Assembly (NCBI GenBank): GCA_965603825.1
Contig: CBFDEM010000005.1
Span: 744,001-808,000, forward strand
Source of the DNA: Blepharisma stoltei ATCC 30299
Lineage: Eukaryota; Protista; Ciliophora
Length of the DNA: 64,000 nucleotides
Reading direction: 5' to 3'
Numbering within the stretch: position 1 is the stretch's first letter; the number at the start of each line of letters is the position of its first letter. The notes beneath the pieces are model-generated. The model saw only the letters and a list, made by a program, of their open reading frames with translations, was not told where the DNA came from and searched no databases. Both the position numbers and the translations under genes were made by a program. This document shows positions 1 to 64,000 of the stretch, piece by piece.

Positions 1-869
1 CTCTAAAACTCTATCTAGACTCAGAAAAAACAAAAGAATTAGCTCCTACAAGAGACGAAGACAAAAAATTAATAAAACAAAACATCAGCATGAGATGTAT
101 AACTCCCAGTCACTCTGAATGGGTAACCGTTAGCAGTGCAGAAGACAAAACTAGCCGATCTGAAGAGCCAAATAGCTACTCTTGTATTATTACTCCTATA
201 CAAAATCCTGCATCTATTTCTATCCCTCCAAAGGAAATTGCAATAAAAGTCATTTTCAGTGCTAAAGATAAATCACTTTATACTCAGGAAGCCACTGTAT
301 ATCTTCCATTTATATCAAAATTTGTCATCCCTACGTCAGATAAACAAGTTATCTTGTCAGGGAGGGTTACCAAACATGTGGTACAAATAGGTGGAAACTG
401 CCAGACGATACAGGCGAATTCTGATTTGTCGTTAATTACTGTTCAAAAGTCAGAAGTCAGCGGAAAATGCCAGCTGGAAATTGGGATTATGGGTGCGGAT
501 ACTGATATGAGGCAAAGGAAAGTGGAGGTTATTGATAGTGTCACAGGGCAAAAAGAAGATATTTATGTGACTTATTATGTGGAAGCTGGAAAAATTGATA
601 CTTCAGCGCCTTTTAGCTTGCATGATTTGCTAGTTATAGTGGCTTTAGCATTTTTAGTTTACATTCTTTATTATTTCTTCAAGAGTTCGCCACCTGGACA
701 TACACCGGTGAGGATCCCACAAGCTCAGTCTGGAATGCATCAGCCAAGAGCTCCACAAGCACATTTATTCCCACAGCCTATGAGGCAAACTCCAAATATA
801 TCTGCAGGACCTGCTTCATCACCTGGATCATCAGCTTATAAACAAACAGCGTATAGGCCAAACTATTAG
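1..869 (+). CDS. 3' part of a single-pass membrane protein, probably nucleoporin gp210/Nup210-like (5' end outside the window)
   Basis: The frame is open from nt 3 through the ORF-track ATG at 90 to TAG at 867-869. A beta-rich region ending ...IDSVTGQKEDIYVTY is followed by a TM helix (LLVIVALAFLVYILYYFF) and a P/S-rich tail with SP sites, resembling the gp210 C-terminus. Confidence 0.5.
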   Translation, partial: LKLYLDSEKTKELAPTRDEDKKLIKQNISMRCITPSHSEWVTVSSAEDKTSRSEEPNSYSCIITPIQNPASISIPPKEIAIKVIFSAKDKSLYTQEATVYLPFISKFVIPTSDKQVILSGRVTKHVVQIGGNCQTIQANSDLSLITVQKSEVSGKCQLEIGIMGADTDMRQRKVEVIDSVTGQKEDIYVTYYVEAGKIDTSAPFSLHDLLVIVALAFLVYILYYFFKSSPPGHTPVRIPQAQSGMHQPRAPQAHLFPQPMRQTPNISAGPASSPGSSAYKQTAYRPNY

Positions 870-1192
870 GTAAATTAGAATAAAATTTAATTCTTTGGTA
901 ATAATCTTGGCTTCTAAAATTTTTTATAATTTTATAGGATTATAAAGCGATAAAAATTTAAAATTATTTTTACTTTAAACAAAAAAGCCAAAAAAATCTT
1001 TTCTTGATAATTCTAAAATAATAAGTTTTCAATAGGGTTTTTGCATTATAAAGTATTGATATGCTTAGAAATTCTAAATTATCTAAAACATGTGATGATT
1101 TAAGTATATTTTGGTTTTCAGACACTATGCGTTTTTTATGATAAAAAGCTTATCCATATTAATTTAAAACTGGCAATAAAAATTAAAATTAA

Positions 1193-1912
1193 ATGATATA
1201 TGAAAATCTAGATTTATCTAGGTGCTTTCCAGCAGCTATGGAAGCGTTTGTGTATTCAAATTCAGCTTCTATGAATTTCGCGCCAAATCTTTTTCCTTTT
1301 TACTATGTCAATCCAATGTTTAACCAGTCTTCTACATTCCCACAAGCAGTTTCACCAATAATATCAGAGAACCAGAACGTAGATATTATTGAAAACCCAG
1401 AAGAAAAACTCCCAGATCCAAGAACTTTATTAGCAAGAAGAAGGCTCAACAGGTCCTTGAAAAATAAGAGGTGAACATTTGAAGAAGATACACAGCTGAT
1501 AGGCCTAATAAAAACCTATTCTTTAGATTGATATAAAATTTCTGCAAAAATGAAAGATCGAGCTCCAGATGCTTTAAAAAACAGATTTTATGGAGTATTA
1601 AAAAAGAACTTACCAGCTCAATTAATTAAAGAGTTGGATTATTCGATTAGGACTACAAGGCAGATAAAGAAAGATTCTAATATAAAACCTTATATTGCTG
1701 ATGAATGAGCAGAAGAAACAAACACAAAAATAATAGAAAGTAGCATAAAAGAATTAGAAGCAGATTTACAGCATTCCGAAGCGTTGCCAAAAAATGAAAA
1801 AAAAATTCTTTTAGAAAAACTCAAAGGAAATATGGATAAATTAGAAGAGCATTTGAGCCTTGTAAGAAATCAGATCATTACATTAAGCACAAAATCGCTT
1901 GCTAGTAATTAA
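1193..1912 (+). CDS. Myb/SANT-domain transcription factor (single repeat), read through TGA=Trp
   Basis: KR-W(TGA 1472)-TFEEDTQLIGLIKTYSLD-W(TGA 1529)-YKISAKMKDRAPDALKNRFY is a Myb repeat. The frame stays open to TAA 1910-1912. Confidence 0.85.
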
Positions 1913-2250
1913 TATAACGAAAAAATAATATTAAAAATCAAAAAAATAAATATTCTTATATTATTTTATTTATCTATAATTAAAATATATAAATTGTTAA
2001 ACAAAAATCAATAATTGCTATCTTAATTATACTTTTTTATCATTCTCATAATTAATTATTCATTTTATCAAGATGAAATTTAAGTCTTAATTCAAGGCAA
2101 AATTATTCATAATTCCTACATCTATAAAGTGTTATTATACAAATTTCTCATATAATTAGCCACCTTAAATGAAATTTCAAGGCAAATTTAAACTTTGATA
2201 ACTATTAAGGCTGCATATTCATTAATTCCATTGAGATTTATCATTTCTAA

Positions 2251-3066
2251 ATGCATAAGTTTCACAAGCCTTCAAGAAGCTCCGAATCTCTTCCTTTTAT
2301 AAAAGTCTCACAGCCTCACGGGAACAATTTGAACGTCGCGCTTCGGGTTTCTCGATTTTCAAACTATGTATTCATGCAGTCTCAATCAATTAAAATAAAA
2401 AAACGATTGCCTCATCAGCCGAAATTTGACTTCTCAGCAACTCCACAGCAAAGGCTGGGGAATTATTTCGTCAATATTAATACAGATACTGCAGAGAATG
2501 ACAATATTTTATCTAATCATTTAAATATCACAGCTTATTCAGAAATAGAAACTCCAAGCGAATTGAATAAATCACCATCATTTATATTAAGAAATAGCGA
2601 AAGCCCTAATCGCTTTAAAAAATGCATAGAAATTGACTCAGTTTCTGGGCAGACCCGACAAAAATCCATCACGAATTTAGTAATGCCAGCAATAAAAAAT
2701 CCTTCAAATAGCTCAATTTTAGATAAGAAAAATATGAAAAAAACCAAAGCAACTCCATTTTTGAATGTTTCTCAAATGACACTATCCTATCAAAAAAGCC
2801 CGAAAAAAGAAAGAAACGAGGAAAGCCCTATAAGATTAAGAAGAAAACTTATAGTTGAAGACCCAGAATATTTATCTTTTGATAATTCGCTGATTGATAA
2901 TAAGAAGAAAACATTTCCCTTAGACTCTATATCAATCAAGAAGAAATTAGCAATAAAGAAAAGTAAAGCCAATGATGAAAAAAGGGTAAAAAAGAAAAAT
3001 TCGCTTAGTTCTTGGGATGCACTGACAAATAGACTATCTTCTGCAAGCAACTTTATTCTTGCTTAA
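2251..3066 (+). CDS. Hypothetical basic, Ser/Lys-rich protein
   Basis: 271-aa ATG-TAA ORF flanked by AT-rich DNA. No recognisable domain. Confidence 0.65.
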   Translation: MHKFHKPSRSSESLPFIKVSQPHGNNLNVALRVSRFSNYVFMQSQSIKIKKRLPHQPKFDFSATPQQRLGNYFVNINTDTAENDNILSNHLNITAYSEIETPSELNKSPSFILRNSESPNRFKKCIEIDSVSGQTRQKSITNLVMPAIKNPSNSSILDKKNMKKTKATPFLNVSQMTLSYQKSPKKERNEESPIRLRRKLIVEDPEYLSFDNSLIDNKKKTFPLDSISIKKKLAIKKSKANDEKRVKKKNSLSSWDALTNRLSSASNFILA

Positions 3067-3172
3067 TTTTAAAATAACATAAATGGCTTATATTATTTTA
3101 TATAGATTAAAATTAATATTTTATTTATTTTCCACTAAAAAGCATCAATTTATTAGAGTTTTTACAATTAAA

Positions 3173-4270
3173 TTACATTATCTTAGGCTCCACACTAATC
3201 CTTTCATTTATATGAGAAAAATTGCTTTGAATTTCAATTTCAGAGTCACCTTTTCCATGCATAGGCTTCAGCTTATAAGCTTCATGGCTTGGAACAATAT
3301 TTATGTAAAACATATCTTCAGCTTCAGGCCCTGTATAGTTAAAATGAGGTGGTGTATTAGATTTGCATAGCGAAGCTACTACATTTGCAAAGCAAGATTC
3401 ACGATATGGATTTTTATACGGAACTTTTCATGTATTTTTAAGCTGCTCACTTGACGTTTGGTTTGTAAATAACAAATACATATGAAAGCCACAGAGCCCA
3501 AGCAAAAATCACATTTCCTACATATAAAATACTAAAAAACTATACGCTGCTAGAAAAGTTGAAACAGCCCCATCTCTGAGCGCTTCTGAAACAGCTTGGG
3601 CTTGATCAGATTTACCATCATAATCTTTTATCAGCAATAATAAATGCAAAAGTGATCCTACAAAATTGATGACTACAAGAATAGAAGTACTTGTCAAAAA
3701 AATTATGAAATATTTATAATTCCTTTTGCCTACACAGTTTCCTATCCAAGGACAATGATGGTCAAATTTTTCTACACACACATTGCATTCAGAGCAATGT
3801 GAGCATCTTGGTGGTCTTACTATCATACAAGTTTGGCAATATTTTAGCTTCATCAAATTACTCCCATGTGGAACTTGTGCAAATTTATGCTCAATTGGTG
3901 AAAACACAGCTTTATTTGTAGCGATATGATAAGGAATCGTATAAGTTCTTGCAGGTCCTTTAGAAAATGGAGGTTCCTGGCGAGGTAAAAATCCAGGATC
4001 AGTTGTAGATGTTATAAACATATAAGAAATGCTTATAAGCTGGAAAATTAGCGATAAAGGAAGAAAAAATGACAGTCCTTCATATTCTAAAAGTTTTACA
4101 CATGTAGTAGTCAAAAATAAAGTTGCAGGGACATTAATCAATACAAAAGAAATTCACGCTCTTCAATAATCAGGCCTACCTTAAAATCACCCCATAATTA
4201 TCCTTCCTTTGCAAAAGAATTTGTTATCCCCTGGTCACTGATGATAAGCTTTTCTCTGTGTTTTCTTCAT
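3173..4270 (-). CDS. DHHC palmitoyltransferase (Erf2/ZDHHC9-like), two 15-nt introns
   Basis: The N-terminus YHQ-W(TGA)[15 protein letters not shown]|PD is restored by intron 4176-4190. Contains C-x2-C...[34 protein letters not shown]. Intron 3518-3532 restores ...[22 protein letters not shown] at 3173-3175. Confidence 0.92.
3518..3532 (-). other. 15-nt intron GTATTTTATATGTAG
   Basis: Removes an in-frame TAG and restores the fourth DHHC TM helix and the downstream NQTxxE motif. Confidence 0.88.
4176..4190 (-). other. 15-nt spliceosomal intron GTGATTTTAAGGTAG
   Basis: Removal restores the conserved GRxxxGPD motif. Contains an in-frame TAA. Confidence 0.9.
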
Positions 4271-4315
4271 ATCCTTTATTATTTAATTCTAGACTTATTA
4301 TTTTCCAATTATTAT

Positions 4316-7300
4316 TTAGCTAATCGATGTATGAAGCCTTGGCGCAATATGCATTGCCATAAGCTCTTGGAACAACAACTTGCAGGCGTAAGGGATGAAT
4401 ATTTGTGAAATCCTGGTATTTTTATTTTTACATTGCTTGCATTGGAACATATTTCTATCTAAATTGGCAATGGCAAAAAGCCCACAGTTTTCACAGACGT
4501 GGACTCTATAAGCGTCACTGGCTTCAAATAGTCTTTCTTTTAGAAATCTAGCAGCACCATGAGAAATCATGCAATCCCTTTCCATTTCTCCGAACCTTAG
4601 GCCACCATCTCTGGATCTTCCTTCTGTTGGCTGCCTTGTAAGAGACTGTACTTGGCCTCTGGCTCTTGAGTGGATTTTGTCGTCGACCATATGTTTAAGT
4701 CTTTGATAATAAGTAGGCCCAAAGAAGATCTGAGAAGCCAGCCTATTTCCAGTGTGGCCGTTATACATTACTTCATTTCCACGTAGTTGGTATCCTAAAG
4801 CATGCAAATCTCTTGATATGTCTTCTACGGTCACACTTTGGAATGGAGTACCATCACCTTCTTCACCTCTTAGACAGGCGACTTTGCTAGCTAAGCATTC
4901 AATTAAATGGCCAATTGTCATACGGGATGGAATTGCATGAGGGTTAACTATAATGTCAGGAGAAATCCCTTGTTTAGAGAACGGTAAGTCTTCTTGTCTA
5001 AAGGTTTGACCAATTGTCCCTTTTTGGCCGTGACGACTTGCGAATTTGTCACCAATTTGTGGGATTCTGATAGATCTCATTTTAATTTTGGCAAATTTGT
5101 GGCCAAGGTCGTCGACAGTTAACAGTACAGAATCAATGATACCGCTTTCACTATGCCTTAAACAGATAGAAACGTCTTTTCTTGTCTGTCTATTTGTAGC
5201 GCCAAAAGCGTTTAAAGCAGCTGTTTTTCCAATAATGACATCGTCGCCTGATACTCTTTGTCCAGGAATGATAAGGCCATCTACATCTAATTTATCATAG
5301 CAGCCGTCACGTGTTCCTACTGTAGTTTCTTTGGCAGGGATATGGAATTCTTCATCAGCCCCTCCAATGGTTTTGGCTTGGTTTTCATAAGTTCTGTAAA
5401 AAATTGACCTGAAAAATCCTCTGTCAATTGAGGACTGATTCATAATGACGGAATCTTCTTGGTTGTACCCTGTATAACAGGCAATTGCGACGACTGCATT
5501 GCAGCCACTAGGAAGCTCTTTGAAATACATGAATTCCATAGCACGGGTCATGACTAAAGGCTTTTGGGCATAGTAAAGGACATGTGCCAAAGTGTCCATT
5601 CTCAGCTGATAGTTGCTTGTATAGATACCCATAGCTTGTTTACCCATAGCACTTTGATAGGTATTTCTAGGACTTTGGTTGTGGTCTGGGAATGGGATAA
5701 TTGAGGCGCAGACTCCTAAAATCATAGAAGGGTGGATTTCACAATGTGTATAATGGTACTTATTCCCTCCTTCATTTAATTCTTTCATAGTCATCGCAAT
5801 CAGCGAAGTCTCCTCTTCTTCTGTATCCAAAAACTCAATCAACCCCAGTTCTGTACATTTATCAAAGCTCAAATGGTCTGGTCTTTCTCTCGGCAGCTTC
5901 ATTTGTTCTATATAATATCTTGACATTTTAATCTTATTATTTTCTGCAATAAAAACTGGTCTTTGGATTCTTCCAGAGTCTGAGTAGATTCTGATTTCTT
6001 TATTAGGGATATCTCTGACTATAGAAACTTGTTTAGGCAGCATCCCACCTCTTCTGCAGTTTACCAAGGTTTTTACTAGATATTCAGCATCTCCATGAAT
6101 CCCAATCCAGCTTCCGTTAAAGAATACTTTGGTTCTGTCATGGATATTTTTGACGCTGAGCTCCACAAGGTTTTCTGTATTCAGCTCTTCAAGCATTCTT
6201 TGTAACTGTGAAGAGTTGCATGAGACTGAAATATGGGCCATCAAGGTCAGATTTTTCACAAGACCACAAGCTTGGCCTTCTGGGGTCTCTGCAGGACAGA
6301 TCATGCCCCAATGGGTGTTGTGAAGCTGTCTTGGCTTGGTAAGTTTGCCTTGCTTTTGCAAAGGGGTGTTAAGTCTTCTTAAATGAGACAATGAAGAAGA
6401 AAAAGTAAGCCTTGATAAGACTTGGCTGACACCAGTCTTGGAGACTGCTCCTGTCTTGTCCTGCATCCAGTTTCCAGTTGCCAAGGCGTATCTTAAGCCA
6501 CTAGTAATGATATGTTCTTTTACAGCAGCTACCAAGTTAATATCATGCTGAGAATCTACTTGTTTTTTCATGACTTCTTGAGCTGTCTTTGTGAACCTTC
6601 TAAAAAGCTGCCTGAATAAATTAGCAAGCAGCGACCCAGCCAGGTCCAGTCTTTTTTTCCCATAGTGATCTCTGTCATCTTCTTTATTTCTCCCTAATGC
6701 TGCATTGCAGAGCCTATGGACCATATATCCGACGAAAAATGCTTTTTTGGTTTCATATTCTGCTGAGACGCTGACGTGTGGCAGCATTTCTTTTTGTAGC
6801 AGATCTTTAGCGTATATAATTCTTTGCTCTTGAGACGCTCCTACAGAGTTTCCTCTTCTTCCTATAAAATCTAAGGCTACTTCTTGTGAAGGGATCACAA
6901 AGGCTTCTTCCAGTGACGGCTTCAGTAGCTCCATCATCCTGACGTCAGCAGCATCGTAACAAATATGACTAATAATGTCTTTGTCAGCCACAAAACCCAT
7001 AGCTCTGAACAAAATAACCACTGGCACATCAGATTTTATATATGGTAAATTAGCCCTTATGACTTGCTCATGCGAGGATTTCACCTTGTGTGTCAGCCTA
7101 ATAGAAAATTGTGACGGTACTTTATTGCTTGACTCATTCTGCGACCTAATTTCCGCGACCCACGAGTACTTCGACGGCTGTGACCTATGAAAAACATATA
7201 CAAAGTTATTGGCCATTTTTTCTTGCGCAACCAAGACCTTCTCTTTCCCATTGATAATGAAGTACCCTCCTTGGTCAAAGACACACTCTTTATAGGTGAT

Positions 7301-7789
7301 CCTTTCTTTTTCTGTCTTATTGCTTAACGCGCAATAGTTAGACCTGACCATAATAGGGATTCTGCCAATGAAGACTCCTTTTTGCTCTTCTTCGCCTTCT
7401 ACGTGCTCGCCTCGGCCTTCATAGTTGACGATTGACTGCTTTTGGACGTCGACCAAGAGGTTAGAAGCGTATGTCAGATTGCGGAGACGAGCCTCATGAG
7501 GAAAGATCAGGTTGGAGCTCCCGTCTTGTTCTTTAAGGACAGGCCTTGCACCGAGGGTTGCTTGTTTGAAGCTTATGACGTAACGAAGTTCTTGCTGCTG
7601 TCGCTCACCTGGGCGGTATTGACGCTCGGGAATGATGGTGATTTCGGCAGAGTCCTCGATTATTTCTTGGATTGTGTGGAGGATAAAGTGGTTGAAGGAG
7701 GATAGCTGCTGCGAGACCAAGCCGTTTTCTTTGAAGTATTCAGATATCACAACCCACGCGTCTTCTTGAGAGATCTCTTCGTCTTCCAT
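4316..7789 (-). CDS. RPB2: RNA polymerase II second-largest subunit
   Basis: 1157-aa ORF with hallmark motifs [64 protein letters not shown] and the C-terminal Zn site. Confidence 0.98.
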
Positions 7790-8105
7790 TTTTTATTAAC
7801 AAACACTCTTCGCTGAGATATAGTAATTTGGGGAATCCCCTTAGATAATTTATTAAGAAAAGTGTAAGGTGCTTATAAAGATTCAATAGCTTGAGACATA
7901 TGAATTATCTCTATTAGAATGTTTCATAAGCTTTAAGATTTTTGGAATCTCCCTGACTTATAGCGAGGCAAAATCAATAAAATTTATAATCGTTTATAGG
8001 ATAAAAACGAGATATTAAAAAACACAGTGATAGAATCTATTTATATACAATAATTTATTCTTTAAATTAAAGATGTGGATAATCATACATTTATAAACAA
8101 AAAAA

Positions 8106-9179
8106 TTATTGAGGATCATTGTAGTATGTTTTAGTGCCACTTCTTCTATAAAAAGGCCCCTGCTGGCTTTCTTCTGATTGATCTTGCTTCTTTCTTTGCG
8201 CCCTAGCAGCTCCAGGCACATCCGGACTATTAAGAATCGAAGATTTCCCTGGACCGAGCCCACTTTGCCCTCCTTTACTTCCTTTACCTCCAGGACTTCC
8301 AAATCCTCCAATGCTCATATTGCCTCCTGCTGTCTCAGTTTTGTTCTGGCTCATTGAAAAATTCCCATTTCTCATACTTTCATTATTAAAAAAAATGGGC
8401 ACGTTTTCAAAGCTCTTCGTTATTTCTGGTTTTTCCATCATAAAAGTGCTAAGTTCATGGCCTTCAACCCTTTCTCTTTCCCTCGTCACTTCTTCTTCAT
8501 TCTGCCTTTCAATTAAAAACTCCAACTCATTTACTGCTTCCTTCATAATCGCCCTCTGCAAAAATACCCCAAAAGCTTCTTCTAGGGCGATTTCATTTAG
8601 CCTATCTTTTTCGCTTTCTACACAATCTACAATTAAATCCATAATATGCTCATATATAACAGTCTCCAAGCAGTCTTCAAAGAACTGTTCCATTCCAAGC
8701 TCCCATCCAGCCTCACTAATAATTTCTTCACAATAAATCGGCACAAAAACATTCCTTATGAGCCCAATTACATTGGCTTCATACATATAATCTTCAGCTT
8801 CTTCTTTAATTACTTCTTTAGCTAAAGGCTCGATCATCATATCAATTGTTTTTTCTGTCAAAGAATTGGTAACGAGCACTAAAGGGTCAAAGGTTCCGGC
8901 AACGATTTTTTCTTCGACGCGGTTTCGAAGATAGTCATTAACGATATATTTAGTAGTTTCTTTAACAACTTCTTGACAAGCGTTGTTTATTAAGGAAGAT
9001 TCGATTCAGTCAGATAGCATAACTAGAAGTCGGTGGTTGGGGGAATAAAGGCTGTAGTCTCTGTAGGCTTTATTTGTGTTAATTATTTCGTAGATTATGT
9101 CTAGGAGAGCATTGTCTTCGATGTAGTCTTGAATTAATTTGTCAATTAAGTCGTAAATATCTCTGTCATTTAATGACAT
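8106..9179 (-). CDS. Hypothetical helical/acidic protein
   Basis: The ORF-track frame extends upstream through one TGA to ATG at 9179 (MSLNDRDIYDLIDK...), giving 357 aa. Confidence 0.7.
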
Positions 9180-9334
9180 TGAGGTTTAGTTTATAAAATA
9201 ATTACTTTTAAGATTTTAGGAGTCGGAAAATAGAAGGTTTTGAAGGTTAATATATTCATGCTTTCAGGAAGGCTTTGCTTATAAGATGCATTATAAATAT
9301 ATACATTTTGGTAAATTCAAATTAGGATTTTATT

Positions 9335-11299
9335 TTACACTAAATGTTCTAAGCACTTTCTTCTGTTTTCATTGTCTTCAAAAATTGCACATACCAGATG
9401 TTTCACCTCGTTTACAGAGAATTTTCCTTTAAATCTGCTTTGTTCATGAAAAACAACAATCGATGCTAGATCTGTATCAAGTAAATCCAACAAAAGCACC
9501 AGTCTTTCCCACTGCTGTGAGAATTGAACAGGTGACTCCCCTAAAAATACATCCTTTAATTCAAATACTTTCCATAGCAGCTGCTTTAAAGGTGGCGTAT
9601 CTTCCATCACTATATCTTCTAACTTCATAGCCAGAGGCACCAAATACCCTATCAGCGCATCTACCATATTCCCTGTGCTTTTAAAATAATCCCTCTTACT
9701 AAGTACTTCTCTTCACACCCCACAGCACTCATGTATTACTGCAATCGACGCATTTAAAACCCTTTCCATTTCTGAATAATTGGCTTCAATTTTATGAAAT
9801 TGCAGTTTTCTCACAAAATTTAGCATTTTTTCTCTATAAAAGTCTTTCATTTGGAAAAAGACTTGATTTGCTTCAGATTGGAAAATAGGGATCAAGTCAG
9901 CTAAATAAATGGCATATTGAAGGTTAGGAGGCAAATGGTGAGAATAATGAGCGGGGATTAGTATTAAATGGTGGATTAGATAGAGACAGTTATTGTAAAA
10001 TAGGCAAGCTGGTAGAAGTTGTGTGGATTTTGAAGAAATTGTGGAGTACTTTAAAGCTTTGTAGAGCATAAAGCATTCTCGAGCTAGTCGGAGGGATTTT
10101 AATAAGTCTGATTCAGGGAGGATTAGAGAATCGTCTAAAATCTTGTAAATTATTTCTACGATTTTTTTTGTGCTTTCAGAAATATGCATTGTAGGGAGCT
10201 TGTAAAAATGGGTATCAGTCTTCTTTTTGTCAGAAGTTATCATGATGGAACTAATGGTTCCTCTTTCAGTTGCATCAGAAATTTCTAAGATTCTTATATC
10301 TTCAATTAATATAAGCTCCCTGACCTTTCCCATAACTTGGGTTTGTGTATATTTTGCCTTTATGGCTTTTCATCCTTGTACAATATTTGATAATTCTTTA
10401 TATGATTTATCAACAATTTTGTATTCTGAAATTGTTGCTTCAAAATCTTTGATTATTTCATATATTTCTTGATAACTTTGGCTAGGATCATCAAGCTCTT
10501 GTATAGTTTCTTCTATTTTTGGCTTCAAAAGTCAGATTAAGTCAATGAATTTCAATACATCAATTGAAAATTCATTTATTTTCAAATTTTTGCACAGAAA
10601 AAGTAAAAACTCTTTTAGGTTGTTTAGGAGTAAAAATAAAGGGCTTATTTTGCTTGATTCTTTACTACTCAGTTTTACCCCATTATTAGCAATATTTTCA
10701 GCAATTAAATGGTCTTGTCTCTTACACAAATCAATTCCTCAGTTAATTAGAAAACTCATCTTTTCTTCGATATATCCTAACTCAATCAAATTTTGGATAA
10801 TTTCTTCAGTCCTTATGCATTTTTCACCTTTATTAAACTGTGAAAACACAGTTATAGAGTCTTTCTGGTATTTAACTAGCTCAGCTCATACATCTTCTAC
10901 CGCTGCTTTTAGCCGTCCTTGCCAATTTATTATTTTTTCTGCTATTCTTTGCATAAGCTCTGGATCTGGTTCTCTAACACACTTAATTTTTTCTTTAGCT
11001 TTGTTAAAGATCACAATAGCATCAGAAATCGATCCTTTAAGCACTGTAGGAAAACTCTCAATAGCAGAATGAATATTTGCTAAAATTTTGCATAAATTCA
11101 AATCTTTTCATGGTTTAAAATCGTCACCCAAATTTAATTCCAGCATTTTCAATTCAATCTCAGCAATTTGGTTCTCAATTTCATTTATACTAGTCTCGCT
11201 CTGCAAAAACTCCGGCTTTCTCGGGTCTGTAATTTCTATCAAATTTTGTTTTTGCAGATCTACGTCTATTACAAGTTTGTTCAATTCGGCGGGATCCAT
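9335..11299 (-). CDS. ZW10: ZW10/Dsl1-family kinetochore and ER-tethering protein
   Basis: Five ORF-track fragments lie in one frame, separated only by six TGA codons. Contains LFYNNCLYLIHHL, GV-W(TGA)-REVL..DYFKSTG and the C-terminal FSVNEVKHLVCAIFEDNENRRKCL typical of ZW10. Confidence 0.85.
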
Positions 11300-11334
11300 T
11301 TTGATAATAAACTTACCCTAATTAATTACACTTA

Positions 11335-12106
11335 CTACAATGAAAGTGGCTCCCCATTCCTCAGCGCCGCCAGATCCTGCACTTTTTTATCTTTATCACT
11401 CTCAGTTACTACATACAAATTACAAACAATATACGGAAGCCTCTCATGTACAATTGCTTGTAGCGCATTTTGGATATTATAATTCTTGATATGAAGAATT
11501 TTGCAAGCGTCTTGCTCGTTAAACGGTATAAGAGATTTAAGATACGAGCGCTCCCAAAGCTGCCCAGCCTGACGTAAATAGTCGTCTACTGCGGTGACTG
11601 ACAATCTATGACAGTCCCAGATTTTTTGGCACTTTGAGCTTGGAATTGATATTTCTCCAAACGCAGGGAGGGAGGACTGGAATTGAGTCCCTATCCTTGT
11701 AATTGACCCTGACTCTGGGTCTTCCTCTTCTTCTTCACTGCTGGGGTTCATAAAGTCTGTTATTTGTCGTAGCTGGGGTACTGGGTCAATATATTCTCTC
11801 TTAGGAAGCGCAAATTGTTCTTTTTGTTCCTTTAGGACGTGCAGAGCTTCATTGAGTTTTTCTTTGGTCCAGTTCTCAGCTTTGGCTTTGTCTCGTAACT
11901 TAATCTCTTTTTGACATGGTGGACAAAACCACGTCTCTTCGTCAACGTCTCTTTGGATACCTAAGCACTGGTTAGCGTACGTTAAAGTGGTAGGACGAGG
12001 GACAACGGTCACAGCAGATGAGGTCGCCACGTTTCCCACAAATCTTGCAAGTGTCATCATTTTTGACTTCTGCCATATTTTGTATATGTGTGACATTCTC
12101 AATCAT
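11335..12106 (-). CDS. PHD-finger + ELM2-domain chromatin protein; one apparent 13-nt intron
   Basis: Exon 1 (ATG 12106 or 12076) [27 protein letters not shown] joined to exon 2 CLG...WFCPPC gives a complete C4HC3 PHD. ELM2-like [12 protein letters not shown]...KIWD...VDDYL...[17 protein letters not shown] follows. Confidence 0.85.
11968..11980 (-). other. Candidate 13-nt intron GTACGCTAACCAG
   Basis: This is the only GT-AG excision that joins the two PHD halves in frame with H-x2-C spacing. Confidence 0.7.
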
Positions 12107-12330
12107 TAATTTAAATCACAGAAAGCCAAATCAATTAATAAGCTCTTATAAAAAAAATTGAAGTAAAGTTTAGCGGATTATCAGATAAATAATAAAAAAT
12201 AATCATTTTTTATAGAATATTTAAATTTACTTGTCATTAGAACGCTCTATGAAAGCGCTGATGCTATTACTGATTATTAGTTTTTCATTAAAAATTCTTT
12301 TCCTGATTCAATTTCCTGGAAGTTATTTAA

Positions 12331-14343
12331 ATGGAAGTCTACGAGGTCGTCAAAAGTATCGGAAGTGGGAACTTTGGCCAAGTTTACCTAGTCAGACATA
12401 AGTATGAAGGCCGAAATTACGTGGTCAAGAAGATAAAGACCAGGGACATGAACGACAAAGACAGAGAAAACACAGAGCAAGAGGTCAGGCTCCTCCAAAA
12501 GCTGAGGCACGCCAACATTGTCGCTTATAAAGACTCATATATAGATAGAGAACAGTATCTCTGCATTGTAATGGTTTACTGCGAAGGTGGGGATATTTAT
12601 TTGAAAATAAAAGACGCTAAAGGCAAGAAATTCAGTGAAGCCCAAATTTTAGAATGGATCGCTCAAATTCTTTTAGCTTTATTATACCTACATGAGAGGA
12701 AAATTCTCCACAGAGACCTAAAAACCCAAAATATCTTTATAAAGAACGGAAAAATCAGGCTAGGCGATTTTGGGATCGCAAAAGTCCTTGATGGCACCAA
12801 AGATTTTGCGAATACTTGCATAGGGACTCCTTATTATATGTCTCCAGAGCTGTTTAAAAATAAGCCGTATTCGTATAAAAGCGACGTCTGGGCTTTTGGC
12901 TGTGTTATTTATGAGATGATGAACTTAAGGCACGCTTTTGACGCACAAAGCTTGAATGGGCTTGCTATGAAGATTTTAAAAGGAAGCTACCCGCCTACCT
13001 CGCCATTTTACTCCAAAGGCCTCCGTGACATTGTCACCAAAATGCTTTCAGTGAACCCTAGCCAAAGGCCTACACTTATAGACTTATTAAACACACCCTT
13101 AATCAGACGTCACGTCGTCATTTATTTGCGTGACTGCTTAACTCCAACCACAGAGCCTAAAGACCTAGACGATATCAATGTAGATTCCCTCAAAGACCAA
13201 GCTGAAAGATACGGATTAATGCCACTAATAAACGGAGAGTCCAAAATGCCTCAGCCTATTCAAAGGAGTGAGCAGCAAATTGAAGCCAAACTAAAAAAAG
13301 AAGAAGAAGAAAAGCAAGAAATGGAAGTTTTACTATCAAAATTAACAGCCCAGAAAAAAGAAATAAAGTCAAAATTAAAGCAAAATATCAACAAAGTGAA
13401 GCAGCAAGAGACAGAAAAAGCAAATGAGCTGGAAAAGCAGCAAAAACAAAAGCAGGTGGACGCAGAAAAACGAAGAGATGCCCAATTGCAAGAAAAAAGG
13501 AAAAAAGCTAAGGCTTATAATAAAAGAGTAGAAGACAACAGTAAATCTGAAGAAGACAAAAGACAAGAAGAGTCTACAACGGCAAGAGACAGAGTAATTG
13601 CAGAAAAAGAAAAAAGGAGAAAAGAAGAAGAGGACAGAAAATATGCAGAGCTTATGCAGATACACCAGCAGAATCAGTATAACAGACAGGTCGCAGTTGA
13701 AATGCACCAGGCGCAGTTCAGGACTTCTTCTATATTACAGTCAGCTCTTACTTATGAAAAAGTCGCCCCAAATCTTACAGAAGAAGAACTAAAAGAAGTG
13801 GCAGAGTATGAAGAAGAGTCGACTGAAGCACAAACTGATGAAGAAGAGCTTAAAAAGCTTGAAGAACTTAGGCTTATTAATCAGCAAGTTAATGACACAA
13901 TAGAAAGAATCCAAGTAAAAACGATAAGGATCGAAGAAATGAGAGAAAGCTTGAGGTTTTCGAAGTCTGGGATGTCAGGGTTCGAGCCTGATCCACCTGA
14001 TGAGGTTGAAGAAATTAATGAAGAAAACAGCCCAGAGGTAAATTATGGAGAATTAGAAGCTGTAGAAGAACTAGAAGAGGAAGAAGCCAAAGAAGAGCTC
14101 CCATCGTGACATTCAAAGCTTAGAGAAAAATTAAAGCTTCTCCAACAGTAATTTCTATTTAGTAAGTGTGAAGCTGGAATTGGCCACCAACTCTATGAAA
14201 GAAGCTTGAATTTGCTTAAAGAAATGTCTGGGCATAATAACGACGCTATAAGGAGCGCTTTAATTGAACTGCTAGGCATCAACAATATTGGGTACTGGGT
14301 CATTCTTGACCAGATAATAGTCATTGAAAGCTCTTTAACCTAA
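12331..14343 (+). CDS. NIMA-related (NEK) Ser/Thr kinase with coiled-coil and C-terminal helical domain
   Basis: Kinase motifs GSGNFG, HRDLKTQNIF, DFG and GTPYYMSPE. Continues through TGA 14107-14109 and intron 14148-14162 to TAA 14341-14343. Confidence 0.92.
14148..14162 (+). other. 15-nt intron GTAATTTCTATTTAG
   Basis: Removes an in-frame TAA. The downstream frame (KCEAGIG...) stays open for about 60 codons. Confidence 0.85.
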
Positions 14344-14365
14344 GAAATGTAATCATTTTAATAAT

Positions 14366-14917
14366 ATGAAGCGCACCACTGTTTATGACAGAAATTTAAA
14401 AGCCAAGCGCGAGGTCTCTGTCAGCGCTTTCCACTTTCTTTTCTCAGAAATCGTCCAGTACTGCTTAGCGAAAGCAAATAGTGATGCCCAAGAACTAGAG
14501 CGACAATTAGAAGAGCTCGGCCAGCCCCTTGGAGCAAAATTTTTAGAATTAGTGTGCTTTAGGGACAGAAATTCTAAAAAAGACATAAATATAATAGAGT
14601 GCTTAAGATTCATCCACGGACCGCTCTGGAAAACGCTTTTTAATAAAAATGCAGATGAGCTTGAACAAAACACAGAAGAGCACGACACCTTCATGATAAG
14701 CGAAAAAGAGCCAAGCCTTTGCAACCAGTTTGCTTGCCTCCCAAAAGGCGACGACTATTTGAACTGTGGAGCTTTTGTTGCTGGGATTATTGAAGGAATT
14801 TTAGCTTCTGCCAATTTCCCTGCCAAAGTTTCAGCTATTTTTAAAAATGATGAGGAGTCGAGAAAAACTGTTTTTCTAGTGAAATTTAATAGTGATACAA
14901 TAGATGGGAATTATTAA
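14366..14917 (+). CDS. TRAPPC5: TRAPP complex subunit 5 (Trs31)
   Basis: EVSVSAFHFLFSEIVQY, LWKTLFNKNADELEQ and LNCGAFVAGIIEGIL motifs. Confidence 0.93.
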   Translation: MKRTTVYDRNLKAKREVSVSAFHFLFSEIVQYCLAKANSDAQELERQLEELGQPLGAKFLELVCFRDRNSKKDINIIECLRFIHGPLWKTLFNKNADELEQNTEEHDTFMISEKEPSLCNQFACLPKGDDYLNCGAFVAGIIEGILASANFPAKVSAIFKNDEESRKTVFLVKFNSDTIDGNY

Positions 14918-14924
14918 TTACAAA

Positions 14925-15971
14925 TTAAGTGGCAAGAATAAATCCTATAAGCAATAATAGAGTTGAAAATATGCGAATTATGTATTGTTTTGTTCGGCGA
15001 TTGCTTAGCTTTCTTTCTAGAAGTTTGTCAGCAGAAATAATGCCACTTTCAACAGTTAAAAGTTTCCCTTCATATCTAGTTAGTGTATCCCCATCTTGGG
15101 CACCTAAAATACTAACAGCTGTGCCTATATGCAAAACTGAATATTTAATCCTATAATCTCCTATTCCAGGCTTGTATTCTCCTTCAACAGCTTCTTGTGT
15201 AGTAAGATAATAATAAGTATCATCGTAATAAATAATATATTTATTCAAAGAATCATATATTGGGGTTGGGTGGACTAGTCTCAGTTTTTCTCTGATAGGA
15301 ATTTTTTTCAGGATTTCTCTTGACATTCGATAAGGACCTATAAAGGCTTCAGGCTGGCATGAAAATGTAGCATTTTGCAGCTTAGGGTCCCAGTCTGGGT
15401 TGTGGTGGGCTTCATTAGACTTGAAATGGGAAGAATTTATTTGTGATCTTGCCCAGACGTGCTTATAATCAATCGCTTTTAGGCCATCTTTTATTGTTTC
15501 TTCTTGCCATTGATACATTTCTACTTGTCGTTTAAGCAAAAGTGCTTCAGAAACTGTTACTATAGGCAGAAAAGGGTCTTGGAGATAAAAAGGTATGCCA
15601 ACTTGTAAGTTTCCTGCAACGAATATTAATTTCCCGTTATTTCCAGAGTCAATAATAGGTGGTGCATCGATTACCACGTTAAGACATTTGTTAAGGAATT
15701 TTTGAGTAATTTGGTAATTCCATTCAAAATATCCTCATATAGCTCCTCCGACTACAAGAATAAGAATACCAAGCACTAATCCTACAACTGAGGCTGAGTT
15801 TGAAGGTGTCTCAGGAATTGAAGGCAAGTCGCTATAATTTTCTGACCCAGATTCTTGTATAGTGTTTTCTGTAGTGATAGAACTGTCTGAGCTATTTGAA
15901 GGATAAGTGTAAAAACCACTGCAATAGCAGAGTAATAAGCAGTAAATCAAAATTGTAATGTGGAGAACCAT
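14925..15971 (-). CDS. TMEM43/LUMA-family-like membrane protein
   Basis: Two ORF fragments are joined in frame by TGA 15735-15737. Signal peptide, TM helix, LKRQVEMYQWQE, INSSHF...HHNP, PGIGDYRIKY and a C-terminal TM helix. Confidence 0.8.
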
Positions 15972-16069
15972 TATTTAATGTCTATTAGGATTTGTACATC
16001 TTTTTCAGCTATGAATTTCAATATATTTTAAGTTGTAAAAATGCGTAAAATAATAACTTTTTTTAGAAA

Positions 16070-18148
16070 ATGCAAGAAAAATACAAACTCCCTGCTTGCT
16101 TGAGCAAGAAAGATTTTAGAGGAACAAGCCAAACTGCAACTCCTTCTTCAAGGCAGGCAAAGACGCCTAAATTAAACCGGATTTTTTCAGAATCAAAATT
16201 ATTTTCAGCTACTACAACGAACCTTTACAAAAATAATTTTAATACTAGCCAGCCTGACCAAACATATCTGGCCAAGATAAGGCCAAAACACATTAGGATT
16301 GATAAGGAAAAACTATACGAAGAAAATATCACATATAAGCACATGATAAATGCATTAAGCGAAGAAAATACAAAATTAAAAACCAAAATATCTCAAATGG
16401 ATCATGAGATGCAAGAAAAAAAATTATACCCAAATACACCTATTGTAACTCAAAAAGGAAAATCCCAAGTGCATTTGATAGAAAATTTAAAAAGCACAAT
16501 AAAAGAACTCCGAAGTGAGCTGCAAACAAGAAACATGGAATATGAAGAGCTGAAACGCTCAGTAAGAGTCACAAAAATGAACGAAGTCACTGAAGAGCTA
16601 AAACAATATATTAATGAATGCAAAAGATTGAAAAGAGCCAATGATGAGTTACAAGAAGGCTTAAATAATCCTCCCAATGCAATGGGAGGCTTAGCGGGAC
16701 TTACTGCATATGGAAAGCTGAAAATAGAATATGAGCAGCTTGAAAAAAGCTTAAGGCTTTATCAAGAATCTGATAAGATGAAATCTGAACAAATTGCTGA
16801 GCTTAAAAGATTATTCAACCAAAGCGAGCAAGGGGTATTAATTATTGATGAAGAGCCAGTTTCTAAGAGATCCAATAGAAGTGCTGAGATAAATGACCAA
16901 AATAACAAGGAAATAAATAAACCAAATGCTCAAAAGAAAGAAGCTCTAATACCTTTAGAAGGAAACAATGAATTTATTAAGAATGAAGCTGGAGATATGA
17001 CTAATCGAACTAAATTGATTTTGAAAAAGCTGCAGTTATTTTTGAAGATAAATAAATTGCAGCCGAAAGACTGGATTGAGACAATTCCTAGATCAATTCA
17101 AGGAATATTGTCATTAGATGAACTATGAAAAGCATTAAATACCGGAAAAATTCCTATAACTAATGAAGAAGTCCACATATTACTTCAGCAGCTTGGAGAA
17201 AACGACAATCAAATTTTATGCTCAGTCTTAGTTGACGAGCTCTCTGCAATGGACCTAAGAAAGCCTTCAATACCTTCCAGTATCCTAGAAATTGGCACCC
17301 CAAAACCAATCTCAAAAAGTGATGCTCAGATAATTCTAGGAGAAATTCAATGCAGACTCGCCCTTTTAAACATAAAAGACTTGAAAAAATCATTAGAAAA
17401 TGACCTCAAAAACGACTCATTTACATTTTCAGAATTAATTGAAATCTTTAATGACAAATATTTAAAGATCGAAAAAGACGAAGACAGGACAAAGCTAGCT
17501 AAATATTTCCTCTGCAATAAAACAAGTATTTCGAAACAAGAATTGATTAATATGATCATTAGTGAAACAGAAGACTGGAAATTTTTAAGTCCTAGTGAAA
17601 TTGATAGTGCAATTAAAGGAATTAAAGCAAAATTATGGGAAGGCTATGATGACCTTTTAACAAGAATTAAAAGAAAACTTGCAAGCGAATTTATCCCAGT
17701 TTGAGATTTAATTGATGAAATGAAAATATATGGATTTATAAGTACACCTGAGCAAATATTATTTTGCAAGGAACAGTTTTTCTCATATGAAAAGTCAATG
17801 AGTAGAGTGCCTTATGCGCAAGCACTGAAAGATTTAAATAAATTAGTCGTAAAAACCCAAGCAAAAGAAAATTCATTTGTAGAACCACAAGAAAGCTCAA
17901 TTGAAATTAATAAAGATGAAGAAATCTCTGGGTCTCATAATGAAGAAAATAAAGAGTATATTTATTCTCAGCTAGAACCTGCTCTTTCTGAAGATGAGCC
18001 ATTTTCAGATATTGAAATTAGTAAAAATATGCTAGAATCTAATAAAGAGAGCACTGCAATGGCAAATATTTTAGAGATACCTGATGAAACTCATGCAAAA
18101 GCAAGTGAAAAGCCTTCTTTCATTGAAGAGAAAATTGAAGAATTATAG
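16070..18148 (+). CDS. IQCE-like coiled-coil protein with degenerate EF-hand-like C-terminal half
   Basis: Three ORF fragments lie in one frame, joined by TGA 17126 and TGA 17702. KEKLYEENI...LKTKI...LIENLK...VTKMNE...YINECKRL resembles the IQCE conserved coiled-coil region. Confidence 0.6.
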
Positions 18149-18329
18149 AAATTAGCAAAATTAATTTTTTAACTTATGAGATAAATCTATCAATTAACGA
18201 AAATATGCAGAGTAGCATTATAAAATTATTTTATAGCCTAATTCTCTTTCAACTAATATATTTTATCAATTCTTTACTTAAAATCAAACAAATAATTCGA
18301 AATATTTATTAATAAATTATTACTTAAGC

Positions 18330-19607
18330 TTAATTCTGATGATATCTCATGATTTCTTGTATGAAATATTCTCTCAGCTGCTGCGCTGTAATATTTTCCA
18401 CATGCTCAAATTCAAAATCTGCAGGCACTTCGGCATCAACCTCTTTTTGCACGTCTCTAACACTATCAAAATAATTATTCCTCAAGGCCTCAATGCAAGA
18501 AATCCTATTTCTCGGGTTAAACAAAATCATATGTTCCATCAATTCTATCAGAGCTCTATCTGAATGCGGATAAATCAAAGCCAGGCTTTTCTTTTCTCTT
18601 GTTCCAAAAGAATTCAAATAAATAAGTGCTTTATCGTCAGTGATAAATTGCTTATCATTATCATCAGGAGTCCCAATTACTTCAAAAATTACGTTTAGCT
18701 GGTCACTATTGCTTGAAGGAAAGCCAGCCCTTCTCATTTTGGTATGATGGTCTGGGGACAGTGGGAAACAAGAATTTCCAGGGAAAAGTGGGCTTCTGTC
18801 CATAAAAGTGGGAGCGTTCTCTCTTAGCATTCCACATAGCTCAGCAATGACACAGCCTAAGCTCCACACGTCAATTGCTTTGGTGTATTCTCTTTCTAGT
18901 AAAATCAGCTCTGGAGCTCTATACCATCTGGTGACCACATGTCCAGTCAATTCAGTTTTCGTCTGAAGTCCTGGCTTGCTTCTCACCAGTTTTGGTTTTC
19001 CTTGTGCTTTTTCTGGCTTTGGGTGTTTATCAACTGGGTGTATATCGTCTTGTTCCATTTCCATGTCAAGACTATCTTTATTCTCCTCAGTCACACTTCT
19101 AGCTAAGCCAAAATCACAAATTTTTACTTCACAATCTTCATTTAGCAGTATATTTGCAGGCTTGAGATCCCTATGAAGTATATTTGCGCTGTGAATATAC
19201 TTAAGCCCACAGATGATATTGTAGGTAATTAGCTGGATGTGGTCTTCTTGTAAGTGAACTGGACTTTTAATTAGTTTTTTAAGGTCAGACTGGGCGTGCT
19301 CCATAACTACATAAAGCTCATTGAAGGTCTGGAGGTTCTTTGGGAGCAGAATTTCACGCATTTTCACTATGTTAGGGTGATTGAGGTGCTTTAAAATGCT
19401 GACTTCACGCAGTAGCCTTTTACAATCGATCAAGTCATCGAAAATTTTGGTCATCTGCTTGATAGCGACACGTTGGCCAGTAGGGACATGTCTGGCTTCA
19501 CAGACCATTCCGTAGCTACCTGAGCCTAGTTGCTTTATAATTTGGTAGTTTGGGCCAACGTCCCAGTCTATCACGTTGCGAGGTATGTTGAGCTTTTTTC
19601 CTGCCAT
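18330..19607 (-). CDS. Atypical MAP kinase (TGH activation motif)
   Basis: GSGSYG, HRDLKPANILL, ICDFGLAR, and LTGHVVTRWYRAPE. The first ATG is at 19607; the track starts at a TTG. Confidence 0.93.
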   Translation of the reverse strand: MAGKKLNIPRNVIDWDVGPNYQIIKQLGSGSYGMVCEARHVPTGQRVAIKQMTKIFDDLIDCKRLLREVSILKHLNHPNIVKMREILLPKNLQTFNELYVVMEHAQSDLKKLIKSPVHLQEDHIQLITYNIICGLKYIHSANILHRDLKPANILLNEDCEVKICDFGLARSVTEENKDSLDMEMEQDDIHPVDKHPKPEKAQGKPKLVRSKPGLQTKTELTGHVVTRWYRAPELILLEREYTKAIDVWSLGCVIAELCGMLRENAPTFMDRSPLFPGNSCFPLSPDHHTKMRRAGFPSSNSDQLNVIFEVIGTPDDNDKQFITDDKALIYLNSFGTREKKSLALIYPHSDRALIELMEHMILFNPRNRISCIEALRNNYFDSVRDVQKEVDAEVPADFEFEHVENITAQQLREYFIQEIMRYHQN

Positions 19608-20237
19608 TAAGTTTGTAAAACCGATTTTCAAATGTCAATATATGGCGTTGAATTATTGACTTAAATTCAAAAAGTATGGCTTATTAGACGAGTTTGGCAT
19701 GAATTATTTGGATATTATTTATAAATCTACAGAGAGGAGTCAATAGAGAATAAAGAATTTGAATTTTCAGGTGAAATTGGATATGAAGTTGCTGATAATA
19801 ATAATAAAAGAATCGATAGATAAGGCTTATTAAAGGTTATAAATAAAAAAATAAAATCATACAGTTTTGGGAATTTCCTTATAAGTTCTGAAAATTCTAA
19901 AACTCACCAGTTTTAGCTAACTAAAATTAGCTTTCAAATAGGGTATTTTATTTTTCCTATTAAAACTTTGGTTAGTGAAAAAATAGCTATAAAGAGATTT
20001 TTAATGAATTTAGAGTTTTGCAATGCAAAATAAATTCAAATATTTTTCATAATTTTAATTATAAAGAAAGTTTAAGAAATAGCTTAATAATTTCTCTAAT
20101 CAATCCTTTCAAGTGAAAAAAATAATTAAAATATAATGGGATAAAATAAGCAAGATCTAGGTGATCAAATATATTAAAGCAATATGAGACGATATTAACA
20201 TAAAATATCTTGAACAGTTTATAATTAATTCTTATAA

Positions 20238-22151
20238 ATGTGTGACGACCTAGAAGCCGAACTTTTAAATGATATCGTAACCCGGCGGAGACGAATGCAA
20301 ATTGACCCTAAAAAGCCTCGAAATCACCGAAACTATCGTGAGTGGATGGACTTAGATAACGTGATTTCTATATGCTCTCGGAAACTTCATAATGGTCAAT
20401 ATCATCAAAAAGCGCTTTATATTCGTGCATCAGCCTATCTAAAGCGTGGATGGTTTCAAGAGGCAATAGACGATTGCGAAGCCCTAATTCAAAATGATAA
20501 AACCTTTGTAGGTGGCTATTACATCCGCGGGCTAGCTTATGAAAGATTAGGCGAAATTGACAAAAGCATTGAAGATTTCACAACAGTCCTGAAACTTGAC
20601 CCAAATCATATAAATGCAGCCTATGCACGAGGAACATGCAGAAATAGAAAAGGGGACTATTTAAAAGCTATTGAAGACTATTCAATGGCTTTAGAAAAAG
20701 ACACTGAGAGATATTCATTATCCCCAAAAAGAGAAAGAAATACGCATTCTAGTTCAACAAGTTCAAGATTAAGCACAGGAACAGCTGAAGATTTAAATAT
20801 TTATGATAAATATCAAGATATAACAGCAAGCCTTTTAAGGACTTTTCCAGAGGAAAAGACTGTCAGAATTAGCCTTCTCAATCAAGATCATGAAAATAAA
20901 AAATCTGTTGAGACTTGGTTTACCCAGGGATGCTTGGCTAAAAAACAAGGCGATTTTAATAGGGCTTGTATATGTTATTCTGAAGCTTTGAAAATGAACC
21001 CAAACCATTTCAAGTCAATCTTTAACCGAGCTTTTGCTTATCACAAATTAAAAAAATTCGAAGAAGCCATTTCAGAGTACACAAGAGCTATAGACCTAGA
21101 GCCGAATAATCCTTTTCCATATTACAATAGAGGGATAACTTATGACTGTCTTGAAGACTATGAGTCCTCAATTCGGGACTTTTCAAGCGCAATAGCTTTG
21201 GATCCTGCTAAGCCAGATTTTTATTATAATCGAGGATTTGTGTTTAGGAAGCTTGGAGACTATCAAAGCGCAATTTCTGATTATTCCATTGCAATAAAAT
21301 ATGATCCACATAATGTGAAAGGGTATTTTAATCGAGGATATTGCAAAGAAATGCTAGACGATCTTAATGATGCAGAAAGTGACTATGAAAATGCATTGCA
21401 TTTTCAGCCTGATCACCTAGGATCTTTGAATGGTCTTGCCACAGTACAAGAAAAATTAGGAAAATACCAAGAAGCGCTGCTTAATTTTGAACAGGCGCTG
21501 AGGATTGATAATAAATATGCCCCAGCTTATAATGGCAGAGGACTTGTGTGGAATAAATTGTCAAACTATGAAAAAGCTTTGGCTGATTTTTCGAAAAGTA
21601 TAGGAATAGACCAAGAAAATCCTATATATTGGCACAACCGAGCCTGCTGTAAACGAAATATTGGTAATGCTGAAGAGTCTTTAGAGGACTACAAAATGGC
21701 TATTGAGCTTGACCCTATGAATCCTCTATTATACGCTAATAGAGCTCTAGCTTTCCGTAAGCTAGAAAGATTCAAAGAAGCTGCTGATGATTATTCCAAA
21801 GAAATTGAGCTAAAATCCTCAGTAAAAGCTTACAATAACCGCGCATTTTGTTACTCTAAAATAAACCAGCACAAGCTTGCTATTGAAGACTACAACTATG
21901 TGATTTCCATTGAACGAAATAACACCCAAGCACTTTTTAATAGAGCAATTTCTTATGAAAGAGTCAATGATTTTGAAAATGCCATCAAAGATTTTAACGC
22001 TGTAATTTTATTGGAACCTAATAACGCTAACGCTTATTTTAGCAGAGGCTGCTGCTATGAAAATCTTGGAGAACTAGATATAGCAATTTGTGATTATTCG
22101 TTGGCTCTGGAATTAGATACCAAAAATGGAGGAAAACATAGTGTAAATTAA
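20238..22151 (+). CDS. TPR-repeat protein
   Basis: Many tandem 34-aa repeats of the form Y.NRG.....L..Y..AI.DY..AI.LDP. Confidence 0.92.
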   Translation: MCDDLEAELLNDIVTRRRRMQIDPKKPRNHRNYREWMDLDNVISICSRKLHNGQYHQKALYIRASAYLKRGWFQEAIDDCEALIQNDKTFVGGYYIRGLAYERLGEIDKSIEDFTTVLKLDPNHINAAYARGTCRNRKGDYLKAIEDYSMALEKDTERYSLSPKRERNTHSSSTSSRLSTGTAEDLNIYDKYQDITASLLRTFPEEKTVRISLLNQDHENKKSVETWFTQGCLAKKQGDFNRACICYSEALKMNPNHFKSIFNRAFAYHKLKKFEEAISEYTRAIDLEPNNPFPYYNRGITYDCLEDYESSIRDFSSAIALDPAKPDFYYNRGFVFRKLGDYQSAISDYSIAIKYDPHNVKGYFNRGYCKEMLDDLNDAESDYENALHFQPDHLGSLNGLATVQEKLGKYQEALLNFEQALRIDNKYAPAYNGRGLVWNKLSNYEKALADFSKSIGIDQENPIYWHNRACCKRNIGNAEESLEDYKMAIELDPMNPLLYANRALAFRKLERFKEAADDYSKEIELKSSVKAYNNRAFCYSKINQHKLAIEDYNYVISIERNNTQALFNRAISYERVNDFENAIKDFNAVILLEPNNANAYFSRGCCYENLGELDIAICDYSLALELDTKNGGKHSVN

Positions 22152-22162
22152 AAACACATTTA

Positions 22163-24238
22163 TTATTCTTTATCTTTAAATTTAAAATCAATTTTCGGAA
22201 GCCTTATACGGTGAGGTATTCTCGGCTTAGGAGTAAAGCCAACGCCTTGAGCCATTTCTTCTTGAGCTTGTTCAGAAACTGATATGATGGTATCAAATAC
22301 TTTTTTGCATATAGATTCCATTTGATCGATATTTTGGGAAAGCTCTGGAGCCATTTCTATTTGACTTTTTACACTTGTGTGGATATTCCTTATTCGGGTG
22401 GCTTCGTCTATAATTTTGGCTTCTTGGTGAATGAAAAAAGTGTTTTTTCCTGATAAATGGCTTAAAGTTCCCATTTTTGAGTTTATTTCGATGAGGGTTT
22501 CTAGCTCTTTTCGGCATTCTTTAATTCTTTTTATTCTTTCAGTTGCAATTGTGGTCATTTCGTAATGGATGTCAGGGAATTCTTCTAATAATGATAGAAG
22601 ATCTTTTTGACTGACCGTTAATAAATCGCATAACCCAAAGGCCATAGTGTCACAAATCCTTGACATTGGGATAATTATTTCAATTTCACCAATATAAGAT
22701 CCTTTTAAAAATGATTTATACACAATTTCATTCTTGGGAAGCACCAAATTTATTCTCCCAGATATAATAAAATACATTTCATCAGCATATGTGGCTTCTT
22801 GGTAGAGAAATTGTCCATCGAAAGCTTGCATAGGCTTCATTAGTGGCATAATGCTGACTATAAATGATTGGTCTTTTTCCTTGAGAAATTCGATTTTATT
22901 TACAATTCCATTATACATAGAAATCGCCACTTCATATTTCAGCGACCTCGGGATATCATGAAAAAGTGCTTTGTTATTTTTCCACACATTTCCAGAAAAC
23001 ACATTATATTTTATTGCTGCCCTTATTCTTCTTTTACAGTCTTCCGAAATCCCGCTTTCTTTCGAAAATTCGTGCATTGCAGCTAATTTTGAAGAAAAAA
23101 TCGCTTCTTTTGTAGTTAATCCTGATATAAAAGTAGACAGAGCTCCTAGCCCAAAAGAATATATACAGACTCCAATCATAATCCATATAATTGCGACGGT
23201 TATTTCTATATTATTTCCAGGCAAAATGTCTCCATATCCTACAGTCACTAGTGTATAAAATGTCCAATAAGTAGAAGCTATATACTGAGTTGACCAGCCT
23301 TCGTCTAAATATTGATGTCTGAACACCCAAGTGGTGCAGTCAAAATCATTGACTTTTGCAATGTAAAATCAGACGCAGCCCATAATATGTATTGATATTA
23401 TCAAGGACGCAAAAAATTTAAATGTTTTTATGTATCTTGTATTAATCTGCAAAATGTCCTGAATTTTTTCAAAAAGTGCGCTATTCTCATAATGTCTATA
23501 CATTTTAACAACTCTCATTATTTTTACAAGTTTCAATAATTTCGGAAATTTGGCTAATTTTAGAATTGAATTGTAAGATTTTTTCTGTGAAGTGTGCTTT
23601 GGAGCGGTTTGTCACTCAACCAAAGTCATAGGTAAGCTTGCTACAACATCTAAAATAAACCAAGTAAATATATATTTCCAAAAATTAGCTGAGAATTTTG
23701 GATTGAAATTTCCATAATTGTCATATTCGACGCTAAGCATGCACACAAAAACATCTGTAATAAATATAAAATCCAAAATCATCTCAAAAATTGTTCATCC
23801 ATCAAAGAAAACGGGGTCTGTGAATGCAAGTCTTCACGGCATGATTGAGATGGTGTAAATTAATAAAATCGAGATAAGAACTGTTCAACATTTTTTAAAC
23901 CTAGAAGCAGGGCCAATTTGATACCAAGAAAGCTCAGCTCCTTCTCTTGGTGGCTCTTTTTTTTCTTTTTTAAATTCAGATCGAGATTTAAGCCTATTGG
24001 TTTGTATATCTACATATTCAATTGAATCGATATGGGCATCTGTTATTTCGTCTGAAGTCCCATATAATACTATATCTGAGTATAAATTTTTGATAAAATT
24101 TTTAGCTTTAAGTTTGAATCGGACTCTTTGCCATACCTGCTTGTATTTGGACTCAAAAACTTCTGCAAAGTCTGTTTGTGCGAGGGAGTAAGGGAAATTG
24201 CTGTGGTGGGTTTTAGGGAATTGAGGACTCTTATCCAT
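22163..24238 (-). CDS. Voltage-gated K+ channel with cyclic-nucleotide-binding domain (KCNH/CNG-like)
   Basis: Continuous frame through five TGA codons, including HIMGCV-W(TGA)-F. S4-like KLAKFPKLLKLVKIMRVVK, pore TVGYGD, and CNBD EMYFIISG...GSYIGE. Confidence 0.93.
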
Positions 24239-24504
24239 ATCGATTTCTTATTTACTTTTGCATGATTCATTTTCGAGAATTAGAATTTTTATTCTTAATC
24301 AATATATTTTTCGCTATTAATTCTTAGAAGATGAAAATTTATAAATCATTTAAAGATGATTAAATAGCAACCTATTATAACTCTATTTTCTAAACAAGAA
24401 TTATAAACTTTTTATGGTTATTTTATTATCATAAATTATTTTATTCTAAACACAATATTTATAATAGAAATGGGCATATATTTAAAAGCATTTATCAAGA
24501 CTAA

Positions 24505-24975
24505 GAATATACAATCTGGTAGAAATTGTAATAGTAGGAAATGAGCTCGCTAGAAATCCAGCCTAGTGATATCGCATATTAATAATGATTTTATTAAAAA
24601 ATACGTAGGCACCATTGGAATTAAAATTAAAATTAAGAAAAAATGTATTTCACAAAAAGTTTATAATATTTCAACTGTGGGACACTGCAGGACATCTAAG
24701 ATATAGTCCTTTCTTTCCTTCATAATAAGAGGCTCAAATGGATCTAAAATCTAATAGGCTTGACAAATCTATTGGAATTATACACTTTTCTTATTGAATA
24801 GTGAGTTTTGTAAGCAATTGCCAACTAAAATCATACCAACTCTGCTTATAGGAATGAATTAAATCTTCAGCCTAAAGAGTTATTACTTATCAAAGTGCAA
24901 AATGACTTGCAGATGCTTTGGGGATGATTTATAGAAGGTTCTGCCAAAATAAAATATAATGTAGATAAGATTGAG
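24505..24975 (+). pseudogene. Decayed Rab-family small GTPase
   Basis: Frameshifted, stop-interrupted remnants lie in the correct order: EIVIVGN../KSSL, YVGTIGI, FQLWDTAG (24669-24692), IRGS.G, IPTLLIG, FIEGSAK...NVD (24928-24966). Confidence 0.8.
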
Positions 24976-25205
24976 GTTTAGATTAATTATTAGCAAAAAG
25001 CAGATAGCAAATGACCGTCTCTTTTGAATTATTTATTAACTATAAAATTTTGACAAGCTCCTGAAATTTACCAATAAAATTATTTAAAATCAATAATACA
25101 TACAAAAAATTTCCTTTAGCATTTTATTTGTTTTAATTAAAAAATATTTCTCAGAGACTTATAATCTAAAGCATAAAATATCCTTTTTAATTAAATAAAT
25201 ATCAT

Positions 25206-25532
25206 TTATGGTAAACCTTTCAAAACATCATCAGGAACATTTTCAAGATCAAAGTCAAATTTAAATTCAACTTTTGGAATTAGTTGTCTTTTATAATTTT
25301 CTACCAAATTCGCAAGAGGAACACAAGGCTTATAAAATCAAGGTCGTCTTTGCTTGAATTTTGTTTGGCATAGTGGGCATTTTGAGGTCTTTTTTTCTCC
25401 GTTTTCTTTTGCAATTTCTTGAAGCTTTAATATACATTTTTTACAAAAGCAGTGTCCGCAATCAAGGCAAATAGGAGTATCAAAAATATCTAAGCAAATT
25501 GCACACTCAAGAGAATCGCTTCTACTACTCAT
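25206..25532 (-). CDS. Small C3HC4 RING-finger protein
   Basis: CAICLD...CGHCFCKKC...CPLC. The frame continues through TGA 25338-25340 to TAA 25206-25208. Confidence 0.85.
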
Positions 25533-25762
25533 AATCTTTGTGAACGACTTTTAATTTATTATTAAAAAGCGGGAATTTTCTACTCAATTTTAATCAAAAC
25601 TAACATTTATAAATAATAATTGGAAAAGCAGTTCGCAAGAATAATAATGGCATAAGCTAAGAAAGCGCCTTTGCACATAATATATCTATTTATCCTGCCA
25701 AATAATTCACGAGTCAAATAAATAATCTTAACTTGGAAGAAAATTTTAACGTAATATCTAAA

Positions 25763-26791
25763 ATGGCATCAAAAAAGCCTTTCCAATTCAACAACACCTT
25801 TTCAACTCTCAGCAATGAAGGATCTACTTTTATAGAAAGCACCCAGCAATTTTCATCAGTTTTAGACGATCGTGAAAGTTTTGACGAAGAAAATCAATCT
25901 CACTCATCATTCAGTAATACAGATCATTCAAAATCCCTTTCCTATAAAAAAATTCTATCTGGAACTTTAACTCGAGTCAATACTTGCATAGAAAAAAAGA
26001 AAAACTGGTTAGAAGAAGAAAAACGAAAAAAATTCCTTGAAGAGGTCTCAAATCTCCAAGACAAGCCAAAAATAAACAGTTATAGCAAAAAATTATTAAA
26101 TTCTACATCCCCAATCCATGAAAGAGTTAATGATATTATGAGAAGAAAAAGAGATAAAATTAAAAACATACAATTAGAGCTCCAGCTGAAAAAAAGAACA
26201 GAAGAAAAACAAGCATGCACTTTTAATCCCAAAAGTGCAAATACCTCTCCTCGACGTACAGCTGAACAATTTATCCAACAAGTCGGGATTTGGCACAACA
26301 AAAAACTTCAAAATCTTAAAAAAGACCAAACTGAAACTGAGAAAACCAAAGAACTGGAATTTACAAAAAATCCTTTAATCAATAAAAAATCGCAAATATT
26401 AGCACAAAAGGTATTTTCTAAATAGAGATCTAAAACACCTGTTTTTGATAGGCTATACACGAGCAAGAAAAGTACTTCTAAATCACCATCTCCATCATTT
26501 ACACCGAGAACATATGAGAAGTCTTTGGAACTTTCTCAAAAGCTAAACTTATCAGGTGTTTTTGAAAGACTTTACCCTGATTCAAAATCTAATACATTGA
26601 AAATTTTAATAAATAGCAATTCACGAACTCCTACTCATGAAAAATCAACAAAAATGCTCAGAGATAAGTCAAGAGAGAAAATGGCTCCATACAAAATTAA
26701 CACAGGAAAAGGAGCCATCCTAGAAAATTCTGTAAATGAGGTAAAGTTTGAAAATACTATGAGATTTCTACTGAGCAGTTTAAAGCAGTAA
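25763..26791 (+). CDS. Hypothetical basic protein with CTFNP/VFDRLY-type repeats; one 15-nt intron
   Basis: ATG at 25763. Intron 26411-26425 joins the two ORF fragments in frame. Recurrent KPKIN..S..L and V(F/H)(D/E)RL(Y) motifs. Confidence 0.75.
26411..26425 (+). other. 15-nt intron GTATTTTCTAAATAG
   Basis: Phase-0 intron ending in an in-frame TAG. The frame stays open after it. Confidence 0.85.
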
Positions 26792-27202
26792 ATAATCAAA
26801 ATTGCTAATAATCTATTTCTTATTGTAGAATTCTTTGATATTTTTCATTTTTTATTTCTGCCTTTTATTAATAGAATAAGATATTAAAGCATTATAAGAT
26901 ATTTCCAAAGGGATAAAATATTCGCTCATATTTATTATATTAAACAATTATCTTCCGGCTTTTTCACATATAAAATTTCTTTTTAGCTTTTTAAAACTGT
27001 TTATATACTCTAATAACCATATATTTTTTCCATTCAAGCATTTGATAACTACCAAATCACTATAAAGACAAAAACTATAACAATTTACTAATAATTCGTT
27101 TTATTTTTATCATAAACTTGGCTTATTATTCTTAATTTATTATTTTTTTTGATTTCAGCAGAATTCAATATGATATAACCGATTTCTTATTAGCTCTATA
27201 AA

Positions 27203-28834
27203 ATGTCAAGTGATGAAGATGAATGGGGGTGGGACGAAGAGGAAGAAGAAAACGACTGGTATGCTTCAGAAGAAGTCCCAGACTTATCTCGAGGAGTTTC
27301 ATATATACTTATGAGCGAAAAAGATATAGCTGAGCGCCAAATGCAAGCAATCGCCAAAGTTTCAGATCTTTTAGGTTTCACGAATTCCCAAGCTGCAGCA
27401 CTCCTTATGAAATATGACTGGAATCCTCAATTAGTCTGCCAAAGAATTACTGATTCTAGGTTTGATGATATTGCGATTCTTGACAGAAAAACGTCATTTC
27501 GCAAGTCAAATGAAAGCCAAACCTGCATGGTTTGCTGCCAAAGAGTCAAAGGCTTTGATATGAGAGGCTTGGACTGTGGGCACATGTTCTGCAAGCGCTG
27601 CTACACTGGATATCTCACGGAAAAGCTAAATGAAGGAGTTGCCTCAGTATTTGCTACCTGTCCTATGGATGGATGCAAAATGATTGTGCCTGAAGAACTG
27701 TTTCAAGACCTCCTTCCCTCACAACTTTTCCAGAGATACAAACGATTTTTGTTAAGATCTTTTGTCGATAATCGCCAAACAGTGAAATGATGCCCAGCCC
27801 CAGGCTGTCAATATGCAGTCGAATACCCCAAAATGAGAACTAAAGATATAGTCTGCAAATGTGGCTACTCATGGTGCTTTAAATGCGGAAAAGAAGCTCA
27901 TCGTCCTTTAGATTGTGAAAAGCTTAATAAGTGGAACGAAAGAAATTCGGGAATTGGGCTGTCTGGAGAAGATGATTGGCTTGTTGCAAACACAAAACAA
28001 TGCCCAAGCTGCAAGGTCAGGATCCAGAAAAATCAAGGCTGCATGCATATGACTTGTAAATGCGGGTATCAGTTTTGCTGACTTTGTGGGGGAAACTGGA
28101 CTGAACATGGAGAAGCTACAGGAGGTTACTATAAATGCAATAAATTTGAAGCCAAACAAAAAAGAGGTGAGCTTTCAGCTGAAGAGCGCAAAAGAGCTCT
28201 AGCTGCCCAAAGTACCCAACGTTACGAGCATTATTTTAACCGTTTTATGGAGCATAAATCCTCAATCCGCTTCGCAAAAGAAAAAAAAGCAAAAATGCTT
28301 GCAAGTGTTGACGCAATGAAACAAATTTTAAGTGGGTATTCTAGTGACTTTAATTTTATAGGAGAAATCTGTGACCTTATTATCAGCTCTAGAAGCTCTT
28401 TATGCTATTCTTACCCTCTTGGATTTTTCTTAACTTCTCCTTCTAAGCTGAGATTTTTTGAATTTGTGCAGGCTGAGCTAGAAAATTCGTTAGACAAGCT
28501 TGACGAGTTTACTGATAAAAATTTAGACGGCTATGTAATTGACACTGAAAGCGGGTTTAGGCTTGACCAAGCATTTTTTAATTATAGAAGTGACGCTTTA
28601 AGGCTGGCAGGAGTGGTCAGAGAGCATATCAGTAAATGTTTGACTGAGATGGAAAATGGCTTCCCAGATGTACTAGGGACTGATGAGCATGGAAAAACAG
28701 AAGAAGACTTGATTTTTTTATTAGAAGATGAGTCATTGTCACATTGGATATGCAGCTCATGCACCTATGCAAATGAAAAAGGCAAAACTGTCTGCGATAT
28801 TTGTCAAACAGCAAGACCAACACTACGTAATTAG
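27203..28834 (+). CDS. Ariadne-family RBR E3 ubiquitin ligase with C-terminal RanBP2-type zinc finger
   Basis: Acidic N-terminus, RING1, IBR starting VK-W(TGA 27788)-CPAPGC, RING2 QKNQGCMHMTC..FC-W(TGA 28079)-LC, Ariadne domain, then WICSSCTYANE....CDIC. Confidence 0.95.
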
Positions 28835-28855
28835 CGATAAATATTATTTTAATCA

Positions 28856-30805
28856 TTATTCTTGAACAGCAAAAATGTCCCCCCTCCCTTCTAGTTCTCT
28901 GTTTCTTTTTATTAATTTATTTTTTTCTAATGTCATTTGGTTGAGCAGCTTAGTATAATAAGCAGAAATCGCCTTGTGCTCGTCTCTCCATTTTTCGCCT
29001 AGTTTGGCTTGTGAAGCTACAAATTCATTGTATTTTTCTTCTGCCAGTCTTTGTCTTTCTCTTGCTTCTGCGATGTTTCTTTCTACATCTACAAGTTTGG
29101 CGTTATAGCTTGCCCCTAATTCTTGAGTTTTAATATAGAAATCGTCTCTCAGCTTATTAAGCTCTTCTACAAGATTGTCTCTTTCTTTAGAAACTTCTTC
29201 AAATTGGCCTTTGTGTCTTCTGCTTTCTTCTTTGCTTCTTTTTAAGGATGCTTTTATTGACTCAATTTCTCTATTAGAAGAATGTATCAGATTTTCATAA
29301 TTTTTCTTAAGCCTGTCCCATTCTTGTCTTTCATATCCGTACTGTTCATTCTGAGTCTCCAATAATCTTTTTTCAGTCAGCCTAACTTCTTCAGTCTCCC
29401 TCATCCTTCTCTCATACTCATCCAATCTTACATTTATGCGTTTTTGTTCTTCTTGGAGTACATTTTCAGCCCTCTGGACATCTTTTGCCAACGACGAGTT
29501 ATCTCTAGCTAGTCTTTCTGCTTGCAGCTGCAGTTCATTATTTCTTTCCTGTATCGACTTCAGCTCATCATCCCTCGTCGCTAACAGATTTTTATGTTTA
29601 TTTCTCATAGAGTCCATCATAATATCAAATTTGGCTTTCTGTTCTCCAAGCTCGGTCCTCAGCTGTTCATTTAGTCTTTCTATTTGTCGCTGGTACTGCT
29701 GGTCCTTCATAGCCATTCTATCTCTTTCTAAAAAGGCGTCTTCTACCCTCTGCTTGGCGTCTCTTTCTCTTTGGTCTAAGGCTTCTTCTTTCTGCTGATA
29801 TTTTGCGAGTTTTTCTTCATAGCTGTTCATGATTTTTAGCATGTTTTCGCATTCATTTTTAATGCTGTCACATTCACGCTTATAGTAATTCGCTTGATCT
29901 TTGGCTTCTTCTAAGTCTCTTTCTTGCATTATAGATTTATTGGTGAGGTCTCTGTCCCTTATAGAGTTATTGTGAGCTTCTTGTATCAGCATTTCGATTT
30001 CTTCAGACTTTTTGGCGTCTATTTCTTCATAAGCTTTTCTATAATATTCTCCATTCTGTTTGGCAAGTCTCAGCTCATTTTGTATTCTGTTTATCAAGGT
30101 ATTTTGTTCTTCTCTTTCCCTTTCTAAGTTTCCAAGCCTTTCTTGAGCTTTTTTCAGTTTTTCTTCAGCGATTTCTTTATACCCTCTGATTTCTTCTTCA
30201 TTCATCTGCAGATTTCTATGATCAGAAATAAGCTGTTTTAGCTGAGACCCGTATTTTTCTGCAGCTTCGTCCCTGTCCTTGGCTACTCTTTCTAATAGCT
30301 CATTTCTTGTTTTAAGGGCTTCAAGCTGCTCTAATAATAAATTATTTTCTGTTGATAATAAATCAAGACGCTCCTGCATTTCGTTTTTTTCTTCTAAATA
30401 GAATGCAGCACCAATCCCGCTGCTTTCTAGCTCTTTGCGCTCACGCTCTAGCATTTCGTGCCATCTCCGGTCCATTTCTTCACGCAGAGACGAGTTTTCA
30501 GCTGTAAGGCGCTTTGTGTGCTCTCCTATATCTATTAAATTTAGTTTAGCTCGTTCCAATGCAGACTCCAGCTCATGAATTCGGTTATCATAGGCTAAAA
30601 GTAAAGGGGAAAGAAAAACTGTATTCGCCGCCCATGGAGGTATAGATGGGTCAACTAATAAGTCAGACTGCGCTGGGAGTTCTTGACTTTGATTGATTTG
30701 ATATCTCCTAAGCTCTTGGTTTAACCGATTATTAAGGTCGTGCAAGTCATCATTTTCTCTTTGGAGGCTTGCAATTTTCTCTTGAAAAATTTGAATGTCT
30801 GCCAT
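28856..30805 (-). CDS. Centriole distal-appendage-type coiled-coil protein (CEP89/SCLT1-like)
   Basis: 649-aa coiled coil. PPW....FLSPLLLAYD and ENNLLLEQLE resemble CEP89; the C-terminal KWRDE resembles SCLT1. Confidence 0.6.
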   Translation of the reverse strand: MADIQIFQEKIASLQRENDDLHDLNNRLNQELRRYQINQSQELPAQSDLLVDPSIPPWAANTVFLSPLLLAYDNRIHELESALERAKLNLIDIGEHTKRLTAENSSLREEMDRRWHEMLERERKELESSGIGAAFYLEEKNEMQERLDLLSTENNLLLEQLEALKTRNELLERVAKDRDEAAEKYGSQLKQLISDHRNLQMNEEEIRGYKEIAEEKLKKAQERLGNLEREREEQNTLINRIQNELRLAKQNGEYYRKAYEEIDAKKSEEIEMLIQEAHNNSIRDRDLTNKSIMQERDLEEAKDQANYYKRECDSIKNECENMLKIMNSYEEKLAKYQQKEEALDQRERDAKQRVEDAFLERDRMAMKDQQYQRQIERLNEQLRTELGEQKAKFDIMMDSMRNKHKNLLATRDDELKSIQERNNELQLQAERLARDNSSLAKDVQRAENVLQEEQKRINVRLDEYERRMRETEEVRLTEKRLLETQNEQYGYERQEWDRLKKNYENLIHSSNREIESIKASLKRSKEESRRHKGQFEEVSKERDNLVEELNKLRDDFYIKTQELGASYNAKLVDVERNIAEARERQRLAEEKYNEFVASQAKLGEKWRDEHKAISAYYTKLLNQMTLEKNKLIKRNRELEGRGDIFAVQE

Positions 30806-30912
30806 AATATTTATTCAAACGATGAATTAATCTTAAATTTCAGCCTTTTCCTACTCTTAGTAATTCTTGAATAAAAAATTTTTTATTTAAATTATCAGTT
30901 ATTAATTAAGAA

Positions 30913-31707
30913 ATGACTGCTGTTTGCACCCCAAAAATAGACTCTCCGAATAATTCAAGGATTCTATCTGACCATGAAGAAGATAAACAGAACTATTTTG
31001 CAGACCATAATATGAACCCTACAATAGCTTTGGATCGGAGAGGGACATATTCGAGAAAGCTGTTTCACAAGATCCCTTTGAAGTATTGGTGGTATTCAAT
31101 ATTTTTTGTGATTTTTTTAAACCAAGTGCTGATTTTAGGAGCATTAGCGACTCCTCGCTGAGTTAAACAAGGAGATGAGCCTAATAGGTGAAAAGGAGGA
31201 CTAATTAAATGTGGGTCTTGCAATGGAAGATGGGAAGGGGAATATTATATGGCAATCTCAAATAAAGCTTGTGACGATGATATGGACGGATACTGCGATA
31301 CTTTTTCAATGCTACTCAAAGCAGGGATAGCGACTGCTGTATTTGAAATTCTTGCACTTTTATTTTTAAATATATGAGAAATGCTTATTTTTGTGGAACT
31401 CAGAGGGATTTTTGTATTAAAAGACTGAATTGTGTATTTCATTGTCGCAGCAGCTTTTATATCAAACACATTTGCAATTGCGATTTGGTTTGGAGTCACA
31501 GGAGCTACATTTAATGACGACTGCCACAAAGCTTCAAGTATTAAAAGCCATGAAAAGGTCTGTGCAACAGATGGACCAATTTTGATGATTGTTACTGAAA
31601 TTTGGATACCAATTACATGCATCTTTTTTTATTGGGTTTATAACAAAAGGTGGACAATTGTGCCAACTGAAAGTGCATCTGAGGCGACTACAGGAATTTT
31701 AAGGTAA
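30913..31707 (+). CDS. Four-TM claudin/PMP22-superfamily-like protein
   Basis: One frame through four TGA codons. TM1-ATPR-W...W-KGGLIKC..C resembles the W-GLW-C-C loop, followed by three more TM helices. Confidence 0.65.
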
Positions 31708-31740
31708 TATAAATTATTATTTAAAGATATTTATTGTAAT

Positions 31741-33123
31741 CTATATTATTTTATTATTGTTATTTTCTATATCTGTCCGTTGTTTTACATATTTTCCATC
31801 ACCTCCTTCCTCTTCTTCATACTCATTTTTTGATCTTTTATAATATGATTGCATGATAGGAACGGTCCATAAAATCGAAAAAATGCATACCATGATCATA
31901 AAATTAAAAACAGCGTCCCAACTGTACTCTTGTAATGCTCCGATCTATATGAAATTTACAATAAATTGACCTAAACTAGCTCCGATACCTCCTGAGCCAT
32001 CTACGATGCCAGCGATTGTTGCCTTGGCTTCTTCTTTGTTAGCATTTGCTTTGGCTTGGCCTAAATCAGCTGCTACAACTGAAGAAATAAAACATGTGAG
32101 TCCTCCTAAGGCTGCACCGAGCAGTGGTATTAATATAAAAAAATACCACAATGTGTCAGAAGTGCCGAGTTTTAAACAAAATAATAGTGGAATTGTAAGA
32201 ACTATTACAGGGGTGGTAACTAAAATTCTATCTTTTGTTTTGTCACTAAGCCAGCCTAATATAATAGTCCCTATTGTTCCTCCGAGATCATAAGAGCCCA
32301 CCATCAGGCCCATTTTCTCACCTTTTACTCCAATTTTTTTTTCTAAGAAATAAGGCAACCACATCATTAATCCATAGTTCATCATTTTGATTCCTGAATA
32401 AGTCAATGAGTAAAAAATCACCCCAGGTATCATACAAGCTTGCCTAATTGGAATTCTTCTTCTTTCAGGTATTGCTTGGATTTCTCTGGGGCTAATTCCA
32501 GGTGCTGTAATCAACGCAGAATCGACTTTGTCATCCACAGTGGCCCAAAATGCAACAGCTACCAATACAAGTAAAGATACCATTAGAACTGTTACATACT
32601 CCCAGCTTACCCCTTCAGCATACAGTCCTGCTGCCACTTGAGATCCTACGATATTTCCAACTACAGTATTTGCACTTCACAATCCCAATATTTTTCCACG
32701 AGAACCTTTAGAAAACCAAGTCCCCATAATTGCTACAGTACCCGGCCATACAGCAGAGAAAAAGAATCCTAAAAATCCGAAGAAGCCAATATAAGCTCCT
32801 GGATGAGTAACATTTAATAGTGCTAGTAAAATAATCTGCTTAGAACTTACAATCAAAAATACACCACCAGCCGATAGCATTGATATTGAAACTACCATGA
32901 CAACAGGATATGAATCTCCTAGTATTCCACTAATAAAATTTCCTGCTGCATAGCACATCAGAAAGACCATATCAAAACTTCCTAATCAAGTAGAGGAAAA
33001 TCCCAAAGTCTGATTTACTTCTGGTTTCGCCATAATTCAGCTCTCAAGCACAGCATGCCTTGATAGATTGCATAAAAAACTCAAAATAAAGACAATAAGC
33101 TGGGATTTGACAAGCCGATTCAT
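31741..33123 (-). CDS. MFS sugar-phosphate/Pi exchanger (SLC37/GlpT-like); two 15-nt introns
   Basis: ATG at 33123. Motifs W(TGA)LGSFD..FL.CYAAG, WPG...MGTWF....RG..LGL-W(TGA)-S....GNI.G, WLPYFL, V.ADLG and AGIVDGSGGIGA. TAG at 31741-31743. Confidence 0.9.
31945..31959 (-). other. 15-nt intron GTAAATTTCATATAG
   Basis: Removes an in-frame TAG and restores the last MFS TM helix. Confidence 0.88.
32836..32850 (-). other. Probable stop-free 15-nt intron GTAAGTTCTAAGCAG
   Basis: Matches the intron consensus (GTAA, A10, YAG). If retained it puts polar VSSKQ in the middle of a hydrophobic TM segment. Confidence 0.7.
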
Positions 33124-33205
33124 ATTTAAAATAAATTTAAAAAAATTGATTTATATTTTACTTATTTTAATCTATACTTTATTATTAAATAAACTTATTG
33201 AGCGA

Positions 33206-34237
33206 TTATTCAATCAGCTCAAATACATCTTCAACTGTATTTTCTGCCGGCTCTAGCTCTCCACCTATTTCTGCAATAAATTTGTTTATTTTTGAGTTAT
33301 CGATCACTGATTTTTCTTCTTTGATTTTTCTTTCTTCTACGACCTTTATAGGTGAGCTGCTCCCTTCAGGAAATCCAATCACAGGGATTGTCTGATTTTC
33401 GCCATCTTTTTCAGCAACCATTGAGGCTAAATGATTTAGTTCCCATTTCGCTATATCAGTCCTCAGCTTAATCCCCATTTCTTTATTTTCTTCTTTTGCT
33501 TCTTCTTTTATTACAGACACTCCTGGCCTCCTTGAAAACAATTTATGTTTTTTATATCGGCTCGTCAAGGCCAATTCCACATATCTTGTCCTTTCAATTT
33601 CTCCATTTTGCCCATATTTTGTAATTTTTCCTGGAATTTCTGAGCATGGAGGTGCTTGTGAGCCTTCAAATTTAAATGACCCATCTAAAGATTGGCTTCC
33701 GTCTTGCAAAAAATTTGCAATTTTAATAGATTTGTTTTGAATATACAGACATAAGCTTTGCTTAATTCTGTTATAGCCAGCAGCGTGATAAAGATGATAA
33801 GTGTCCATAGCGATTTCCTTGGCATTTTTTATCAAATTTTCTTCCTCAGTCCCTGGCACTAGCATTTTTAAGTCTTCTATTGATTTCAAGGTAATAGCAA
33901 AAAGCTCTTCTGGGTATATTAAGGTTAATAAATGCAGCTTAAGGTTCATAATCATCATTTTAAAGAGCTTGTCTATCCCGTTACGTGGCCGCAGTGGAGA
34001 GGTTTTGAAAAGTCCTTCAAAAAACTCTTTAGTTCGCTTTATGCTAAAAAGCTTTTGAGGTTTAAACAGCTCTTCGATAAGGGCGTAGGAATAAAGCCGA
34101 GAGATAAGATCTTGTTTTAATTTCATTCCTTTTTCTAAAGAAATGTTTTGTTCGGAGATTCGGTTGTTCAGAATTCTTATCATATCGGCACCTAGAAATA
34201 TAATGAGAATTGGAAGACTTGCATTTTCATCACTCAT
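33206..34237 (-). CDS. OSCP1: OSCP1 (organic solute carrier partner 1)-like protein
   Basis: SLPILIIFLGADMIRILNNRI..QNI...KG, IEELFKPQ, IDKLFKMMIMNLK and IKIANFLQDGSQ..DG.F match the family pattern. Confidence 0.8.
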   Translation of the reverse strand: MSDENASLPILIIFLGADMIRILNNRISEQNISLEKGMKLKQDLISRLYSYALIEELFKPQKLFSIKRTKEFFEGLFKTSPLRPRNGIDKLFKMMIMNLKLHLLTLIYPEELFAITLKSIEDLKMLVPGTEEENLIKNAKEIAMDTYHLYHAAGYNRIKQSLCLYIQNKSIKIANFLQDGSQSLDGSFKFEGSQAPPCSEIPGKITKYGQNGEIERTRYVELALTSRYKKHKLFSRRPGVSVIKEEAKEENKEMGIKLRTDIAKWELNHLASMVAEKDGENQTIPVIGFPEGSSSPIKVVEERKIKEEKSVIDNSKINKFIAEIGGELEPAENTVEDVFELIE

Positions 34238-35030
34238 ATTTATGAAAATGTTGTTAATAATTTAGTAATAAAGAATTATTCACTAGTTAGGTTAAGTTTT
34301 ATGATTCAAAATATAGTGTATGATACTAAATAAGTAGCAAAAAAGAAGAAGGTTTTATCTATAAACGTGATTTATAAAATCCTTATAAATTAGTTTATAA
34401 TGCTAAACAACACAAAAATCTCTTAGTCTCTATAAAATCAATAATTAACTACCTTCATTCTATTTATTTATTTACTCATATTATCAAATATAAAGTCTCC
34501 TCTATATATTTATCAGTCGAAAATGGCTGTATTTACTAAAATCATGCATAAAAGGAAGCACTAAAGAAGCCACCTTTATTGTCTCTATCAGACAAAACAG
34601 AAACAAAAAGGAAAAAAAAGATGGAAACTCCCAAGAAGAAAGTTCGGAAAGTCACCATTTCAGCTTTTTTCTGTAAATAAGGAATCAAAAACAACGAAGT
34701 TTGACAATTTTGGAATCCCTAATGGCCAGTCACTCCTAAGTAGAAAAATTCAAAGGAATTTTTTTGTAAAAAATAAAGAAAGGTCAAGCAATCCAAGTAC
34801 AATAATTAAAAGTCCGATAACAGCACCAATCAAACGACCGCCATCGCTTAAAATAAGAGCAATAGCGGCTAATCTTGGAAGGAATTCTTTAAATCCAAAA
34901 GTCGATGTAGATCCAAAATAAGCTCATATGATGCATTAAAGAAAGCAGAGAACGTAAAATAGATTTAATTCAAGATAATATAAATAATTATTGTAACTTT
35001 TAAATATTATTTTAAAATAAATTATATATA

Positions 35031-36038
35031 ATGATATATCAAGATGAATTTTCTAAGGACTCGCCTGAAACAAACAAATTTGTCAACTCGCCTAAAAATA
35101 GAAGACTAAAATACCGAGACTTAAGTTTTTCTGACACAAAACATGAAAATAGTCCCAAAAGTCAGCAGAGGCTTGACAGTCATAAAAAAGATAGATCACT
35201 TTCATTCGCAAGAGAAAGGCTGACTCCCTTAAAAATAAAATTGAATACCGACTTTTTAGCGAGGAACTCTGATGAATTTATTTATCAAAGTCAAGTTGAG
35301 CCATTACCCGAAATAAATGTTACTCCAATACGTTGGAGAAATAATGAAAGCGCTTTAATAAATGAGCGAAGAAATTCACCAAAAAGCCCGTTAACGGCAG
35401 GACCTATTGATTTAAATGAAAAAAAATTAATAAATTTATTTAAAACAACTCAAGACAATGGCTTTTCAAGAATGAAGTCCAGGAATGAGAAATTTTCAGC
35501 AGATTATAAAGCCAATTACATAAAACACACTCGAGAACAAGAGATAAAAAAAATGATAAATAAAACAAAAAAATCACAATACGAAGACCAGATAAATCTG
35601 AAAATTAATAATTTAAAAAAAGATAACGAGGAGCTACAAAAGGTCAAATCACCGACAAATGCAGAAATTAATGAAGCTGCTGCAATAAAAGCTGAAAAAG
35701 CTGCCTTAGAAGATGCATTAGAAAAACAAAAAAGGGAAAAAGAAATAAAAAAGCAACAAAAATTGAAAGAAGAGGAAGAAATGATTAAAAAATGGGCACA
35801 CGAAAAACTAGCAGAAAAAAAGGCAAAAAAGGAAAAAGAAAAACAGCTTAAAATGCTTGCGAATGAGCGGGAAATTCAGGCTCAAGAAGTCCAGCTGTCG
35901 AAAATGCAAGAAAAAGAAGCATCAGTTATAGAAACGAAAAAAATCCTGATGAAAACGATGAAAGATATGGAAGATTTTGAAATACGCAGACAAGAATTTT
36001 TCAAACGAAAAAATTTAATAAGCCCAGAACTCGATTAA
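35031..36038 (+). CDS. Hypothetical protein with C-terminal K/E-rich coiled coil
   Basis: 335-aa ATG-TAA ORF. Confidence 0.7.
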   Translation: MIYQDEFSKDSPETNKFVNSPKNRRLKYRDLSFSDTKHENSPKSQQRLDSHKKDRSLSFARERLTPLKIKLNTDFLARNSDEFIYQSQVEPLPEINVTPIRWRNNESALINERRNSPKSPLTAGPIDLNEKKLINLFKTTQDNGFSRMKSRNEKFSADYKANYIKHTREQEIKKMINKTKKSQYEDQINLKINNLKKDNEELQKVKSPTNAEINEAAAIKAEKAALEDALEKQKREKEIKKQQKLKEEEEMIKKWAHEKLAEKKAKKEKEKQLKMLANEREIQAQEVQLSKMQEKEASVIETKKILMKTMKDMEDFEIRRQEFFKRKNLISPELD

Positions 36039-36164
36039 GAAATGAATAAATCGATTTACAGTAATATTTCCATTAAAAAAATTAATATTTACCATATAAT
36101 TAGCAGGAGAAGGCTATATTATGTTAACCTTTATTTATAAACTAATAAGATTATTAAGGAAAAT

Positions 36165-38048
36165 CTATTTTGTCTTTAATGTTCCCAAAAAGCTTTGGAT
36201 AATTCCATAATCTGCCTCACTGACTCCTCGCACATACTTTTTAGTCGTAATAATGACCTCGCTGAAAATGATGCACTGAGGCTTCTTCCTTGTTTGGAAT
36301 AAAACTGACGTTGGATGGATATGAATGATTTCTCTGTCTTTAATTGTCCGATAATGTGTCCCATCAGCTGACAAAAATGCTGAATTCATATAGTAGCCTT
36401 TCGCAAGACATTTAAGAATATTCTCATTTGGCGCATGGACCAATGCAGGATTGTATTTTTTAAGGTACTGTCTGAGCTGTTTTCTTATCATGCTGGCTCT
36501 TTTTATCGAAATTCTATTCAGCCCATGTGTTTTGCATCAGGATTTTGTTTTATTTTTCCGCCATTCCTGATATATTTTTAAAAATGTCAAATGGTCGCCT
36601 TCACTGCATTTAAAAATCTGCATTGCGTTGGCTTCTTTTCTATTAAAATAGCACAAATTTTCGACACTTAATAAAGCGATAATAGTCAAAATATCTTTTG
36701 TGCACTGCAACTGTGGCTCAAGCGACGCAAGCAGAATTCTAGCAAGTACAGGCGGTACTGGCAGCTCAGCCATTTTTCTGCCAAGTAACGTAATCTTTTC
36801 TTCGCCATCTAAAGCGCCCAATCCTCTTAACTCTTGTGTAGCTTTTTCTATATAAATATCATCTGGCCTGTCCATAAATTTAAACAGTCTTGGGTCATGC
36901 CCAATAATTTTCAGCTGCAAAACCACATTTCCTAAATTGGACCTTGTGATTTCAGGCTTTGAATAGTCCTCAAACCCATTAAAGTCTTCTGATGTAAAAA
37001 GTCTGAAACAAATCCCTTCACTTTCTCTCCCAGCTCTTCCAGCCCTTTGTTTTGCAGCTGCTTTGCTGATTTTTACAATTTTCAAGCTTTCCATGCCTGT
37101 TCTTGGGTCATAATTTCTTTCTTTTACCACTCCAGAATCAATGACATATTTGACTCCTGGGATTGTCAAGGACGTTTCAGCTATATTGGTCGCTAGGATT
37201 ATTTTTCTTGTGTTTTCTGGGGCTGATTCAAAGGCTTTCATCTGTAGATGTGAAGGCAAAGCAGCATACATAGCGCAGACTGTAAAGTCCATGGAATTGG
37301 TAGGAAGAAGCTTTCTTTTTCGCAATAAAATGGCTTGCACGTCCTCAATTTCTTCTTGGCCAGTTAAAAATACTAAAATATCGCCAGCAGGATAGTCAAG
37401 GTGAACCTGGACTATCCCTATTACAGTCGCATCAATATGGTCTGGCTCAGGAACTGCTGCATTGAGAATTTTCACAGGGAAAGTCCTACCATGTACTTCG
37501 ATTATTTCTCGACTGGAAAAAAATTCTGCAAATCTCTGTGCTTCAATAGTGGCTGACATAATGATGACTTTTATATCATTTCTTTGTGTTATTAGTTCTC
37601 TAATAAGCCCTAATATAATATCAGTATTTGTGGTGCGCTCATGAGCTTCATCAATAATCAAAAACGAATAATTCCTCAAAATTGGGTCAATTAATGATTC
37701 TCTAATAAGCATCCCATCAGTCAAAAATTTTATTTTTGTATTTTCTGATGTTTTATTTTCAAAACGCACTGAATAGCCTATTAAAGAGCCTATTTCAGAC
37801 TGCCGCTCATAGGCTACTCGTTTGGCTACAGATATAGCTGCAATGCGGCGTGGCTGGGTAATTCCAATTAATTTGTCTGAGTTAAGGGAGGATTCAAGGA
37901 TATATTGAGCTACCTGAGTAGTTTTTCCTGAGCCAGTTTCACCAATTAGAATAGTCACTTGGCTCTTATTAATGGTTTCAAGGATCTTGTGCTTGTATTT
38001 GTAAATGGGGAGTGATTTTCTCTGCTTTTTGATGATTCCTTTGACCAT
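36165..38048 (-). CDS. DEAH-box RNA helicase (DHX33/Prp22-like core, no N-terminal extension)
   Basis: GETGSGKTTQ, TQPRRIAA, DEAH, SAT, TNIAETSLT and QRAGRAGR. The HA2/OB region continues through S-W(TGA 36537)-CKTHGLN to TAG 36165. Confidence 0.95.
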
Positions 38049-38175
38049 ATTATATCTTGATTCCCACAACTTTGTTTATGATTAAAAATAATCAAATATT
38101 GGATTTTTTAAAGTTTTTTAACATAAATTTAGGCAATTTTTAAACAAAATAAATCGAGCTGTATTAAGACTTTAT

Positions 38176-38418
38176 TTAATCTTGGTCGGAGCCTTCATTG
38201 CTTTCACTGAAATCAGAAGGCAATTCCTCTTCTTCAGATTCACTTTTTCTTTCTTTTTTCTTATTTAATTTGCTGACTTTTTCTTTTCCTTTTGGTTTTA
38301 TTTCTGAATACGTTGATGTGGTGGCACTTACTTTTTTAGCTGGTCTTTTTGCAAGCCTTTTATGTGGTGTTTTTGAAGCTTTGACAGGTTTTGAACCGCT
38401 TTGCTTAGTTCGTGCCAT
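38176..38418 (-). CDS. 80-aa protein with a histone-H3-like N-terminal tail and basic/acidic C-terminus, no histone fold
   Basis: Clean ATG-TAA ORF: MARTKQSGSKPVKASKTPHKRLAKRPAKKVSATTST... Confidence 0.7.
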   Translation of the reverse strand: MARTKQSGSKPVKASKTPHKRLAKRPAKKVSATTSTYSEIKPKGKEKVSKLNKKKERKSESEEEELPSDFSESNEGSDQD

Positions 38419-38613
38419 TAATATTTATAATTTGAGTCCCCCGATCTATTTATAGGGAATAGTTTGCTTTAGCGGTTTATAGCTAAAACCTCTATTGTTC
38501 CATTTTAATGTGAATATTTTCTTATACTATTTTTCTAATTAAGACACAGGAAAATGAGCCTACTTACTTTAAATGTCTGACTAAAATTAATAAAAATATA
38601 TTAAAATGTACCC

Positions 38614-39297
38614 TTACATATATAAAAATGAGGTCGGAGAATTCTGCGAGTTCTCTTCTGAATTTTCTTCATATTTAATCCCATTATCAAGCTCATACTC
38701 ATACGACCCCGGAGTATTCTCTCCTCCGCAGCTATCACTATACCCTCCTTCCCCCTCCCCAACTTCTCCTCCTTTTTCTTCCACAATTTCCCCTACAATT
38801 TCTTCAATATTCTCATTTTTTTTAGATTTTTTAAAAATACTTTTCCATCTATTTTTCACACTATTTTCTGTCCTCCCTTTGAGCTCTCTAGAAATCAAGC
38901 TCCAACGATTTCCAAACTTCTTTTGCAATGACAAAATCTTGATATCTTCTTCTAGCGACCATTCTCCTTTCTTTAAATTCGGATTCAAATGGTTATATCA
39001 ACGTTCCCTGCACTGTTTTCCAAGCCTAAATTCTTTGCCTCTATGTAATTTTTCATTTAAAGATAAAGCTATAGCTTTTCAGCGCTTTGGGCCTCTATTT
39101 TGTATAAGTTCTATAAGTACGTCGTCTTCTCTCTCAGTCCAAGGGTGCCTTATGTTATTATTTCCGTCATTTACGTAAGGCCTGCATAAGGGATAATATT
39201 TACGGAAAACTCGGTCTATTTTGCAAGGGACCATCCATAAGCCTTCGTCATCAAGCTCATAGGGCATATGCGAGCTTAGGTTTTCTTCTAATTCCAT
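38614..39297 (-). CDS. R2R3-type Myb transcription factor
   Basis: WTEREDDVLIELIQNRGPKR-W(TGA 39079)...GKQCRER-W(TGA 38998)-YNHLNPNLKKGEWSLEED...GNRWS...GRTENSVKNRW. Confidence 0.93.
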
Positions 39298-39325
39298 TAG
39301 GGAATTCTTATAATAAAATCGTATA

Positions 39326-40453
39326 ATGGAGGCTGAGATAGAGAGGCTTAAAGGGCTGGTGGAGGAGCTGAAACTGGAAAATGAGCAGCTTAAAAATAAA
39401 AGCCAAAGGCAAAAAATCCAAGAAATGAGCCAAGAAGTCCATGATGATAACCCTTATTCAAGACTTATGGCATTAAAAAGAATGGGAGTAGTAGAAAATT
39501 ATACAGAAATTAGGAATTTTACTGTTCTTATTGTAGGACTTGGAGGGATTGGCTCAGTTGCTGCAGAAATGCTTACTAGATGCGGTATTGGGAAATTAAT
39601 ATTATTTGATTATGACAAAGTAGAGCTCGCCAATATGAATCGGCTTTTTTTCCGCCCTGACCAAGCCGGCCTTAGCAAAGTTGAAGCTGCCAAACAGACT
39701 TTATTAGAAATAAACCCAGACGTCGAAATTGACGCATTTTCTTACAATATCTGTACCATGGACAACTATGACCATTTCATCCAACAAATTTCTACAGGCG
39801 GTAAGAATGGAGAAGCAGTAAATCTTGTATTGGCTTGTGTCGATAACTATGCAGCAAGGATTACAATGAATCGGGCATGCGGAGATTTAAACCAAGTCTG
39901 GATGGAGTCAGGGGTTTCTGAAGACGCTATGTCAGGGCATATCCAAACTATATACCCAGGAGAAACAGCTTGTTTTGAATGTGCGCCTCCTTATGTAGTA
40001 GCCTCTGGTGGCGATGAGCACGAAATCAAAAGAGAAGGCGTCTGCGCTGCTTCTTTGCCTACCACTATGGGAGTCGTTGCAGGCTTATTGATCCAGAACA
40101 CACTGAAATATTTGTTAAGATTCGGAAATGTCACTTATTATTTAGGATATTCCTCAAAAACTGACTATTTCCCGAACTATATGATGTCGCCTAACCCTGA
40201 ATGCCCTTTCCGAAGATGTGTAGAGATGCAGAAGGTTTATAATGAAAATCCAGAAAAAAAAAGGGTAAAACCAGAAAATACAGAGGCTGAAGAGCAGAAA
40301 ATTGAGCATGATGAAAATGAGTGGGGAATCACAATAGATGCAGGGGGAGAAGAAGAAAATAAACAGGAAGAAAATGTAGTTAAAGTAGAGAACAAGACAG
40401 AAAGCTTAGAAGATATGAGGAAAAGACTGAAAGAAATGCAGAAAAAGAGCTAA
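39326..40453 (+). CDS. UBA5: UFM1-activating enzyme
   Basis: [46 protein letters not shown] and [12 protein letters not shown]. Confidence 0.96.
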
Positions 40454-40501
40454 TTTTAATTAAAATCACAATAACTATGAATTATTTATAAAAAACAAGA
40501 A

Positions 40502-42742
40502 ATGGAGCAGTACTCAAAACCGACACGGCTGATTCCTTTACAGTTATACTCCCCTTTTCAAAATACAACCCCATTTAGAAGACTTATTTCTAGGGACCAA
40601 GAAAGGCTTCGAGCCAGGTCATTTAAAAACCTCAATGTCCAATCCACCAAAAACCAAAATTGCCCAGAAAAGATAATGAGTTTTGCCAGGCTTTACAGTC
40701 AGCCAGCCCTTGTTTTTACCACCCTTCATGAACGACAAATACTAGGAAGAGTCCGGAAGCCGAAAAACCTGCCTCCATTGTCAAAAACTCAATATGACAG
40801 CCGATTTCCTAAAACAACTGAAGCCAATGAAATAGACAGGAGGGCGTTTTCGCTTGAATTGTCAAGAAATAGCAGCCAGTCTGATATAATAGATGCAAAA
40901 TGGGTAGGTCTAGAAACACATAAAAGCGAAAAAGTCATAGAATTTTTGCCTGATTCTGACCTGATTGAAGAAGCTGCAGAAAACCAGGAATCAGAGCTGA
41001 TAGTAGAAAAGCCAGAAAACCATGATTCTGTTATAAAAACTATCGAAAAAGCTGAAGAAAGCGGAAATTTTAATTTTATTGAAGACAAAGAGCTAGAAGA
41101 AGATTTCAAAGCATTAAAAATTAGCAATATTGAAACTGTTGAGCAAGATAACAAGTCAGAAGATTTCGAAATAAATGAAAATCAGGAAAAAGAGACTGAT
41201 AAAGGAGAAGAAATCGTCATACCCAAGCTGAATTTACAAATAGAGCATAATCGGCATGACGTAGAAGAAGCGACCAGTCCATTGTTAACCCCACTATCAT
41301 TGCCAAAAATTCAAATTATTGAAGAACATCAAGAAGCTAGGACAGTCGCAGAAAATTCTTCTCTGACTTTTGAAGCTCCTGGGGTGATTTTAAGGCTAAA
41401 TTCAATAATTATCACTGTAGAAGGGGTGGATTTTGAATTGAAAATTCCGCTTGCACTGTGCAAACATGTGATGTTTGGGACTGAGCTTGATATTATAGTT
41501 AATATCACGACCAGTGTTTTTATTGGGAATAATCAATTAACTTTTATGAAAAAAGAAAATTATTTAACAAATTATGCAGAAATTTCAGCCAATAATATGC
41601 AAATTATTTTTCAGCCAGATTTTCAAAGGTCATTTCTTCTGCTCAAACCAGGCGCTGTAAAAGGAAAAATGATAGGAAAAACTATTAAAAGGCTTGAATT
41701 AGCTGGACTTGTAATGAAAGCAAGCAAAATGATAAAGCCGAGCAAAAATATTGTGCAAGAGTTTTATAAGGATTTAAAAGATGCTGAAAATTACGAAAAA
41801 CTAGTAGAAGGGCTAGCAGAAGGCCCGGTCGTTGTGATGAGCTGGGAAGGGTCAAATGCGATTTTTGTATGTAGAAAAATAATTCAAGCTATAGAGGATA
41901 AACTGTCTCCAGATTCTCCACTAAGCGGCAGCTTTTATTCACCAGAAAATCAAAAAGATACAGAAAAACAGCTGAATCTATGGTTTTCCAATGAAGAGCG
42001 CAAAAACTGGGACTATCATAAAAATCCAAGAATAATAAAAACTGGACAAGCAAACCGCGCCTGGGCAATTAAGCTGCCAACGATAGAATATATAACAATA
42101 GGTGGCAGCATTATCCGTCCAATTCCTCTAGGAATCTTACGACAAATGATAGATTCCCATTTTGATAAATGGAACGAAAAATGGATGACTTATTTTAAGG
42201 CTCATGAAATAGAGGAAAAATCTCCAAGGGCAAAACGATCAGGGACAGACACAAGCTCGCTAAAAGCTAATACTGTTCATAATGAAAAAACAGTGATTTT
42301 ATCACTTAATGCGCCTGAAGTCGTCATGAGCAATCATGAGCTTGAAGCTAAATACTCATTCAAAATTGAAGACATTTCTTCACTTCTAGCCATAGTAGAC
42401 GAAAACGGCAAAGATTTCCTTGAAAATATCATGATAGGCTGCAAACTTTCGAGCTCAGAAATTCGGAAGAAAAAAGTTTGGAAATTAAAGCTTGCAATTG
42501 ATCCTTTAGAGTTCACAGGGACCAAAACCCATAAGCTTGAAGCACATGTAGCAGATATTGACATTGACGGAACCATCTATAATTGTGAATTTTACATGCC
42601 GAGCGTTGATGTATACGACCCAGAAACAAAACATCACAATCGAATTCGCTTAGATAGCGATACATGCCAAAAACTGGCATTAGAAAACTTCGATAATTGG
42701 GAAAAAACTTGTCTGGATTATTTTGAAAAAAATAACAATTAA
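40502..42742 (+). CDS. Large protein with an embedded, probably inactive NDP-kinase-like domain
   Basis: QRSFLLLKPGAV...GKTIKRLE..GL...FY.DL...GPVVVMSWEG.NAI...LNLWF is an NDK-fold pattern. The catalytic HGSD is replaced by YSPE. Confidence 0.8.
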   Translation: MEQYSKPTRLIPLQLYSPFQNTTPFRRLISRDQERLRARSFKNLNVQSTKNQNCPEKIMSFARLYSQPALVFTTLHERQILGRVRKPKNLPPLSKTQYDSRFPKTTEANEIDRRAFSLELSRNSSQSDIIDAKWVGLETHKSEKVIEFLPDSDLIEEAAENQESELIVEKPENHDSVIKTIEKAEESGNFNFIEDKELEEDFKALKISNIETVEQDNKSEDFEINENQEKETDKGEEIVIPKLNLQIEHNRHDVEEATSPLLTPLSLPKIQIIEEHQEARTVAENSSLTFEAPGVILRLNSIIITVEGVDFELKIPLALCKHVMFGTELDIIVNITTSVFIGNNQLTFMKKENYLTNYAEISANNMQIIFQPDFQRSFLLLKPGAVKGKMIGKTIKRLELAGLVMKASKMIKPSKNIVQEFYKDLKDAENYEKLVEGLAEGPVVVMSWEGSNAIFVCRKIIQAIEDKLSPDSPLSGSFYSPENQKDTEKQLNLWFSNEERKNWDYHKNPRIIKTGQANRAWAIKLPTIEYITIGGSIIRPIPLGILRQMIDSHFDKWNEKWMTYFKAHEIEEKSPRAKRSGTDTSSLKANTVHNEKTVILSLNAPEVVMSNHELEAKYSFKIEDISSLLAIVDENGKDFLENIMIGCKLSSSEIRKKKVWKLKLAIDPLEFTGTKTHKLEAHVADIDIDGTIYNCEFYMPSVDVYDPETKHHNRIRLDSDTCQKLALENFDNWEKTCLDYFEKNNN

Positions 42743-42783
42743 CCATTTTAGATAATAATTCAATAATTCAAATTCAAAATTAT

Positions 42784-43596
42784 ATGAATTCTGAAAACTC
42801 ATTTACAGCTGCTCTTCAAAAGCACAAAAAATTGAGCATTTCTCAGTTTGATCTTGCTTCTGATAGCAGCTCACAAACAGAAACAGAGTTTCCTTCATAC
42901 GAAGATGTTGAAGAATTCACTGATGATTCAAACAAAACTACATTAAAGTTACAAAGCATTATAGGGACTATTAAAAGCACTTTTGTTAAAATCGGAGTGT
43001 TTTATAAGACACCTGAAAGTTACGAAATGAATGAAATGATCAATAATCTTAATGACTTAGTAGAAATACTATGCAGTGAACTATCAATTAGAAATACCCT
43101 AAAACCAAATATAATCCAAGAATCAGAAATTTTTTATAAAGATGAAAACTTCACAGACAGATTTTCTGAGGCTGGAATCACAGTTTTTAAGAAAAAAGGC
43201 TCAGACCTCATAAGCAAAATTTTTAAAATGCCAGAGCCAGGGCTATTTCTAACACAAAATGACTGCAAAGATTTATCCTCAGTAATGATCGGAGCAATTC
43301 GTGACTCCGGCTCTAATGCCCTTCAAGCAGAAATACAAAGGCTTCAAGAAAAATTAATTTTTTATGGAAATGAGCTAAAAGAATGCAAAAAGCTCATCAG
43401 GATCAAAGAAGACGAAATTGACAGCTTAAAAAGCCAGCTTTACAATGAAAAAGAAAACGAAACGAGTAGGTACAAAACCAAGCGAAAAGCAAAAGAAATA
43501 CAAAAAGACTCCATGAATTTCTGATTTGGGAGAATTTCAATGAAGTCTCGAGGCTCACTGAGTACTCAAAGCAATTATTCTATAACTAATATGTAA
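42784..43596 (+). CDS. Hypothetical protein with C-terminal coiled coil
   Basis: The ORF extends through TGA 43522-43524 to TAA 43594-43596. Confidence 0.65.
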
Positions 43597-43604
43597 TAAT
43601 TAAA

Positions 43605-44063
43605 ATGGACTGGGGAAGCCATAAATATAGACATAAGCTGTGCTATTATTGGCTTGGCAGAGAAGAATTGACAGAAATTGAAAGGAAAAAGCTCAATACC
43701 AAGATGGTTTTGAATTATTGGGGTTACTATGGAAACGTAATACTGCATTTATCACTTGGGTATTGTTTATATAAAAAAGGATTTTTTAATGCTCAAAAAG
43801 AGTGGGAGTATTGGACTAAATTAGCAGGAACCTTCTTTTTTGGCTCATTTTCTATTTATAAAATAGATAAATTGATAAAGCAAGACTTGTCGATTTTTGT
43901 TGCAGATTTATTATACAGGTATAGAGCTGAAATCGATTTATTGAGAAGAGAAAAGCAGGAAAATCTTTCTGAGCTGAAAATAAATAAAATGATCGAGTTT
44001 AAAAAATTGGAAGACAAAGGAATTGATGTAAAAAGACTCGAGCAACTAAGCGAATCAAGATAG
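43605..44063 (+). CDS. Hypothetical small protein with two hydrophobic segments
   Basis: 152-aa ATG-TAG ORF. Confidence 0.65.
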   Translation: MDWGSHKYRHKLCYYWLGREELTEIERKKLNTKMVLNYWGYYGNVILHLSLGYCLYKKGFFNAQKEWEYWTKLAGTFFFGSFSIYKIDKLIKQDLSIFVADLLYRYRAEIDLLRREKQENLSELKINKMIEFKKLEDKGIDVKRLEQLSESR

Positions 44064-44262
44064 AAATTATTCTAAAGTTAATAGTAAAAACATTATAAAT
44101 TTTTGGCTGCTAGCATGAAACCAAGGCATTCTTAAGAAATTATATATAAATTAACTAGTCCTTTTTATATGAATCACCATCTATACTCTTCACTAGTAAG
44201 CATTTTCATAATTTGCTATTTAATATGCTGCATTTTCTTTAAAAATTATTACTAATTAATTC

Positions 44263-45588
44263 ATGTCAATTAGCAAGGCTCACAATCAATTCGAGCTCAA
44301 ATCTGAGCTCGACGAAATAACAGGCTCTCGGCGATCCGTTGCAGAAAGCCGAAAAGAATCCCGCCCAGCTTCAAGTACGAACAAAAAACGCCGAAAAGTC
44401 CAAACAGTTAACACAATTGACCTTGAAAACAAATTGCTTGAGCTTCAAGAGCAGCTGGAAGACGAAAAAAGCCGCAGCAAAGATCTTCAAGCAAAAATAA
44501 CTGAAAGGCAAGAACGTTATGTAAAAAGAGAACAAGAGTATAGGAGAACCATTGCTGATTATGAAACCAAGCTAAGACAAGGAGCTGGTGAAAAGCCGCT
44601 GCAGTTATTAGAAACGACTGGGAGAACACTTGAAAAAATCAATAATTACCAAGGGCAGATTTTAAATAAAATTGGGACTATACAGCTCAAGACTACTCAT
44701 TTATTGCAAGACCAAGAAAAAGAAATCGTCAGAGATTTTAATGTGATGCTAAATAATAAAACTAAAGAACTTGAAGAAGAAAAACGAAAAAAAGTCCTTG
44801 GAATTGGGTCTTATTCTCAGAAAGAATCAAGGTTGATGGAAGAACTAGATATGAGGAAAGCTTCAGTTGAAATCATAGAAAACAAAAATAAACTTTTACA
44901 TAAAAAGAATTCTGAACTAAAAATAGAATTCAAAGCTCACGAAAACGACCAATTTTTGTTAGAAAAAGAACTCAATGAAGCCCGAGAAAAAAACAAAAAA
45001 TTAAAAAACGAGCTCTCAAAAGCGAGAGAAAATTCTATATCAGTCCCACAAGAAATGCAAGCCCAAACCGCAGGTTTTGATACAGACTACAGATCAGAAG
45101 AGCGGCTTAAATACAGTCCAAGCCGCGCTTCTGATATTGACTTGCCAAACCGTTACGAAAGTATCATCCAAAAGCTCAAAAGAATGCTAGAACTAGAAAG
45201 AAAAAATTTGCGGGCAGCCCGAACTGCATACGCAAGAGAACTTGAAAGCAAAAGGGAGCTAGAAACACTCATAAGGCAATGTGTAGATGACGTGAAAAGC
45301 CACATCACCAAAAAAAGGGCAGAACAAAGAATTAAAGGCCCAGATAGCTCTCCTGATGATATAGAAAAAGTAATAGAAGTTTTGCTGTCACAAGAAAGGG
45401 TGCTAACTTTATTGTATGATAAAACATTCCCTCCGAGGTCTGTAGCAAAGGAGCCTTATTATTCAGATTTAGACTCAAAAAATATGATGGAAAGTATTGA
45501 CCATAATATTGAATCTATACAGCAAATTTATACAAAACATGAGGAAGAAATACATGACACGACGGAGAGGGCAAAAATGGAATTTTAA
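44263..45588 (+). CDS. Coiled-coil protein, function unknown
   Basis: 441-aa ORF with extensive heptad periodicity. Confidence 0.8.
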   Translation: MSISKAHNQFELKSELDEITGSRRSVAESRKESRPASSTNKKRRKVQTVNTIDLENKLLELQEQLEDEKSRSKDLQAKITERQERYVKREQEYRRTIADYETKLRQGAGEKPLQLLETTGRTLEKINNYQGQILNKIGTIQLKTTHLLQDQEKEIVRDFNVMLNNKTKELEEEKRKKVLGIGSYSQKESRLMEELDMRKASVEIIENKNKLLHKKNSELKIEFKAHENDQFLLEKELNEAREKNKKLKNELSKARENSISVPQEMQAQTAGFDTDYRSEERLKYSPSRASDIDLPNRYESIIQKLKRMLELERKNLRAARTAYARELESKRELETLIRQCVDDVKSHITKKRAEQRIKGPDSSPDDIEKVIEVLLSQERVLTLLYDKTFPPRSVAKEPYYSDLDSKNMMESIDHNIESIQQIYTKHEEEIHDTTERAKMEF

Positions 45589-45850
45589 AGAAATTTTTTA
45601 ATGATTTATTTTATGCTAATTCTGGTGATATTAAAATATAATGGTAAGAAATTGATAGGGAACTAGCCTTTTTTAGAGGATTAGGCTACTGAAAATGAGG
45701 TTTATTAGGATAAATCTTAGAGATTAGCTATTTATATATAATGGGAAACTTATATTTAAGCATAAGAAAATTTATTATTTAAATTTAAATAATTAACTGA
45801 TATAATTTATAATTATATGCTTTAATTAAAATCATTGGCCTTATAGTGTA

Positions 45851-47065
45851 ATGGATCCATCTAAATATTATCCTGCCCATATCAAATCCTTAATCAAAGA
45901 TCTTCAAAACTGCTCTGACCCATCTGAAATTCTTAAAAATTACATCTCTCATCTCTCCTCTGACACATCTCTCTTCTATATATTTCTTAATCTTGGCTAT
46001 ATGCCTCACCAAGGCACTTTTAATAAGTCGATAACCGCAAATGACGTGCTTTCTCAAGTATCATCAGAGTACCAAGACCCAATTCAGAATGAGCTTGAAT
46101 CAATTACCCCTAAAAGCAACCAATATTCGCCAACATCCTGGGAGATTTCTCGAGGAGTTAAAGATGAATTTTTAAAAACATTTTATGAAAACCGCATTTA
46201 TGATATATCAGAACCTTGCGAATTAGGACTAGGAAATTATGATGCAAGAGAAACCCTAGACTTTGAAGATAACTCATTAAGTTCTATGTGGGCAAGTAAC
46301 ACTTGTATGACTCCAGTTTCAACTTATAAGCCTATCATGATGTATACACCTGATTCTCCACAACTTATTTGCTCTGAACAAAGCACGCCAAGGCTGAATA
46401 AAGGTCTTCGTATGTTAAGTGTCAGAGTAAAAGATATCATTTCTCGCAATGGTTTTGGATCATATAAAGAAGTTGCTGATGAGCTAATGAATGAGCTTGG
46501 CGGACGAGAAGGGTTTAACATAAAACGTGACGAGAAAAATATTTTGCGAAGAGTTTATGATGCTCTTAATGTTTTGATAGCTTCAGGAATATTAACTAAA
46601 GAAGGGAAAAGATACTATTGAAAAGGTCTAAATAGGAATATAATTTCTGATGAAAATATTAATATAAAAGACTGTGTGGACAAAACGAAAAAGAAAGTGC
46701 AAGCTAAAAAAGAAGCATTAAAAGAGCTATCAAATAGATATTATTCTATAAAAGCTTTAATAAACCGAAACAAAAAAATGCTTAAGAGCGGCAATATAAT
46801 TCCATTCCCTTTTATTATTGTAGGGATAGAAAAAGAAAAGCTTAGAAATGTAAAGCTTATATAGATTCAAATTGAGAGCAATAATGATAATACAGAAGTA
46901 ATACTCAGGTCTCAAAAACAATATAACTATTTTGGAGACTCTGATATTCTAATTAAACTAAAGTTCCAAGAGCTTGCCTTGCAGAACTCTGATATCCCAG
47001 ATGAAGTTTGCAATCTTTTAGGCTTGAAAAAGCCAATGAAATTTGTGAAGAAAATAATTTTGTAA
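45851..47065 (+). CDS. DP-family (E2F dimerisation partner) transcription factor; one 15-nt intron
   Basis: KGLRMLS...SYKEVADEL...DEKNILRRVYDALNVL...YY-W(TGA 46619)-KGL, then the DP dimerisation region (LINRN, IPFPFIIV). Intron 46850-46864. TAA at 47063-47065. Confidence 0.92.
46850..46864 (+). other. 15-nt intron GTAAAGCTTATATAG
   Basis: Removes an in-frame TAG and restores the C-terminal half of the DP domain. Confidence 0.88.
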
Positions 47066-47122
47066 TTAACGATAGTGCACGAAAGAATTTGATCTAATCT
47101 TAAAATATGCATATTTAATATA

Positions 47123-48163
47123 ATGGAAAAAGAGTATAATCAGCAGCAAAAATATAGAGAATGGTTAGAGCAGTCGCATAGATTTGCATCAACTGTGGCT
47201 GGAATTTTGATAGAATGTCAGGAGCAGTCTAGAAGATTTAATGAAGACATGAATAAACTTGTGAATTTTATTTAGTTTGAGGATGGAAAAGAAGATTTCA
47301 ATATAATTAATTCAGATGCAAGAAAAAGTGCAAATAAAATTTTTGAAGAGTGTTACAGAAAAGAGCAAGAAGAAAAAGAAAAGATTGAAAGAGAATACCA
47401 ATTAAAATGCGAAGAAATTAAAGCTGGCAGAGCAAAATTCAGAGTAGAAAACATTGAGAAAGCATTCCAAATAGCCAAAATCTCTGCATTTTCAAAAATT
47501 AAAGAAAGACTGAGATCACTCCCAAAAATAAGTAAAAGCTGTAAAACTAATAGAATACCAAGGCCTCTATGAAGCATTATCATTGAATACTGTGACCCTG
47601 CTTCTAGATGCAAGCTAGAAAAGGTCTGCAGACTTCTATTTCATTTAGCAAATGAAATATGCCCTGCATGCACTTTAAGTATTGGAAGCGAAATATGTTG
47701 TAATTTTTGAAAAAGTCAAAGCATTATTCGAAGAATTGATATAAAATATGAGGATGCTAATTGCATGTATATTAAACGGGTTGTCCTTCAAAATATTGAA
47801 ATAAATGTATTTGAAAGAAATTTGTATTTTATTCGGAAAAATACTTGTGATAGAGACTTGCATTTTTGGGAACCTAAGAATGATGATAAGAAATATATTG
47901 TTTGCAGGTATTGTAGAAAAGGAGCGCAAATTAAAGAAATATGTGGAGCTCAATGTAGAAGCCATGGAGAGTTATGTATAACCAAAGGTTCTAAATTTCC
48001 TGCATGTAATAATCATAAATGCATATGCTGTATAGCTTCTCCAGAAATTGCTTCAGCTTTTAGGACAATGGATGCAATTTATTTAGATTGTAGGAAAGTT
48101 GTGATTAATAAAGGAGGAAAAAAGAACTTGAATGAGCTTGAATTTAAAGTCAAGCTTGCTTAA
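47123..48163 (+). CDS. Coiled-coil + F-box-like + Cys-rich protein; one 15-nt intron
   Basis: ATG 47123, intron 47261-47275, two TGA codons. IPRPL-W-SIIIEYCDPASRCKLEKVCRLLFHLA resembles an F-box. The 5' two-thirds are missing from the ORF track. Confidence 0.7.
47261..47275 (+). other. 15-nt intron GTGAATTTTATTTAG
   Basis: Phase-0 intron with a terminal in-frame TAG. The frame is open on both sides. Confidence 0.8.
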
Positions 48164-48253
48164 TTGTTAAAAAATTTTTTTTCAAATGTTCTTGATTATA
48201 TAAAAATAATTTTTCTTAATACAAACTTTACTTAAATTATAAGTTATAATAAA

Positions 48254-49966
48254 ATGTCAGATGAAGAAGCCACTTATGTAGTTGAACAAGTCACAATTAG
48301 CGAATCTGAAGACGAGTTCGACTACCAAGAAGTCTCAGTTGAGTCCGAAGAAGAATCAGTCCACGAGGAGCAAGACTACGAATCCTTAATCAACGCCACC
48401 AAGCCAAAAACAGAAACTGCCCAGCCTCCTATTGAAAAACTCGAAAGCAAGTTCACCTACTCCAACGAATCCACCGACGATTTCGTCAGAAACTTCTTAG
48501 TCAGGCTTGGCATGCAAAAAACCCTTGAAGCTTTCCAAGCTGAATGGTATGAGCTCAAAGCCAAAGGCAAACTTAAACATGAAGACATCGCCCCAGTACC
48601 TGACGTTTATTTAAAAAACCAAGAACTCAGAGACCTCGTCAGCGGAATGCGCAAAGACCTTGAGAAAGCTCAGCTGATTGCTGAAAAAGCTAAAGCGACC
48701 TGGGACAAGCTCAGGAAAAAGCGAGATTTCCATAAAATGCATCATAATAGAGTCCAGCAAGAAAAGGTAAAACTCTGCACAGATATAGACAAATTGAAAA
48801 AAAGCCACGAGCAGTATGAAAATAGGTATAAAGAGCTGGCTGCCAAATATGAAGCAGCAATGAAAGAAAAAATGCTGATGAAGCTAGAAAGAGATAGGCT
48901 GAGAGGGAAGGTAGAAAGCCTTGAAAAATCATTGAGTCAGACCCATCAAGAAGCTCCACCTGCAGTAGATACTAAAAAACTAACAGTAACTAAATCAAAA
49001 ACCAAACCGCCAGGTGCTCCATGGCCAGCTGAAAATAGGCCTAACCCTTATTTGGGTATAACAGCCCTTGAGCCAGTCCATATAGAGTCCTATACATGTA
49101 ACCGCACTTATAAAGGTCACCAGCTTGCTATATCAGGCTTGGCGTTGCACCCAAGAAAAGCCATTTTGGCCACTGTAAGTGACGACCATACCTGGAAAAT
49201 GTGGAGCATCACCAATGGAGAATTAATCATGTCTGGAGAAGGTCATACTGACTGGGTTTCAGGTGTCTGTTTCCACCCCAAAGGCACGCTTCTGGCTACT
49301 TGTTCAGGCGACCAAACAGTCAAAATCTGGGACTTTGTGAACGCAATCTGCATGTCTACCTTTACCCAGCATACCCAAGCAGTCTGAAATGTTGATTTTC
49401 ACGACACTGGCGACTTCTTAGCCAGCTGTTCTATGGACCATTCTTTAAGACTATGGGACATTTCGACAGGAAAATGCCGACAAAGCTATAGAGGACACGT
49501 AGATTCAGTCAACCATTGCAAATTCCAGCCTTATTCTAATATGCTGTGCTCAGCGTCAGGGGATAAAACAGTTTCAGTCTGGGATATGAGGAGCGCCCAA
49601 TGTGTCCAGACGTTTTATGGGCATTTAAATAGTGTAAACCATGTAAATTACTCCCATAGAGGAGATGCAATAGCCAGCTGTGATAGTGATGGAGTGGTAA
49701 AGCTGTGGGATGTAAAAATGGTAAGGGAAAGGACTCAGTTTGATAGTGGCCAACTACCGGCTAATGTAAGCATTTTTGATAAAAGTGGAGGAATTTTGGC
49801 TATTGGCAGCGAGGATGGAGGGATTTATTGCTTTAATACGCTGACATCAGAAGTAGTGCAGACGCTGACGCAACATGAACAAGGGGTGCAAGATCTTGTG
49901 TTTGATCCGAATGGGAGATTTTTGGTGTCAGGAGGTGCAGATGCGACATTTAGGATATGGCAGTAA
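48254..49966 (+). CDS. SPAG16: Axonemal central-pair WD40 protein SPAG16/PF20
   Basis: DDFVRNFL..LGM.KTL..FQ.EWYE, RDFHKMHHNRVQQEK and KEKMLMKLERDR, then seven WD40 repeats joined through QAV-W(TGA 49385). Confidence 0.93.
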
Positions 49967-50135
49967 TATTTTTAATTTTATTATTTATAATGCATTTTGA
50001 GGAGCTATCAGAGAAATTTGATTAATTATGACTAAGTAACTTTCAAAAAAATAGGAATTCTATAATAATTACAAATAGAGCTGGTCTATAATAAATATTA
50101 ATGCATTATATTTATTTATGAAAGCAAATATTAGA

Positions 50136-50576
50136 TTATTTATCAGTGTTATGGTTTATATATAATGAGCTCTCATATAACTCTTGTGGCTGCCTTAGCT
50201 TCAACCCAGAGCTACTATTTTTCTGTGAGCTATTTTTATTTCCTTCACTAAACCCTCCTCCTAAACTTCTAAATGGGAGTTGTAGCCTTTTATCATTTTT
50301 GATATCATAAGCTCTATATCCTACTAGCCCTCCAGGCACTTTTAAAATTACACAATTCGCTGTGTCTGGCTCTTGCTTGAACTGCTTAAGCGACTCTTCA
50401 TACACCCAATCTATCACATTTCCTTGGAGCTCCGCCTCATTTTTTCAAAATTTTACTTTGGTTTGAAATTCTCTCAATTTCTGTTTACTTTCTTCATAGC
50501 TTGGGTAGCACTTTACCATATGCCGATTGGATTGCTTTCTAACGATTCTTGGGGCTGTATATCGTGATTCAACCAT
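50136..50576 (-). CDS. Hypothetical small protein
   Basis: ATG at 50576, one in-frame TGA, same frame as the track ORF 50136-50417. Confidence 0.6.
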
Positions 50577-50652
50577 TTTGGCAAATTATTTAAATTAATT
50601 TCTATTTGTAAATAAATAACTAGGATTTGATTATTGTAAAAATAAAATAAAA

Positions 50653-52137
50653 TTACCGTTTTCTCTTTGGAACCTGTGTATTATGTCCTTTAGAGGTATT
50701 TTTTACGAATTTCATTTCAAAGTCTAAGTCTGAAACAGAACTTTTTGGGGTAAAACATTTCACTTTTGGAAGCTCGTTATTTTTTATATGCAAAGTAGAA
50801 TTTGTTTTTTGATGATGCGGGGTCATTTTTGTGGATTCTTTTGATTTTATAGAGTTTGGCAAGCTGTAAACAAATCAGCAGGTAAAAACTCCAATAGTAA
50901 CAATATACAAAATAACCACCAAAAACATCAAATTATTTAAGCTTTCTATTATTTCATCTTTTTCGTTCTGCTTTGACTGCATATCCTTCAATGAATTTCT
51001 AAGATTATCAATCTCAGACTGTAAAATTTCTAAACTCTGTGACTTTTTCAGCGCATCTGATATAAAATCATTTTCAAGGACTTTATTGTTTTCATTAGCT
51101 GTCTCAAGATCTTGGTTGAGCTTATCTACAATGGCTTGGTTATGCTCAGCTAATTCAACAAATAAATCTGTAAAAGCTTCAAGCTCGTCTAATTTTTTTT
51201 CTGTAACTGCGATGCTATCAATCATAGCTCTAAATGGGTCAAAAGTAGATTCATATGGAGCTATTTTTGTTTCTATAGGAGCTGGGGTGTTAGAATTATT
51301 AGGCTTTTCTTCATATGTAGCATTATTGAGAAACCATATAAAATCATGATAGCAAATATCTTCAAATTCAAGGGTTTTGTAGAGTGTGTATTCGTCTTTA
51401 ATGACGAATTTTATAGGATTTTTAGGTAAATCCAATGACACTCTTCTGTATTTTCTTAGTTTTTCTAATGGAGAATTGATATTACTTTCATTGTGGACTT
51501 CTTGTAGTAAATTTTGTTTTTGGTTACGCTTTTCTTCTAATGCTTCTTTTTTAGCTTTGAAATCGTCATTAATAGTCTTCAGAACGTTAGACCCAAAAAC
51601 TGAAAATTGTGTAAGTGAACAATAATACTCATTTCCATAATGAGTCTTTAGCACTAATTTCAGAAATCTTACCCATATTGGAGATGTCTTGAATTTTTGG
51701 AGACTTTGAGACCCCTCAAGCGTGAAGTTTCCAATTGGTATCCATTTCTGAGGTGGGTATTCAGTAGACCCAAACAGCTCAATTTCTTTAAATGGCGATG
51801 AATAGATCTCTCCTTGAATTATCATAAATTCGTCAATTGAAATGTCCTCACTAAGGCTTATATCAATCCATTTCTCGCCTAAATGGCAAGGAACCACCAT
51901 ATATCTGTCTCTATCACCACGTAAAATCCCTCCAGATCCAGACATCATTGAACTATGATCTAAGATTTTACCCCCAGAATCAATTGCTGCGTAGTCATAA
52001 CGAATCGAAATTTTTTGATGCGGCTTTGGGGTGTGTGCTGCAAAGTTAAATGGAATTGGAAGAATAAATCTGAGAAAAACTAATAAAAAAAGAGGAACTA
52101 TGAATGTTGGGAACAATGCGTCACTTTTGCTCATCAT
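50653..52137 (-). CDS. Mid-SUN domain membrane protein (SUCO/Slp1-like)
   Basis: DYAAIDSGGKIL...IL..DRDRYM..PC...LSEDI.I...YSS.FKE...S..YP...W...HYGNEYYCSLT, then a coiled coil, a TM helix, and a tail reached through TGA 50875. Confidence 0.88.
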
Positions 52138-52336
52138 TTTAAATAATATATTTCTTACTAATAGTGATATTAAGTTATTGCTTAAGAGGCATATTTAATT
52201 AGACAAAAAAATTTTATCAGCAGATTATTGCTGGTAAGATCCTTTCATAGTCAGACATATTATAATTATGTGTTCAATTTTACTGAAACCATTAACAATG
52301 TGGCAGGATTCTCCTATTAAATTAAAACATAATAAA

Positions 52337-52981
52337 TTAAACAGAGCTGAAATTTTCATATGGATCTTCATCTCCTGTCGACACTCTTTCTTTATCAGCT
52401 CCAATCGTTTGTGAAATTGTATCTTTCATATGAGCTGAAACAGCTTCATGATGTCTCATTTTATCGATTGCATACAGCAATCTAATTAAGGAATAAATAA
52501 GTCCTACTGTAGAAAGACCCACTGAACAAATCGTTGCCAAATTTCATTGGTCTAGAATGTGGTTATTATATGACTGAATTATGATTTCTGGGAATGATTC
52601 TAATGAGCCATCCAAAAATCCAGAAACTCTTGCAAAAGCTTCGACGACAAAAAAATCTCTTTCGTTAGGTTTGTTTATAAGCAAAGCTATTCCAAATAGA
52701 AAGAGTCCGAAACCAATAGGTTCTCCTATACTAATAATTAGACCAAGAATTATTTTGGTACAGAGACTTGTAGTGCTTTGTTTGCAGCAGTCTGATATGC
52801 ATATTGAAAATGTACCGAGGCAAAGTGCGAGCATTGGGGCAAAGAGAAAAAATACTGATAAATAGAATAAGGTATCTGAAGCAAAATCTTGAGTATAGAC
52901 GTATCAGACATCGCTACAGAAGTCAATAATTCGAACGAATCCGCCAGAAATAAGAAGGATAACATCAAAAGTTAAATTCAT
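52337..52981 (-). CDS. Small multi-TM protein with XK-related motifs
   Basis: One frame from ATG 52981 through two TGA codons. IIDFCSDV-W and LESFPEIIIQSY resemble the XK-family D..SD and ES.PQ..LQ motifs. Confidence 0.55.
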
Positions 52982-53171
52982 ATTTTATGGCGCGATTAAA
53001 ATTTTAAAAAAATTAATGGGATTATCATGGAGGATGATGATTTGTTAAGAAAATCCAATTTTACTGTATAATAAACTTTATAATAATTTGAATTATTTAC
53101 TTATAGCATTAGAAATTATTAAAACCATATAAATTAAATTTAAATTTAATAAATATTATATTTGAAGTAAA

Positions 53172-53792
53172 ATGGGCTGCTTCACTTCTAAATCATCACA
53201 TCAGCCAAATATCACTAATAGCCCAGTAAACCAGCCTGCACCACAACCTATACCACAACCACCTCCACAGCAGCCTCAAAGGCCTCCCTTGGCACCTCGC
53301 CAAAATCAAAAACCCGCATCCCAAGATGCCAAAATAAAAGTGGAATCTAAATTAACCCCTGACCAAGTAAAAGCAAGTGATTTTACACCTGCAAGTACTC
53401 AAAAAGGAATTTTTCCTTATAATTGTCCCATATGTTTTAAATATCTATCTAATATTTTAGTTACACAATGCTGCAAAAATTACATTTGCCATCTTTGCAT
53501 TTCAGAGCTGCAAAACAAGCATGTGAATTTTGAAATAGCATGCCCGCATTGCAAAGCGCAGCCACTTATAGTGGAAGATGTAGATTTAAGCGTATCTGTT
53601 AAGCGGTATTTTGATTCGCCTTATGGGACACTTAATAACAATACAAATCAAGGGAATAAGTGGATAACTCAGCTGCCTATGATAGGTGAAGACAAAGATG
53701 ATATTGATTTGAAAGAGAAAGAAAACAATAAAAGCTTTATAGTTGAGCCAGAAGAGCATCAAATAGCTCTAAATCTTTATGCAACTTCATAA
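53172..53792 (+). CDS. Predicted N-acylated (MGC) RING-finger protein
   Basis: MGCFTSK myristoylation/palmitoylation-type start, Pro/Gln linker, and CPIC...CCKNYICHLC...CPHC. Confidence 0.8.
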   Translation: MGCFTSKSSHQPNITNSPVNQPAPQPIPQPPPQQPQRPPLAPRQNQKPASQDAKIKVESKLTPDQVKASDFTPASTQKGIFPYNCPICFKYLSNILVTQCCKNYICHLCISELQNKHVNFEIACPHCKAQPLIVEDVDLSVSVKRYFDSPYGTLNNNTNQGNKWITQLPMIGEDKDDIDLKEKENNKSFIVEPEEHQIALNLYATS

Positions 53793-54410
53793 ATAATTTA
53801 ATTTGAAAATAATTTTAAAATTAAGCTTTGCTTTGAGAAAATAATGTATAGTGTAGCATTATTATCGTCTCAAAAATTGAAAATTAAAAATATTCAAATG
53901 CTAAGACATAGGCTATAATTGGATGAAATTTTATCAGATTTTCAATTCCAGAAACAAGGGCATAAGCAGTGCTAGCATCAGTGATAATATTCTTTAGTCA
54001 AAGAATTTCTATTTTAAATCTTTTTCTAATGCTTCATGGATCTAAGCGCAAGCCGGAATATCCACATTCCCGCCAGAATTCCAATGTGAATTCTCAGTGA
54101 TTTCTATACTTCTCCATCTTTCAGGATCATATGTGGCCAAACGTTCTCTAATACCTTATATTTATTTAAATTTAAATCTTTTCTATAAGCCATCACTACT
54201 TATATAAAAATCAAGAGAAACCTTTATGAGCATTAAGGAGTTTTTGCCAAATTAATAATAAAAAAATTCACTTTTTACGAACAATTCCGTAGTCTCAGGA
54301 GTCCTTTAAAGGTATGGGATGAAGGAAAATAATATTTTAAAGGCTCCCAAGTCTGGTGAGTTGTGAAGTTCCTTACAGAAATTTTTATAAGTCTGCCAAA
54401 CATTTTATAA

Positions 54411-54701
54411 ATGTGGCGATTGGCTAGAGCTATATCAAGGCGTAGTTTTGCGACTGTCCCTGCTGAAGAACTACAACAGAGAATTTTTGATGTTTTAAAG
54501 AAGTTTGATGCAGTTGATCCAGCGAAATTAAATAAAGATGCAAGCTTTAAAGACGTCGGCTTGGATTCTTTGGATACTGTAGAAGCTATTGTTGCATTAG
54601 AAGATATATTAGGCATAGAATTAGCTGACGATGAAGCCTTAAAAATCACAACTATTCCTGCAGCTGTCGAAGCATTCACAAAATCTCCAAAACCCCAATA
54701 A
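54411..54701 (+). CDS. Mitochondrial acyl carrier protein
   Basis: Arg-rich presequence and the phosphopantetheine site GLDSLDTVE. Confidence 0.93.
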   Translation: MWRLARAISRRSFATVPAEELQQRIFDVLKKFDAVDPAKLNKDASFKDVGLDSLDTVEAIVALEDILGIELADDEALKITTIPAAVEAFTKSPKPQ

Positions 54702-55360
54702 TTTAGATAAAGTTTGATAAATAGCTTAAAAGCTTCAAATGATAAAAATTTAATTGAGATTACTTAGATAGGGATTCATAGGATTTATGATGTAGATAAA
54801 CTGTTGAAAAGGAGAGAGGGAGAAAATTAATACGTATGAATAATAAAAAATTAAAAATAGAAGTAATAGAAGCTTCAAGATGCAAATATAGTGCTTAGTC
54901 CTTCAAAAGGATTTATAAAATTGCAACTTATAGTGCAAAGTTTTTATTCTAAACTTTTTATTATCAAAAGATTATAAATCAACCAATATTCAACCTTTAA
55001 AATTGAATTATGTATATACCGAGGCTGTAATTTTGAGTTGCTAAGCCTAAAATTAAATAGATTCACAATTTTCGACACAAAAATCAAGAAATAAAATTTA
55101 TACGCATGATATTAATAGAGTAAGTAATCAATTATATAGTGTTGAATTAAAATTTAAACGAAAAAAGCATAATTTTGATGAAAATTATTCATATTGATTT
55201 TTCAGATGAAGCCTTCTCAGCAGAAATAAATTCCCTAGAAAATAGGTAAGACCTCACCACAAAGTTCAGCCTCCTGTTTAAATTCTAGCCTTACCAAGCC
55301 ATTAATAGAGTATTTATTCAGTTTAAGAGAAAAATCAAGCATTAGATAATTGCTTACACC

Positions 55361-55681
55361 TTATTGATTTCTGATAAATTGATGAATAAGATAGCGCTTG
55401 ACGAACACTTTGATCTTCTCTACGGTAGACGGATCTGTTTGAAGCCTGCCCTTGTCTCCAACAATTATCTTCTTTACTATCCTACATAGAAATTACCTAT
55501 TTCTAGATTTCTCAATGGATTTCTTGCCGACCTGGATTTCTTCGTCAAATATAAGGCTTTTCATGACTTCTTTGACCTCAGATTTCACGATATCTTTGAC
55601 GAATTGGGCGAATTCCTCAGCAGAAGCCGTTTTCTGCTGAGTTTGTTTTTTAGACTTAGTTATATCAGCCTTAGTTTCCAT
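55361..55681 (-). CDS. Stand-alone SRI-like (Set2-Rpb1-interacting / SCAF11-PHRF1 C-terminal-like) domain protein; one 15-nt intron
   Basis: ATG 55681, intron 55482-55496, TAA 55361. The spliced product reads ...FVKDIVKSEVKEVMKSLIFDEEI...KSRNRIVKKII...VEKIKVFVKRYL. Confidence 0.55.
55482..55496 (-). other. 15-nt intron GTAATTTCTATGTAG
   Basis: Matches the consensus and removes an in-frame TAA. Confidence 0.85.
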
Positions 55682-56837
55682 ATTCAATAATTATTTGTGC
55701 GCCATCGATTTTAGGTCTCTTTCTAGAATTTAGGATTTTCTTGGCATTTAAGAACAATATTTTACCTTTTTGCTGTTTTCTTTAGTGATAATGTAATTCA
55801 GTAAATTTCATAAGGGAGATTCTATGAGAATTGTAAGAAGAGTTTGATCTTTAATTCTACTTTAGATGCCAGTCTAAAATAATACACTGATATTCTGCTG
55901 AATTAGGCCTCATTACCTCTTCTTTCCCATTTTAAGTGAAATTATATATGGATTTTCTCCTCTACTAGTATGAAATATTAGGATGATTTTGGCATATCAA
56001 AAATATCTATCTTTTACATATCCGAGATTAATTAAGGTCAGATAAACTCTGTGTTTAAATAATTATTTTTATGATTTTAATCTCCTTTTGGGGACTTTGA
56101 AGCTTAATAAATGGAATTACTAAATTATCTTGCAAATCAATATTATCCAATTTTCTCTTATATCTGTTTAAGACAAAAGAATAGGCAAATTTATGCTAAT
56201 TAAACACAAATGCAATATTATTTATTGAGTATTAATACCTAATTTTTGATTAAAGTAATTTAAAATAATTGGAATTTGAGCACTCATCAATACGATAAAA
56301 GCATCATAAGATTTTCTTTAAAATGCCAAACCATTTTTATATTTAATCTCATTTCATAATAATTTATTACGTAATTTTGTTAATAGATTTAAATACTAAA
56401 TTAAAAATTGTATCAAAATCTCTTAATAAAAGAATGGAAATAAAAGCCAAACAGAGTTCGGATTTGTCTAAAAAACCTAATATCACATTATTTACTTAGC
56501 AAAAACTACATTAGAGCTCTTCAAAACTCTCCATTCTTAATTTACCTTAAAGCATTTTCTCAATTGGATAACTCATTTTTTCTAGAAAACATACAACCTC
56601 AATCCTGAAATAATGACTAAGTGCTTAGAATTTGATTAGAATAAATCTCGGGTTATTCCGAATTATCAATTCAATTTATAATGGAAAATCTCGAACTAGT
56701 AGAATTTTGTACTTAGAATTATGATTTAGCCTTATTAATCAGAACTATTATACATAGCTTTCTATTACCAAAAAATTATTATTCGATAAGATAATATTGA
56801 CCAGATCCAAATATGGATTTAGATTATAAGAAAAATC

Positions 56838-57857
56838 ATGGACAATAACAACAATTTTGAAGTTCAGCAAATTGTTTGGGCAAAAATACGTGGCTATCCT
56901 TGATGGCCTGGAGTTGTATAATTTATATAGATTCATTCCATAGATCATAGAAAAAATGAATCAGAAGATGAAAAAATTTTTATCGTCTATTTTATAGGGG
57001 AAAATACTCAGTAATTATTATTCAGTGCTTCTTTGACATCAAAATATATAAATGACTTTGAAAAATTTTATGACCAGTATTCTAAAAGCAAAAATAAAGT
57101 AAAGTTTAAGTAGTGGCTATTAAGTTGCATACATATAGGAAAGCAATTGTTTGATGGGGAATTAGATGTAATGGATTTGGTAAATGTGAATGATACCCTG
57201 ATACGAAATAGACGAAGATCCAAAGCCAAAAAAGATGAATGCTATAAGACAGTAAATGAGCAGCTTATCAATCTCAAATTGTGCTTAGAAAAGCAGATAA
57301 ATAGCGATACTAAATTAAATCCACAGAAATCTAAAGACGAGCTTGAAAAATACCAAGACTCAATTATCCGATTTATTAGAGGAATAGCTCAACAAGAAAG
57401 CAGCGTCGGAGAGCTCTGTGATTGTTTATATGAACTTTCAAAATTTGACATATCGTATCAAAGCCCAATAGAGAAGCTTATTAAATTACTTATAAATGTG
57501 TGTGTTCATAGTAGTTGTAGCAAGCTGAAAGAAGTAGCATTTTTGGCTCAAAAATTAAGGGATTTCTGGAATTCAAAATCTGAGGAAAATAATGATTTTG
57601 GAAAAAAATCTGAATGGCCATATGTGCATGATAAGAAATTAAGAAAAAATGTCTGTTGGAAGATTTTTAAAGTTTTAGAACAAAAAGATTTTGATACACA
57701 AACAGCTCAAGAACTCGCGATTACAATAGAAGAAAATCTGAGAAAAAAAGACCCATCTATGTCTAGCTACTATAGAAATTTGTTCCGAAAAATGATCAGA
57801 GATATTAAATATTTAAGTCCAGTAGTTTATCGAACTGTTAGAAACGAAGTAGCCTAG
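56838..57857 (+). CDS. PWWP-domain protein with TFIIS-N-like helical region and TFIIS central (domain II)-like C-terminus; three 15-nt introns
   Basis: FEVQQIVWAKIRGYP-W(TGA 56901)-WPGV|I...VYFIGENT|HA...F. Introns at 56916-56930, 57011-57025 and 57099-57113. C-terminal LRKNVC..IF..L....AQELAITIEENL......YYRNLFRKMIRDIK. Confidence 0.85.
56916..56930 (+). other. 15-nt intron GTATAATTTATATAG
   Basis: Directly follows PWWPGV and contains in-frame stops. Confidence 0.88.
57011..57025 (+). other. 15-nt intron GTAATTATTATTCAG
   Basis: Restores PWWP VYFIGENTHA and removes a TAA. Confidence 0.88.
57099..57113 (+). other. 15-nt intron GTAAAGTTTAAGTAG
   Basis: Removes an in-frame TAG and joins the PWWP domain to track ORF 57147-57857. 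Confidence 0.85.
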
Positions 57858-58074
57858 ATATCAAACATTAGGTACTAAATTATGTATTATTAGCCTAATA
57901 ATTCTAAATTATACACTGTACTGTCACCATTGCTTTCTTATTTATATTTTCTATTAACAATTCTCTTTTTAAACCATTTATTGATAAAGCTATTTGTAAA
58001 ATATTTATTAGAAATAAAAATCGCTTCAAATGTCTTCCAGCCTTTATTACATATAATTATTGACAAAAATAAAA

Positions 58075-59082
58075 ATGAAAGAAATTCTCACTTTTCAATT
58101 AGGTAACCAAGGCAATTTCGCAGGCGCCTATTTTTGGCAAATCCAAGACGCATATCAGCATGGCTTTGAATTTCACGACCCATTTTTCATTCAAAACGCA
58201 GACCGATACTATCCTCGAATGATCGGCCTTGACTGAAAAGCCAGTCTATCATATCCCACCCCAAGGCTACCTCAATCTGAAATTTTATGGTAATTTGTTA
58301 TCAGGGAGGGAAATATCAAAAAATTCGAATCCGAAGCTTCCTCTGAAGTAAAATGAACAGACTTAATTATAGGGATGCTTGACATAAGAAATTTGATGCC
58401 CTGCTATAGAGATGACCTGATGCACGACGAATTAGAAGAAAAAATCAGATGGCTGGCAGAAAAATCAGAATCAGCCCAAGGCTCACATATTCTTGCAGAC
58501 TGTGAATTTAGCAATTATTTGCTTGAAACTATTGAAATTTGTGAAGATTTTTTCCCAAAATTGCCGACATTTTTGATGTCGTTTAACTATAAAATGTCAA
58601 TTGAAGAAGAATTTATGATGCATGAGCTGTCGAATTATTCACAAATTTTGCATGTAATTTGTAACCAAGCTGACGATAAGACAGGGTGGGCAGCTGCTGC
58701 GACTGTATTGGATTCTACTTGCTATTGGTATAGAAATCAAGAACAAAGGATAGGAAATATTATTCAAGGACTAATGCCGAGGAGCCAAGGAAATTTGGTA
58801 TCAGCAGAAATGAGCGGAGATTTTGAATATAAACTTGGGCCGAGTGGAAATGAGATTTATTCTCTTGAATTTTCCAGAGGAGATGAGAACTGTGAAGCTG
58901 TGCCAATTCCGAATGGATTCCCTATTTCTTTTGAAAGAGAAAATATAAAAATTTCGGCTAATACTGGGATTTATGAATTTTTGGAAGAATTCAAGCAGAG
59001 ACCTGACCATAACCATAATCGTGATGAGCTGCTGGAAACAAGAAATTATTTATCCTCACTTAAAGATAACTATATGTTATAA
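58075..59082 (+). CDS. Misato/DML1 tubulin-like protein (short form); one 15-nt intron
   Basis: MKEILTFQLGNQGNFAGAYFWQIQD (Misato segment II), YYPRMIGLD, VK-W(TGA)-TD and LEEKIRWLAEKSESAQG. Confidence 0.8.
58290..58304 (+). other. 15-nt intron GTAATTTGTTATCAG
   Basis: Removes an in-frame TAA and keeps the frame with the downstream ORF. Confidence 0.8.
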
Positions 59083-59304
59083 GCAATTTTTTATTACTAA
59101 ATTATGAAGTTAACAATGATTATTACTTTTCTTAGTTGAGATATATAATAATTTTTAACTGAAAATCGCATAATTTCTTATTATCCTGCTATCTAAATTC
59201 CTAAACGTCCATTCATTTTAATCTTTTACATGGTAAATCTGGACCATTTCCAAAAACATCACAAATTCTCTTTAAATTTTGCGATTTAAACACGTGTATA
59301 AAAA

Positions 59305-61548
59305 ATGGTTAAATGCCTCTTGCTATTTCTAGCTTTGTCTTGCCTAGCACAAGATGCTACATATAATCAAGATTCATCATCTACAGAGGAAATCTCTACT
59401 GACGAAGAACCTCAAATTCCAACGGAAACTTCAGAAACACCTGACCTTGATTTAGAAATTTTAGAGGATTCCGATGCAGAAAAGCATGAATTCCAAGCAG
59501 ATGTTTCCAGAGTTATGGATATATTTATTCACTCTCTCTATACCCACAAAGATATCTTTCTCCGAGAAACTATTTCAAATGGCTCAGATGCATTGGATAA
59601 AGTCAGGTATCTTTCCATTACTGATGATTCTGTATTAGGAGATAAAAAAGACCTGGAAATTTATATTGAGTATGATAAAGAAGCTAGAACTGTAAGTGTG
59701 ACTGATACTGGGATCGGAATGACCAAGGATGACTTAATTAAGCATCTAGGAACCATCGCAAAGTCAGGAACTACACAGTTTGTCGAAGCATTATCAGCTG
59801 GCACAGATATAAATTTGATAGGGCAATTTGGTGTTGGTTTTTATAGTAATTTCTTAGTTGCTGAACAAATTATTGTTACCAGCAAACATAATGATGATAG
59901 TCAACACATTTGGATGTCAAGGGCAGGAAACACCTTCAGCGTTATTGAAGACCCTCGTGGAAATACACTTGGAAGAGGAACTAGAGTTACTATTAAGCTT
60001 AAACAAGATGCATTAGATTTTGTTGATGAAGAAATTTTAAGAAAAACTGTTAGAAAATACTCTGAGTTCGTCCAATATCCTATCTATTTAAGAGTAAAAA
60101 AAGACGTTTCCAAAGAAGTCGAAGATGAGGACTCTCAAGATGAAGAAAAATCAAAAATTGTCAGGGAAAAAGTCTGGCAATGGGAACGTGTTAACGAAAA
60201 CAAGCCTATTTGGCTTCGTGAAGATGTATCAGATGAAGAATACTCGAGCTTCTATAAAAGCTTAACTAAAGATTCCAAAGACCCAATGTCTTGGATTCAT
60301 TTTACAGCAGAAGGTGAAGTAGAATTCCGAGCTTTACTTTATATTCCAAAAACTTCTAGCTCTGATTTATTAAGAAATTATTATTCACAAGCAGCTCCAA
60401 TAAAACTCTACGTTAAAAGAGTTATGATTACTGAAGATTTCCAAGAGCTCGTCCCACGGTATCTTAGTTTTATCCGTGGAGTTGTGGACTCTGATGACCT
60501 ACCTTTAAATGTAGCCAGAGAAAATATTCAGCATACAAAGATTTTGAAACTTCTTAATACTAAAATTACACGCAAAATTCTGCAAGATCTGCAAGAAATG
60601 GCTGATGAAGGAGCTGATGAGGACGGATTTAATGAATATATAGAATTTTTCAAAGAATTCGGAAAACATATTAAACTTGGCCTTATGGAAGATGGGAAAA
60701 ATAAAGCCAGACTTTCTAAGCTTTTAAGGTTTTATAGTACCTATAACATTAATGAGCTCACTAGTCTTGATGATTATATTGGGAGAATGAAAGAAGGCCA
60801 AGAAGATATCTTTTTCATTGCAGGAGATGATAAAGCCAAGCTATCCCAGTCCCCACTTATACAGAAACTCAAAAAACTAGGCTATGAAGTCTTAATTTTA
60901 GATGACCCTATTGATGAATATGCAGTAAATTCTTTACATGAATATGAAAAAATGCATCTACAAAATGTAGGGATTGATGAATGGACTCTTCCAGAAGAAA
61001 ACGAAGAAGAAGCAAGGAAAAAAGAAAAAAAGCTGAAAAAGTATTATTATGTACTCACAGATTGGCTTAGAGGTTTGATACCAAATAAAGTAAACTCGGT
61101 TACCATCAGCAGTAAGCTTGATGATGAGCCAAGCATAGTAACTACAGGAGACACTGGACAGTCTGCAAATATGGAAAGAATTAGCAAGCATCAAGCATTT
61201 GGTAAAAAAGATCAATCAGCGTAAGCTTTATTTAGATATGAGCCAACGAAAAAAATATGGGAACTTAACCCAGCCCACCCAATGGTCAAAAAAATGAATG
61301 AATGGGCTAATGTAAGAAATATTTAGCTTTTACCTAACGACATGGAACTTCGTGACCTCGCAGCCATGATGTACGACATATCCTTAATCCAGTCAGGATT
61401 TTTCGTATCCGACCCACGCGATTTTTACCAAAAAGTCCAGTGGATGATTGCCCAAGATATCGGGATCGACTCTAAAGCCCCTTACAAAGAGCCAGACGTA
61501 GAAGTAGAAATGCCACAAGATGAAGACGTTGAAAGTTTAGACGAATAA
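59305..61548 (+). CDS. ER-type Hsp90 (GRP94/endoplasmin-like); two 15-nt introns
   Basis: Signal peptide, HEFQADV.R, FLRETISNGSDALDK, LGTIAKSGT, IGQFGVGFYS and GVVDSDDLPLNVARE. The introns restore the ELNP.HP motif and the C-terminal domain. Confidence 0.93.
61221..61235 (+). other. 15-nt intron GTAAGCTTTATTTAG
   Basis: Removes a TAA and restores KKIWELNPAHP. Confidence 0.9.
61312..61326 (+). other. 15-nt intron GTAAGAAATATTTAG
   Basis: Removes a TAG and joins to DLAAMMYDISLIQSGF. Confidence 0.9.
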
Positions 61549-61560
61549 TCTTAATTTAGC

Positions 61561-62496
61561 TTATATGAAATACCCAAATAAATCTGACTCAGTGATAATC
61601 ATTTCTAGTCGATTATCATTCAGCTTATAAAGTTTCCTCTCATGAGACGCTGCAAGTTTTTGTATCATTGTTTTCATGGTGTCGTCTTCAGTAATTATTC
61701 CAAATCTAGACAGTCCATAGTCCTCACTTTCATTATTTATCTCTCCAAGGACTGTTAATATAGAAGTCTGAGGTGTCAAATAATTCCCAGACCTAATAAT
61801 CTGTGGGATATCAGACAAAAATAACACCCCAGCGACCCTGTTTGTTTCGTCTAATAATGGTAAAGAGGACAATTTATTGTTTGCCATGACTCTTAAAGCT
61901 TGAATTAAAGTAGCGTCTGAAGAAATCGTGGTAATGTTCTGCGTTGTCCCAATATTGAACTCTTTTAATGGCAAATCAAATAAAGTTGAGTCAGCCACAT
62001 AATTTTCCACAAAAAATCTTAAGACTGCTTCCATGCTCAAAATTCCGAGGACTAAGTTTTGCTTTGGCTCTATTATAGGAATTCTGTGTAAATGGTTGTT
62101 TTTTAGAAGCTGAGTCGCGCTTAATAAGTTATCGTCACTGGTGACTGCGATAAAGCCTGACTGTGAAGTTTCTTCTCTTCATACTGAAAGTGTTTTTAAT
62201 TTTAATTTGGTAATGATCTGCAGCTCTTCAAGCTCCATATCGTCTTCACTGTATTGAGAAATTATGATTTCTAATAAATCACGGTCAGTCACAACTCCTA
62301 CGAAATTCAAGTTTTCAGGATCTCATATGAGAGCGACATCTTGACGATGGCCCAAACTTAGCTCGATAACATCTAATAAGCATAAATCTTTGTCTAAAAC
62401 TAGCACTTTGCCTGAAGGGGGCAGCATTTCATATAAGCTTTCTGTGTGCAGAAACCTGCTGACGCTTTGCTTTACGTTTTGTTTGTCCTCTTCCAT
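61561..62496 (-). CDS. CBS-domain protein, AMPK-gamma/SNF4-like
   Basis: ATG at 62496. LYEMLPPSGKVLVLD, ALI-W(TGA 62323)-D....FVGVVT..D, LSV-W(TGA)-RE, HRIPII and LSSLPLLD. Confidence 0.88.
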
Positions 62497-62598
62497 ATGG
62501 ATTTATTTAAGATTATAAAATTTTTAATAATTAAAAGTCTGATATAGGTAGAAATTCTCCAAGGAAAATAAATTATATGGAAAAATACAAGAAAACCC

Positions 62599-64000
62599 TT
62601 ATCTGCCATAATACACATTGGGCTTGTATGCTTTTGGAATTAAACTTGGAGGGTATAAGACGACGTCGTCTATTTCAGTTTTTCCGTCACTTAAAAAGTT
62701 TAACCCTTCTTCATTTAAAGGCGCAACTCTGTTACCTATTGGTCTCACGGCTATAATTCTTTCACTTTCAGAGTCACCTCTTGAGACTGTTTTTGCTGAG
62801 TTTCTTTCTGTATCATTATTTGGCACACCAACGTAGCCTTTAGGGCCTATCACTTCTTGTTTTTCGTTAAATTTTACAAGGTTGGCTTGGACTCTATTTG
62901 ATCTTCCTGGCTTATAAATAATCATGTTTTCTCCTTTGTCTTGTTTATTCTGCTCTGTTTGCTCTTCCATTACTTTATCAAGAGTTCCTTGGAATTCTTT
63001 TTCAATATATCTTTGTTCTCTTGTAAACATTTCTTCATCACATGCCCCACATATAATCATTGCATTTGCAGAAACCTCCATGCATCCGCCTATTATTTGT
63101 GCAATATAAACTGCAAGAGCTAATGCATAGATTGATGGTCCTAGCCTAGAAGTGATAGTATTTTCATCAAAATCTACATTTCATTCACTAAAAACCACCA
63201 TTAAAATATAAGTAATTGTAAACCCTGAAAGCGCTAACATAATTTTTAATAAAAATATCGAAAAACTGCCTGCACTAAGTGGCTCTTCTATACGTTTTCC
63301 ATTTCTGATTAGTAGGAAATATGACTCTTTTGCAGAAATCACATATGGTTTTGCAAAAATTGCAAGATAAATATATGAATATTTTGTATAATATTTTAAA
63401 AAACCTTCATATAAAGCTAAACAAGGGCAGCAGACACCTATTCAGAATTTTGAGCATTTAGAGGTTTTATTTGGGTAAGTTTTTGACCTCAAAAATTTAA
63501 AAAATATGATAGGAAAAGTAAATAGCATATTAAATAATGCTCCTCTAATAACAGATCCAATATGATATCTCATTACATTTTTATATGATCTCCCTAGCGG
63601 ACTCCACATCACAGATTTTTCTCTATTAAAATATCAGAATCCAATAGCTCCTCCTATAACAAACTCTGAGATAGCTACTAAAAATTCTAATCACCAAAAA
63701 ACCATAAAAATGACAAATAATAAAATTCATTTATTACTTGTGTCGTATTTTATATTTTTTATTTCACCGCCAGGGACTTTGTTATTAAGTAGAGTTTCTG
63801 TGCTCCCCATACTAAGCGTTCAAGCGATAATCAATATAAAAATGGATAGCACAAACAGCCCAATAAAAACTTGGCTTGCTATGTATCAATATAACTTATC
63901 AATTCTATGAATAGGTTTGCAAGTATGCTTAACCATTTCTATACTCAGCTTCATTTTTGGCTTGAAAATATAAATTTGGCATAAGAAAAATAAAATTATC
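62599..64000 (-). CDS. Choline transporter-like (CTL/SLC44) protein, 5' end outside the window
   Basis: Continuous frame with multiple TGA=Trp. FW-W-LEFL.A.SEFVI.GA..F-W-YF, RYHIGSV and YIYLAIF.KPY..SAK motifs. Confidence 0.85.

Follow-up and report, generated by a model that had tools for sequence, protein, structure and literature searches.

A candidate family of free-standing histone H3 tail genes in the ciliate Blepharisma stoltei

The locus and its reading frame

The window analysed here is a 64,000-nt stretch of DNA from Blepharisma stoltei ATCC 30299. Its minus strand carries, at 38176..38418 (-), a complete ORF of 80 codons followed by a TAA stop, which is annotated in NCBI/UniRef as protein P0001 and which we call tailX. 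With ORFs re-called using UGA=Trp, the order of genes on the minus strand is a Myb gene (39297..38614), the tailX ORF, and a DEAH/HA2 helicase gene with its ATG at 38048. The initial annotation had described an intact 80-codon gene ending in TAA without naming its strand. Minus-strand translation of 38418..38176 gives exactly the 80-residue protein quoted there, then TAA, and the opposite (plus) strand at 38176-38418 is closed by many stops. In B. stoltei only UGA is reassigned (to Trp) and introns are mostly 15-16 nt long (PMC9942806), so the TAA that ends tailX is a genuine stop. Within the ORF or close to it, three 15-nt GT..AG strings were considered as introns and rejected as purine-rich coding sequence, unsupported as splice joints.

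The upstream neighbour (38614..39297 (-)) encodes a Myb DNA-binding protein of 227 aa and the downstream neighbour (36165..38048 (-)) the DEAH/HA2 helicase. Family scans of both were run piecewise, with UGA (Trp) codons splitting the two products. Between tailX and the helicase ATG there is a spacer of 127 nt (38049..38175 (-)) with stops in every frame, in close agreement with the distance of about 130 nt originally given to the next gene. On the other side of the ORF, ~45 nt of 5' flank (38419..38463 (-)) can be aligned to the 5' flanks of H3 genes.

Three parts can be distinguished in the predicted product. Codons 1-36 (38311..38418 (-)) are a homologue of the H3 tail, while codons 37-58 (38245..38310 (-)) form a Lys-rich basic linker which includes the NLS-like KKKERK and is without similarity to the H3 fold. 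Codons 59-80 (38179..38244 (-)) make up an acidic end, rich in Ser, Glu and Asp and free of K and R. The protein is thus a charge diblock, with 21 K+R in residues 1-58 (pI 11) and 10 D+E in residues 59-80 (pI ~4). The acidic end shows an S-x-x-E/D spacing, which we take to be of the casein-kinase-2 type. The Atlas model of tailX has a pLDDT of only 0.30 and the protein is therefore regarded as disordered; no family could be assigned to it from the Pfam scan or from Atlas, and the Pfam scan of tailX gave no match to the histone fold (Pfam Histone, PF00125).

A tblastn search with H3 residues 41-138 gave no match in the 64-kb window or around the paralogue described below. Taken together with the translation and the Pfam result, this bears out the claim of a free-standing H3 tail without a histone fold. 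The further claim, that no alternative frame or intron supplies a fold, also stands, as the gap to the helicase has stops in 3/3 frames and the window holds no H3 fold. Splicing to a fold exon was rejected as well: none of the RNA-like contigs (see below) across 35800-41000 contains a joint, and the splicing that would have spoken against a tail-only gene is unsupported by them. Having no fold, tailX cannot enter a nucleosome and, going by its sequence, does not qualify structurally as a histone.

Descent from the host H3 and a second copy on contig 53

When compared with the genome's own 138-aa H3, tailX aligns without gaps over 36 residues, of which 22 are identical, including MARTKQ, K9, KTP, LA and AKKVSATTS. 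The retention of ARTKQ and K9 was therefore correctly read at the outset. The one-residue insertion described with it is present relative to textbook H3 but disappears against the host H3, whose own build has the same tail length. The nonapeptide A-K-K-V-S-A-T-T-S, exact in tailX, is particular to the H3 of Blepharisma; textbook H3 lacks it. When the 41-Mb genome was searched by tblastn with the 80-aa query, the only matches besides tailX were full-length H3 genes with 137-142 codons (E ~7e-4), and pairwise blastn between tailX and the H3 genes gave E-values down to 6e-12, a resemblance beyond chance. Similarity at the DNA level (62-69% identity) begins ~17-45 nt upstream of the ATG and extends to about +105..+117. 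Beyond codon ~39 of tailX no H3 likeness was found in DNA or protein in any frame, which rules out the C-terminal half as a frameshifted H3 remnant. Since the similarity is limited to the 5' flank and tail of H3, we conclude from these alignments that tailX is a partial H3 duplicate, consisting of 5' flank and tail, to which unrelated sequence has been joined, and not a convergent mimic.

A gene of the same layout is present on contig 53. The back-translated pattern K-T-P-x-K-x-L-A matched at C53:911629, inside a 68-codon ORF ending in TAA (C53:911587-911793), with a Myb copy directly upstream. Genome-wide, the back-translated patterns M-A-R-T-K, M-x-R-T-K-Q and K-T-P-x-K-x-L-A had no matches other than full-length H3 genes, an H3 variant of 133 aa and this 68-aa paralogue, yielding no third member, and no exact tailX product is on record on other contigs. 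Both tailX and the paralogue are annotated B. stoltei proteins, and in both an H3 tail, a basic patch and an acidic end follow one another within 68-80 codons behind a Myb gene. The tail of the paralogue starts with M-A-R-S-K-T and carries R8-K9, K-T-P-R-K-H-L-A-T and V-K-K; a Lys-rich patch and a Ser/Glu/Asp end follow, the basic linker of tailX being kept there only as composition and order. The two mini-proteins are 41% identical (28/68), with a global alignment z=7.1 against shuffles. Their C-terminal halves agree only in the order of charge blocks, the fine sequence being different (block-preserving shuffle P=0.24). Loss of fine sequence with charge blocks kept is usual in disordered regions. 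A G-run and TATAAATA-TAATG are common to the tailX 5' flank and the short upstream region of the paralogue, a weak and AT-rich likeness.

Comparison of the two loci by blastn revealed two collinear blocks. One covers the Myb gene (76% identity over 667 nt; the copy on contig 53 lies at C53:910878-911543 (+)), and the other covers the mini-gene from -11 to the stop (61% over 226 nt). The downstream genes differ, with the helicase next to tailX, outside the duplicated block, and a phosphatidylserine decarboxylase next to the paralogue; none of the further flanking ORFs compared between the loci match. Because the mini-genes share their layout behind paralogous, collinear Myb genes, the two loci can be interpreted as one old segmental duplication, and by these comparisons a block of ~1.1 kb (Myb plus mini-gene) is a single, ancient duplicate. 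The Myb pair has a pS of 0.70 (0.81 in the Myb domain) and a pN of 0.13, and at this pS the synonymous sites of the duplication are saturated.

Two minor features of the Myb pair were observed. In the copy on contig 53 the frame ahead of the Myb domain is interrupted by stops, which probably reflect a different start or tiny introns. Opposite both Myb genes there are antisense ORFs (38606-39178 (+), 190 aa, and C53:910973-911605 (-), 210 aa) that are 68% identical to each other, and these most likely follow from sense-frame conservation and a purine-rich coding strand and do not point to genes.

Relative to the closest H3 tails, tailX has a pS of 0.54-0.65 and a pN of 0.30, a synonymous divergence as large as that among old H3 paralogues. 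The Ser equivalent to S28 is encoded by AGT in tailX and by TCA in every H3 gene. Pairwise omega on the tail is 0.26-0.43, a value derived from 35 codons with saturated dS and with all dN charged to one branch, and too few sites for neutrality to be rejected on this ground alone. We simulated neutral drift with the base composition of the window. At d=0.47 per site, which is half the smallest dS, the probability of 80 codons staying open was 0.014 and that of the tail keeping at least 22/36 identities was 0.008; at d=0.3 per site the corresponding values were 0.04 and 0.26. For a single copy, over 35 codons, this simulation is suggestive only of constraint on tailX. When the open frames of two copies were considered, with substitutions only counted, the probabilities for 80 and 68 codons were 0.013 and 0.022 at d=0.5 (~3e-4 for both), and 0.002 and 0.005 at d=1.0 (~1e-5 for both). 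Two open frames and 41% identity despite saturation argue that the tail-only layout predates the duplication and was kept by selection in both lineages. We suggest that tailX is probably a real, maintained member of a gene family and not a broken histone. A truncated H3 pseudogene in neutral decay, the outcome that the initial annotation itself had set against its proposal, is unlikely, as a paralogue of the same layout has outlived a duplication saturated in dS.

Residues invariant across tailX, the paralogue and H3 are M1, A, R, K4, K9, K-T-P, K18/19 and L-A, together with a single Ala ahead of the K27-like pair and a single Lys within it. At position 3, tailX and H3 have Thr and the paralogue has Ser. 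In tailX, A1-R2-T3-K4 and the K27-like block are kept, as are the equivalents of K4, K9, K14, K18 and K27 of the host H3; R8 is lost, and the context of K9 has changed from A-R-K-T to G-S-K-P. The paralogue retains R8-K9 in the context T-R-K-L, with T3 and Q5 altered. Because A-R-K-T became G-S-K-P, the H3K9 part of the idea that the protein serves as a decoy would be at its weakest for the tailX copy. The longest block common to both mini-proteins and H3 is K-T-P-x-K-x-L-A-x-K/R. Residues 1-28 of H3 constitute an NLS, in which K14 and K23 are read by yeast Kap123 (PMC5677370), and the common block overlaps the parts of this NLS that are ordered by Kap123 (residues 12-17 and 21-26; PMC5677370).

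Orthologues, proposed early on as a check, were sought and did not appear outside Blepharisma. A word search with the single protein and with a two-member profile, a full HMMER run against 1.84e9 representatives, and a scan of JGI metagenomes all returned the two Blepharisma proteins only. Among the 5.8e9 or 1.84e9 proteins of these collections heterotrich genomes are few, so that the absence of an orthologue outside Blepharisma is weak evidence, and the family is provisionally taken as Blepharisma-specific.

RNA-like contigs over the locus

The RNA-like data consist of Logan contigs from four runs (X1-X4) of one 2022 study, for which the kind of run was guessed and the contigs are unstranded. 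Judging by date, these runs may be those of a published time course of conjugation between two strains, with a deposition date of January 2022 (PMC9942806). Contig ends in 35800-41000 fall within about 0-30 nt of CDS ends, namely 0-10 nt from start codons and 12-31 nt past stop codons. Intergenic gaps in the same interval are given as empty in 4/4 runs, with the spacer between the ORF and the helicase covered in X1 and X2. Contig ends at CDS ends together with empty gaps are the signature of RNA, and the locus fits very short UTRs and spacers down to 28-48 nt.

Coverage of tailX varies between the runs. In X1 the ORF is covered at 38187-38306, with a word depth of 263 compared with 45 for the helicase contig, and in X2 a single contig runs from the helicase up to 38350. 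In X3 and X4 the helicase is transcribed without tailX; its contig ends at 38039 and the tailX ORF is bare. The spacer at 38049..38175 is covered solely in the two runs that also cover the tailX ORF. RNA-like contigs are thus found over codons 24-80 in 2/4 runs, and no contig in any of the four runs lies over 38351-38418, which holds the ATG and codons 1-23 with the H3-like part. The tailX ORF region appears to be transcribed in some samples or conditions only. A complete lack of transcription, named beforehand as an argument against the gene, is contradicted by the RNA-like contigs for codons 24-80, though not for the uncovered ATG and codons 1-23. As the contigs stop short of the start codon, we can only infer that the tail part is translated.

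Further to that, X1 and X2 have ~2x as many contigs and the helicase is split in them at bubble-like overlaps, which would fit samples of two mixed strains. A contig that bridges into the helicase is not proof of a single transcript.

One X1 contig, with 255 foreign letters, passes into the window sequence at 38187 (codon 77), nine bases short of the stop. Its foreign end is an exact match to C53:912060-912089, inside the decarboxylase gene. That gene has its ATG 137 nt downstream from the paralogous mini-gene, and the reading frame would continue across the joint. The two sites of the joint have no repeat in common. Being a single contig from a single run, it is by default read as probably a library chimera. 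At the same time, it is unlikely that the partner adjoins the paralogue by chance. Another small observation concerns 35 nt in the helicase gene (37351-37385), which recur in three runs, with one mismatch, within a longer transcript contig that is otherwise unrelated.

Known systems, possible function and alternative readings

Histone-tail mimicry is known in the form of short convergent motifs in viral and cellular proteins, and peptides of the free H3 tail are in standard use in the laboratory. Rules have been described for mimicry of the H3 N-terminus by H3TMs such as VRK1, namely Met removal, R2 and K4 (Chen et al. 2021, PMC8166343). The sequence of tailX fits all three, Met removal being predicted from the Ala after Met, and R2 and K4 are found in M-A-R-T-K-Q of tailX as well as in M-A-R-S-K-T of the paralogue. 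After Met removal the N-terminus of tailX would be A-R-T-K, the PHD-finger/NuRD epitope; binding to PHD, Tudor or NuRD modules is a further trait of H3TMs. However, H3TMs are folded proteins with few convergent residues (PMC8166343), whereas tailX has ~36 residues by descent and little else. In being small, disordered and presumably nuclear, tailX resembles PAF15 (PCLAF) and DPPA3/Stella, which engage the UHRF1 PHD finger in the manner of the H3 tail and offer a parallel for competition at a reader/writer (PMC9943068, PMC9757060). PAF15 differs in having V-R-T-K and a PIP box, and its sequence is unrelated to that of tailX; the PIP box pattern Q-x-x-[LIM]-x-x-[FY]-[FY] is absent from the 80 residues of tailX. 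A UHRF1/DNMT1 pathway is not known from ciliates.

EZHIP, G9a, influenza NS1 and SARS-CoV-2 ORF8 are also non-histone proteins that present a histone-tail-like peptide to enzymes or readers of chromatin, EZHIP acting as a competitive inhibitor (10.1101/585729; PMC6028506; 10.1101/2021.11.10.468057). Their motifs, unlike the tail of tailX, are of 4-12 residues and are internal or C-terminal. EZHIP has Met at the K27 position, where tailX has Lys: the K27-equivalent position is occupied by Lys-Lys, without the K27M-like feature (Met, or Ile/Nle-like) of EZHIP-type PRC2 inhibitors, in the host's context A-K-K-V-S and not A-R-K-S. The A-R-K-S/T motif is also absent around K9, from tailX and, with its T-R-K-L, from the paralogue. 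Protease-clipped H3 tails (PMC7826276) resemble tailX as free N-terminal H3 peptides without a fold, but they arise post-translationally and the tail is usually discarded, in contrast to an encoded protein with basic and acidic modules. The canonical H3 and H3 variants of B. stoltei (PMC9942806 SI) are homologous to tailX over residues 1-36 and ~45 nt of 5' flank, and differ from it in having the histone fold. In the genome paper, 11 H3s were annotated with fold-based HistoneDB models and a tail-only gene is unmentioned (PMC9942806 SI). That annotation missed tailX, and fold-based histone annotation overlooks tail-only genes of this kind. A full-text literature search for tail-only or fold-less H3 in ciliates returned nothing relevant.

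We lean, with slightly better than even confidence, towards tailX being a maintained gene that arose from the copied 5' part of an H3 gene and a new C-terminus, and that acts as a tail-based nuclear competitor or substrate. According to this account, the promoter-proximal region and first ~36-39 codons of H3 would have been copied and joined to a new basic-then-acidic C-terminus, and the ancient duplication of Myb and mini-gene would then have given rise to the second member (68 aa, contig 53), both frames remaining open and of the same layout. Methionine aminopeptidase accepts Ala following Met. The initiator Met of tailX would thus be removed and an A-R-T-K-Q N-terminus exposed as in H3. The K-T-P-x-K-x-L-A-x-K/R block, as the counterpart of the H3-tail NLS, may allow entry to the nucleus via histone import receptors. 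Once there, the free tail could serve as a soluble competitor or substrate, binding to proteins specific for the H3 N-terminus and the K27-like block or being modified by them. The acidic and probably phosphorylatable end might shield the basic tail in cis or associate with further basic proteins of chromatin, and expression of the gene would be condition-dependent. Met removal, NLS-driven import, engagement of readers and writers, and phospho-regulation of the acidic end are what we infer from sequence features of the protein, and a decoy or substrate function is plausible on the same grounds.

A more far-reaching version is doubtful: free H3 tails would be dedicated and developmentally switched regulators, imported by the histone pathway and competing with nucleosomal H3 for K4/K27-type writers, readers or tail proteases in one kind of nucleus. 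H3K9/K27 methylation is thought to guide DNA elimination in ciliates. If true, such regulation could tune histone-mark-guided DNA elimination and nuclear differentiation, and no natural gene family of 'tail-only histones' would have preceded these two genes. A loose H3 tail encoded in the genome, derived from the organism's own H3 and present in two copies, is in any case a natural experiment on the tail away from the nucleosome. It raises the questions of whether such a tail is imported by histone karyopherins, whether it is methylated or acetylated, and whether it titrates readers and writers.

Some of the same features could be accommodated if the H3-derived part were only a histone-type import signal or chaperone handle and the working part were the basic/acidic diblock, for instance in a small protein that binds chromatin or histones under the control of phosphorylation, with no decoy activity towards readers or writers. 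The best-conserved stretch, K-T-P-x-K-x-L-A-x-K/R, is indeed the one that overlaps the Kap123-bound parts of the H3 NLS (PMC5677370); the K9 context is gone in tailX, T3 and Q5 are changed in the paralogue, and it is the charge-block architecture that is conserved and not the fine sequence. However, the extreme N-terminal M-A-R-T/S-K and the K27-like A-x-K-K are retained in both copies, and neither would be required just for import, given that the basic patch by itself resembles a classical NLS. A role restricted to import or chaperone binding is therefore, in our opinion, possible but on the unlikely side.

Clearly less probable is a non-functional relic, i.e. a partial H3 duplicate with a leftover promoter and a frame that is open by chance until the first stop. 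In its favour, the protein is short, disordered and of low complexity, with no orthologues found outside the species, the chance of 44 extra codons being open is ~0.08 in this composition, and the omega of the tail does not by itself speak against neutrality. Yet a second three-part copy outlived a saturated duplication (joint P <=3e-4, substitutions only), amino-acid identity to H3 is above the neutral-drift prediction at the estimated age, and the TCA -> AGT codon switch still yields Ser. We give the least credit to the idea that the RNA over tailX belongs to the helicase gene, as a long 5' leader or an upstream start used under certain conditions, making tailX at most a uORF, even though contigs in X1 and X2 are unbroken from the helicase body over the 127-nt spacer into tailX and none reaches the tailX ATG. 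The X1 piece at 38187-38306, with its depth of 263 vs 45, fits a separate and more abundant short RNA, the paralogue keeps its ORF beside a different downstream gene (phosphatidylserine decarboxylase), and tailX has an H3-like 5' flank of its own. A maintained tail gene acting as competitor or substrate thus remains our preferred reading.

Among the H3 genes of this genome, the 133-aa variant matched by the back-translated patterns (C26:96385-96786) has a normal start and several core changes. Its region from K27 to alphaN is shortened and rewritten (…KAAEIKPRGVKPPNRLL…), and the hexapeptide E-I-K-P-K/R-G is common to this variant and the mini-protein.
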